Source of the DNA: Leucoraja erinacea
Taxonomy: Eukaryota
Assembly (NCBI RefSeq): GCF_028641065.1
Contig: NC_073391.1
Location: 27,404,001-27,468,000 of the forward strand
Direction of reading: 5' to 3'
Length of the DNA: 64,000 nucleotides
Positions 1-64,000 of the stretch are shown in pieces. Position numbers and translations under genes: made by a program. Each line of letters starts with the position of its first letter. The stretch's first letter is position 1. Below the pieces are notes generated by a model. That model was given only the letters and a program-made list of their open reading frames with translations, had not been told where the DNA came from and ran no database searches.

Positions 1-3000
1 ATTAGACTGATGAAGGGTATCCCAATCATTATTACCAAATCATATTTACCCACAATTATTTTACAAATATGCCCTGTAAATTACAAATTTACAATTACAA
101 AAATGCCCTGTCACTGTATGTCATGTTGTCACTTGCAGGCGGAGCACAAAGGTAAATTCCTTGTATGTGAATAATTGGCCAATAAACTTATTCATTCAAT
201 AAAACATTAGTGGCATAGCACATAGAGGTTCAATGTAAACTATTTAGCATACTGCTATAGACATGAAACATTTCTTCTTTAACGCAAATTGACCAATTTC
301 CCAAAAGTCGGATTTCTAGGTGTCTCTCTCCCCCTCCATCCTAATGTGGGAACTAGTGAAAAAATCTGTCATTAGCTGCAAACATGAATAACAGCGGTGA
401 TATTCTGAATAGGGTGTTTGATGTCCATGCACATCATTTTGGCTACCAAACAAGTATTGAGTTTCAAAGCATCAACCACGAGAAAAAGAGTTTCACAGAG
501 TTATTTGAATACAAGACTTCACATACATTTGGAACCTTTTACACAAGTAAACAACCAATATTTCAGGGGAATGATCAGGCAAGCAGCTATTGGAGAGATA
601 CCCAAATGTTTAGTTAATGTGCCAACTTTTAAGCAGTGTCTTAAAGGAAAGGAATGCAGAGGTGCTTGGTTTAAAGAAAGGAATTCCAAAGTATTACATT
701 ATGTTGCCTGATGGAATTACCATCAATAGTCAGAAAAATACAATGATTCAAGGACATTTCAGGATCAGGTAGGGGACAATACACGAGACAAGTTAAACAG
801 ATTCAAAGAGTTTGTTGAACTATCTGCCTACCAAGATCAGCAAGAAAAGATGCAATGGGTGATAAGCTGGTTTGTATGGGATAACAGGAGGCAGGCTTAA
901 AAATCACAGAGGATGAGAAATTCATCAACAGAGCATTCAAAGTCAATCAGATCTCAAGGCAACAATGCCAGGTTTGCAATTTTAGCAGCAGGGTGTTGGG
1001 TAGAGAATGTGTAGGTGAGTACAAAAATAACAACCAGCGCCAGCATTTAATATGTTGGAAAATAAACTACAGTCTAACCTTGGCTAAACAGAAAACAAAC
1101 ATTCAGATACTGCAAGACCACAGCAAAATGAAAATGAACAGCATACACATACAAGTCCCAAAGGGAAGAGAGGTTTCAGATACCCTGGAATATTGGTGAT
1201 GCTCATTTACATTTGCCCATGTTAAGCTTGTATCCCTCGACTTCCTTCCAATCCAAGTGCTTGTCCAAATGCCTTTTACACATTGTCATTGCATCTGCCT
1301 TCACCATCTCATTTCACAGCTTGTTCCAAATATTCACTACCCAGTGAAAATTTTAACCACGGGGCTCCTTTAAATTTCTCCCCTCTCACATCAAATCTGG
1401 GCTCTCAGGTTCCATACTTCTCTTGGAAAATAGATTAAGGACTATCTAACCCCCTTAATTTTGTAATCCTCGTGATCACCCCTCTGCTTTCTACATTCCA
1501 GTGAGAATATTCCCTCCAATCCTACCACTCCTTCTAACTCAAGTGTTTCATTCCAGGCAATGGTCTGGTGAATCCTTTCTGCTCTCATTGCTACCATTTC
1601 CTTCCGCTCGTGTGGAAAACAAAACTGTACACAATACACTCTAACCAACGTTTTGTACAACTGCAACATGTTCCAATGCTTTTACTCAATGCCTGGGTCT
1701 AGGAAAGGATGTATACCAAATGCCTTTCTCATATCCTCATCAACTGATCATCACTTTCAGGGAAAATATGAACATGCACCCCAAACTTTTTCTGCACATC
1801 AATGCTCCCAAGGTCCATGCCAATTACTCTTTATGCCGTAACAAAATTTGACCTCCCAACGTTCATTATCTCACACTTGTCTGGATTAAATTCCATCTGC
1901 CATTACTCCAACCAATCTTTCTACTAATCAATGTCCTACTGTATCTTTAAACAACTTTCTTTATCTAATTTTTGCATCATTTGCAAACTTAGTCGTCATA
2001 CTCCCTCTATCTCCTAGCTCCAATCCGTTTTCCACTTTTAACAAATATCCAGTCAGGAAAAAACACTCATCCATCATTACCCCCTGCCACCTATCAATTT
2101 TGGATCCAGTTCAATACATCTCAGATCCCTGTGCCTTTACCTTCTCAACCAATGTGCATAAGTAGAGCATTGTCAAAAGCTTAAAGTCCACACGGACAAC
2201 ATCTATCGCTCTACCTTCACCAGTTTCCTTGTTTTTCTCCTCCGAAAACGCATGGTTGACCTGCTACAGTCCCAGCTCCGGTTGTTACTGTTTAGGACTT
2301 TGGACAGGGTCAGTTGGGTACAGAAGCTGGATCAAATCTAATTAACCAAACACGAGTTGAGTACAGTGAAAAGAGCAATTTGAGATATTGCTGGCAAAGG
2401 AGTGCTGGCAATAACTGAGATACCTTGAGAAAGACCATGGTCAAGTAGAGTTTTGGCAAGAGTGCAGGGCTTGATGGATAACAGACAGATCTGATGACAG
2501 ATGGTTAAATCTGCTGTGCATCGGATATGCTCAAAGCTTCACCACATTTAATGAGAGAAAATGGGGTAAATTCCTAGGGAATTAACAGGCCTGAAAAGTA
2601 AAAATCTCATTGTATGTTTTGAAGGCAAGGCAATGAATGGAAGAGACCAGCAGTTGCAGAAATAATATGGCAAATAGGTGAAAGACAAAGTAGGTGGCAC
2701 ATTTAAAAAATGCAATCATAATTATTTACACAAATTAAGTTCGAGAGGTCTAACGACAGACACAAATTGCTGGAGTAACTCAGCGGGTCAGGCAGCATCT
2801 CTGGAGAAAAAGGATCAGTGACGTTGCGGGTCGGAGCCCTTCTTCAGACTGAAGGTCTGGCAGACCACCTCAGACAAAGGAGGTCTGCCAGAATCAAGTG
2901 ATAAAGGATACAAGGAAGTGAAAAGTGTCATAGAGACCATGGAAGCATAAAGACTATGTAACTTGTCAAAATAGAAGAATGTATCTCATTACAAATACAA

Positions 3001-3295
3001 GAGTTTAAAGAAAGGTAGTTCAGAAATAACTGTAGCAATGAAAGAAAACAAGGCAAATTGAGAGAGATTGAAACTGTATTGGGTAAGAAATGAAAGTATA
3101 TTAGTATATAGCAGGAAGAAAAATGAGATCAAGCAGGGAAAGGACTGTGAGATGCATGGAGGTCACTTGAATGTGCAAGAGCAATATATACTTGAGAGCT
3201 TGTTGGGAGGCATAGTGAAATTGAATACTAATGACATAATTTGGCAACCTGCAGACTAAACTAGTTTCAAAGATGCAAAGTCAATCCAATCATCC

Positions 3296-3390
3296 GTCTG
3301 AAGAAGGGTTTTGGCCCGAAACGTTACCTATTTCCTTCGCTCCATAGATGCTGCTGCACCCGCTGAGTTACTCCAGCATTTTTGTGTACC
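3296..3390 (+). mobile_element. Short Penelope-tail insertion with minimal hammerhead core
   Basis: CTGAAGA-aggg-ttttgg-ccc-GAAACGTT; flanked by 11-bp TSD TCCAATCATCC. Similar copy at 40921-41077 with TSD TGTGATCCACAACA. Confidence 0.7.
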
Positions 3391-5149
3391 TCCAATCATC
3401 CAGGATAAGGCTATAGATGACAACTATTGTTTGCCCATGGAAAATACTTTATGTATTTATGGCAGGTGGGACTAAGGGAAAATAATTGTTCGACATGGAC
3501 TTGTAGGGCCGAGATGGCCTGTTTCCGTGCTGTAATTGTTATATGGTTATATGTAGGGAAATGCATAAGTGGTCGTCATTGTACATCTGCTGCAGTCATG
3601 GATGGGTAGAGTGAATGATATTGCATTGGATTATTATTTCCAACCAACTAATTTTCAACCAGTAATACTATGATGACAAAAGTCCAGTGTTATGTACATT
3701 GCCCAAAATATTTTGTACAAATCAAATGAAGGGCACACGCAACTTCACTGAACACGCAATTAAAATGAAATGTTCTCCTCTTCCAGCTTACCATATAAAA
3801 TTAAATGTTTTACAATTATCTTCCAAATATCTGATATAATTAATAAATTATAGCATTCTTATTTTAAATTTCTGTATGTTTTTAAAAAATAAAAGTGCTT
3901 GGCAATTTATTAAACATAAAACGAATTCTGGCACTTTACAAACCCTGAACTTTGCAAGTCATTCTGTCCTTGAATTCACCATGATCATGCAAAGGTAGGT
4001 AGGACCACCTGGATTCCCACAAGCAGTCCTTCCAGAACTACAACACTGAAAAAAAAAACCTCACTATGTCAGACTACATCTCTGCATAAAGGAATAGTTA
4101 ATGCCTCTTGCAAAGAGATCAGACACAAGAACTGTTACTTTCGATTTTCCAGCATCTGCAGTTCCTGCTTAAACAAGAACTGTTAGCACTGTTTCGCCCT
4201 CCATAGATGCAGGCTACCTTACCCAAGTATATCCCGCATTTACTACTATTTCACACATTGAGCACGTGTATTACTTTGCTTTCGCAGATTCTAAAACTAT
4301 TTTTAAAAGACAGCAGCAGTTCACTATTACAATAATGCACAGAATATGGGGGGGGGGGGGATGACTATAACATGTAGACATAAAATGCTGAAGCAACTCA
4401 GCGGGTCAGGCATATGGGTTGTTCATTTGAAATATATATCTCAAAACACAATTATCTTAGTGTTACACGTTGCATTTTAACCAGCCTTAATACATGCTCC
4501 AAATAAGTCCGATTATTTAATAGATTTAGTTCCATAATTATTTATATATGTAGTTCTGCCTGCTAGATCTCGACAATAGTATAGAAACAAACATATTTCA
4601 ACATTTCTGTCCACCCAAGTCTGCATTGGTATTATTAGTCACGTATATTAAATGGTCTAGTGAAAAGTGTAGCGCAATTTACAATGCCTTCCAGACCTTC
4701 AGATTTACAAAATAAATCATGTTTTCTCTCTAGTATATCTGATTAAAAAATTATCCTCATTCGAAAAACCCTAACCCCTCCTCCTCCCAAACCAAAATGC
4801 TTCACGTTTAAACAATGCTTACACGCTAACATTTAAGAGCCTTCTTGTTTACAAATACAGTTTCAAAACTCTTAAAAATACGTCTTCAAAAATAGTCTCA
4901 CTTCTTTCGTCGTTCACGGCTAGGGAGTAGGGAGGAGACTTTAGTTCTTGTATTTCTCCCCCGCCCCCTTTTTCCCTTTTGCTGCTGAATAAACACATTA
5001 CAAAATGCCCTGCCAAACGAGTTACCTCAGTGCCTGCAGAATCTGCGCAGACTTGACGCGAAAAGGGAAACCCATCGTATTTTTTTCCCCCAAAATAAAT
5101 ATATATTACAACAATGTGCATTTCCGCTTTTTTACGGTTCCCACAACAG

Positions 5150-5830
5150 AGTCGCCCTCACACCAAACAACGCCCATCGCAGCCAGCTGGCCATCCCGCC
5201 CCGACCGACCGACCGGCCATCCCGCAGTGGGTGCATTCGCTGCCTTTACCTGCTCCAAGCGAGTGGCGAGCTTTTCTCTCTCTCTGTCTCTCGCTCCCCC
5301 ACTCGCCGGCTGCTCCCTCGTCCCTCTTGCTCTTCTTCCCCGAGGTCCAGGCCCCGTTGACAGCCCGGGCAGCCGTAGGACAACAACGGCCCCCTATCAG
5401 CCTCCCCGCCGCCGCCGCCGCCGCCGCCGCCCAGCTCCCTCTCGCTCCGGTCTATTCCGGCCCGGTCTGGTCCGCTCCGCTCTACCCAACGCTAAAGTCT
5501 CGGCTTCGACGGCCGCCCGTAAACAGGAGTCTGTGTATTGATGATATATTTGTATTGTAACAACGAGGCCCTGGCGGAGGCAGTGTCCGTGTGAGTGAGT
5601 GAAAGTGAGACACAGACCCAACCAGCCAGCGCCCGGCCCTGTGCCGCCTCTCGCACTGCGCTGCGCTGAGGGGCGACGCGGCGACACTCAGACGCTGCAC
5701 CTCCCCAGCCCTCCGCACCGCCGCCATGGCGTCACCGATCCCCATTAGCTCATCGCGCACCGAGCGCGCCCCCGCCCGCCCGCCCGCCACAGCGTCGGGG
5801 TCGCGCTTTGGGAGATTTCTCGTGTCTGCC
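5150..5830. promoter_or_regulatory. CpG island, probable SHOC2 promoter; non-coding first exon on minus strand (~5250-5480)
   Basis: Very GC/CpG rich, (CCG)n at ~5406-5430, minus-strand donor GCAG|GTAAAG at 5250/5249, plus-strand GTGAGT at 5591/5595. SHOC2 identity only from conserved PDCD4-BBIP1-SHOC2 synteny. Confidence 0.6.
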
Positions 5831-6604
5831 CTTCTGTTGTTACAGAAAACCTCAGCTATGGAGGTTCGCTTGGGCAGCTTACATCCCGGGTCTCGACTCG
5901 AAACGCCACCCATTCCTTCTCTCCAGAGATGCTGCCTGTCCTGCTGAGTTACTCCAGCATTTTGTGTCTATCTTAAACCCCAAGCAATAAGAATATTGAC
6001 TTCTCTAACTTCAAGTAACCCTTGCCTTCCCTCACTCTCCACCTTCCCCTATGCCCGTTCTCCGACCAGTCTGAATGTCCCCCCATCACATTTTATCTCC
6101 GTTTGCTTTGTTGTCAACTTTTCCTAGCTAACAATGATCTATTCTACAATTTCCTTGACCTCTATCCCTTTTGATGTCTCGTTTTCACGCCTTACCCTTA
6201 TCTCTGTGTCTCCCTCTACCCTCAATCTGAAGGGTCAAGACCCAAAACTTCACCCATTCCTTCTATCCATGGATGCTGCATGTCCCGCTGAGTTACTCCA
6301 GCATTTTGTGTCTATGGGTAACCTTGGTTCTGTAATGTGGATGCCATGGATTGAATAGTTTCGTATCAGTTTTGAAAAATTGGATCCACTCCCATAAGAA
6401 TTTTGTTAAAGGTGAGGTGGAGCATAGCCTGAAGAAAGAACAAGAAAAGTGTTGGGTTTAGGAGAAGCTTGCTTTTCAGTAAGTATTTCTGAATCCAATG
6501 CTTCCTTTATCAGTTCTGATATTATGCGCTTGCAATTATTGAAAGATGTATTGTATGCAGTGGTACTGAACCTTACTGACCCAAACAGCATCTCAGTTTT
6601 GTTT

Positions 6605-6908
6605 TTTTAGTTTAGTTTTAGAGACATAGTGTGGAAACAGGCCCTTCGTCACACCACGTCCACACCAACCATCGATCACCCCATACACTGGTTCTACCCT
6701 ACACATGAAGGAGAATTTACAGAAGCCAATTAATCTACTGACCTGCACATCTTTGGAGTGTGGGAGGAAACCAGAGCACCTGGAGAAAACCCACGTGGTC
6801 ACAGGGCAAACGCGCAAACTCTCTACAGACAGCATATGTAGTCAGGATTGAATCCTGGTCTGCGGCACTGTAAGGCAGCAAATCTACTGCTGAGCCACTG
6901 TGCCACCC
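6605..6908 (-). mobile_element. tRNA-derived SINE (HE1/V-SINE-like)
   Basis: tRNA-like head with A/B boxes, GGTTTCCTCCCACA core, (CTAAA)n tail. Other copies: 7870-8014+10353-10500, 11000-11200+11405-11440, 13700-13835, 23180-23443, 26990-27260, 41350-41590. Confidence 0.85.
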
Positions 6909-7484
6909 TGTGTAATTCCCTCTCATATATGCTAACCTGGCAAAAGGTGATCAACAGCTTTAAAGGAAAGGGTTGGCAAAGATCCAGATAAGCAAAAAAC
7001 TCAAGGACTTCCCTGACTGTAAACCTGTGCTGTATCTGGGGCCAGTTACAAAAATGCTCTATTTTAACATTAAGAAATGATGTATTCTAACTAACTTTAA
7101 GCATTTTTGTTCCTCACAATTTCATATTGTGATTAAAAATCAGCAAAGTAGCATTTGGATTTTCAGTCGATCATTCTTCCAAAAGTATCTCCAAGGTGAA
7201 AAACTCACCCAAAACTGTTCCCATGGACATTAATCTGACATGCACTGTGGTGAAGCAGTTGATGGTGCTGCTTCATATCCTCGGGGTCCTGGGTCCAGTG
7301 CTGACCTTGGCTGCTCTCTTGGTGGTTTACATATTCTCCCCTTGAGCATGTGGGTTTCTGATGAGTGCCCAGGTATTCCCTCACATCCCAAGAATAAGTG
7401 GATAGGGGAATGGGATTGCACCGCTGGAGGTCAGCATGCACTCAATGTGCCAAAAAGCAATTAAAAAAACAAATAAAGAAATAA

Positions 7485-7850
7485 GCTTTATTCAGAATAA
7501 TAAATATATACAAAACAAGAACTGGTCAAAAATCTTCTGACCTTCCCAGACACTATACTTACATTCATCATCGTCGTATCATAGTGTTCACAGAAATATA
7601 ATTATATCCATCACCTTTGGCACACATGTGGCCCCCTGAGGTGATATCCCTTCCCTCGTTTGAGGGGCAACTCCACTATGCCTGTCCCCCAAAGTCCAAA
7701 GTGGAAGAACCCTAAACTGTGGTCCACCCACACAGAGCCTTGGCGTTGGCTGCACCAGGCTTCAGTGAGTCCCTCAGCATGTATTCCCGCAGACTGGAGC
7801 AGGCCAGTCAGCAACATTTTGACAGTGTTGTACTGAGTAAGCAGCACAGA
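7485..7850 (-). mobile_element. Tx1/L1-clade LINE 3' end
   Basis: Minus-strand translation ...LREYMLRDSLKPGAANAKAL resembles Tx1 ORF2 C-termini; AATAAA then T-rich tail. Confidence 0.6.
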
Positions 7851-8014
7851 GGGTGATGAGTCTGGAATAAGCTTTAGACTTTGCTTTACTTTAGAGATAC
7901 ATAAATTGCACACCAACCAGCTTTACACCAACATTATCCTACACACTAGGGACAATTTACAGTTTTACCAAAACCAATTAACCTACAAACCAGTGCGTCT
8001 TTGGATTGTGGGGG

Positions 8015-10352
8015 TGTAGAAGAAATTAATTTAGAGGGAAATTAATGGAAAATGAAAAGCAGAAACTTTACAGATTTGCTTCGAGATTTTATTGCATAAC
8101 ATCATGTAGAGATGGCTGCAGTAAAACTGCTCACCAGTTCTCACTGAGCATGTCTTCCCAGTAATGGGAGAGGTCCTGTTCTAGAGATTATAAAAATATC
8201 TGTAAGGGGCCTGACACCCTCCCTTTCCATGTTCACAAGAGCTGTTATCACATTTTCCCATGACTTATTTTGCCATTCTAGATTAACCAATTTAAATGCT
8301 TGAGCCTGTCGGGGCAGCAAACAATTTACTAAAGTTTGACCAGCTAGAGGCCAATTTTCAGCTACGGCCACTCTGACATGTTCCTCCCACTTACTCTTAA
8401 ATCGGGCTATAAAATCAGGGATCGTCTCGTCTTTGTGTTGCAAGCATCGCACCACCTTCCCAATGTCACTATGTTTTCTCACTCCCCTCATTATAGCCTC
8501 CTTTCCTCTGTGGGCTAACCAGTGAGTGAGGGACTCATTTCCCTGAGCCTGTTGATCATCATATTGCTGCCACTTGCTTTGGTATTATAGGCACAAGTCC
8601 CTTGTTTCCCTCTTTCTGCTTAATACCTTTCTCCTGCTCTGGGGGCTGGTGTCTTTTCTCCATCCCTGCTATTTCCTTATTATCTCCATCAATTTTAAAG
8701 TTATACACAGCACTCCAACCATCACTAATAACACTACCATTGCAAATATTAATTGTGCTCCCATCTCGCCAAATCATTTATTTTTTAGTGTTAAGTATGA
8801 CAGAGCTAGCTTATACCTTCCCCCATCCAGCCAATCTCCATTTAAGTGATCAGCTAGATTACCATAAAGATTTACAGGACATTGGTCATCATCTCCGTTC
8901 TTTTTTATTACCACATCTGCTGCCGATCCCAGTGGAACAATGGGATCTCCTACCTAAAAGTATTTTAGTCTTTTTTATCACCTTAGCAATATTCTTTCTT
9001 ATCTGCATCTTTCCCTCCTGGACCACCTATTTCTTTTCCTCAGGCCTCCCTCCATCAGTAGGATCAGATTTTTCCGATCGACTACTGTTGTCTCCCATAT
9101 TCTTCTCTCAAGTCTGTAAAAAAGTTAGGTTTACACAGACAATATCTTGTAATATTCTATTCACAGTTTGCGCGCACCGCTCCATTCGCAAATCTTGAAG
9201 TCACCTATCAATTTTGATAGCGTTGTCTAGCACCTGCTTCAATTTATCCTACGTCCAGCGTAAGTTAATTATCTTCTCCACTATTTGCCTCACCCCACAG
9301 GCCTCGTTGCTAAGCGCGAGTCACCAGCCAATTAAGCTAGGTGGCCTGGGGGTTCTCCCTTCTTTCTGGGAAACCCCCCTGTCCCTCTTTCTGTAGGGAC
9401 TATTTTATTATTCCCTTTTATTTCCCCTAGTATTTGTTCAAATCCCGTTACAATTGCAATCCTGCCGACTACGGCAAATTCTGTGGAAGATATTAATTTA
9501 GAGGGAAATTAATGGAAAATGAAAAGCGGAGACGTTGCAGATTTGCTTTGAGATTTTATTGCATGATATTATGGAGAGATGGCTGCAGTGAAACTGCTCA
9601 CCAGTTCTCTGACTTCACAGCAGAATTAGCCGACCGTTATACTGTGCAGTAAACAACTTTTGGTTTTCGTTAGATACAGCTATACGAAAATATATAATCT
9701 ACTACATGGGTACCAATTATTTCACGTCATAACATACTTTTCACTTAAGTTAATCTTATTCAACAACAGATGGTTAATACAAGTCAAACACAATACAAGG
9801 GCATTTTGACATTATTCTGTCTCAACTTTCAGGTGGCCCATGCCACCACCCCCTCTCCGAGCCAATCATAAGCCTCCCATCTACTGTGGTAGGGGGCATG
9901 GGTGATTTACTATAACTCCTCACAGAAAATTAAAACAAGCTTTGTTATCTCCCCTACTATTTCATGTTTACATTTACCATCCACACTTCAACACATTCCC
10001 AGACAAGAGGTAAAACGCCTAATCTTAAGGGCCTGTCCCACTTGGGCGTCATTTACATGATATCATTTACGCGTCACGATGCACGACATGGTGTGCATAA
10101 TGCGCGGATGGCGTGTGGTGACGCGCGGTCGCGCGCGGTGCCCCAGGATTTTGGGATTCACAAAATCTTTGCGCGCCACCTGCGCAAATGACTCCCAAGT
10201 GGGACAGGCCCTTTACTTTGCCGATTCCCACAAACTTCTTCTGCACCTGGTCAGGCGAGAGCTTCCAATTGTCACATCAAAAACACCCTTTCGTTACCTT
10301 GTTCAATTCCAATCAAAATTAAATAAGGAAGGATATTAATTTTTCTTCCACA
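8015..10352 (-). mobile_element. Internally deleted endogenous retrovirus: 5' LTR 9482-10352, tRNA-Ser PBS 9459-9476, decayed gag, truncated 3' LTR 8015-8142
   Basis: 8015-8142 repeats 9482-9608; LTR termini TGTGGAAGA...TCTTCCACA; PBS TGCCGTAGTCGGCAGGAT (1 mismatch to tRNA-Ser 3' end); capsid MHR-like QHKDETIPDFIARF in ORF 8141..8491; splits a SINE (7870-8014 / 10353-10500). Confidence 0.88.
10028..10212. mobile_element. PIF/Harbinger MITE inside the ERV 5' LTR
   Basis: TIR AGGGCCTGTCCCACTTGG, TTA TSD. Confidence 0.85.
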
Positions 10353-12592
10353 GAGAGGAAACCAGAGCACCTGGAAAAACCCACACAGATCATGGGAGGA
10401 ACATACAAATTCCATACCAACTGACAGCATCTGAGATCAGGATTGAATCTGGATCTCTGGCACTGTACGGCAGCAACTCCACCGCTGTGCCACTGTGTCA
10501 CTGCTGATGGAGAAAGTGGTGACAGCAGACACCATTACAATATTTAAAAGGCGTTGGATGGGTACATGTGTGGAGAGATATGGAACTAACACAGACAAAT
10601 GGGATTAGCCAAGATATGCATCATGGTCAGGCTGGGCAAGGTAGACAGAAAAGGTCTAATCCACTGTTTTATGATTCTATAATAAAATCTCTCACCATTT
10701 CACAGGCATATTATCCTCTCCCACCAACCCCATCCCTCCCACACAAACTTTTCAAACTCGAGTGCTTTTCCCTCCTTACCTTCCAACCTACTCTCCTTCC
10801 AATATCCATCCCTTTTCTTGCCACCAGCCATTGTTCCCACCATCCCCTTAATTTATCCTGGCACCTGTTTCCTGTAGCTGTCGTTCTTCAAACCAGAACA
10901 CTTCCTACCCTCCGCATCTACCATCTCAGGTTACAGAAGGCAAGCATCTTCTCCCACCACCCTCTCCCCCAAGTCAATCATCAGAATTGGTTTAATTTGG
11001 TTTAAAGATACAGCGCAGAAATAGGCCCTTCGGCCCACCAAGCCAGCGCCGACCAATGATCCCTGTACATGAGCACTATCCTACACACTATAGACAATTT
11101 ACAATTCTTACTGAAGCCAATTAACCTACAAACCTGTAGGTCTTGGGAGTTTCGGAGGAAACTGGAGATCCAGGAAAAAAAACCCACGCAGTCAAGGGCA
11201 GAATTCCCTGCCACAGAGGGCAGTGGAGGCCAAGTCACTGGATGAATTTAAGAGAGAGTTAGATAGAGCACTAGGGGCTAGTGGAGTCAAGCGATATGGG
11301 AAGAAGGCAGGCACAGGTTATTGATAGGGGACGATCATCTATGATCACAATGAATGGCAGTGCTGGCTCGAAGGGCCGAATGGCCTCCTATTTTCTATGT
11401 TTCTAGAATGTACAAACTCCACACAGATAAGCAGCCGTAGCAGCTCCTGTGTTTCTAAATTCTAAACCCTCATTGTTTTCTGAAGCCATCAACTGTAGTT
11501 GCACTTTATGACAAATTAACGATGAAGTTTTCCCTTCCTGGGGACAAGCCAGGCAGAGGACAGGTGCTGCTCAGGTGATGTTAATGGGTTAGGCTGCAGA
11601 CAGGGAGCAAATAATGGCTCATTCCTATTTGCAACTGGCTAACACCCACCACTATCCATTCAGATCTAAACTACACCTAGAAGGAAAACTATCAGACTGT
11701 CTATGTTCACATGTAAATAAAGTGGTGCTGACAGATTGCCAGTGTGGTGCTTTACATGGGACTCGAAATGAAAAGAAACTCAGAAAGGAAAAAGCAAACA
11801 AAAATCAGAGAAAGAAGCATTTCTGAGTCCAAACAACTTTTGTCCCAGGTGATGGCTCAGAAATAAAACCAATTTTAAAAAGGTACTTATCTAACCCACA
11901 CAACTCTTCAAGACAGACACAAAGTACTGGAGTAACTCAATTGGTCTAGCATCTCTACCCGACCCGCTGAGTTACTCCAGCACTTTTTGTCTATCATTGG
12001 TATAAACCAGCATTTGCAGTTCCTTTCTTCACAATTCTTCAATCCTTTTGTCTCACACCTTCTGTCTTTTCATCTCTGGTCTTTTCTGCCTATCGAATAA
12101 ACCTCCTCACCTGTATCAGCCTACTACCTGCCATGCTTTGTCCTACCCCTCCACTCTTCCAGCTTTTCATCCCCCTTACAATCAGTCTGAAGAAGGAGTC
12201 CCTACCCGAAATGACACTTATTCATGCCAGCAACTGTCCATTAATTGTCACCCACTATATTGTATTCCCAAAATATCTTAAAACAAATTTTCTTTTTTGG
12301 TAACACCCATTTCACTCAATATTGCTATTTTCAAAAATAATGTAAAAGAAGAGCAACTACAACATCAGGAGTAAGGATGGAGTGCATGTTGAAAGAAGTC
12401 TGTCCTATATTTTTGAAGTGCATTGTTGGTACCACTTTTTGCAATCTTGCTTTTGCTCCATTGCCCTATGCTGGGAATCATTGCCAAGGAGTTAAGAATT
12501 TGAAGAAATATTTGTATTTATGCTTTTTTAATGTACCATCCCTCTTGCTCCTATTTTGAGGTGACATCAAGTGACAGGAACATGATTGATAT

Positions 12593-12823
12593 GTGTAGAA
12601 AGGAACAGCAGATGCTGGTTTAAACCAAAGATAGACACAAAAAGCTGGAGTAACTCAGCGGGTCAGCCAACATCTCTGGAGAAAAATAACGTGCGTTTTG
12701 GGTCGAGACCTTCTTCAAAAGGGCCTGAACAAGGATCTCGACCTGAAAGGTCACCTATTCCTTTTCTCCAGAGATGCTGTCTGACCCGCTGAGTTACTCC
12801 AGCTTTTTGTGTCTATCTTAGAG
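12593..12823. mobile_element. Palindromic (head-to-head) Penelope-tail insertion
   Basis: ~90-bp arms inverted about 12720; flanked by direct repeat ACATGATTGATAT. Similar structure at ~25717-26125 flanked by AGGATCAGCC. Confidence 0.7.
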
Positions 12824-15419
12824 ACATGATTGATATACCACCTAGAGGATAAGGACAACATTCATACCTAAAGCTCAACTCAGCTATCAATGGCATTTTA
12901 GATTTAATAATGATTCAAGCGACGAGAATGATTCTGCTTGAAATTCAGATGCTAAAATGATTCATTTATTGTGTTAGTTGTATGCATAGTATTAACTGCT
13001 AGCAGCGAATTATGCCAAAATCTCTATGTAGTTTCATAAAAACAGATAGCTCGAGAAGAGAGTTAATGTTTCATATTAATTCTAGAAGAATAAACACTTA
13101 ATAATGAACAGTTTTCAGAAAGGCATGGGAGGTGATGGGAGGGGGTCGGTTAGAAAAATAAAGCTTTACAATTGAGTGGAAAACAAGAATGATTAAATGT
13201 CATAATGGAGGTAAATGGAGGTAAATAATAATGGATGATTAATAGGGAAAGTAATGAAACATTATATTGATCCATTAAAGCTGTAAATGCAAACACAAGA
13301 AATACCAATTTCTGCTGTTGCAAAAGTGCAGACAATCCATTTGGTACTTTAAAACTCCATTTGACAACTAGATTCTTTCTTTATCGTGAATCATATTTAT
13401 TTTATTAGAGAAAGAAATCTCATGCGAGAGCAAATTGTATGATTGAATGTAAATGGGCCTTATTAAAAGTTCATAAAATAGCTACATTTACAGACTGAAA
13501 AGAGGTCAGGAGCTCCCCCTGCTGGCAATGATACTTTGCAGCGTTGTGCTCTGTGTACTGGTAAAGTTAAGTTTCATTTCAATGCCTAAATTATGCAAGC
13601 CAGACTTTCTGCCAGAATTTTTTAAATGTGCCAAAAATGGGTAAAATGGACAAAACTAAGCAGCATTTAGCAGATTATCTAAATTTTATTTTAGAAGCAA
13701 CCGGTAGAGTTGCTGCCTTAACGCTTGGTACCCGGGTTCGACCCTGACCACGGGTGTTTGGGTATGCGGAGTTTGCACGTTCTCCCTGTGATCGCATGGG
13801 TTTCCTCCCACATCCCAAAGGCATGCAGGTTTGTAGGTTGACACAAAGTGCTGGAGTAACTCAGTGTGATGTAGACGGTACTTAGGAAATGCAAAAATCA
13901 ACGATATCAAGGAAATATGGGGCACACAATAGGCCATTGTTGGGTGTGGGATAGGTGTTGTTTCAGGTCGGTTCCCTTCTTCAGACAATTTCAATGCAGC
14001 ATCGGTTGAAACATTGTAGGAAACATGAAAAAACCAAGAGCTCGATGAGGTCAGTGTGGCGGTGGACAGTCAGTGTTGAAATCGAGAAGCCAGCTTAACT
14101 ATACTGCTGAGTTCCCTCAGGTTGCAAGATCTTGGAAGTAATCTGTCTATAAATAGATAAATCTCTTATTCTATAGAGCGAAGGGGGAGAATTACATGGT
14201 GGTTATTATAACTGCTGGAGTTAAACAGTGATGCATTCAGCAAAGCTAAGCCCAATTTGCAAGAGCTGCAGTGTGGAGTAATATTATAGAACTGCACAGC
14301 ACAGAAATAGGCCCTTTGAACCACCTTGTCCATGCCAACCAAATTGGCACATTCATATTTGCTTGCCTTTAGCTCACAGTCTCCAAACCTTTCTTAATAT
14401 CTCCAAATGTGTTTTAAAAGTCATAACTGTATTGAGGTTCTACAGCTTCCTCTGTCAGCTCATTCCAATTACGGACTGTCCTCTGAGGTCCCTTTTAAAT
14501 ATCTCCCCTCTTACCTGAAGCATGCGCTCTCTAGTTTTAGAATCCTCTGCACGCAGAAAAGTCCTGTGAGCCTTCACTTTATCTATGCCCCACATTATAT
14601 TGTATACCTCAGGTAAGGCCACCCTTCAGCCTCCGAAGAAGAAAAAGCCCAGCCTATCCAACATCTCCCTTTAACAAGCCTGCAAGTGAATGTTTTATCA
14701 ATGTTTTATTGTCATATGTCCAGAAATGGAACAATGTAAAGATTTCTGCTTGCAGCAGCACAACAGATATGTAAACAAAGTACTCTGTAAACACTATAAA
14801 CAAAAAAAACTTTTCTCTTATATGATATATATCCAGATGCACACACATGCACATGTGTATATACACACCCACACACACAAACACACACGTACACATAACT
14901 TATAATGACGTCCTTCCTCCAGCTGGACAACCAGAACTGCAGAATTGATCTAATTGCTTCTCCAGTTATCAAAGATATCAAAGGGTTAATGCCACACAAT
15001 TCTGGTTGTAACAAGAATTTCTGTTGAAGGAGCAGCCAAGTTGGCAACAAGATTGATAAAATAAACAGTGATTATGGGAACCTATGTGGTTGAACAGGTC
15101 CTTCTATTCATGGGCTGGACTGGCTCTGGCTTGTAATTTTAAAATAACTGCCTTTAAAAACACACTCACATAGTTTCACAAGATTCCAAAGCACGATGCT
15201 CCTGTGGGATCATGCCAGACGTGCCTGAAGGCTCAATTTCAGCATAGACAGGGAGAGGCTATGGGAGAGAGTGTGGGAAGCAGAGAGTGTGGTGAAATGG
15301 TGAAGAGGGGAGTGATTCTAGGAGGGAGGATGGGAGTGGTGGAAGGAGTGGGAGAGTGCATTCAATTTTAAAGTGCAGATTCTTGGCGTATAAATTGTCC
15401 AACAATTTGGGATGAGCAT

Positions 15420-15770
15420 AGAGTGATACAGTGTGGAAACAGGTTTTTCGGCCCAACTTGCCCACACCGGCCAACATATCCCAGCTACATTAGCCCCACC
15501 TGCCTGTGCTTGGTCCATATCCATCAAATCTGTCCTATCCATGTACCTGTCTAACTGGTTCTTCAACGTTGGGATAGTCCCTGCCTCAACTACCTCATCT
15601 GGCAGTTTGTTCCATACACCCACCACCCTTTGTGTGAAAGAGTTACCCCTCGATTCCTATTTAATATTTTCCCCTTCACCTTGAACCTATGCCCTCTGGT
15701 CCTCGATTCCCCTACTCTGGGCAAGAGACTCTGTGCAACTACCTGATCTATTCCTCTCATGATTTTGTAC
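15420..15770 (-). mobile_element. CR1 LINE 3' fragment
   Basis: ORFs 15318..15626 and 15590..15841 (ESRTRGH, WNKLP). Related fragments at ~1200-1990(-), 19460-19740(-), 42540-43330(+), 50578-50900(+), 56915-57120(-), 11200-11405(+). Confidence 0.85.
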
Positions 15771-16454
15771 ACAAAAGCAGAAAAGATATCCTGTGGGTTG
15801 CAAAAGACCATCACCATTAGGAACACAAGGGATAGACACAAAGTGATGGAGTAACTCAGCGGGTCAGGCAGGATCTCTGGAGCACCTGAGGTAAACCCAC
15901 ATAATCACTGGGAGAACTTACAGGTCGTACACAAACATCAACCATGGTCAGGATCAAACCCAAGTCACTGGAGCTGTGAGGCTACACAACTGTTGTCACT
16001 GAGTTACGCAAATTTCCTTTATTTATTCATTCATCTAAACTGTTTTTTCCCCTCTTTTATTTATTTCAGTTTATAACCTTACTCTAATGTCACTGTAGTG
16101 TCTTTCTGTTAAAGCTCTTTCTTTCACAGTATTTAAATCTCATCTGTGGATGACCAAGATCCCAAAAAACATTAATTGCCGTTAAATTCCAGACTCTTCT
16201 TTATTCCAAAGGAAACAAGCGACAGCCAAGATAATATTTCCTTGCAACAATTATTCTTAAACCCTCTGCATCCTCTCCAATGCTATCACATTAAAAAAAA
16301 TAGGATAATGACTAGAATCATTCACGTCGCTCAGTTATGATCTATAACAATAAAAGTGGGAACAGCACATCTGTGTTCTTAACTACCTTGTCTGTCTACA
16401 ATGCACTGCAATCAGCACTTAGTTTAAGTGGGATAATTAATACAGGCCATAAAC

Positions 16455-17490
16455 TAGGTATGTTACAATACTTACCTTCAGCGGCGCTGCAATTCTGCCA
16501 CTGGCCATGTGCGCGATTTTGGCGCGTTTGAGGGGGGGAGGGGGGTTAAAACGCGTTTTTTTTTCCGACCTGGTTCTGAATTATATTTGTTGGAGTGCAA
16601 GATGTTGCTAAAGAATCGTTCCGACGGCAGTTCTGTGTGCCTATAAAAAAAAAATTTGCACGACAAGTTAATCGCTGGAGTGATTTTAAAATCAGCTTCT
16701 GAAGCCGTCAATGCCGATAACGGGGACGGATTTTATGTAGGGGACAGGTAAAAGAAAGTAGTTTATTTTTATGTATTAAAGTGTTTCTTAAGATGTATTT
16801 AATTCACATTTTAAGTTGTGAAACGGTGATTTAGTCCCCGAACGAACCGGCAGTGTATTTGCTGCCGATATGGGGACTAAATCAATGCAACCTCAACGTT
16901 CCAAATGGTCCCGTACCAGAAAATCCCACTCGCAAGCTGATTGAAATGGCCATTAATTTACAGGTATTAAACATTAAATTCCTTCCATTTGGCCTATAAA
17001 CCCATGACAATGAAATTTAAAAATTATGTTATATTCTGAATGTTATTTGGACACTTAGGCTATTTAAAAATGTTAATCTATTCTTAAGAAATGGATAGAT
17101 GTTTAGATCTAGTAATTGAATTTTGTAATTAGCTACACTTAGGTAACTAACTAACTATATGCTTTAATTTCAAGTCATCTAAGTAAGATTGTTTCATATT
17201 TGTTTCAGAATGCTTCAATCTATAATAACTGAAAATTTATTTCAGTTCTCTTAAATTTTAAGAAAGTTATGGGCTTTTAAATGTTCTCGATCACAGCTTT
17301 TGTGTTAAGGCAATGAAAAAGCAATAGGGAACAAGATGCCAATTTCCGAGTATGAAAATGGCCATAACTTTTTTAATACTGAAGATATGAAAGTGAATTA
17401 GATGTCAAATTAAACTTCTTTTTATGCGTTATCTGATGGGATAAATTAAAGACTTGATTTTTAAAATCTCAAAATTTTGTAACATTGCTA
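16455..17490. mobile_element. ~1.04-kb non-autonomous TIR element, TAG termini, 7-bp TSD (hATw-like)
   Basis: Ends TAGGTATGTTACAA...TTGTAACATTGCTA; TSD CATAAAC (16448-16454 / 17491-17497). Confidence 0.85.
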
Positions 17491-17689
17491 CATAAACACT
17501 GAGGCAATACAGAACAACAGAACATACACGGATCACACATACTATAAAACTACAAAGAAAGAAGGGGCAGACAGACTGTTGGCGAGGCAGCCACCCGGTG
17601 GGTTATTTATTTATTTAAGTATAATTTATCAACTGAATTAAAGGTGCCTAATATGGTTCAAGAATTCCTTTAGTTGAGACTCCAGGACC

Positions 17690-18070
17690 ACCCTGGATGG
17701 GTCACGGTGGGTCCCCGGACATAAAGTGAAACAAGGAGCAGGCTCCGGATGACGTAATGCCTCGCCGTCACGTACAAAGATCGCTAATAGCTGTAAGATC
17801 TTTGGACACGTATTTTGTGACGCTGCCCGCGGCGTTACGTATGGCGGAACGCGATGAGGTCACGGTTGACGCAGCGGGAGCGCTCTGGTGCTCCGCGCGT
17901 CATCAGTGGTGACATCACCAGGGGCCGCGCGGCCACTGCCGGCCTCGTCCGTCTGTCCGCACGCGCGCACTCGGGGCCAAAGATCATAGTTGGAGACGGC
18001 AGCCTCGGGTAAAACGTGCTGGCTGCAACACTCTCGTCATGGCGGCAGACTTTCTCCATGGCAACCGTTG
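17690..18070 (+). promoter_or_regulatory. BBIP1: CpG island, probable BBIP1 promoter and non-coding exon 1, with RFX X-box
   Basis: CpG-dense; TGACGTAA at 17750; ATGGCGG YY1-like motifs; candidate donor CGG|GTAAAA at 18008/18009; X-box TTCTCCATGGCAAC at 18052-18065; ~700 bp upstream of the BBIP1 ATG exon. Confidence 0.7.
17775..17804. mobile_element. 30-bp remnant/excision footprint of the CAAAGATC family
   Basis: CAAAGATCGCTAATAGCTGTAAGATCTTTG flanked by GTCACGTA / GACACGTA. Confidence 0.7.
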
Positions 18071-18074
18071 CTGC

Positions 18075-18690
18075 CTCTCCCATATTATGTCTTCAGCTGC
18101 CTTTCGGATTCCATAGGTTCCCCTGCAACCTCTCCATACTCTATCCTCTTGCAGCCTATCCCCCTCTCCATGATGTGTCCTCCTGCAGCCTCCCCCCCCC
18201 CCCCCTCCCCTTCATACTGTGTCCTGCAGTCTCTAACGCCCTATATTATGTCCTCCTGCAGTCTTCCTTCCCCACATTATCCTCCCGTCGCCACTCCCTC
18301 CCCTCATTATATCAACCTACTGCCTCTTCCCCCTCATCAGGTCTTCCTACAGCTTCTCCTTTCCTTTCTCATGATATTTCTAATTATATTCTCTCTTTAT
18401 ATCCTGTAAAGTTCTTCCCCATTATGATCTCCCACAAACTCTCCCCACTCTCCTCTTCAGCCTGTCCTCACACAGCATCTCCCCATTCCCCTCACATTAT
18501 ATCCTCCCATAACCTCTCCCCACATTATCTTCTGTTTTGTCCTCACAGACTGTCCATTCTCCTCTCCACATTATCTTTCTCCATTCCCCATTATCTCAGT
18601 TCCCTGTTTTGTTCGCCCACAGCCTTTCCCCTCCCCACATTGTCTCCCCATTCTCCGTTCCACATTGTTCTACCACTTCTCCCTTCCCTA
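18075..18690 (+). repeat. C/T-rich degenerate tandem repeat (CCCCACATTATC-like units) upstream of BBIP1 coding exon 1
   Basis: Recurring cccacattat/cctcattat/ccccattat motifs and strong pyrimidine strand bias. Confidence 0.7.
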
Positions 18691-18794
18691 TGGCAATTTA
18701 AGCTGTTACAGTAAATAAGACATAAATATTTGTGTTATGTTTTTGTATTTTCAGGAAATTAAACATTGTAGATAAATTGTGAACGGGGTTAACA

Positions 18795-18840
18795 ATGCCT
18801 GAAGTAAAGTCCATATTTCGAGAAGTCCTTCCTAAACAAG
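18795..18840 (+). CDS. BBIP1: BBIP1 coding exon 1 (MPEVKSIFREVLPKQG); exon starts at 18755
   Basis: ttttcag acceptor ending 18754, acaATG, AAG|GTACAT donor; matches BBIP10 motif EVKSxFREVLPKQG; in-frame upstream TGA excludes an N-terminal extension. Confidence 0.93.
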
Positions 18841-21477
18841 GTACATCTTTGTTTAACTTTACTATGTACTTGTTTTGGATTGATACTTTGTTAGCTGAAA
18901 ATCCACAGTACTGACAACTTCCATCTTAAGATCAAAATCTAGAGGGAACTTAGTAAATCATGCACATTTTTGTTATGCAGAATGTTGTGCAAAAATGTTA
19001 GTAAACCAGCTTCTTCTTCTTATCGTGTCCACACACAAGATTAGTTGTTTAGCCAGAGCTGAATACATTTCTCAGCATCTGCATACAATGGTGTCTGCCT
19101 TGCGCTTCTTGTGCGTGGTGGTGGAAAGATTGGTAAAATCAGAGCCGCGACGTGAACTCTCTTTCCTTGACCTCAGTAAACCAGCTGATAGAGATCAAAA
19201 ACGTTTTAACAGATAGGGTAGTTACTGAAGGCCAAATCTGAAAAACCCTAAACCAGTTGGAACTAACTTACGTTGTTTGAATAAATTTTTTAAAACTGGC
19301 TGAGAATTGCTGTTTTGGATGGTGCGCAGATCCAAAAAAAAGTAAATGGTCTACTTGTATTGACATTTTAGAGGAGAATAACTTGCTACTTCATCCCTAC
19401 TTTTTTTCCTCCCCCATTTGGGGATGTATTGGGATGCACGTGCCATGAGTGGTTCTTCTAGTCAGAGTGATACAGTGTGGAAACAGACCATTCGGCCCAA
19501 CTTGCACACACCCGCCAATGTGTCCCAGCTACACTAGTCCCACATGCCCAAGTTTGGTCCATATCCCTCCAAACCTGTCCTACTCATGACCCTGTCTGTT
19601 TGTTAAATTTTGGGATAGTCCCAGCCTCAACTACCTCCTCTGGCAGCTTGTTCCATACACCCACTACCCATTTGTGTGAAAAAGCTACCCCTCAGATTCC
19701 TATTAAATCTTTTCCCTCATGTCCTCGATTCACCTACTCTGGGCTTAGAAATCAGGTTTCTGTAGATTGTGTAAAGTGAGTTTCAGCAATGTGCATTCTG
19801 TTCTCGTCTAATTACGTTTTCCAGAACGTTAAATTACTGATCATTTGGAGGATATAGTTGACTCGGGCAGGGAACGGCAAGAGTTGTTCGGACATGGAAA
19901 TTCTAGGGCATATGTATGGGGAAGAAATAGGACCTGTCAGTAGGAAGCACAGATAATATAAATTATGGCTTTTAATATCAGGTCCTGCCAATTATAAATT
20001 TACTCTTAAGCAAACCTGATTATATTATCTTAATGTGTAACTGGGCTATCTTTTGGGTTACTATTATTCTCACTACACCAGAGCAGTCTCCACCTGACTA
20101 ATCTTCTGAATAGTGTTGCAGTTCATATTTCACTGTAGGTTAAAGATCAGTTTTCAAATATAGTTTGTTTATAAACAACCACCAAGGAATTATAGTCATA
20201 AGGAAAATTCTTCAAAATGGGCTGAATTGGAGTCAATTTCTAAAAAAAACTCTTGATAAAGTTTAATAAATATATCATAGCAAACAGAATGATTATTACT
20301 CTAAGGTTATTCTCAGTCAAAGCTTTAGTGCTGCAAATCAAAATGTAGAAATATGATTGCATGTATTTTTAATTTATTTTGTAGAAATGTATTCTATAGC
20401 TTCTGTAATTTATATTGGCGTTCAAAGTGATCATTTACATTGTGATTGATTTGAGATTATAATTGTAGGCTATTGATTTTTTTTGCAGGCAGGCAAATCA
20501 AACATTTGTTGACTATGTCAAATTATTTGGACAAAATTAGCTTGGATGAGGGATGAAACATGTAAAAACTAGCACAAGTAGCAAGTAACAGAACATTTTA
20601 GACATTCATCATTTAGATTTTCCAATGACCCAGTGGCATGTTATTATTTATTTTAATATTTTAGAAAATATTAACAATGCCTGCTCTGGGCTGCTCAGTT
20701 TGTACTGAGTATTCATTTCCAGCCAGAACAGTGCTGGGGTAATGAATGCACTGCTATGGTACAAGAATGATTTAGTACGATGGGTGCAAGGACAAACAAC
20801 CCAATTTATGGTAATACAACGCATAAACTGGGGTGGTTGAGGACTGGTAATACAACCACAGGTTGTCCTTAAAGATCTCCACTGTCAAGAGTGAGACCAC
20901 AGATAAACTGGAGGAACAGCACTCATTCCACTTGGGTAGCTTACAACCCAAATGGTATGAACATTGATTTCTCCAGTTTTAGGTAACCAACAATGACCCA
21001 TTCACTTTCTACTATATACCTTTCTTTTGACTTCACATTTTGTACCCGTTCTGTTTATCTCACAGACTTTTATAATCTTCCCATCTCCGGCCTTTGTCCA
21101 TCTATCTATCTGCCGAACAAACCCTCTTACTTATTCACCCATCACTTCCAAGAATCTCCCGATCCAAACCATTATATATCTATGTCCTCCAGAGATGCTC
21201 ACAAAATGCTTGAGTAACTCAATGGGATAGAGAGCATACCTTTTTGAAAACCAGCATCTACAATTTATCTACGTAAACTGGGGATGTTCTCAGAGAAGGT
21301 GTTTCCACTGTTGTACAACCAGGGAACCGATTTTTAATGTGATTGCAAGACAATTAAGAACATTCTGAAAAGCAAATGACAATAAGATGTCAGTTGCAGA
21401 TTCAGTTGTCTTAAGAATAATGCAAAATGACAGCAGCAATACAGCATTTTTTATGTTCCTTAATGTATTTATGTTAG

Positions 21478-21632
21478 GTCAACTCTCCTTTGAGGATACC
21501 CCAACTATGGTACTCTGCAAACCAAAACTGCTGCCACTTAAATCAGTAACATTGGAGAAGATGGAGAAAATGCAAAGGGAAGCAGAGGCTACCATACGGC
21601 AACAGGAGCTGGCACAAAGACAACAGCAGTAG
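21478..21632 (+). CDS. BBIP1: BBIP1 last coding exon ([50 protein letters not shown]); 66 aa total
   Basis: ttag acceptor, hallmark [16 protein letters not shown]; 46+155=201 nt. Confidence 0.96.
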
Positions 21633-21686
21633 GATGACTTCACAGCGCTGAATTATATCTGTAAAACCACCCACAAAGGCATTCCT

Positions 21687-21725
21687 AATAAACCTGTAAT
21701 AAAATTAAATGTTTCTTTAAATAAA
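21687..21725 (+). terminator. BBIP1 polyadenylation signal cluster
   Basis: AATAAA at 21687, 21698 and 21720, 55-90 nt after the stop. Confidence 0.65.
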
Positions 21726-22471
21726 GGATAATTCCTCATTTTATATTGGGCTCAATTGTACTTTTTTTTAAATGTCAGGGGCCTGTTATTCATGTTTTAA
21801 AAACAAATCCGTCTTTTTACTTGGGTGATGTACAGCATAGAAGATTATTGAGCCCTGTACTTAGACTGTGTATCATAATAGCACATGCCAGTCAACAGTA
21901 CATGTGGAAAAACATACCTGAACAGCAAAACTCAAGACCAGAAGCAATAAGATATTTGCCCTGCGTGTAGTTCAGTAATGTGGGATTAATATTGGCATAA
22001 AGGGTCATGAACTCAGAGGAATTTGGGTCAGGTCTCAAATGCGACTAGCATAGAGGGCATCTTGGTCAGCATGGCTGAGTGATTAGTTCTATTTAACTCT
22101 ATATTATTAGTTCTATATTATTATTAATATATTAGAATTGAAGCAAGTATTAGAAAAACATGACCAAGTAAAAGAGTATGCTTATTGTAGTATTCCGATC
22201 TAATTAAATAAGTTACTTTCATTCGAAGAATATCAGTATTTAACTCCTAGTTGTTCAAATGGTGTAGCCAGCATTCTCATTTGTGTCCGTAAGTTAAGGG
22301 TTCAACCGTCAGTTCAAGATAGCAGCTCTAATTCGATATTTAGAGGACATACTGCATTGACAAAAATAAGAAGCTACACTCCCAGTTGTGATGGTTCAAA
22401 GTGACATTGTGTTGCCAATAGTTAACGTCCTGGCATTCTCCATCACAGCAGATTAACTTATTTATATAGAT

Positions 22472-22992
22472 CAGGGGTCGGCAACCTTGTTCTGCATAGA
22501 GGCCAGGACGCACGTCTGTGAGCGGATGGCAGGCCACATCTATCACGTATACACATGAATCCCACCCCGGGTGGCAGACATCAAATCACGTGTTCCCATA
22601 GATCCCGCCCCTTCGGGGATGCCACCTGGAGCACTGGCCCCTAGTTACGGGCGCTCACGAACATGGTGCACCTACGGACCATTGCCTTGGCTCTGTCCTG
22701 GAGACGGTGGCTCAAATACTCATACTCACTCGTCCATGGCCTTCTGACAACCCCGATACCGACAGTGAAGCCCAGACACAGAAAGTGCGCGGCCATGCCG
22801 GTGGCTTTAAGCAGGATGCGGTACAACCAGAACTCAGCGCTCGTCGGCTCCGCCATTGCAGGCCTCCTTGCGTCACCTGTCCCGGGAGGTACTGAAGATG
22901 AAGGAAGTCTGCGGGCTGGACCATCACGGGAAAAAAAAAACGCCTGCGGGGCGGATGATTTCGGCATTCGGCCCGGAGGCCATAGTTTGCTG
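22472..22992. mobile_element. Non-autonomous hAT (Charlie/Buster-type) element carrying a captured gene fragment
   Basis: Left TIR CAGGGGTCGGCAACC; right end ...GTTTGCTG (internally shortened TIR); perfect 8-bp TSD ATATAGAT (22464-22471 / 22993-23000) with central TA. Confidence 0.9.
22730..22856 (-). pseudogene. CYB561D2: Captured first coding exon of a CYB561D2-like (cytochrome b561 D) gene
   Basis: MAEPTSAEFWLYRILLKATGMAAHFLCLGFTVGIGVVRRPWT+A then GTGAGT donor; ungapped match to recalled human [42 protein letters not shown] (18/42 identical); no downstream exons in the window. Confidence 0.8.
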
Positions 22993-23834
22993 ATATAGAT
23001 GATACTATTGGGATCGTTCTATGTGCATTTGTCTCTGCTCACCTTAAAGAACCTTGTTGAATGCAAGGATGTAATTAGAGTTCTTTAAATACTTGTTTCT
23101 TATTAGAAATAGCTCAGAACGGTGGTGCCTTCAATTTCCAACTTTACTCCATACTTTGTAAGAAACCACATTAGAGTTTAGTTTAGAGATATAGCGCAGA
23201 AACAGGCCCTTCGGCCCAGAGCCGCGCCGATCAGCAATCCCTGCACATTAAAACTATCCTACACACTAGGGACAATTTTACATTTCTACCAAACCAATTA
23301 ATCTACAATCCTGTACATCTTTGGGGGTGTGGGAGGAAACCCACGCAGGTCAAGGGGAGAACGTACAAACTTCATACAGAGAGCACCCTTAGTCAGGATC
23401 GAACCTGGGTCCCTGGCAGCAACTCTGACCGCTGCGCCACCCCTGCACTCCATTATAACACTAGTGGAAAAATATTGGCCATGGGGAAGATATAAAATGT
23501 ATTAAATGTTTGATTTTTATATTATGCAAGGAAGAAAAACACATCCACTGCCATATTCCATCTTCAGAATCAATTTTTAATGCAAGTCAAAAGGACATTT
23601 TATACATTCTGCTGGAACTTGTACAGAAAGGTAGAGTCCAGCTTTTAAACTGCTTGAAGCATATATTTTTAGCATTAGCAGCCAAGAAGAGATCTGTTAC
23701 ACACAGCATGTGTAACCCATTCATACAGATTTCAGTACTTAAACCAGTCCTTTTGAAGACCTTGGCATTCAGAAAGGCGTGGCAGTGATGTTTGCACAAC
23801 ACTATGGAATGATCAGATTACTTCAACCCTTAAG

Positions 23835-23842
23835 TAGCTTAT
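23835..23842 (-). promoter_or_regulatory. miR-21-5p 8mer site (ATAAGCTA) in PDCD4 3' UTR
   Basis: + strand TAGCTTAT = ATAAGCTA on the mRNA strand, ~270 nt after the stop; PDCD4 is the classic miR-21 target. Confidence 0.85.
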
Positions 23843-24111
23843 TTTCAATTACCACAAGCATGCGGCACTGTTGTAAATTCGATTCCAACACCACCCCCAT
23901 CCCTGGAAAAAGAAAATCTATACCCTACATGTTAAGTGCTTTTTGGTTCTGTTTTCGCAGTGAATGCACTCAAATATTTAATGAGGTTTAACCCATCCCC
24001 AAAGTTCACAAGTAATATGAACTGTGTGGACTGAAAAGCTATAATCAAAATATGACTGCACAAATTTTTTTTTAAATGAAGGAACACGTGCCATTCATCT
24101 GACAACTTTTT

Positions 24112-24160
24112 TCACTTGAAGCGTCCGCCATCTCCTTCACTTACGAAGCGTTTGCGTCCC
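24112..24160 (-). CDS. PDCD4: PDCD4 last coding exon (GRKRFVSEGDGGRFK*)
   Basis: tttaag acceptor; Akt-site motif RGRKRFVS; TGA at 24114-24112. The 11 exons sum to 1392 nt = 463 aa + stop with consistent phases. Confidence 0.97.
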
Positions 24161-24606
24161 CTTAAAGAAACATTAAATAAAAGTAAGTTCAGGTAACGTA
24201 AACAAAAATTCGTGTGACATTAGCACAGAAATAGCCTTGAATTAGACATGGGGCAGAGTGAAATACATTAAAATATGGGTTGAGATTAGGTTACCATTAA
24301 TAGCAAATAACACATTTTATATACATTTACAGTTTTATAACAAATGGAAGAGAAGAAACATCACAGCAAAATCGTATATGAGGCATTGTAATAATATTTA
24401 GGGAGTCAGAGGTTTTAGCTGCAGAAAAGGTTTCACGAGATGTAGGTTTACAGCATAGTCATCTTTTCAAAATCTGTTGCAGTTCTGGTTATACCGCACC
24501 AACCTGGTACACCCCACTAACTTGAAAGATATTTATGAAATAACATTTTGAATTGATATTCACACAGTGACCTGGGTAATGAGTGTTCCCCTACAATGTT
24601 ACTCAC

Positions 24607-24746
24607 CTAGAGGGACAAAGATCTCTCAGCTCTTTCACTATGATCCCCATTTGATGGCACTGTTCCACAAACTGTTCCATTACCGTGTAAGCCTGCGGCA
24701 CATCTAAATGGATGTCTGGAATTTCTTTGTATACACGCTCAAACCC
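24607..24746 (-). CDS. PDCD4: PDCD4 coding exon 10 (GFERVYKEIPDIHLDVPQAY...LRDLCPSR)
   Basis: ttgcag acceptor, AG|GTGAGT donor, 140 nt. Confidence 0.97.
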
Positions 24747-25146
24747 CTGCAATTTGAGAAACTGATTTTTAGAATTAAACAGCACATTTTTTTTTGAAGC
24801 AGGAGAATCTTTCACCACATCTTGTAATAAAAATGCTATCAGAGAGGTTTCAATATCCATGCATGCCAGCATGGATAATGCTGATCGAAAACAAATTAGA
24901 GTATATTCAACCCAAAACTAATTTCTCCCTCCAGGGAAGCGTTTTCTGTTTCTGTTAACATTGTTCTCTTCTCCCTCACATGCCACTTTGCAATCCCACT
25001 TCTACATCTTATTTAGAGGAGGCAAAGTTAATTTTCTGACATCCAGTCTTCAACCGGTCTGTGAAGCTTAAAAGCACAATAAATAAACTAAACTGAGCTG
25101 GAAGCATCAGCATACACTTGTGTTGCCCAGTAGGTGGCACACTTAC

Positions 25147-25254
25147 TCTGTTCATTTGGTCCACAGTGATGATAGATTCCCACAAGGATTTCAGCATCTT
25201 TAGTATCATTTTAACGGTGGTTTCCCCAGTTGATTCAAGAACCATCACTATAGC
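25147..25254 (-). CDS. PDCD4: PDCD4 coding exon 9 (AIVMVLESTGETTVKMILKMLKSLWESIITVDQMNR)
   Basis: tttag acceptor, AGA|GTAAGT donor, 108 nt. Confidence 0.96.
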
Positions 25255-27873
25255 CTAAACATTAAAAAAAAAGTATTGGTTAAAGAACAAGTTACTTAAA
25301 CATTGCAATATTACCCAATCTAATTCAAAGGCTTTCCGAACCAAAATGCAAAGGAGTAATTAATGTTTTATCCATTCTGTGAAAATATTTAAATGCTACG
25401 AACTTCAGCTCTCAATGACATGGCAATTAGTCCCGAGACTGATTTTTCAGAATTGAAAAATTCAAAATATACGTTTAAACATTTAAAACATTTAGACAGG
25501 TACACGAAAAGGATAGGTTAGAGGGTCATGGACCAAATGCAGGCAGGTGGGACTAGTATAGATGGGACACTTTGGTCAGCGTGGGCATGTTCAGCGGTAG
25601 GGTCTGTTTATTCATTGAGGAGGATGGGAAGCTCAGTCAATTGATAATTATTTTGGATATTAAGGAAGTGAAAGGATTGGAGGTTAACACTGCGAAAGCA
25701 AGGTAGAGGATCAGCCTGTGAAGGAAGGAACTGCAGATGCTGGTTTATATTAAAGATAGATCGTTTTGGTCCTGCCCTAGCCACCCGAAGGAAATTACTA
25801 TCCCTTTGTCTCCTTGCTAACTATAGTATAAGGTGAAGGAATTCAAATTAATTTTCTATAATCTCAAACAGCCATGGATAAATAATAATAAAGATGGTTC
25901 TCATCCATAAACACACGATCAAAAATAAGCCGCAAAATGCTGGAGTAACTCAGCAAGTCAGGCAGCATCCCTGGAGAAAAGGAATGGGTGATGTTTCAGG
26001 TCAGAACCTTTCTTGAGTCTGCTGAAGGTCGTCTGAAAGACTCCGACCCAAAACGTCACCCACTCCTTTGGTCCCGGGGTGCTGCCTGACCCGCTGAGTT
26101 ATTCCAGCATTTTGTGTTTATCTAAAGGATCAGCCTTGATCTCATTAGATGGCTGAGCAGGCACAAGGGTTTGTATTCTACTTACATTCTTAAAAACTGC
26201 TTACATTCTTAACAACTAAATACATACAGGCATCCTCAAAACACATTCTCACTGATGGCCCCAGATAATTGGGATTGATACGCATTTTGATTATGAATTA
26301 AGAAATCTACACCTCACCATCCATTCACAGCTTACAATAAGGCATGCAACTTAGTGCTTGGGAATAGCAACTGATTGAAAACTTGGGTAATAACAATTGC
26401 ATTATTCAGTGGCAGATAACCAGAACTATCTCTGGGACAATGGGTGCTCTGTTGCCACGGACACGTGTATTGAAGACATCACCATCCAAAGTCGGAAACT
26501 GGTTGAAGGTAGATGGTGGCCCGAGGGGAGTTAAGCTGTCCCCGTTTCCCTGCTTTCAATTTCAACTTGATATGTTGATATCTTCAATCAATTCTAGCCT
26601 CAAACAAAATGAATTACTTTTAAATCATCCAAATCTATGTAAAACAAACCATTGCCGTAGTTTTTGATTATCGATATTGAACTTTTAACAATCCATTTTC
26701 TTGATAGTATTATCACGATGCTTGGAATTCAACAAATGATTGCTGCTGGTATAAAATCAGCCAATGGAAAGGTAAATTAATCTAATAATAATTGTGGATG
26801 TAATTTGGTTAGAACATGTGATCAAACCTTCGAGATAGCAAACAGTAGAGTTGACAGCCCAGACATCAGCCCTGCAGAGTTACAGCTTGCAGCTAGAGTT
26901 CACATATGAAATCTGCAGAAGTGTGAAATCTGCAGAACTGTATCAACTGCAATGGGCTTTGAATAATCACCATTTGCTTGATTGAAAGATACAGCAAGGA
27001 AACAGGCCCTTCAGCTCACTGTCCATACCAGCCATTTATCACACTAGGTCTATGTTATACCACTTTGGCATTCACTCCTTATAAATTGGGGTCAATTGAA
27101 CTACAAACCTGCACATCTTTGGGATGTGGAAGGAAACGGGAGAACCCAGAGGAAACGCTGCAGTCACAGGGAGCACGTGAAACTCCAGACAGCACCCAAG
27201 GACAAGATCGAGCCCAGGTCTCTGTATTGTGAGGCAGCAGCTCTACTGATTGCACCACTGCTTGATTAAGTGTTGTTCAACCATTTTAATTACCAAAGCC
27301 ATTTATGTATTCATTGTCTTTATCCATCAACTGTTTTTAATCAGATGCATAATGGCCGTCGTCGCTAAATAGCATATTATCAAACTTCTAAAAACTTTTA
27401 GAATCAAAATGCTTTTAATATGGTCCCTCATTTGTTTCCTTGTAGTGTATCTTCAAACCAGCATATATCCTCATACAAAAATCTTATTATAATTATCTTT
27501 CTTAATTGTTTCCTCCTTGTTGCATTATGCTGTTCGAATACATAGTAAATATGCCTTTCCTTGCACTCAATTTCTCCTGCAACTTAACTCATCCATAGTG
27601 TGTTTTTAATGGGGTTATTTTTTTAAATGGATGTTTTTTCCTCCAAGGCTCAGTTAAATATTTCCTGCTGCTCTTCCAGATCATAGTTTACCAGTACTGT
27701 TGTCCATTTTATTATGCCCCAGTACTACTTTCATCTTCTAAAAAATAGCCTTTTGCTATTACTCTATAGACTTTGACATGCCGATGTTCATCTCAACTCT
27801 ATTGTACTCTATTGTATTGTGAACACTATTGCCATATTTGCCTAATGTGAAGAAGACTTCATCCATTGGGTAC

Positions 27874-27981
27874 CTTGTACACAAGCTCGTGGTGAAAGTG
27901 TGGCACTTCAAGTTCCCGCAGACAACGTTCAGCTTCTCCTACATCTCCAGACACTTGGTATTCCTTCAGCAACATGTCAAT
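27874..27981 (-). CDS. PDCD4: PDCD4 coding exon 8 ([36 protein letters not shown]), MA3 domain 2
   Basis: ccag acceptor, AAG|GTACCC donor, 108 nt, [11 protein letters not shown] motif. Confidence 0.97.
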
Positions 27982-28095
27982 CTGGCAAAGGAATTATGTA
28001 AATGATGCAAGGGGTGTATATAGTTACTATAAAACACACTACTGCAACAAATAGAGTTGAATAATCTGTCTAATCAGCTCTCAAATCAGCAGTCT

Positions 28096-28227
28096 TAAGT
28101 AGATATTTGATGCATGTAAACTTTGGTTAGCCGTTTCCTGCATCAGTCTTTAGCTGGCTTCAATACAACATAAAGACTGATACAGGAAACAGCTAACCAA
28201 AGTTTACTTGCATCTAAAGTCTACTTA
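28096..28227. repeat. 132-bp foldback hairpin in a PDCD4 intron
   Basis: 57-bp inverted arms (28096-28152 / 28171-28227), 18-nt loop. Confidence 0.85.
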
Positions 28228-28434
28228 TGTTGAGAAGTATAGGCATTGAAATCACATTTTACAGTGGATTTCCTCAATCCATAGTCAACAGAACAGAACT
28301 AACAATCCAAAAACATTACCAACTTATATTGTGCGTTTAATGTAGTAAGGCATCCAAGGTGCTCATCAAGTTACCAAACAAGAATCAAAACTAAAAATGC
28401 TGGGGAAAATGACAAAGAGTTATTGGCAGAGTAA

Positions 28435-28754
28435 TAGCCCTGTCCCATGGTACGCGTTCATTCCAAGAGTTCTCCCGAGTTTGCCCCGATTCGAACTCGG
28501 AGATTTACGGTAATGGCCACTCGTCGGTACTCGGGGCTCTCGTGGACATTTTTCATCATGTTGAAAAATCTTCACGAGTCTTCCCGTGCTTACCTGCCGT
28601 TAGCGAGTCTTCCCGAGTACCTGCCGTTAGCACTAAGAGACGTCCCGAGCTCCGACGTACCCACTACGTTCATTCTCCGTGCTTACCGGGAGTTTGATAA
28701 ATTTTTAAACTCGGGAGAGCTCTTGGAATGAACTCGTACCGTGGGACAGGGGTT
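28435..28754. mobile_element. PIF/Harbinger MITE with ~55-bp TIRs
   Basis: CCCTGTCCCAYGGTACG..TTCATTCCAAGAG..CTCCCGAGTTT and its inverse at the other end. Confidence 0.8.
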
Positions 28755-29147
28755 TTAGACTTTAAGGCACAGACTTAAAGTAGGAAAGCAAAGATTCAGG
28801 TAGACAAGGTTAGTTAGGGAATCACAGTGATTGACAGATTGAACGTGGTGATTTTCAAAAGACCAGGTGGGGAGGAGCACTGCCACGGCAATAATAAATG
28901 GTTTGTCATTAAATGGCATGAAGCCAGGCAGGACCAACAAAAAGGAATCAAATCTAATGGCAAAAATGAAAGTTGCAAACATGAAAATGCTTTAATTTTG
29001 GGTTTAAATTCAAATTCCACATCGATCTCAGTAGAAATCACACAAATTTCCTCTTAGTATTCCCATTTTCTCACACATAAATGGATTAGTAGATTACTTG
29101 GCCACTGTAAATTTCCCTTTATTGTAGGTGGGATGGGATGCTGGGTG

Positions 29148-30186
29148 TAGCAATGTTACAAAATTTTGAGATTTAAAAAATCAAGTCTGCAATTTATCCC
29201 ATCAGATAAAGCATAACAATAAGTTTAATTTGACACCTAATTCACTTTCATATCTCAAGTAATAAAAAAGTTATGGCCATTTTCATACTCGGAAATTAGC
29301 ATCTTGTTCCCTATTGATTTTCTATGGACATAACAAAAAAGCTGTGATCGTGGACAGTCAAAAGCCCATAACCTTCTTAAAAATTAAGAGAACTGAATGA
29401 AATTTTCAGTTATCATAGATTGAAGCATTCTGAAACAAATATAAAATAATCTTACTTGGATGACCTGAAATTAAAGCATATAATTAGTTAGTTACCCAAT
29501 TGTAGCTAATTTCAAACTTCAATTACTAGATCTAAACATCTATCCATTTCTTAATAAATGATTAACATTTTTAAATAGCCCAAGTGTCCAAATAATATTC
29601 ACAAATAATTCACAATAAAACATGATTTTTAAATCTCATTTGCATCAATTTATAGGCCAAATGGAAGGAATTTAGTGTTCAATTGCTGTAAATTAAAGTC
29701 CATTTAAATCGGCTTTCTAGTGGGTTCCTGTGAACGCACTGGTTTAGAACGTTCACATTGCGCTGGATTTGTGCCCTCAAATGCCCAGAAAAATACTGCG
29801 GGATATAAAGAGCCCAAAATGAGCTACTCGCTATAGAAAACATTATATGCAGGGTTATATACAAGCCCCATTTAATGTAAAAATAAGGTACATACCTTTA
29901 ATTGTTTGCTTTATAAAACCCTGGGGCTGCGAGAGGTTGCGAGTTGAGAGAGTGATTTTTAAACTACTATAAATATTATACAAGGCCATAAAAACTAATA
30001 ATACCTTTTGCGACGGGGTCTTTCAGCGATTTTCCGTTAATGATTTACTAGGCTGAACATTTTCGATTGGAACAGCCTAGTAAAAATCGCGTTAGAAACG
30101 AGCCCCCTCTAAACAGCGCCAAAATCGCGCACACGGGGTAGGGCAGATGCTCAGCCACGATTCAGGTAGGTTTTGTAACATACCTA
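29148..30186. mobile_element. Second hATw-like element, inverted relative to 16455-17490
   Basis: Ends TAGCAATGTTACAA...TTGTAACATACCTA; TSD CTGGGTG (29141-29147 / 30187-30193); long internal similarity to the first copy. Confidence 0.85.
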
Positions 30187-30583
30187 CTGGGTGTGTAGGT
30201 TGCAGGGAAAATTAGTGGGGAAATGAGATTGCTCTGAGCTGTAACAGACTCATCGCTTCTTTCTAGGGCAGAAGAAATATGGAAAAAATATGTACAGAAC
30301 TTTTACGTAGTTGAGTCAGACAACTTTCCTTTTGATCATCAAATCCACTTTATACTTTTACAATATTTAGCTTCAAGACTGTAGTCAATGTCTTAAATGG
30401 CACAGAATGTCCTTTCTCTTTAAATCTTAAGAGGAACATTGACGAAGTACAACAATTGATTTACCGCAATCTATTTTAGACTGTGAAAATCTAATGCCAG
30501 TTTTGTACGTACAATTACACAAGCAATCATGCTTTCATTTGCATTACACTGCAGAACCTCTACAAAATAACTTTCCAATGTAC

Positions 30584-30698
30584 CTCTTGGACAAGCTGTT
30601 CAACGGGCCTTTGTCCACCTCCCGTTCCCCATACATTGTCCAAACGCAGACCACCCCTCTTCATACTGAGCAGCACGGTTGCTCTACCTAAAGCAGCT
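30584..30698 (-). CDS. PDCD4: PDCD4 coding exon 7 (AALGRATVLLSMKRGGLRLDNVWGTGGGQRPVEQLVQE)
   Basis: catag acceptor, GAG|GTACAT donor, 115 nt, VWGxGGG motif. Confidence 0.96.
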
Positions 30699-30917
30699 CT
30701 ATGGAAATGGGAAACAAAATGGTGTTAACCTCAATTAACGTTGGCCTCAATTAAAATAGATGACATTTAAAATCATCCAAATCTGAACAAGTGAAACTGT
30801 TATCAATGTTTTTCATTATAGATATTGAAAGTCAACTATTCATTTTCTTAATGCTATATGCATCTCTGTATCTAATAATGGACTAAGCGCACAATATGCG
30901 TGTCCTATAATACCTAC

Positions 30918-31015
30918 CTGGCATTCTCGCAGTCCACCTTTCCTTTATAGCTTTCAATATAGGTTTTTGACAGGATTTCATCTGCCACAGCCCTTGCGAT
31001 GAACTGACCTACCAG
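30918..31015 (-). CDS. PDCD4: PDCD4 coding exon 6 (LVGQFIARAVADEILSKTYIESYKGKVDCENAR)
   Basis: ttccag acceptor, AG|GTAGGT donor, 98 nt, GQFIARAV motif. Confidence 0.97.
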
Positions 31016-32029
31016 CTGGAAAAACAAACAAAACCACATTACTCATTCTATCATGCCTTTTCATTAAACTGGAAGACACAAATACTAGTTTTAAAAAGGT
31101 GTTTTTTGCTGCTTTCACTACAATGGAAAGAATAAGTACAGCAACAACAAAATTCAGAAAGTTCCTATGCTGTACCTTGCGTTAAAATCAGACCAACCTA
31201 AAGATAAACTTTTGAATGACGACTTTTTTTTGTATTAAATTGAAAAAGTAGAGATAAAATTGTATCACAAAACCTATTTGATATCACAAACCTTCATCCA
31301 TCACAAAGTCCTTGATTAATTTCAATTGATTGTCTTTTGTGATGGTAACATTAAATGCAGGAATATTGAGAAATAGTCTTGCTTGTACCTGTGTCTTCTT
31401 TAACACCAAAAATATTTATAAATTAAAGAAAAATGAAACTGAGCCAAGAAGAAACTAATACAGATTGTAACGGTCAGTTTACAAGAATGGGGTGTGGTGC
31501 AGTTTAGGAAGGGAAATCCAAAGTTAGCCACTTTATTACACCTCCCCTTCCTACCATCCAATACAATGCAGATAAATTCTTCTGCAAAAAATATCATAGA
31601 ATCAAAGTAACTACTCCTGAATTTCTGTCATCATCTTCATCACATATGGAAACTACAGAATTGCGAGAGCTTTTAATTCACTCTTGCTTGGCCTCCGACC
31701 ATGTTTACCCAATCTGGCTTGAATTTAAGCCTGCAACAATACTCTGATCAGGTTAAATTTCATTAGTCTCTCTGCTTCAGGAACAGACAACCCTATAGAC
31801 TTGTAGGATAGTACAAGTAGTTCTGCTATAACACACATCTCCATTATATATAACATAACTGATGGATATGGGAACACTATATCTATTGCTGAATTGGTTA
31901 AAATGTGATTTCCACAAAGAACTAGAGAACCACTTTACTTTGGAAATTGATAAGCAGGGGAAAAAAAGCTGTTGTGCAAAAAACAGTCTGGGGGTAACAA
32001 CTGTTTCCATGTAACTTCCCCACAGTAGT

Positions 32030-32895
32030 CATAGATAGCGTGATACATTGTGGAAACAGGCCCTTCGGCCCAACTTGCCCCATACCGGCCAACAATTTCC
32101 CACTTACACTAGTCCCACATGCCTGCGCTTGGTCCATATCTCTCCAAACCTGTCCTATCCATGTACCTGTCTAACTGTTTCTTAAACGATGAGTTAGTCC
32201 CAGCCTCAACTACCTCCTCTGGCAGCTTGTTCCATACACTCATCACCCTTTGTGTGAAAAATTTACCCTTCAGATTCCTATTAAATTTGTTCCCCTTCAC
32301 CTTGAACTTATGTCCTCTGGTACTCGATTCCCCTACTATGGGCAAAAGACTGTGCATCTACCCAAACTATTCCTCTCATGATTTTGTATACCTCTACAAG
32401 ATCTCTCATCCACCTGTGCTCCATGGAATAGAGACCCTGCCTACTCAATCTCTCCCTATAGCTCACACCCTCTAATCCTGGCAACATCCTTGTAAATCTT
32501 TTCTGAACAGTTTCAAGCTTGACAATATCTTTCCTATAACATGGTGACCAGAACTGAACACAATGCTCTGAATGTGGTCTCACCAACATCTTATACAACT
32601 GCAACATGATCTCCCAACTTCTATACTCAATACTCACATGATTATAGCCAAAGTGCCAAAAGCCTTTTTCACCAGCTTATCTACCTGCAACTCAACCTTC
32701 ACAGAACCATGCACCTGTACTCCTAGATCCCTCTGCTCTACAACACTATCCAGAGGCCTACCATTTACTGTGTAGGTCCTGCCCTTGATCGACATCCCAA
32801 AATGCAACACCTCACACTTCCGTATTAAATTCCATCAACCATCGCTCCGCCCACCTGGCCAATCGATCCAGATCCTACTGCAATCGTTCACAACC
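32030..32895 (-). mobile_element. CR1 LINE 3' fragment
   Basis: ORFs 32308..32637 and 32109..32357 (LYKMLVRPH, FFTQRV..WNKLP). Confidence 0.9.
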
Positions 32896-33336
32896 ATATG
32901 AGCCTTACCCGTCAGGCCCCTTGCATTAAAATAACAGAACATCACAGTCTCTTCAGAAGATGGTCTGTCAGTTATTGACATTGACAAGCAATTACTTCTA
33001 AACACACTTGTGTGATGCTACTCTACTAAGTAATAATTTTAGTATTTTTAGCTTACAATAACAAAAGTAAAGTTCTAGCTATTAAGGAGACCTTTATTTT
33101 TGAACAATCCTGCGGGGAAAAAAAGTTATATACTGGTGCAACTATAAATATTCTGCAACTTATAGTGGAGGAATATTGTTTCAAAGAAGTTAGGAGCTTT
33201 AATTTGTTTTGTTCCCATCTAATGTTGACATGCCTCATGCTGGTGTCACGTACTTGCAAAGGAAAACATTCCATTCTCAATAATAAATGTAACACAAGAT
33301 GCACAAACAAGTTTATGTGGTAGTTCATGCACTAAC

Positions 33337-33558
33337 ATGTGGTGCTCCAGGAGTGTCCAAGGCTAGTTCTGGCAACTCCTTCAGCAGCATATCAAACGAT
33401 TTTTCCACATCATTTGTAGTGAGCACTTTCCCACACAAGTCAGACAGAAGTCTGGAGGTAAGCTCTCGGTGGCTGGCCTTCCCCTCTAAAGCCAACGATA
33501 CCGCTAACACTGGCACTGTACATTTCATTTCTCCAAGATTCAAGTTCTTCAGCAGTTC
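33337..33558 (-). CDS. PDCD4: PDCD4 coding exon 5 (ELLKNLNLGEMK...ALEGKASHRELTSRLLSDLCG...LALDTPGAPH)
   Basis: catag acceptor, GTTAGT donor, 222 nt; overlaps ORF 33325..33543. Confidence 0.97.
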
Positions 33559-34410
33559 CTATGCAAAGAAAAAGCAGTGCATTTTTTATTGGAAAACCAA
33601 CTTGAGACAAAGCAAACTTTACATTATTGCAAAAGTGAACAAATAAATAATTTGGAGTAGTTTGGTAACAAAAATATCATAATATCTCAGTTGGGTGTCA
33701 GTCTCATGCCATTAGGGACAGTAGAGTTATTTTTTGCAGAACACCAGAGTTCTTCGGTCATTTAGCGTTATGATGCTATGCTCAGGAAGCTAATGATTGT
33801 TCTATATTCCTGACTCAACCAGAGCTAATGGAGAACTCTGGAAGAACCAGACTCAAAAATAGTTTTTTTCTTCATTTCTATAAATGAAACATTACTATGT
33901 ACTAATTAATTATTTTATATGCTCACACTGACCTGCTGTAAATTTCAAATTCACTGGTTGAAAATTACTGAGGGGCTGAGCATATCTAACTATTGCATTT
34001 TATATTGTCTTTGATTTGTTGATACAATCGTGGAACTTACATATAGGAGTGTTTTCATACAAAAGTTGAAATCAAGCTACACTAGGAGATATTAGGCAGA
34101 TGACATAGTCAAAAGAGGCTGTGTTAAGGAGCATACTAAGTATTTTTAGTAGCAGAAGTTCAGAAGGAATTAGAAATCCCAGGGTAGAAATAGCTGAGGA
34201 ATCTTGGCTAACAGCAGAAAAAACAAAAATTCTCAATTTACAAGAGGTCAAAGTTAGAGAATGTAAAACATTGAGTGATGTAATAAAGATAGAGGAAATT
34301 GCAGGAAATAGAGGGGAGAATTTTATGGAGGGATACGAACGCCAGGCTGACAATTTTGAATCCAAGGGTTTGCCGAGCTTTAGAATACATGCAAGTTGAC
34401 AAGAACTTGT

Positions 34411-34570
34411 TGGTGAAACCAAAATGTATAAAAATGGCCTTTATTAAAATCTGCCAATGTGCACTTTAACCACATGTGATCTTTTTTCTATTAGTAATCT
34501 CAAACTGTGGAGTGCAGAGGCAAATAAATAAATGATGGGTCTTTTCCCCCAAACATTATGGAGGGCACTG
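34411..34570. mobile_element. Solo Tc1 TIR fragment
   Basis: Near-identical to 37090-37249; ends GGGCACTG|TA. Confidence 0.85.
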
Positions 34571-35373
34571 TAACTGAGAAATATCTATGATACATCAAAT
34601 AAGTACAGTAAAGGTAAAAGCGATTGAAATAGTGAAATTCAAATGATAATTGACCTTAATATTCTGTTGAGTTCCCGCATCTCCTAATTAATGGAATGGT
34701 TGAAGTTTAATACCATAATGTTGGTCTGTACTATAGAATAATGCAAAGGGTTATGAGTCGCAAGAAATTGTACGTTTTTTATTTTCAAAGCGGCCAATTT
34801 GAGAAAACCATCAACTTTGAACAATTGAAAAGATATTAATCTCCCAGGTGATGCAACAGATGTGCACCATAAATGTCAAATAATCTAATCTTCTGTAAAA
34901 AATCCGTAGCTACCGAAGACTGCTATTGATTGGAAGCGTGGGTTGGGGTAGTGCTTATATGCTATATCTCTGAGACCAATGCCTTCAGTTCGTGAATATT
35001 GATATTTTTCAGATTTTCAAAACCATCCATGAATTAATTATTTAACATGTTCTATGAATGAATTTTACTTATTTAGAATATCAATTTAAAAAATGGTAAG
35101 ACATAAACAAGCCAATATTATCAATTTAAACACTGCACACTTTTTTCAGTTTTTATAAATATGGACTGAAATAAATGTTTTATATCTGGAAGTATATGTT
35201 TATAAATTAAGCAGAACGTCAATCTCCTGTGCTCCCACCCTAAATAATTACCACACTATTTTTTTTTTGTTTAAAGGATCAAATATATTAATCCATTATT
35301 AATCACCTTAAAAAAAACCCACAAAGAATCTTAACAGTCACATACTTTAAATTAAATAAGTTTTAATACATAC

Positions 35374-35487
35374 CATAACCTCATTAGTGTCACCATGTTC
35401 AAAGTATTCTTGTACAATTGGAGTCACCGTTTTCTGAAAAACGCCTTCATCTAAAGGCAGAACCACCGTTTCATATACACAGTTCTC
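35374..35487 (-). CDS. PDCD4: PDCD4 coding exon 4 (ENCVYETVVLPLDEGVFQKTVTPIVQEYFEHGDTNEVM), start of MA3 domain 1
   Basis: cag acceptor, ATG|GTATGT donor, 114 nt, translated by hand. Confidence 0.97.
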
Positions 35488-35865
35488 CTGTTGGGATGCA
35501 CAAAAACATTAAGATCTTATTTTGCTGTTATATTTTAAACTAAAACAAGTTTACTGAAGCAAAATGTTTTTATGCACAGCGTTGATGGTAGAGGGGACTC
35601 AGTGACCCGTTTATTAATGAAATAACATTAGTCAAAGAACAAAACAGATTGTTTTTAATTGGTGACTTTTTGAATGCTTGGATTGTCCTGATTTCTTGAA
35701 GGCAGTGATTTGTAGAAATCGTTTCCTCAAAAATGTATCATAAATGTCAAATGATTATCTGACATTTATGGTGCAAAAATGTATATGATGGTATGCAAGC
35801 CGTGATTTAAATCAATCCAACCATAGACTCAATCCTGGTTTGTACTGGGATTGGGATTGGGTCTT

Positions 35866-37249
35866 CCCCCCCCCCTAAAATTTCAGGGCACCATAATGTC
35901 TGGGATAAAACAATGTCATGTAAATGAAACTAGTCATGCCTAATATTTTATTGCATATCCTTTGCATGCTATGGATTGCTTGAAGTCTGCAATTCAAGGA
36001 CATCACCAGTTGTTGGGTGTATTCTCTGGTGATGCTCTGCCAGGCCTGTATTGCAGCCATCTTTAGCTTATGCTTGTTTTGGGGGCTAGTCCCCTTCAGT
36101 TTTCTCTTCAGCATATAAAAGACGTGCTCAATAGGGCTCAGATCAGGCGATTGATTTGGCCACTCAAGAATTGACCATTTTTTAGGTTTGAAAAACTCCT
36201 TTGTTGCTTTAGCAGTATGTTTGGGATCATTGTCTTGCTGTAGAATGAACCGTCGGACAATGAGTTTTGAGGCATTTGTTTGAACCCGAGCAGATAGGAT
36301 GCGTCTATACACTTCAGAAATCATTATGCTACTACCATCAGCAGTTGTATCATCAATGAAGATAAGTGAGCCAATGCCTTCAGCAGCTATACATGCCCAG
36401 GCCATAACATCCCACCACCGTGTTTCACAGATGAGGTGGTATGCTTTGGTTCTTGGGCAGTTCCTTTTCTCCTCCATACTTTGCTCTTGCCCTCACTCTG
36501 ATATAAGTTCATCTTTATCTCATCTGTCCACAAGGCCTTTTTCCAGAACTGTGGTTGCTCCTTTAAGTACTTCTTGGCAAACTGTAACCTGCCCATCCTA
36601 TTTTTGCAGTTAATCAGTGGTTTGCATCTTGCCGAGTTGCCTCTGAATTCCCGTTCATGAAGTCTTCTGCGGACAGTGGTCATTGACAAATCCACAACTG
36701 ACTCCTGGAGAGTCTTTCTGATCTTTCGGACAGGCGTTTGGGGATTTTTCTTTATTATATAGAGAATATAGAGAATTCTTCTGTTGATTTTGGCCGATGT
36801 CTCAAACTCTTTTATTCATGTTTCTCAGTCTCATAATGGCTTCTGTGACTTTCATTGGCACAACTTTGGTCCTCATGTTAATAAATAGCAATAAAAGTTT
36901 CCAAAGGTGATGGAAAGACTGGAGGAAAGACTAGATGCTGAGAGCTCTCTTAAACCTGCATAAAGGAGGCAATTAAACACACCTGAGCATTTACAAACAC
37001 CTGTGAAGCTATATGTTGCAAACATTATGGTGCCCTGAAATGGGGAGGGGGGGGACGGCCTATGTATAAACATAACTGTAATTTCTACATGGTGAAACCA
37101 AAATGTATAAAAATGGCCTTCATTGAAATTTGATAATGTGCACTTTATTCCACATGTGATTTTTTTTCTATTACAGATCTCAAATTGTGGAGTACAGAGG
37201 CAAATAAATAAATGATGTGTCTTTGTCTCAAACATTATGGTGGGCACTG
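35866..37249 (-). mobile_element. Tc1-like DD34E transposon of the same family, outer left TIR missing
   Basis: ORFs 36387..36695 (WTDE) and 35875..36477 (QQDNDPKH...SPDLSPIE, D34E spacing); right end CACTG|TA at 37249. Confidence 0.93.
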
Positions 37250-38764
37250 TATTGCTCAGACTCAATGTATAGCTCAGTCTATGGGGCTGCAGTGACCCCT
37301 GTGCTGCCGAACACTTCTAACACATGGACTTCAGTAGTCACCTCAAACCACTGCAGAGCTTCCATCAACACCATCTTTCCAAAATCCTCCAAAGTTAACA
37401 GTAGGTCAAGCTGTTGGTGTTTTCACCCAGGTCAACATTACCAGCACGGTGGCTATAATTTTATTCAACCACTTTGATGGCTGGGGAATGGGAAGGATGG
37501 AGAGAGGATCACATCATCTGCAGCCCATCACAATTCTCAAAACAGACCTGTTTGTCATTCAACATGGAAAGAGCTTACCAGGGCAAACAAGTCAAGGATA
37601 TCCTCAAAGCCTCCTAAGACAAAAGAATGAATTCCCTCACCAATGTGTAAGATTCCCTGGTTCATGAACATTCAAATTGAAAAGAGCACCCAGGATGCAG
37701 CCAAAAGCTTCAAATCCCTTCATCGGTATATAGAAGGAACTCAGCACACCCCTAACTCACTCAAGTTCGTGAGTCATATATTGATCTTTTGAGCCATCTC
37801 AGAGCACACGGAACTATAGTGAAAACAGGTCATCCTCAATCCTAAGGGAATAGCTAAGAAAGCAGATTCATACATGTTGAAACCCTTCAAATGTTTCACA
37901 TGTGAATATTTGCTAAGCATGTGCCCTGCATTATAATGTGGAGTGAAGGAGGAGGGGGCGGAAGGGGGAGAATGGAGAGGGAGGGATAAACAAATCTCAA
38001 TTAACACCTTCCTGTGGGTTTTGATTTCAAAGATTTTGTGAACAGAGTTCAAGAAATAGAAAATTCTCCTTTAACCCTGACCACAAGTCATCCCTCAACT
38101 AACACCCCCCTGAAAAAAAATACTTTGAGAAATGCAAGTCCCAGCCCTTTTGGAGGGTGTGCAGGGAGTGCAAGACTTTTGACACAGAAATTATGAGAAC
38201 ATCACAAAGCAATTCACTACATGCCAAAAAAAATCTGGGGTCTTTAAATCTGATAAATGCAAGTTGTTTCCTTCTTGCAAGTATCAGTCAGAAAATATAC
38301 CTGAGGCATGGTGATCTACCACTTAACTATGGTGAACTGGTTGACACATAGCAGGGACTGCGTAGCTCAGTAATACTCGCATTTACTAAGTATTTAGAGC
38401 ATTCAAAAGGACAGGATTACAACTAAACAATGCAATCACATTCAGTAATCAATGAGTTCAATATAAACCACTGTTTTGAATAGTCACCCATTAAGCATCA
38501 TTTGGCCAGATTAAACATGAATGGCTGCAATGGGAAAAATACAAACAATAACACTTTGAGGCAGGAAGGTGTGTTCCTAAAGATCTACTTCAATCTGACC
38601 AATCACAGTATGTTCCATTCATTGGTATATAAAATTCATTATTTCCTTTATTCACCATTAGAAAATAGAAAAGGTTGTAAAACAATAGGAAGAACTATGA
38701 TTTGTAGAATAGATTTTTTAACAATCAAAGAGGCTGAACAAAAGTTAATCTGATGCTCACTCAC

Positions 38765-38859
38765 CTGATCCTCATCATAATTGGGATCTCGGACATCCAC
38801 TTCTTCCACATCATACACTTCACCAGGTGTGCCCCAGACACCTTTACCTCCTGCTCCAC
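38765..38859 (-). CDS. PDCD4: PDCD4 coding exon 3 (GGAGGKGVWGTPGEVYDVEEVDVRDPNYDEDQ)
   Basis: tag acceptor, CAG|GTGAGT donor, 95 nt, hallmark GAGGKGVWG...DPNYD motif. Confidence 0.97.
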
Positions 38860-39062
38860 CTACCAATAGAATTGTATGATTAAAAATGAGAAATAAACAT
38901 ACGTATCAATTTTGTAAAACCGTATCATGTTTATTCAAATATTCTGGGAAGAGAGACTCCGACTGGAAACAATCTAAAGATTATTTAAAAATAAGTCTAG
39001 TCCAAGAAACTACTGAGTGCTAACCAAAGTTACATTTTGTATCTAAAAATTCCTAGTAGTTA

Positions 39063-39314
39063 AGGGCCTGTCCCACTTACGTGACCTTTACAGGCGACTG
39101 CCTGTACACGTCATAGGTCGCCGAACTTTTCAACACGTTGAAAATTCAGCATCGACCAGAACGATGCTACGACTCTTTGGAGACCTCTCACGACCATAGG
39201 CTGTAGGTTTGAGAGGTCTCCTATGGTCGTGAGAGGTCATCCGCAACATGTCACCAGGGGTCGCCTGTATGGTCGTGAGAGGTCTCCAAGGGTTGCGTAA
39301 GTGGGACAGGCCCT
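39063..39314. mobile_element. PIF/Harbinger MITE
   Basis: TIR AGGGCCTGTCCCACTTACG, TTA TSD, internal TATGGTCGTGAGAGGTC repeats. Confidence 0.85.
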
Positions 39315-39607
39315 TTACCAGCCAATCTGAACATACTATTCTAACCCAATATTCTTAATTCTACACAATTACAAATATTTAACTCAAATTTGTACCTATT
39401 TGTATTAAAAAAAAAACATACCAAGGCAATGTGCATCAAGTTATATATAGTACAAAGGTGTTTATGAAGGGCTTTCTGTTAACCTCAATTCACAAAAAAC
39501 ATGACTAACACGCTCCATCACACTACTCTCGTTAAATTACCTTTGATTGGTAATACTATGCCAAATTATTTTACCAGCTTACCTTCCTGATATTTTCTGG
39601 ACACTTG

Positions 39608-40630
39608 TAGTAAGGGCAGTGGTGGTGGAGGAGAGGTCTAGCAGAGCGGTTGGATTGAGGCAGCAGGGAGCTTGGACAAGGATTGAGGCAGCAGGGAGCC
39701 TGGACGGAAAAGTCACATGGACTGAGTTCTGGCAGGCTGAACCTCACCGCATCAAGTTCCTGGTCCAGGCAGTGTATGATGTCCTGCCCAGCCCATCAAA
39801 CCTCTTCATCTGGGGCAAAGCTGAATTTCCGGATTGCCCGCAATGCTCAGGCAAGGGGACGTTGGAACACATCCTGAGCTACTGCCCAAAGGCTCTTGGG
39901 CAGGGCCGGTACACCTGGCGTCACAACCAGGTTCGTAAACCCATTGCAGAAGCCATCAGCATGGGAATCAATAGCTGCAGATGAGCACCGCCCACCACCC
40001 AGATGTTCACCTTCGTGAAGGCCGGAGTGCAGCTGTCAAGAACCACAGCAGCCAGGAATCCGTCAGGAATCCTGGCGACTGCGCAGGACTGGCAGCTTTC
40101 TGTAGACCTGGTGAAACAGCTGAAGTTCCCACAGCACATTGCCACAACCACCCTGAGGCCAGACATCCCCCTGGTCTCAGAGGCGACCAAAAACATTGTC
40201 TTGTTGGAACTGACAGTACCATGGGGGGACCGACTGGAGGAGGCCCACAAGAGGAAGATGACCAAGTACGAAGAGCTGGTCATAGACTGCTATAAGCAGG
40301 GCTAGAAGGCAAGGTGTATGCCCATTGAGGTTGGCCGCAGAGGTTTTGCAGGGCAATCGTTCTACAAAGCCTTGAGTGCACTGGGCATCAACGGAGTGGC
40401 GAGGAGAAGAGCCATCAAGAACAGAGGCAGCGGAGAATGCCTCGAGATGGCTCTGGATCAGGAGAGAAGGTCCATGGGGAGGAGCGAATGCCACCTGAAC
40501 ACAAGTCGTGGTCTGATCAACCACGGCTGGGTCGCCTGGGTGAGGGTGGCTGATGTTGAAAGAACTGAAACAACCAATGACCTCAAGTTACATCACTAAT
40601 GATGTATTCAGGAGCATCAATAGATGTATT
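39608..40630 (+). mobile_element. 5'-truncated HERO-clade (R2 superfamily) non-LTR retrotransposon
   Basis: CCHC knuckle CPQC...HILSYC, RYTWRHNQV, restriction-like endonuclease LRPDI...LLELTVPW...KMTKYEEL, PIEVGRRGF; in-frame stops; tandem duplication at ~39651-39707. Confidence 0.85.
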
Positions 40631-43600
40631 TTTATCAAAGGATATAATGCATTCCAGAAATTGTTGCTAAACAAGTAGTGGATCTTGGCTTCACCTGTTC
40701 ACACTTATATTTCACCTTCACAAACAGCAGCTAACTTATACTCATTTCAACTGAATGAAAATCAGATGCAAATCCAGTCACATAAACATAAGCAACATCA
40801 ATGACTCTTTATACCTTTTTCTTCTTCACATGCCACTGCTCCCTCAACAATGCTTAGTGAACAGTCTGTGCAAGATCATTCCCACCCAAAATCCTGAACG
40901 AGCACATGTGATCCACAACATGTGATCCCTCAGCCCTCGGGCTCCTCCTCCTCCTTTTTCCTTTTTTCTCCCCGCCATCCCCCATCAGTCTGAAGAAGGG
41001 TTTCGGCCCGAAACGTTGCCTATTTCCTTCGCTCCATAGATGCTGCTACACCTGCTGTTTCTCCAGCTTTGCATACCTGTGATCCACAACAACCTAGTTC
41101 TGAATCGGTTTAAAATACATTAAGATATAGAAAATTGTTAAGCATTAAATTACAAACTCGAAAGGACTGACTGGCATGAAAAGCCGCATTCTACGGTTAA
41201 AACTAAGATATCAAGGTTTAGTCAGAGTAAAGAACTAATGCTTCACTGCAGCTACCCAGTGTACAAAATAAATACTTAAACATAAAACAATGGACATACA
41301 GAAGATCAAGGAGCATTTGTGGGTAAATAAATAGTTTTGGGTGTGAAGTCAGTGGTGCAGCACCTGGGTTCAATCCTGACCACGGATTATGTCTGTACGG
41401 AGTTTGTATGTTCTCCCTGTGACCGCATGGGTTTTCTCCGGTGCTCCGGTTTCCTCCCACTCCAAGGATGGACATGTTTGTAGTCAATTAGCTTTGGTAA
41501 AATTGTAAATCATCCTTAGTATGTACGATAGTGCTGGTCGACACAGACTCGGTGGACCGAAGGGCCAGTTATCACGCTGTATCTCTAAAGTCATCAACCA
41601 ATGGCTTTAACACTGTTCCTCACGCTACAGATGCTGCATGACATGCTGAGTATTTACTGCGTTTTTTGCTGTTTTCCTGCCAAATTATAGTGTAGCCAAA
41701 TTAGTTTAAAATAATTGTCTAAGGAAATGGCACCAAAATGAAAACGAGGTGCTGCAAATGACAAACACGGTATCTGTCAGGAGTTAAAAATGAACCTCAT
41801 CTGGCTCTGCAACCACTTAAAATTGGATGGGCAAGCCACTAATCTTGCAGAAAGCCGGGTAAACTCACAGCTGTTGTACTAGTCAAGTTCTCCAGTTCTG
41901 AGAAGTAAGATTCTCTGTACTTCTGTACAAGGTGTTCTGGTGTTTCCAGATCCATTATGCAGCATAAAACGAATCCAATAAAATTCAATATGGCATTTCT
42001 GTGCTGGCTATTTACAAAACAAACTGTCCCCCAATGCTTTAAGGAAAAGTATTACAAAATGCCACAATTTCCTGTATATATAATCCATTCCATTTGACAA
42101 CAATGACATCAGTTTTAGCCACCCATTTAATAGCAGACCAAGGAAAGCCAATGACCACATCATTTAATTAGCTGTAATTTGATCCAAAATAAGTTGGAAT
42201 AAGGAACCAAAGTCATCTTAAAAATGTGCTGTAATTGGTTGTAGTATTGAATTTTTAAACTATGGTCACATCCAGGATCAGTTATTCCTTTGTCTACATA
42301 TTAACCCACTCTTTTCCCATCTCAGCCTTTGCCAACTTTCATTCATTTTCGATTCCCCAGCGCTTTGATTTCAAAGTCCCTTTGCTTTTGTCATATTCTC
42401 CCTGCATACATGTTTGCAATTCTTGGTGTTTCCTACTAAAGGGTTTAAGTAGTACACTGCACAGTTAGATTAAAAACAGATCCTTGAAAGAAATTGGGAC
42501 AGTTCCAAATTATTTAATCAATTAAGGATACCCTCGGCAATAGAAGTGTAATATTTAGAAATGGACGAAAATCTGTTGTGAAATTGATAATGAGAAGGGT
42601 AATACTAGGCTACAAGATGTTGTTGATCAGTTGGCAAGATGGAGAGAGCAATGGTAGGTAACATTTAATTCTTAAGGAATAATGCATGTAGGGAGAACTG
42701 AGAAGGCCATGACATACAATAAATTAAATCCATAGGGAATATTGAGGAATAAGGAAGCTTGTATATGTCCACGGATCCCTGAAGATGGCAGCACTGGTTA
42801 AAAAAAGATGATCAAGAACACACTTGAGATACTTGCCTTCATTAACCATGGCATAGAATAAGAGGAAAATTATAGTATGGCATTAATTAGGCTCCAACCT
42901 GTGTCTACATTGTGTCAAGTTCCAGTCACACCCCACAGGAAGTATAGGATTACACTGGAAAGGGTGCAAAGGAGATTGACCAGGATGTTGTCTAGGCTGG
43001 AACTTTTCAGTATTGATGAGAGCCTGCATTGGCAGTGTTTGTTTCCCTTGGGGTGGACCTGAGTTTTACAAAATTATGAGGGGCATAGGTAGCATAGATG
43101 GTGAGAAATACTTCCCTGTAGCAATGATTTTGAAAAATAAAATATGTAACAGTAAGAGGCTCAGAGCCAAGGAAGAACTGCACCAATCCCATTCATATCC
43201 CCAAGGGGTGGTTGGAAGCTGTGATTGTTCGCAGATTCTTACATCATTTAAGAAGTATCTAGATGAGTGTTTAAAAATTGCAGAGGTATTAGAGGCTAGG
43301 TACTATGTGCAAGTTCTCAAAAATGAAATTAGTACTTGACAGTCATCATGGGACACGGTGAGCAAAATGACTCATTTCTGTACAAGAATGACTGTTACAT
43401 GATGTGCAAGATTTACAAAACCAAACAAAATCACATCTGTAAACACTATCCCATTAATCAGAGAAAATCTCCAAGAATGAAGCTGGATTTTAAGTTAAAT
43501 GTATCAACACAGATTTAAAGATGCCAATACTAATCTAAACATTAGAGAAACAAACCTTGCTCCACAATCAGCACACCATTACTTTAGTTTAGTAAAATGG

Positions 43601-44144
43601 TAAATACCAAAAGAATAGAATACAACATTACAGAGTTTATATTGTCAGTAAACAAGACATTTACCAAATGTTCAGATGTCATCCAGCTATTGAGAAGATA
43701 TTTTGCTCTCAACATGTTCTAAACACACCTCATCAAGACAATAAGGTAAAGTTCTCTTTCAAAAAGCTGACAGTAATGACATTTCCAAGATCGTGATTTT
43801 TCAAAAAAGCTGGCTCACACAAATTATTCAATGTGATGTTAGTCTTAAATAGTAAGTTAAAACAGTGAGAAGTGAAGACATGCAAAACTAAGGTAACAGA
43901 ATTCTGGTTACCAATGAAGTGCATTGAATAAATAACAAATGGTGAGTGCGGACTGCAAGATATCATGGTATCAAAAGACACCATTAGATTTAATTGCCTG
44001 TTAAGATCCTATAAATTATTGTTCCCAAGTAGCATGTTGCAAGACTTTACCTGTTTTTCCTACATGTTCCTCTTCAAAATGTTTTCTATAGAAAGTACAT
44101 CCATGAAAGTTAATCAGTTCCAAAGTAAATCCTCAAATACTTGC

Positions 44145-44441
44145 CTTTCTTAGGCAGTCCTCTTCCTTTCCCCATCCGTGATTTCCTGTCCAACATTTTT
44201 CCCTTTGGGCTATTGGGAATAACATTTCGGCTACTCTCCCCATTATCACTGAGAGAATCTCCTCGCCCAGAATCCCGAGACGAGTTCTTCCTCAAACGTC
44301 TCTTGGCTTTGGCTTTGAGCCGAGCTTCATGAATGGACGTCTCTCGTGATATCCAGTTCCCATTGATTTCATTTGGCAGTATAATGGCTTCAGTTTGATC
44401 TTCATCTCCAGACAACATGTTACTAGTACTGTTGTCAAGTT
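44145..44441 (-). CDS. PDCD4: PDCD4 coding exon 2 (ELDNSTSNMLSGDE...KAKRRLRKNSSRDSGRGDS...GKGRGLPKK)
   Basis: ctttcag acceptor; 297 nt; contains the S6K1 site RRLRKNSS and beta-TrCP degron DSGRGDS; ends at a non-canonical AAAG|GCAAGT donor. Confidence 0.95.
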
Positions 44442-45229
44442 CTGAAAGAGCAAGTTGAGCCATTAAGTCAACAATGGTATTCACAATTACCCGTAGTAAA
44501 AGTACAATATAGAGTGTACTTTTCAAGGTGGAAACAAGCAACAGAAAAACAAATAACAGCAGTAGCAGCTGACAATTTCACCTGCAACATCTGTGCCACC
44601 AGTGGTGAATCCCAACATGGAAAAATAATACACCCTACTTTTACTGGCCGCAATTGCAGATCACCTGAAACCAAGATCATAAATTCAGAGCTATTGTCTA
44701 CAAAGCATACAAGCTGGTCACCTTCAGTCAGTCTAAAGAAATTATAAAGCACCTGAAAGGGAAAAATGTACCCAAAAAACAACGTGCAGACAGCTTAACC
44801 TGCACAATATTACTTGTCCTGAATTTTTTTTACCAATGTCTGTGAATATGCATTATCTACAAATAGTACTTAGAACGATACTAAGTACTAGATTATAGCT
44901 TTAGCTATATAGATCTTGACTCATTCATTTCTCCACTTCAAGTGAGAATATGCACCAATGTTTTATAAACTTTGCTACCCTACATCTTGCTGGATATCCC
45001 ACACGTGAGAAAGTTTATAACTTACCTCCAACTAGTGTGCTCACCTTCCACTTCCCTAAAGAACCATGTGACACGTTCCAAAATCAAAGACATTTCTTGT
45101 TGATACATACCTTTCCTTAAAGGTGAATGGTTAGGCAGACTAATACTGAAGGTAAGTACAGTAATCTATCATATGCCCTCGGTATCCCAATGGTGCAATC
45201 TTTTATACACTTGCAATATTTAATTTTTT

Positions 45230-45381
45230 TAATTAACATGTTGAAAAATTTTCGGCGACAGTGGCAACAATTTTTGCTGTCGTAGGTGCTGTTGTAGGTT
45301 GTCGTTAGGTGTCATTGGTGAATTCCATTAAAACTAGTCCCTCGCAGTCGCCTAAAGAGTCGCCAAAGTGGGACAGGCCCT
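45230..45381. mobile_element. Truncated Harbinger MITE (right end only)
   Basis: Ends GTGGGACAGGCCCT|TTA; left boundary approximate. Confidence 0.7.
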
Positions 45382-46623
45382 TTACTATGCTCAACGCTTC
45401 TGACTTTTCTCTCATTCTTTTTATATTCAACTAAGCATTCCTTACTTCATCTTTTTGCATGCCTACTCTTAAAAAGAAACATCACACAATCTATCCATTC
45501 AATCACTGCAGAAAACCTAAAAGTAAAACTCATCTCTGTCATTCCTTCTTCCAGCATCAGATCTATTAACTTGGGGTCCACTTCAATCTTGGTAGCATTC
45601 CAAAGTGTCTTCAACCTTTTACTTAATTTTCTCCAAAACACATCAGCCAAATGCAAGGCAGAAATATTACCTCATTTTTTCATCTAGAACTTGGTGCCAA
45701 TGGATAATTTGTCATACATATATGTTCATCTAATCCACACACATTACAGTTAAACCAGCAGCATGAATACATTTAATGATGACATTGCTACTAGTTCCAT
45801 GTTGCACCTTTCAAAAAGCAAATTATCCCCAGAACCAGATGAGCCTACATGTAATCTGCTAATCATTTCAGTTTAAAACTGATAAATACTATATTTCTGG
45901 TATTAATAGGACAAACTGATATAAATAGGATAGAAAAATATAGGCCACTACAACACTTTATCAAGTGTTAAGCAACACTTCATCAAGAAAACTTAAAAAT
46001 ATTAAGTCAGCATAATTTGTTTTAATAATTTTAAGAAATGGTGGTGTACATATTTGCTTTGAGTAATGGATATAGAAGAAGCAAATGGTGAAAAATTAAG
46101 GAACAAATGCAATGACAAGAAAGATAGCTTGAAAATAAGAGACACAATAAACAATAAAAGTTCTTGAAGCCAGATGTACCATAGAGAAAAGCAAATTGCT
46201 CCATTCTACTTCTAATTCAAAGCAGTAAGATCAAGTGAATTGCATTTGAGAAAGATACATGCACACATTAGCACAATTTTGCTCCTATTCAAAACAAAAC
46301 AATTTATATACACTAAAACGACTGGCTGGAATCTTAAATTTTCATGAATATATTTATGGTGAACTTGATCCTGGAATTAGCTCCATTGCCAATCACCAAG
46401 GCATTGGAACAACAAATAATTTGAATGGCTATGCAAACTAAAACTCTGCAATTAACTTTTTATATGAAAAAGACAACAGTGAGAGTCCTTGATTGAATGC
46501 TGTTAACAGCTGAACAATGAATCACAAATCATGATGGTCACAGTAAGCCCATTTTTGTTAATGAACGTCAGTGTTAAACACCATGCAAATTGATTTCAAT
46601 TAAACTCCATATCATGAACTTAC

Positions 46624-46650
46624 CTGAAATCTCAATTACAGAATGTATCC
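46624..46650 (-). CDS. PDCD4: Candidate 27-nt frame-preserving PDCD4 micro-exon (GIHSVIEIS)
   Basis: Long pyrimidine tract ending cttcccag, perfect CAG|GTAAGT donor, phase 1-1, no stop. No transcript evidence. Confidence 0.45.
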
Positions 46651-47883
46651 CTGGGAAGAGGGAGGTTTGGACAATTGGAAAGATGGAAGGAATGGGAGAG
46701 AGGACATGGATAGCTGGTCTCAGCAGGAGAAAGTGAAACAAAAATGCTGTGCTATTTTTCCAACTAGATGGCTAAAGGTGATATTACTCAGTATGTTAAC
46801 CAATGATCCATGTCAACATACAAGAAGAGTGGAACTACCGCAGACCCCGCATCTTCTGAGATTGGTCTTCAACTACAGGCAGTTCTGCTATGATGCAATA
46901 GGTGTGCTCCTCAGAAACCTTGCATTATAGAAAATCCTGTTATAAAAACAATTGCGTCAATGGGAAAAAAGGGGATTAGGGCCAAGAGGGTTTCAGATTC
47001 ACAGTCACAACGTTTTTATGCAAGATTTTCAAATATAAATGCCTTTTTAATATTACAAGTTTATTTTTGCTATTGTATCCAAAAAATATTAAAGAATGTA
47101 TGATACATCACAACATAGGGTATCACTGCAAAAGTGTCAATAGAAGTGATTGCTTGTCAATATCAATAGTTAACTGCAGTGAAAGAGATCAACTGCGTTC
47201 CAGATACAATGACGTCTGATTGTTGCGGGGAGGTTACATTGAAAGATTCTTTTCCTCAAGACTATGTTTTATCCAAGAGAGCTTTTTTGTCTTCTTATAA
47301 CTTCCAAAGTAACTTTTAAGTGGTAACTTTATGATCAAAATTGCATTATAAGTTATTTAATAACTTAACAATATTACTTTTGAAATTTTTAAGTAGAAAA
47401 ATAGGTTGGCTTGGAAAAAATTCAAGAGAAAAATAGATCTTTCTTTACAACCTCCCTGCAATAATTCAGCCTGTATAATACAAGTAGTATTCCCCAATTC
47501 ATCAATCACATATTCAATCCATATTATGGAAACATGCATTATAGCAGAATTACCTGTATTGAGAGAAAGATGAACTACTTTTGAAAAATTTTAATTTGGA
47601 ACTTTTTAGATTTGGATTTGGATTTAGATCAACCCAAATTACTCTAAAAATAATTTGGTAATATTTAGAATCATACCATAAAAATACCTATTCCCCAACA
47701 AACTGTTAACTAAAATGCAATTCCTCAAAGTTAATTTAGTTAAAACCACGGGTTTTTCAAAACAAAGTCCTTGAATCTATTCATTACAATTTATGGGGAA
47801 ATTGTAATATTTGCCAATTAGGAATCAAGCTGGGTTATTTGGACAATTCGGGATAGTTATAAAAATACAAAATAATTCATGTA

Positions 47884-48068
47884 CAGTGCCTCCATAATGT
47901 TTGGGACAAATATCCATTGTTTATTTATTTGCCACTGTACTCCACAATTTGAGATTTGTAATAGAGAGAAGAAAAAAATCACATGTGGTTGAAGTGCACA
48001 TTGTCAGATTTTAATAAAGGGCATTTTTATACTTGATTTCACCATGTAGAAATTATAGTAGAGTTTAT

Positions 48069-48105
<37 letters not shown>

Positions 48106-49509
48106 ATTTTAGCGCACCATAATGTTTGGGACACAGCAATGTCATGTAAATGAAAGTAGTCATGTTTAGTATTTTGTTACATATCCTTTGCATGCAATGA
48201 CTGCTTGAAGTCTGCGATTCAAGGACATCACCAGTTGCTGGGTGTCTTCTCCGGTGATGCTCTGCCAGGCCTGTATTGCAGCCATCTTTAGCTTATGCTT
48301 GTTTTGGGGGCAAATTCCCTTCAGTTTTCTCTTCAGCATATAAAAGGCATGCTCAATTGGGTTCAGTTCAGGTGATTGACTTGGCCACTGAAGAATTTAT
48401 CATTTTTTAACTTTGAAAAACTCCTTTGATGCTTTAGCACTATGTTTTGGGATCATTGTCTTGCTGTAGAATGAACCACCGGCCAATGAGTTTTGAGGCA
48501 TTTGTTTGAACTTGAGCAGATAGGATGTGTATACACTTCAGAATTCATTATGCTACTACCATCAGCAGTTGTATCTTCAATGAAGATAAGTGAGCCAATG
48601 CCTTCAGCAGCCATACATGCCCAGGCCATAACATCCGGCACCACCGTGTTTCACTGATGAGGTGGTATGCTTTGGATCTTGGGCAGTTCCTTCTCTCCTC
48701 CATACTTTGCTCTTGCCATCACCCTGATATAAGGTAATCTTCGCCTCACCTGTCCACAAGAACCTTTTCCAGAACTGTGGTTGCTCTTTTAAGTACTTAT
48801 TGGTAAAGTGTAATCTGGCCATCCTATTTTTGTGGCTAACTAGTAGTTTGCATCTTGCAGTGTAGCCTCTGTATTTCTGTTCATGGGTCTTCGACAAATC
48901 GACACCTGACTCCTGCAGAATGTTTCTGATAGGTGTTTGGGGATTTTTCTTTATTATAGAGATTCTTCTGTCATCAGCTGTGGAGGTTTTCCTTGGCCAG
49001 CTAGTCCCTTTGCTATTAGTAAGTTCACCAGTGCTCTCTTTCTTCTTAATGATGTTCCAAACAGTTCATTTCAGTAAGCCTAAAGTTTGGCTGATGTCTC
49101 GAACAGTTTTATTCTTGATATGGCTTCTTTGACTTTCATTGGCGCATCTTTGGTCCTCATGTTGATAAACAGCAATAAATGTTTCCAAAGGTGATGGAAA
49201 GACTGGGTGTTGAGAGCTCTCTTATACCTGCAGTAAGGAGGCATTTAAACACCCCTGAGCAATTACAAACACGTGTGAGGCCTTGTGTCCCGAACATTAT
49301 GGTGTCCTGAAGTGGGGGGGACTATGTATAAACACAGCTGTAATTTCTACATGGTGAAACCAAAATGTGCAAAAAATACCCTTAATAAAATCTGACAATG
49401 TGCACTTTAACCACATGTGCTTTTTTTCTATTACAAATCTTAAATTGTGGAGTACAGAGGCAAACAAATAAATGATGGGTCTTTGTCCCAAACCTTATGG
49501 AGGCCACTG
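47884..49509 (-). mobile_element. Full-length decayed Tc1-like (IR/DR) DNA transposon
   Basis: TA|CAGTG...CACTG|TA ends, long TIRs with inner/outer direct repeat CCATAATGTTTGGGACA, frameshifted transposase (ORFs 48453..48644, 48604..48897). Confidence 0.93.
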
Positions 49510-52272
49510 TATAACAACCAATATAGAACAACAACCAAAAATGTGTAAATTGTTGAAAAGAATTGGTAAAATTTTGATCTGAACATCAACATCATTAGAT
49601 TCTCAACCAAAGACCATTGAAAATACCCACGAGGGGGGACAGGAATCAACCAATCCAAAACAATTATATAAACAAAGAATTTGCCTTAGTTGTTCCATGA
49701 TAGTTTAAAACAAGAGAAAACATTTAACCCTAATTTGAATTAGGGTTCTTGTTAATTAATAACTTTTCAAGTGTTGACATGCCACAGGCTAAGAGCTTTT
49801 GTGAAATTATTACGTCAATTACGAGAGATCTGACCAACAACTGGGAGATGACATGGCTTGATTCGACAGCTATTACAAGAAATTCACTGCCTATCTTTTA
49901 AAATAAAGGTCCTGTAATATAAATGATCATGATTTTGACTGGGTGAATCATGAATTATAATGCTGATTGGCAAAAACATACCATAAAAACATACAAAAAC
50001 ATAGAAAACTTAAAGGGGGGGGGGGGGGGGGGGGGGGTTTGAGGAGAAATTATATAAGGGAAACATTAACTGAAGTATGAGAAACCTATACCTTACATAC
50101 TACAAAAATACAAGTTTTAACAACACATCAACTCACAAAACAAAATACTCAAGGTTTCCTAAAGAATAAACTAAAGAAAGGGTGCGTCAGAACTTTGGAC
50201 TAAGGCCATCCCTTTGGCACCACAGATGCTGTTTGACTGCCGAGCTCTGCCAGTTGTTTACTTATTGCAACCAAAAGCTGTCGGTGAAGGCAGGAGTTCA
50301 AGAGGAATGTAGATTTCACGGAAAGATACAGCACAATGCTGACAGGAACAAGGTCACAAAGATTTAAATAAAGGGGGCGAGACGTTTAACGAGGTCTTAA
50401 TGAACCAACACAACAATGACGACTAATGAGATCTGTGTAGTGTTATGCAAGCACTTAAATTTATGCATTATGAAAGTTGAGAGGTTGTCCAGAAAAACAT
50501 TGAAAGACTTACTGTGTAATAAGGAACTGCAGATGCTGGTTTAAACTTACAAACAACTTACTTTTGAATGTGCTAAAATGAGAGATGATCTTATAGAAAT
50601 ATATAAGACTATTAAGGGATTGGACACGCTAGAGGCAAGAAACATATTTCCGATGCTGGGGGAGTCCAGAACCAGGGGCCACAGTTTAAGAATAAGGGGT
50701 AGGCCATTTAGAACGGAAATTAGGAAAAACCTTTTCACTTGGAGAGTTGTGAATCTGTTGAATTCTCTTGTCTCAGAAGGCAGTGGAGGCCCATTCTCTG
50801 GATGCTTTCAAGAGAGAGTTAGATTGTGGATGATCAACCATGATCAGTGAATGTCGGTGCTGGCTCGAAGGCCCGAATGGCCTACTCCTACAACTATTGT
50901 CTGGCTACTGTTAAGATTACTGATAGTGACACATCCTGAAGGAAAACAAGACCCTTTCTGCACAAAGTGCATGGCAATCAGACTGAAAATGTACAGAAAG
51001 TGGCAAAGGAAAATTACCCCAAAACAAGAATCAAATGACAGATTTACTGCTTTGGTCTGTCTCGCATTTTAAAAATGGCTGTATTATCAAACCTCAATAC
51101 CAGTTAGTCTTCACTTTTTCTTCAGTAACATCACTATCATATTTACTGAAAAACAAGAATTGCAGGTACACATCATGGATAGCCACCCACACCCAAACTG
51201 CATCAAAAATGTTACAAGCTAAGCATTTAAATTTACTTCTAATTACATTTTTACTTAACAGATTTACAGTTTAGTTGAATAATCCTACTGATGCAAATGG
51301 CAGCCTGCGTTAGATGGGTTCTGAAGCATAATTCCAAGATTTAATCTGACAAATCGTACCACGTACCGAGACATGATGCACTCTTGAAAGCAAGTCACAA
51401 GGGATGGTAAATTATGCTTCAGTTTACCTGTTTCCATAACTCAAGCATGTATAATACCTGCGAGCCGATCCAAAAAAAATCTCATGGCCTGAAAAGCTAT
51501 CTCAAGCATCACAAAATTAAACAGAGATCTGATTTATTCATAACTGTCTGCATGAAACTGCTACTGCATTCATTTAATTAACAATCAAACACAAAAACAA
51601 TTATTTGTTAACATGTTACTGGCAGAAGTATTACAAAGCAACAGGATATAAATATAAATAAATATTTACAACCCCAAAGGCAGTAAATAAAACCCAAAAT
51701 ACCAAGATTGCCTGGAGAGAATAATTAAGGTTGCTTTATTTTAAACTAATTTAAAAGGCAATGATTGATCGTGGTAAGGAGCCCCTAGCTTTGTCACAGA
51801 TTTAAATGATTCCCATTAGTTTAACTAAAAACAAAAGGAGGCGACAAGAAACCTAACAACAGACAAAATAAAGAGATAAAGCCCAGAATGTTTAGAATAA
51901 AAAGCCTTTATTATAATGTGACCAAAGTAGTTGTTGGGGAAGGAAGTCAAATTAACCCAGTGGCTCGACCACAGCACGTGGTGTCTGCAACGTGCTGCCT
52001 TTAAAAGTTATTTAACTTTAAAGTATTTACTTTTGAAGGCAGCAACATGTGAAAACAATGTTTTTTTTTTATTTTAAACGTCCTTTTTTAATGATCGAAA
52101 TATGCAAATAGAAAGTGGAATGCAAAATAAAGATTTAAATCCTAAACCAGTTTACCTTGCACGTACTGAACAAAATTTTGCATGTATACATGTTTGTACT
52201 AAGGGTCCTGCAGATACCACTGAGTCTGTCATCGTTGGCACATTCTCTCTCTCACACACACACACACAGTAC

Positions 52273-52318
52273 CTGCTGCTGGAGGATTGCTGAATTTCGG
52301 CTCTGCCTCTGTTGCCAT
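52273..52318 (-). CDS. PDCD4: PDCD4 coding exon 1 (MATEAEPKFSNPPAA, phase 1)
   Basis: ATG in strong context (aatATGG) inside a CpG island; 46 nt to CAG|GTACTG donor; phase 1 matches next exon; MATE(A/V)E start resembles teleost Pdcd4 N-termini (recall). Confidence 0.85.
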
Positions 52319-52329
52319 ATTTGCAAAGA

Positions 52330-52890
52330 AATCGGGATCGGTTCGAAGGGCTGTTTATGTTGCCGGGGGTGGGGGTAATTCGCTGCTCCCTCTCACCCCA
52401 CTTTCCCTTTCCCCTTCCCCTCCAACCCAGCGCCTGCAGCGCCTCGAACTTAAATGAAAACAAATCCGTTCCTCTCAGACCCAGTCTCTGGGAGCAGAAG
52501 GCTTCGGGGATTCGGCACAGATGTATGATTACGATGGGAGAGTGTTAAGGGTGCAGGTTGCCGTGGTTTGTTGCTGTCGAGAGCTATGATTTCATTGACA
52601 ACGAGCTACTGCTGCCTACGACCCCCCTCTCAACGCTTGGCTTCCAGTCGCTTCTGTTTGTTTTCCTCCCGCGACCTCGCCTCACGTGGGTAGCAACAAC
52701 GTCGTCCATTCGTCGCCAAGCCGCCGACACGTCCAATCGCCGGAGCGCTTGCACCGATGTTGGTGCTTCGCTGCCGCGACCAATCAAAAATGACGTATCT
52801 TCCCCCCCTTCCCTCACCCACGGGGAGGCAGCAGCCTGAGGGGCTGAATGGCCGCAGCCAGCTCGCTCGACTATGAGCCACGTGAAGGCC
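52330..52890 (-). promoter_or_regulatory. PDCD4: PDCD4 CpG-island promoter / 5' UTR
   Basis: CpG-rich; CCAAT at 52733-52737 and 52780-52784; CACGTG E-boxes at 52683 and 52879; TGACGT at 52791; immediately upstream of the ATG exon. Confidence 0.8.
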
Positions 52891-52896
52891 CTAAGG

Positions 52897-53095
52897 CAGG
52901 GGTTCCCAACCCTTTTTCGACCCATGGCAACTTTAATAGTACATAACAATGTTATTTCACTTATTTATGTACCAAATATGATGAACAGATACCAGTATAC
53001 CAGAAGCAAACACAGTCAGTCAATGAGAAAATGTTTTTACAAATATGTCCAAATCCAGAATCAACAGTAAATTTACCCCAGGTTGGGAACCCTGG
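52897..53095. mobile_element. hAT Charlie-type MITE at the PDCD4 promoter edge
   Basis: TIR CAGGGGTTCCCAACC / GGTTGGGAACCCTGG; perfect 8-bp TSD CCCTAAGG. Confidence 0.9.
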
Positions 53096-54274
53096 CCCTA
53101 AGGCATAGGAGCATAATTAGGCCTTTCAGCCGTAGAGTCACACAGCGTGGAAACGAACCCTTCAGTCCAACTCATCCATGCCAACCATGTTGTCCCATCT
53201 ACACCAGTCCGACCTGCCTGCATTTGACCCATATCCCTCTAAAATTCAACAGGGAAACGCTTAAATAGAAAGCAGGACTTGTATTTCATATCCCTTTCAG
53301 AATGCCCCAAAATGAATTGCGTTTGAATATTTATCTGTTATAATGCAAATAATATGCAGTAAGGTTGGGCTCCCATATGCACCAATGACCGGATATTTTT
53401 TTTAATTGTTTTGGTTGAGGAAATACTGTCCAGGACATGGAATATGAAATGCCTGAGGTAAAACAATGATAAAAGTGGAGAAATTGAATAACTCTATGAT
53501 ATTAATGCACTGCAATGATGGATTCAATTGTCTCTTTCTTTAGAGCATAATTCTTTAATATACTTGGATTATATAAAACTGGCATTTGTTGTTTTAAAAT
53601 TGTGAAATATTGATATAATTACCATTTTGAGGCTGTATTTCCAGGTTTAATGGGACTCAGAAAATGGGATCAAGCACCATTCTTCATTGGAACATATCTT
53701 GTGAAATGTCATTCTTCAAACTAATTAGATTGGTCATACATATGGGTTTCAACAAATGCTTGTACTAATTTACTTACATGTAGAACATGGCAATTCTGCT
53801 GTTGAGATGACATTTGAGGATTTGTTGATTAAAAGTGTGGGAAGGTCTTGGTCCCAAACACTGAGGAACATTTATCCTTCCAGGTTAGGTTGAAGAGACT
53901 AGGGGTAACAGCTGAAGTCCTGAAATTCAAACCCTATTCACTTCCACTATGTCGTGTTCGTGTTTTAATGGAATTATCATCTTTGGAGACAATGACGAAT
54001 GTATTCTCAAATACAGGTCCCATGTGAGGTTGGAAAAAATAGAAACTTCAAATATAATCATAGTTTCACTTTAACCCACTTACACTCGGATTCCCTGGGC
54101 TTATGCAACCCAAACCAAGAAGGGCTGGAAGTGCCTGGTAAATGCGTTTACAGTGCTGATGGTAGGCTAAGAGGAATGGAGTACTCCCCAACTCCTAATT
54201 CTCTGGTTTGCTTGCATCCCTGTGATCTACTGAGCCATATATTCCAATCCCATCTCTGCTGTGCTGCATCCTAA

Positions 54275-54716
54275 AGGGCCTGTCCCACGAGCATGCGACT
54301 CCATGCGGCAAGCGCGACCTAAAGGGCCGGTCCCACCAGCATGCACCTGCATGCGGCAAGCGCAACCTAACGTGGTCGCTTGAGCGGTACGGCTTCGCGG
54401 GGCCGGTCCCACTTTGATTGCTGGAGCCGTATGGAGTTGTGCGGAGCTGGTCCTGACATCGCGCGGGGCTCCGAAAAACTGACCATGTTTAAAAATTCCG
54501 CAAGGCATCGGCCTGCCGGTCCGCAGCCGCCTCGACGCCGTACGCACCATCGAACGGGCGTGCGCAGCCGCCTCGACGCCGTGTCACTCACTCGACCTCC
54601 GCTCGGCTCCCGCTTCTGGTTTGGTCGTGCTTGCCGCATGCAGGCGCATGCTGGTGGGACCGGCCCTTTAGGTCGCGCTTGCCGCATACAGGTCGCATGC
54701 TCATGGGACAGGCTCT
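54275..54716. mobile_element. Nested PIF/Harbinger MITEs (inner 54323-54667 within an outer hairpin element)
   Basis: Two concentric pairs of AGGGCC(T/G)GTCCCAC TIRs, inner flanked by TAA/TTA and outer by TAA/TCA. Confidence 0.85.
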
Positions 54717-55264
54717 TCACGATCTCTGTAGTGTCCAAATGGCCTCCAGCTTCCCGCGAACCCAGTCTTCAGTTGCCTTGTAAATATAAGGATCTTTCTT
54801 TATCAACAAATAAACAACTTCTTGACCACTGATTGTTTAGTTTAGTCAACTATTGTCATGTGCACCGAGGTACAGTGAAAAGTTTTTTTTGTTGCATGCT
54901 ATCCAGTCAGCGAAATTACTATACATAATTACAATTGAGGCGTTCACCGTGTGCAGATACAGCATAAAGGTTATAACGTTTAGTGGAAGATAAAATCCAG
55001 TAAAGTGTTAATAAAGACAGTTTGAAGGTCTCCAATGAGGTAGATGGAAGGTCATAACAGCTCTCTAGTTGGTGGGAGGATCATCCAGTTGCCTGATAAC
55101 AGCTGGGAAGAAACTGTCCCAACCTGTCATTTTCTTTTTTCAAGTTACCTGCCTTCATGGTGTTTATCTTTAGTTTTTTTAGGAGTTTCACCTACTGGGT
55201 GTGCATATTTTTGTGCAGGTTTCTGTTGGCTCTCTCTTATTAGAGAGATCCATGTGGTCTTCAG

Positions 55265-55672
55265 CAAAGATCTTATAGCAAGCAAGATAGATCACCTTCT
55301 AAATGCAATGGGCTGATGTGCAGTACGCAACAGAGCGGAACGTGGGTCTTGTTTTCATCCATTCCAGTAACCCGACCCGACCCGACCCGAGCCGATCCGA
55401 CTCGCAGTGTAATCAGCGTTGCGGGGAAACAGTTTGTGCTAATAAATTATAATTCTGAAAATGAGGAGAAGATTTTACCCAAATAACTTTTATTTTTACG
55501 AGGATGTTTCCGTAACCGGCTTCCGTCTCCGCACTAGTAACCTATGGGACCTTTAGTGCAGAGACGGAAGCCGGTTATGGAAATGGGGCCAAAAATTACC
55601 CATGAATCTGCCCATGACCGTACTACGTCTTTTTCGTCAAGAGATCTATCTTGCTTTGCTGTAGGATCTTTG
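55265..55672. mobile_element. P-element-like MITE (CAAAGATC termini, 8-bp TSD)
   Basis: TIR CAAAGATCTTATAGC-AAGCAAGATAGA / TCTATCTTGCTTTGCTGTAGGATCTTTG; TSD GTCTTCAG/GACTTCAG; internal hairpin ~55509-55583 and ACCCG repeats. Superfamily assignment is inference. Confidence 0.7.
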
Positions 55673-57954
55673 GACTTCAGTGTCAAGTTAGTTTGTATTT
55701 TTACCCAGTCAACAACGAATTCTCATTTAGCATAAAACCTGAAAGGCAGCAAAGACAACCACTCAATTGGATTCAATTTAAATCCAAGGTTCAACGAGAA
55801 AGTGCTCTGCTGATGAAAGTCTGTTTCAAAACCATGCCAAAGTAGGTTCTGCAAAATATTGGGGATGTATGAAACTTTAAGAGCAATATGTACCATGTGC
55901 TATGACTTAATTTGTAGGATATTACAGTTAATTGGCTGTTGTTAGTGATCAATAAAGGGTGTTTGGCTGGAAGGTCAATAATGTTTTACTTGTCTTTCTA
56001 AACAGTAAAGTAGAGAAGAACCTACAGACACTTCAGTTCCCATATTGGTTCTATGAAGAGGTGCTACATGAGTTAAAAGTGCTGGTGAATTGTATTAAAA
56101 AACTCTGATGATAGGTCAATTTCAAATTGGTATCTATGACCCATGAAACAAAAATGCTCAAAGTTGTAAGATTTCGTCCAATCAAAAATTCAGGATTTTT
56201 TTCTCCTTGTTCCAAAAATCACTATGAATCACTATTGGCCTATTATATTTCCTTTAATTGCACAAATAGTTAACTATCATCCCTTCTTCTCACCCCCTCA
56301 AACTTATCTCAGACCGTCAACATAGGCTGAAATGTGTTAGGCCCTGCCAGACACCAGGCATCAAAATAAATTGCTGGTGTTTACATCTTATCTATTTTAT
56401 TCAGGTGACTCAAGGCCAAACTTATTTATGTTCAGGTCTTTGTTTCTGCATATTTTGACTAAATTCTCACTATTAAGCTAAAGTATCTAATGATGTTTTT
56501 TCATTCAAATCAGAAATAATTACTGAATAAGTTAGGCTTAACCTGGCCATGGTTTTTACAGTTATTTCCTACCTTTGGTTACTTTTAGTCATTACCTGTC
56601 ATAGATCATTAAATGTTAGCATTGCATGTTGCCAGGTTTCTGCATCATGCTTCACATCTTCAGAGAAAGGATTTTATATCAGGAATTGTTACATTTATTG
56701 GCAATGAAGTGGAAACTGTAAAATATGCAAATTTGAAATAGAGCACGATACGTCTGCTGACATTCAAAAAGGAATAAATATTAAGAGAGAAAATTTGCAT
56801 TCAGAATCCTTGTTTCCCAGTTTTCAGTTATGATTATTTAAATAAGCAGGAAACAACGTACATGAAAAACCATCAGACTTCTTATATGCTTTCATAAATT
56901 AATGCCATATGACAGAATCGGATATTTTGCCCATCGAGTCTACTCCACCATTCAATCATGGTTGATCTATCTTTCCCTCTCAACCCCATTCACCTGCATT
57001 CTCCCCATAACCTTTGACAACCTTACCAATCAAGAATCTGTCATTCTCCACTTTGTAAATACGCATTGACTTAGCCTCCATTGCCGTCCGTGACAATGAA
57101 TTCCACAGATTCGCCACCTTCAGGCCGTACCGTGAGAAAATGGCGACTTTATGTCCTGATCAATATCCATTCCTTAGCTAGAATTGCTGAAAAAGATTAT
57201 CTGGTGTTTGTTAGGCCTTGCATTGTGCTAAGTGGCAGCCATTAATATATCACCTCTTCAAGTAGAAATAAGACTTTTGGTTCATGACAAACATTGACAA
57301 TGTACTAAAGTTCTGTATTTGTTTAGTTCCTGATAGAGGAGCATTAGTGCCATTTGAAATTCTCAAACATTTGAATTCTCAAATTAAAGACTAAATTTTA
57401 ACAGCTGGTGGGAAACCTTGTTGCTGAGTTAATCCTCTGTCTGCTGATATCAGAAGCTAGTCCATCTGATTGTATTGCCCATGTAGGATTTGAAATGAAA
57501 CATTGCTTCTTTTTAGTGGGTTAAAAATCATATTTTAAGTTTTTGTAAACATCTGGTCTGTAACCTAAGATGAAGCACCATCATAAAAAAAAATCTATAA
57601 TCTTTTCACTATTTCATTGGGGATTGCAAACCAGGCACAAGAATGCTGTTTGTGGGTTATGAAAGTGAATATCCACACATTATCTTCATAATTAACTCAA
57701 CATTTCATAATAGTCTTTTTGTCATCTATGTACAAGGCTGTGCTTGAATATTGTTAGGGAATTTTAACCTTGCATGTTCAGACTTGTTTTGGTACTGCCC
57801 TAGCCACCTGAAGGAAGTTACTATCCCTTTGTCTCTTTGCTAACTAAATGTTGTGTAAGGTAAAGTAATTCAAACTAGTTTTCTATTATCTCAAACACAG
57901 CCATGGGTGAATAATTGAAGGAAAAGATGGTTCTCATCTACTTACATAAGATCA

Positions 57955-59110
57955 AAAAAAGACACAGCGCTAGAGTACCGGTAACTCAGCAGGTCAGGCA
58001 GCATCTCTGGAGAACATGAATAGGTCTTCTTCAGACTGATAGGCAGATGGGGGGACAAAAGCCAGAGATGAAAGGACAAAAGCAGTGAAGTGAAGATAGA
58101 AGTGCAAATTGTGAGGCCAGGAATTTAGGTGGAAGGGGAGCGAGATGGGAGAAATGGGTGCGCATCGAGGTGGGCAGAGGGTAGATGAGGGTGGCGGTGG
58201 AGGGGGGGGGGGGGGGGGGGGGGGGTAGGGAAAGCGAGATGGAGAGGGAGAGGGAATGGTAGGTTATTTACCTAAAATTGGGTCATTCAATGTTCATAAC
58301 GTTAGGTTATATCTACCCAAGCGGAATATGAGGCCCTGTTCCTCATGTTTGTGTGTGGTAATGGGGGAGGCCCAGGACAGAAAGGTCAGTGTGGCAATGG
58401 GAAGGGGAGTTAATATAATTAATAACTGTAGACTTAGGCAGACTAAGCATAAGCGTTCAGTGAAACGGTCGCTGAGTCTAAGTTTGGTCTCGTCGATGTA
58501 CAGGAGGCCACATTGGGAATACTGGGTATAGCAGATGAGATTAGAGGAAGTGCATTTGAACCTCAATCTCCTCTGGATGGGCGGCTCGGGTCTCTGGATG
58601 GATGTGAGGGAGGAGGTATAAGGACATGTGCCACATCTCCTGAGGTTGCAGGGGAAAGTATCTGTGTAGGGAGTGGTTTGGGTGGGAGCGGATGAGTGGA
58701 CGATGTGGTTGTGGAAGGAGTGGTCTCTGTGGAAGGTGGAAAGAGGTGGAAATGGAAAGATGTGACTGGTGGTGCGATCACTTTGAAGGTGGCAGAAATG
58801 TCAGAGAATGATGTGTTGGATGTGCAGGCAGGTGGGTGTGAAAGGTGAGGACCAGATAAACTTAGCCTTGTTCCGTCTGAAAGGAGGGCGAGTGAGAGTA
58901 GAACTAAGCCTCATTTAGGGAGCAGATACGGCAGAGGCAGAGAATTTGAGAGAAGGTTTTTGCAAGAGGCAGGGCTGGGGGAGCTGTAGTCCAGATATGC
59001 GAGTCAATAGCTTTTTAGTAGCTGTCGATCGATAATCTGTTCTCTGTGATGGGGACAGAGAGATCGAGAAAGAGGCCAGTATAATCCAAGTGAATTTGAG
59101 GGCAGGGTGG
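57955..59110 (-). mobile_element. Penelope-like retroelement 3' fragment (GIY-YIG endonuclease)
   Basis: ORF 58294..58566 FKCTSSNLI...CGLLYIDETKLRLSDRF; Penelope 3' tail at 57955-58040. Other fragments at ~61140-61475, 62700-63500, 20880-21260, 10780-10980. Confidence 0.8.
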
Positions 59111-60195
59111 AAGTTGCCTGAATACAGCTGGAAATAAACTGTCTTTGAGTCTGGAGGTATGCGTTTTCACAATTCTGTACCTCTTGCCTGATGGGAGAGA
59201 GGAGAAGAGGGTGTCTGGGGTGTGACTCGTCCTTGATCATGCTGGTGGGGTTGCTGAGGCAGGATGGTGTAGATGGAATCAATGGATGGGATATTGGTTT
59301 GTGTGATGATCTGGGCTGCGTCCACAATTCTCTGCAATTTCTTACGATCTTGGATGGAGCTGTTCCCGAACCATGCTGTGATGAAATGTTTTCTACAGCA
59401 CATCTGTAGAAGTTGCTGAGGAGTTGTTGGTGGCAGGCCAAACTTATTAAACATTCTAAGGAAGTAGAGGCGTTGGTGTGCTTTCTTTGCCATGGCTTTG
59501 ATATGGCTTGTCCAGTACAAGTTGATATATACTCCTAGGAACTTGAAGCTTTCTACCATCTCTACTTTGGCACCATCAATGCATACCAGGGCATGTTTAC
59601 CGCTTTGCTTCCTGTAGTCAATCACAATCTCTTTTGCCATGCCAACATTAAGGGAAAGGTCATTGGTGCCAGGATACGAGGTTCTCAATCTTGTTCCTGT
59701 ACTCCATCTCGTTGTTATTTGATATATAGCCCACTACGGTGGTGACCTGCGATTTTGTAAATTGAGTTGGATTTGTATTTGGCTGCACAGTCGTGGGTAT
59801 ACAGGGAGTCTGTAGAACGCATCCTTGTGGGGTACCAGTGTTGAGGATGAGATTATCTTAGAGGATGATTTGTCACCTATCCTCACTGATTGTGGTCCAT
59901 TGATCCAGTTGCAGAGGTGAGTGCTGACTCCAAGTTCCATGAGTTTGGAGATGAGCTGGAATGGGGTAATGGTATTGAAAACAGAGCAGCAGCCTATGAA
60001 TAAAAGTCTGACATAGGTGTTTCACTTATCCAGGTGTTCCAAGGATGAGTGCAGGATCAGGGAGATGGCATCAGCCGTGGGAAAACTACCATGGACCAAG
60101 TTTGCTTGGTAGACTGGATTTAATGTGTTCCATAATTAGCCCCTCAAGCACTTTATGTTGGTGGATATCAAGGCCATTGGATGGTAGTCATTAAG
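59110..60195 (-). mobile_element. Rex1/Babar-like LINE fragment
   Basis: ORF 59167..59688 (LSLNV..KEIVIDYRK...FKFLGV...KKAHQRLYFLR) and 59734..59940. Confidence 0.8.
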
Positions 60196-61482
60196 GCATG
60201 ATTCTTTAGACTTCCTTCATTGTCTAATTATCTGGATCTATGGGTTAGCATTGGTGGCTAAGGAAAATACCTAGTCTCTACCACATTTTAAGTTTGGAAT
60301 AAATTCAAAATGTTCCAAATTTCCATTATCCTGCTAAAAGCATATATGGAAAATATGGGTGTCCTCTATACTTGACATTCTGATTGTTTAGAAATTGGCA
60401 GTTGTACCCAGTTTGTAACCAAAATTTTGATCGATGCTGCTGGCAAGGCAGGCTCTTAGTGGAAGGAACACTCAAACCAATAATTATCCACAATCTTCAC
60501 ACTTTTGCAAACAATGCCATATCCCAGAGGTTAAGAAAATGAACTTAAGGTGATAAAAGAAACCGATGACATTTGCTTCTGCTCAAATACTTGGAAAATA
60601 TTCCATAGAAGGATCAACTAGGACTCCTCCAACAGACAGTTGCTTTAATTGTACAGTTGGATGAGTACGCACATTCTTTGGAGCTCTTGGCAGCCCTGAT
60701 AACAGCTAGTCATCCATCCAAATGTCATGTCTGAGTGATAAGGAATGAAGTAATTGCTCAAAAGTGTTCTCACTGAACCTACTTCAACGTAAAACTGAAT
60801 GATTATACTTAGCCAGAAAGAGGCAGTGAAAGTGTAGTGGCTAATGGCTCGATATGTTGAAAGAATGAAAAATATATATCTGTGAATGGTTTGGAACATA
60901 TAGTGCATAAATTGTATCTTGATTTATTGCTTGTCAATATATAAATTGAGGTTCTGCATGATCTCCCCACAAGCTCCCCCCCCACCCCACCCCCATCCCC
61001 ATCATCCAAATTGTTCTGGAGACCACAACAGAGAAAATATTTTTTCTTTATCTACTCTGTCAATTCAAACGGTAATAGTGAATATGTGGCTTAGAAATAA
61101 AAAAAATATCGGAATCAAGACACTGTTTAGGGTTGAGTAACAAGAAACTGCAGATTTCTGGCTTACAACATAAAAGACACAAAATATTGGAGTAACTCAG
61201 CATGTCAGTCAGCATCTCCAAAGAGCGTGGATAGGTGATATTTCGGGTAGGAGACATAGACGACACCAAGCGACCGCAGGCGAGACTTGGCGACCATTTC
61301 GTTGAACATGTGCTTGGTCCAACAAAGTCCACTGGATCTCCCGGCTGCTAACCATTTTAACTCGCCTTCTCATTCCAACACTGACCCTTCTCTCCTGTGC
61401 CTCCTCCATTGCCAGAATGAGGCCATACACATACTGGAGGTACAGCACCTCATATTCCACTTGGGTAGCTTCCTCGGACATT

Positions 61483-62632
61483 ATAACCATATAACCATAT
61501 AACAATTACAGCACGGAAACAGGCCATCTCGGCCCTACAAGTCCGTGCCGAACAACTTTTTTCCCTTAGTCCCACCTGCTTGCACTCATACCATAACCCT
61601 CCATTCCCTTCTCACCCATATGCATATCCAATTTATTTTTAAATGATACCAACGAACCTGCCTCCACCACTTCCACTGGAAGCTCATTCCACACCGCTAC
61701 CACTCTCTGAGTAAAGAAGTTCCCCCTCATGTTACCCCTAAACCTCTGTCCCTTAATTCTGAAGTCATGTCCTCTTGTTTGAATCTTCCCTATTCTCAAA
61801 GGGAAAAGCTGATTCACATCAACTCTGTCTATCCCTCTCATCATTTTAAAGACCTCTATCAAGTCCCCCCCTTAACCTTCTGCGCTCCAGAGAATAAAGA
61901 CCTAACTTATTCAACCTTTCTCTGTAACTTAGTTGTTGAAACCCAGGCAACATTCTAGTAAATCTCCTCTGTACTCTCTCTATTTTGTTGACATCCTTCC
62001 TATAATTGGGCAACCAAAATTGTACACCATACTCCAGATTTGGTCTCACCAATGCCTTGTACAATTTTAACATTACATCCCAGCTTCTATACTCAATGCT
62101 CTGATTTATAAAGGCTAGCATATCAAAAGCTTTCTTTACCACCCTATCTATATGAGATTCCACCTTCAAGGAACTATGCACTGTTATTCCCAGATCCCTC
62201 TGTTCAACTGTATTCTTCAATTCCCTACCATTTACCATGTACGTCCTATTTTGATTTGTCCTGCCAAGGTGTAGCACCTCACATTTATCAGCATTAAACT
62301 CCATCTGCCATCTTTCAGCCCATTCTTCCAAATGGCCTAAATCACTCTGTAGACTTTGGAAATCCTCTTCATTATCCACAACACCCCCTATCTTGATATC
62401 ATCTGCATACTTACTAATCCAATTTACCACACCTTCATCCAGATCATTGATGTACATGACAAACAACAAAGGACCCAACACCAATCCCTGAGGCACTCCA
62501 CTAGTCACCTGCCTCCAACCCGACAAACAACCATCCACCATTACCCTCTGGCTTCTCCCATTCAGCCACTGTTGAATCCATCTTGCTGCTCCTGCATTTA
62601 TACCCAACAGTTGAACCTTCTTAACCAACCTT
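61483..62632 (-). mobile_element. CR1 LINE 3' part (RT C-terminus, 3' UTR, (ATATGGTT)n tail)
   Basis: ORFs 61846..62664 (SGVPQG, YADD, FNADKC) and 61566..61862. Confidence 0.93.
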
Positions 62633-63685
62633 GAGGAACCATGAGTAGAACCTATGCCTGTCATCCTTGTTCAATAACCAGGGCCCCCCCCCAACCTCCC
62701 TATCGAACTGCTTTTGGTGCCACCTCCTGCACCCGCACACAACTGACTGACTTCATCCACTTCACCACTAACTTCCATCCGGCACTCAAATACACCTGGA
62801 CCATTTCCGACACTTCCCTACCATTCCTTTACCCTAACCGAAACCCACTGACTATGGCTATTGAATTCCACCCTGCTTTTAGATCCCCTACTCCCACTCT
62901 AATCTGCTCCACAATTACGTTCCACAGACATCTGAAATGTCCTCACTAACCCTCCTCCACCATAAATGACGCACCAGGGTCTCCTCCGTACCCCGCAAAT
63001 GCTTCTCTCCCCAATATTACCAACAGGGCCAGTCCCCCTAGTCCTCAACCCCACCTACATACCTGTACGTGTGCGTGGAAGGAAACCAGAGCACCTGGGC
63101 TCCGCTCCCTCCATAAAACCCTTTTGGTCTCTCGGTCCACCCCCTCCCCGCGTACTTTCCCTTGCAACCGCAAGAGAAACACTCCATACTGACTCCTTTC
63201 AAGGACATGCATAGTCAGGTGCGACGAGGTTTTACCTGCATCCTTCCAACCTCATCTATTGTCACTGTCTAGATGCTGCAGCTATATCTACCGCTACGTT
63301 TCGCCGAACATTGTGCAATAACCAGCCCTAGCCTTTGGCCTGTGTCTAACCATCTGCCTATCAAAAAAATCCCTCACCTATATCGACCAGGTTTAGTTCT
63401 GCTCTGCCTCTTGTGCTGTCTCCTCCCACCCTCCCCTTCCCCCCCCCCCCCCCCCCCCCAACCCACCCCAGTTTATTTCTTCGCTCCATAGAGCTGCTGA
63501 GTTTCAGCTTTTCTGTGTAACCAGAGCACTATTTGATAGCAAAAAAAACTTACAATTACTAGATAACTAACTACATACCTGTACGTGTGCGTGGAAGGAA
63601 ACCAGAGCACCTGGGGAAAACCCATTTTGTATAAACTCCATGACACATTGACTGAAACATGAAAGAAGGTGTGTTTTGTGGTTTG

Positions 63686-63726
<41 letters not shown>

Positions 63727-64000
63727 ACCCACCCCAGTTTTGAGTTTCCTTTCTACTATTTTTGCTGCAGTTGATCAGCTACTTCGACTTGTTCAGCTAC
63801 CTCGTGCAACCAGCACGTTTTACTGTTTTCTGACTTTGCTGCTGTTCTATTGAAAACCTATTAAAAAAGGAACGGCTATTTAAAATTATCTGTCATTCGC
63901 CACATCCTGCTAAGAAGACTTTTTACAATAATTTGAGAAATACAAGATACAAAATACAAACAATACACTGAATTAGGATAACAATTCTTCAAGTGTGGAA

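Follow-up and report, generated by a model that had tools for sequence, protein, structure and literature searches.

A probable excision scar of a vertebrate P-type transposon upstream of BBIP1 and the inferred tail lengths of its family

Introduction

In the fly P element, the inner strand is cut 17 nt inside the element end (PMC7776569), and the donor junctions tabulated for it keep up to 17 nt per arm, plus insertions (PMC2895639). A close vertebrate parallel is the P-like Pdre2/zfTHAP9 of zebrafish. Like the family reported here, it has terminal repeats and 8-bp duplications and includes copies with internal deletions. It differs in its end sequence, in its 13-bp repeats and in its number, as it has about 50 copies, whereas the present family has 5631 intact ends; the excision results given for Pdre2/zfTHAP9 are flanking deletions afterwards, without integration (PMC10983969). 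No report of P-type scars or of 18-20-nt cuts in a vertebrate was found in searches of open-access text.

The window is the whole stretch of 64,000 nt of DNA that was analysed. An initial annotation of its letters read a 30-bp segment in the BBIP1 promoter as the footprint of a P-type excision. The best explanation, which we regard as very likely, is that a P-family element inserted into the BBIP1 promoter island with an 8-bp duplication and that its fused ends are the end-joined scar of its excision.

Results and Discussion

Fused transposon ends in the BBIP1 promoter

The feature at 17767-17812 is real and beyond chance (Table 1). As originally described, an 8-bp near-duplication encloses a 30-bp core of two fused ends, and the MITE elsewhere in the window (55265-55672) has the same ends as this core. 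The claim that about 15 bp of each end are present is correct for the right arm, which is a clean 15-nt family end, but only approximate for the left arm, in which 7 further nt, with two additional bases (a single one in organism B, below), follow 8 exact nt. Nothing other than terminal-repeat sequence lies between the two duplication copies, at this site, in the organism comparison and in the sampled scars. The arms, of 15-16 nt or less, are uninformative on the cut or tail length and fit 17 nt or longer. The segment 17775-17804, the one fused-end site in the window, is with high probability the excision scar of a vertebrate P-type transposon.

The core folds into a hairpin that beats 200 of 200 shuffles, a result that merely restates the inverted ends. 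Both duplications in the window differ by T/A at their second position, which suggested a 6-bp duplication or asymmetric ends; these readings were ruled out by perfect 8-bp duplications elsewhere and by the A in both copies of organism B.

Table 1. Coordinates of the scar, the BBIP1 promoter and gene, and the MITE in the window
Feature	Position	Strand	Basis
CpG island with BBIP1 promoter and first exon	17501..18250	.	GC 0.53-0.59, CpG o/e 0.95-1.11
Left 8-bp target-site duplication copy, GTCACGTA (organism B: GACACGTA)	17767..17774	+	Sequence, organism B contig
TACGTG copy 1 (RCGTG-type motif, function putative)	17769..17774	-	Sequence
30-bp core, two fused transposon ends	17775..17804	.	Sequence, contig comparison
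Right 8-bp target-site duplication copy, GACACGTA	17805..17812	+	Equals the single copy at the empty site of organisms C and D
TACGTG copy 2 (RCGTG-type motif, function putative)	17807..17812	-	Sequence
BBIP1 non-coding first exon, start approximate	17890..18008	+	RNA reads; spliced GT..AG to 18755
BBIP1 start-codon exon (start codon 18795-18797)	18755..18840	+	Reads, sequence
Open frame holding the last BBIP1 coding exon	21369..21629	+	Pfam BBIP10
MITE left flank, GTCTTCAG (7/8 duplication)	55257-55264		
408-bp non-autonomous P-family member (MITE); 19-nt-type left end, 20-nt-type right end	55265..55672	.	Sequence
MITE right flank, GACTTCAG (7/8 duplication)	55673-55680		

The gene was identified as BBIP1 by its Pfam BBIP10 match (E 2e-23), and 26 reads of one RNA run with the same species label (X24) cross its 746-nt splice joint. 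With the first exon beginning at about 17890, a transcription start that the short oligo-dT reads fix only approximately, the core lies roughly 80-120 bp upstream of it. Composition and first-exon reads thus agree in placing the scar inside the CpG-island promoter of BBIP1, as annotated. PDCD4-type MA3 exons follow downstream on the minus strand.

The empty site in other organisms

Contigs of four other organisms (B, C, D and E; the window is A) were compared over 17450-18150 in one run each. The alignment check proposed with the annotation returned an empty site in three of the four, in that organisms C, D and E skip exactly 38 bp, which is the core plus one repeat copy, as for an 8-bp duplication. 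The single copy at the empty site reads GACACGTA in C and D and GTCACGTA in E. Organism B keeps the scar, with an A at 17768 that makes the GACACGTA duplication perfect and with a core one base shorter, so that the scars of A and B differ by 2 changes in 38 bp.

These results show that the insertion is lineage-restricted, and the BBIP1 site provides a clean polarised example, filled in two organisms and empty in three. Because B has the most sampled words in common with the window (0.64, versus 0.42, 0.40 and 0.15 for the others), a single insertion in the common ancestor of A and B would be the simplest reading, judged from these words rather than from a tree. A full element at this site, the intermediate state, was seen in none of the organisms compared.

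The family belongs to the P superfamily

An 8-bp duplication was found in 19 of 30 MITE copies, and a 7-bp register does not fit. The ends of hAT elements also fit an 8-bp duplication, a GTNNNNAC-like target and a C/T-A-R-N-G start, and hAT excision footprints are flank-derived rather than made of terminal repeat. The profile of the GTP-binding domain (PF21788) has 38 matches in the genome, 20 of which were fetched, and 14 stitched regions were extended and searched for ends. In three of the 14, long end pairs with perfect 8-bp duplications surround P-transposase sequence, forming elements of 10519 bp (C956), 11647 bp (C3) and 9922 bp (C1), and the other extended regions have one end only or imperfect duplications. 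Since ends with perfect 8-bp duplications bound a P transposase, the family is P and not hAT. The annotated P/THAP9-type affiliation is therefore borne out, and the suggested search for an autonomous THAP transposase with these terminal repeats led to these elements of about 10 kb, with THAP, RNase H and GTP-binding parts inside the same ends.

A 773-aa frame (locus L078), 99% identical in DNA to the frame of the C956 element, contains the P helix-turn-helix (HTH), both RNase H parts and the GTP-binding domain, with THAP exons upstream. We take D230, D303 and E531 of the fly P transposase to be its catalytic residues. Acidic residues of the 773-aa frame align to these three in 6P5A, the fly P transposase, which is the sole PDB match of the frame (E 1e-42). 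Of the further residues named in PMC7776569, D528, K385, V401, S409, F443, D444 and N447 are identical in the alignment, and fly K400 aligns to R. The family thus resembles the fly P element in its THAP, HTH, split RNase H and GTP-binding domains (6P5A, PMC7776569), in its CA...TG ends and in its 8-bp duplication, and differs from it in having elements of about 10 kb with nested insertions.

Intact frames of 772-773 aa occur on six small unplaced contigs (C956, C1087, C1188, C1305, C1296 and C154). They are 98-100% identical in DNA, three of them completely so, and the flanks differ in all three copies whose flanks were compared. This suggests recent activity, with assembly duplication or gene conversion as alternatives, and the six frames are candidates for a vertebrate P element that was active until recently.

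Fused-end scars also occur inside the autonomous elements (L076-L080, L083 and L084), both ahead of the THAP exon and close to the opposite end, which indicates that members of the family have jumped into their own kind and out again. At one end, the C3 element (C3:90241341-90252987; L088, L099) and the C956 element (C956:134044-144562; L076, L096) have the same inner sequence and different outer 20 nt, and the switch falls exactly at the inferred cut; in this one case, an excised element could have been replaced by copying another copy, the old tail being kept. An inverted-repeat search for other P end types at five loci gave nothing usable.

Thousands of fused-end sites in the genome

The search for fused-end sites, in which palindromes were counted once per arm and the patterns permit no mismatches, gave 1159 at 16-23 bp, 2978 at 24-40 bp and 291 at 41-70 bp, versus 0, 4 (reversed control) and 12 in the respective controls. 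The 50 matches listed for 41-70 bp are, by eye, mostly tandem, templated or chance. These counts overstate the events, as recurrent scars with common flanks are copied inside other repeats. Independent scars with unique flanks are also plentiful. The genome-wide excess of fused-repeat footprints that the annotation anticipated is thus present. The length peak at 30-34 bp that it anticipated is not, as each length up to 40 bp is represented by about 145-186 sites, with 930 of the 24-40-bp sites at 35-40 bp, and each length above by about 10. In a sample of 49 sites fetched from the first 50 places of the 24-40-bp list, 41 carry an 8-bp duplication in which no more than one position differs (probability by chance about 0.0005 per site), with the consensus GTNNNNAC. 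Intact ends number 5631, and the 100 of them that were listed comprise, as typed by eye, 74 of 20-nt, 10 of 19-nt and 16 of 18-nt type.

The finding of identical mini-palindromes at many places would also be expected if the 16-40-bp palindromes were themselves mobile mini-elements. However, where checked, minis that have private changes in common also agree in flanks and duplication (four groups with 16 loci, L143-L158), which indicates that recurrent minis were spread by host repeats, and no mini with private changes was seen there at unrelated sites with its own duplication at each. In addition, the junctions are heterogeneous and the minis have no inner end sequence. Self-mobile minis are accordingly very improbable, and this reading was rejected on the common flanks.

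Island-like 100-bp flanks were found for 14 of 41 scars, versus a single case each among 29 MITEs and 30 intact ends, with 11 of the 14 scar sites inside repeats. When sites in repeats were dropped (28 of 42 scars and 16 of 29 MITEs), 3 of 14 scars versus 0 of 13 MITEs were island-like at 400 bp (Fisher p 0.22), and the CpG density was 3.7 versus 2.0 per 100 bp (p 0.005). The signal of promoter enrichment is weak, and enrichment is not claimed.

Arm lengths and the position of the inner cut

For the commonest end type, 1315 arm matches reach nt 20, of which 1224 stop there, 55 stop at nt 21 and 36 reach nt 22 or more. The extra base of the 55 is mostly explained by the partner arm, and 13 of the 36 are 30-bp sites that can also be read as 20+10, and 8 of the 36 clearly run on. 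Blunt 20+20 joins occur at four places among the 100 matches listed, and no blunt 21+21 join occurs among the 55 nt-21 rows. In the duplication sample, 19 of 82 arms reach nt 20 and one passes it.

The 18-nt end type yielded 983 arm matches with two blunt 18+18 joins, and the one of these joins that was checked has a perfect duplication; the next two bases of the end continue in none of the 100 matches listed. The 19-nt end type is rare (35 rows), and its overrun, with 3 of 35 going two or more bases past the predicted cut, exceeds that of the other end types.

These arm lengths, which reach and stop at nt 20 or 18, do not agree with the 17-nt cut assumed from the fly in the annotation. The inner cut is probably not at 17 nt, as read from the arms, and tails of 18-20 nt across the family are quite likely.

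A 17-nt cut, or a blunt one, as in the fly, could have left longer arms through repair synthesis on the sister chromatid or through host deletion between the terminal repeats. Synthesis followed by end joining is given as the commonest outcome at fly P breaks (PMC2895639), 22-bp products at a 6-nt overlap are common here, and the 8 overrunning arms lie clearly past nt 25. However, this explanation predicts a graded tail, and sites with a 5-nt overlap at nt 21-25, for which the 13 such 30-bp sites stand against 1224 stops at nt 20; the sampled arms have the same sharp limit, and the stop shifts to 18 with the end type. We consider it improbable.

The excision reading itself is upheld by the genome-wide excess, the sharp arm limit, the end-joining junctions and the empty site in three organisms. 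The scars resemble those of the fly P element, whose junctions also contain terminal-repeat sequence only, with short overlaps, blunt joins and templated insertions (PMC2895639, Tables 2-3). They differ in being thousands of fixed genomic scars, versus laboratory junctions in the fly, and in inferred tails of 18-20 nt that vary within the family, versus 17. On these comparisons, the family appears to follow the fly P scheme of excision and subsequent end joining and shares the P-superfamily features tested, but its arms exceed the 17-nt limit. The family indicates that a long staggered cut is at work in a vertebrate germline.

What could set the cut

Excision followed by end joining would proceed as follows. 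Insertion of the element, with duplication of GACACGTA, would date to an ancestor shared by A and B. The transposase would then have cut one strand at the element edge and the other within the terminal repeat, so that the chromosome retained single-stranded 3' tails of transposon sequence. End joining would have trimmed these tails and joined them with short overlaps, blunt joins and templated extra bases. In this family the tails would be 20, 19 or 18 nt by end type, ending just before an internal AAGAT. Once cut, the inner strand would begin, at its 5' end, with this AAGAT, which could base-pair with the tip of the transferred strand.

The arms of all three end types stop just before the internal AAGAT, a copy of end nucleotides 3-7, and the sequence would permit a fold-back of five Watson-Crick pairs in each. 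The fly strand-transfer complex has such a fold-back, which is needed for transposition (PMC7776569), and in the 23 nt of the fly P end printed in PMC11368186, nt 19-23 resemble nt 4-8. The inner repeat of that printed end thus has the same register relative to the cut as the AAGAT of the family, and a fold-back in which the tip pairs with the sequence immediately internal to the inner cut would, if it forms, be a further likeness to the fly.

We lean slightly toward the cut being placed by the internal repeat, on the register of these motifs. More tentatively, with a little under even chances, we propose a DNA-encoded register as a whole, in which a cut before the copy of nt 3-7 would leave tails of 18, 19 or 20 nt, and the 17 nt of the fly would be one setting of a general fold-back rule. 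The scars of this recently active vertebrate family would then be a natural record of germline end joining and, through the 8-bp duplication and short palindrome that each adds, would remodel promoters such as that of BBIP1. With end lengths of three kinds in nature, transposase genes that look intact and scars by the thousand, the family allows this to be tested directly.

The same scars could have arisen if the transposase were the ruler, with a fixed measure of 18 nt in one clade and of 20 nt in another that does not depend on the DNA sequence. In a quick tree of 32 rows, the clade with the 773-aa copies has mostly 18-type ends and those ends that were located in a second clade are 20-type; as end type partly tracks the transposase clade, such a protein ruler stays a rival. 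Overlap joins at GC could, moreover, mask one or two trimmed bases. On the other side, scars with mixed 19+20 ends and unique flanks occur, including one blunt 19+20 join (at C209); MITEs with mixed ends exist, with 37 ends of 19-type and 18 of 20-type among the 55 scored; and the C3 element joins transposase sequence of the first clade with 20-type ends. A protein ruler is rather unlikely.

The duplicated TACGTG motif

The minus-strand TACGTG noted in the annotation as duplicated is present in both copies, at 17769-17774 and 17807-17812, now 38 bp apart, with other RCGTG and TGACG sites nearby. Because organisms C and D read GACACGTA and organism E reads GTCACGTA at the empty site, one TACGTG predates the insertion, and the scar merely doubles the motif, as is automatic for any 8-bp duplication. 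The duplicated motif is most likely a neutral by-product.

The second TACGTG could have been co-opted, giving BBIP1 a hypoxia or E-box response in the A+B lineage, as the scar sits in the CpG island, about 80-120 bp ahead of the first exon, and is retained in two organisms. Against this, one copy pre-existed and RCGTG and TGACG sites lie nearby, the A and B scars have drifted by the 2 changes in 38 bp given above with no sign of constraint, and with thousands of scars some must double a motif of 5-6 nt. Co-option is thus a long shot, and any regulatory effect of the scar on BBIP1, for which the motif match is the evidence, is similarly improbable; as a regulatory change the scar is so far a candidate only. 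A literature search at the level of titles gave nothing on regulation of the BBIP1 promoter by hypoxia.

In the left repeat copy, the T makes a minus-strand TGACG half-site (17766-17770) that is missing from organism B and present in E.

Other observations in the window

At 18004, RNA reads with the same species label and the contigs from C and E contain 13-14 bases that are missing from the assembly, which suggests that the assembled allele has a deletion in BBIP1 exon 1. A second splice donor near 18114-18116 is used in 4 reads. Within exon 1, the stretch 17978-17996 starts with CAAAGATC, which resembles a family end. It occurs in each of the five organisms and is tandemly duplicated (19 bp) in organism C; the end-like start is an older remnant or chance.

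Two further CpG islands lie at 5001-6250 and 52251-53000. The latter, about 2 kb from the MITE, likely belongs to PDCD4, and the former may, as we assume from synteny, be the SHOC2 promoter. Open frames of 147 aa (minus strand) and 222 aa (plus strand) at 8144-9195 may lie within a retroelement remnant.
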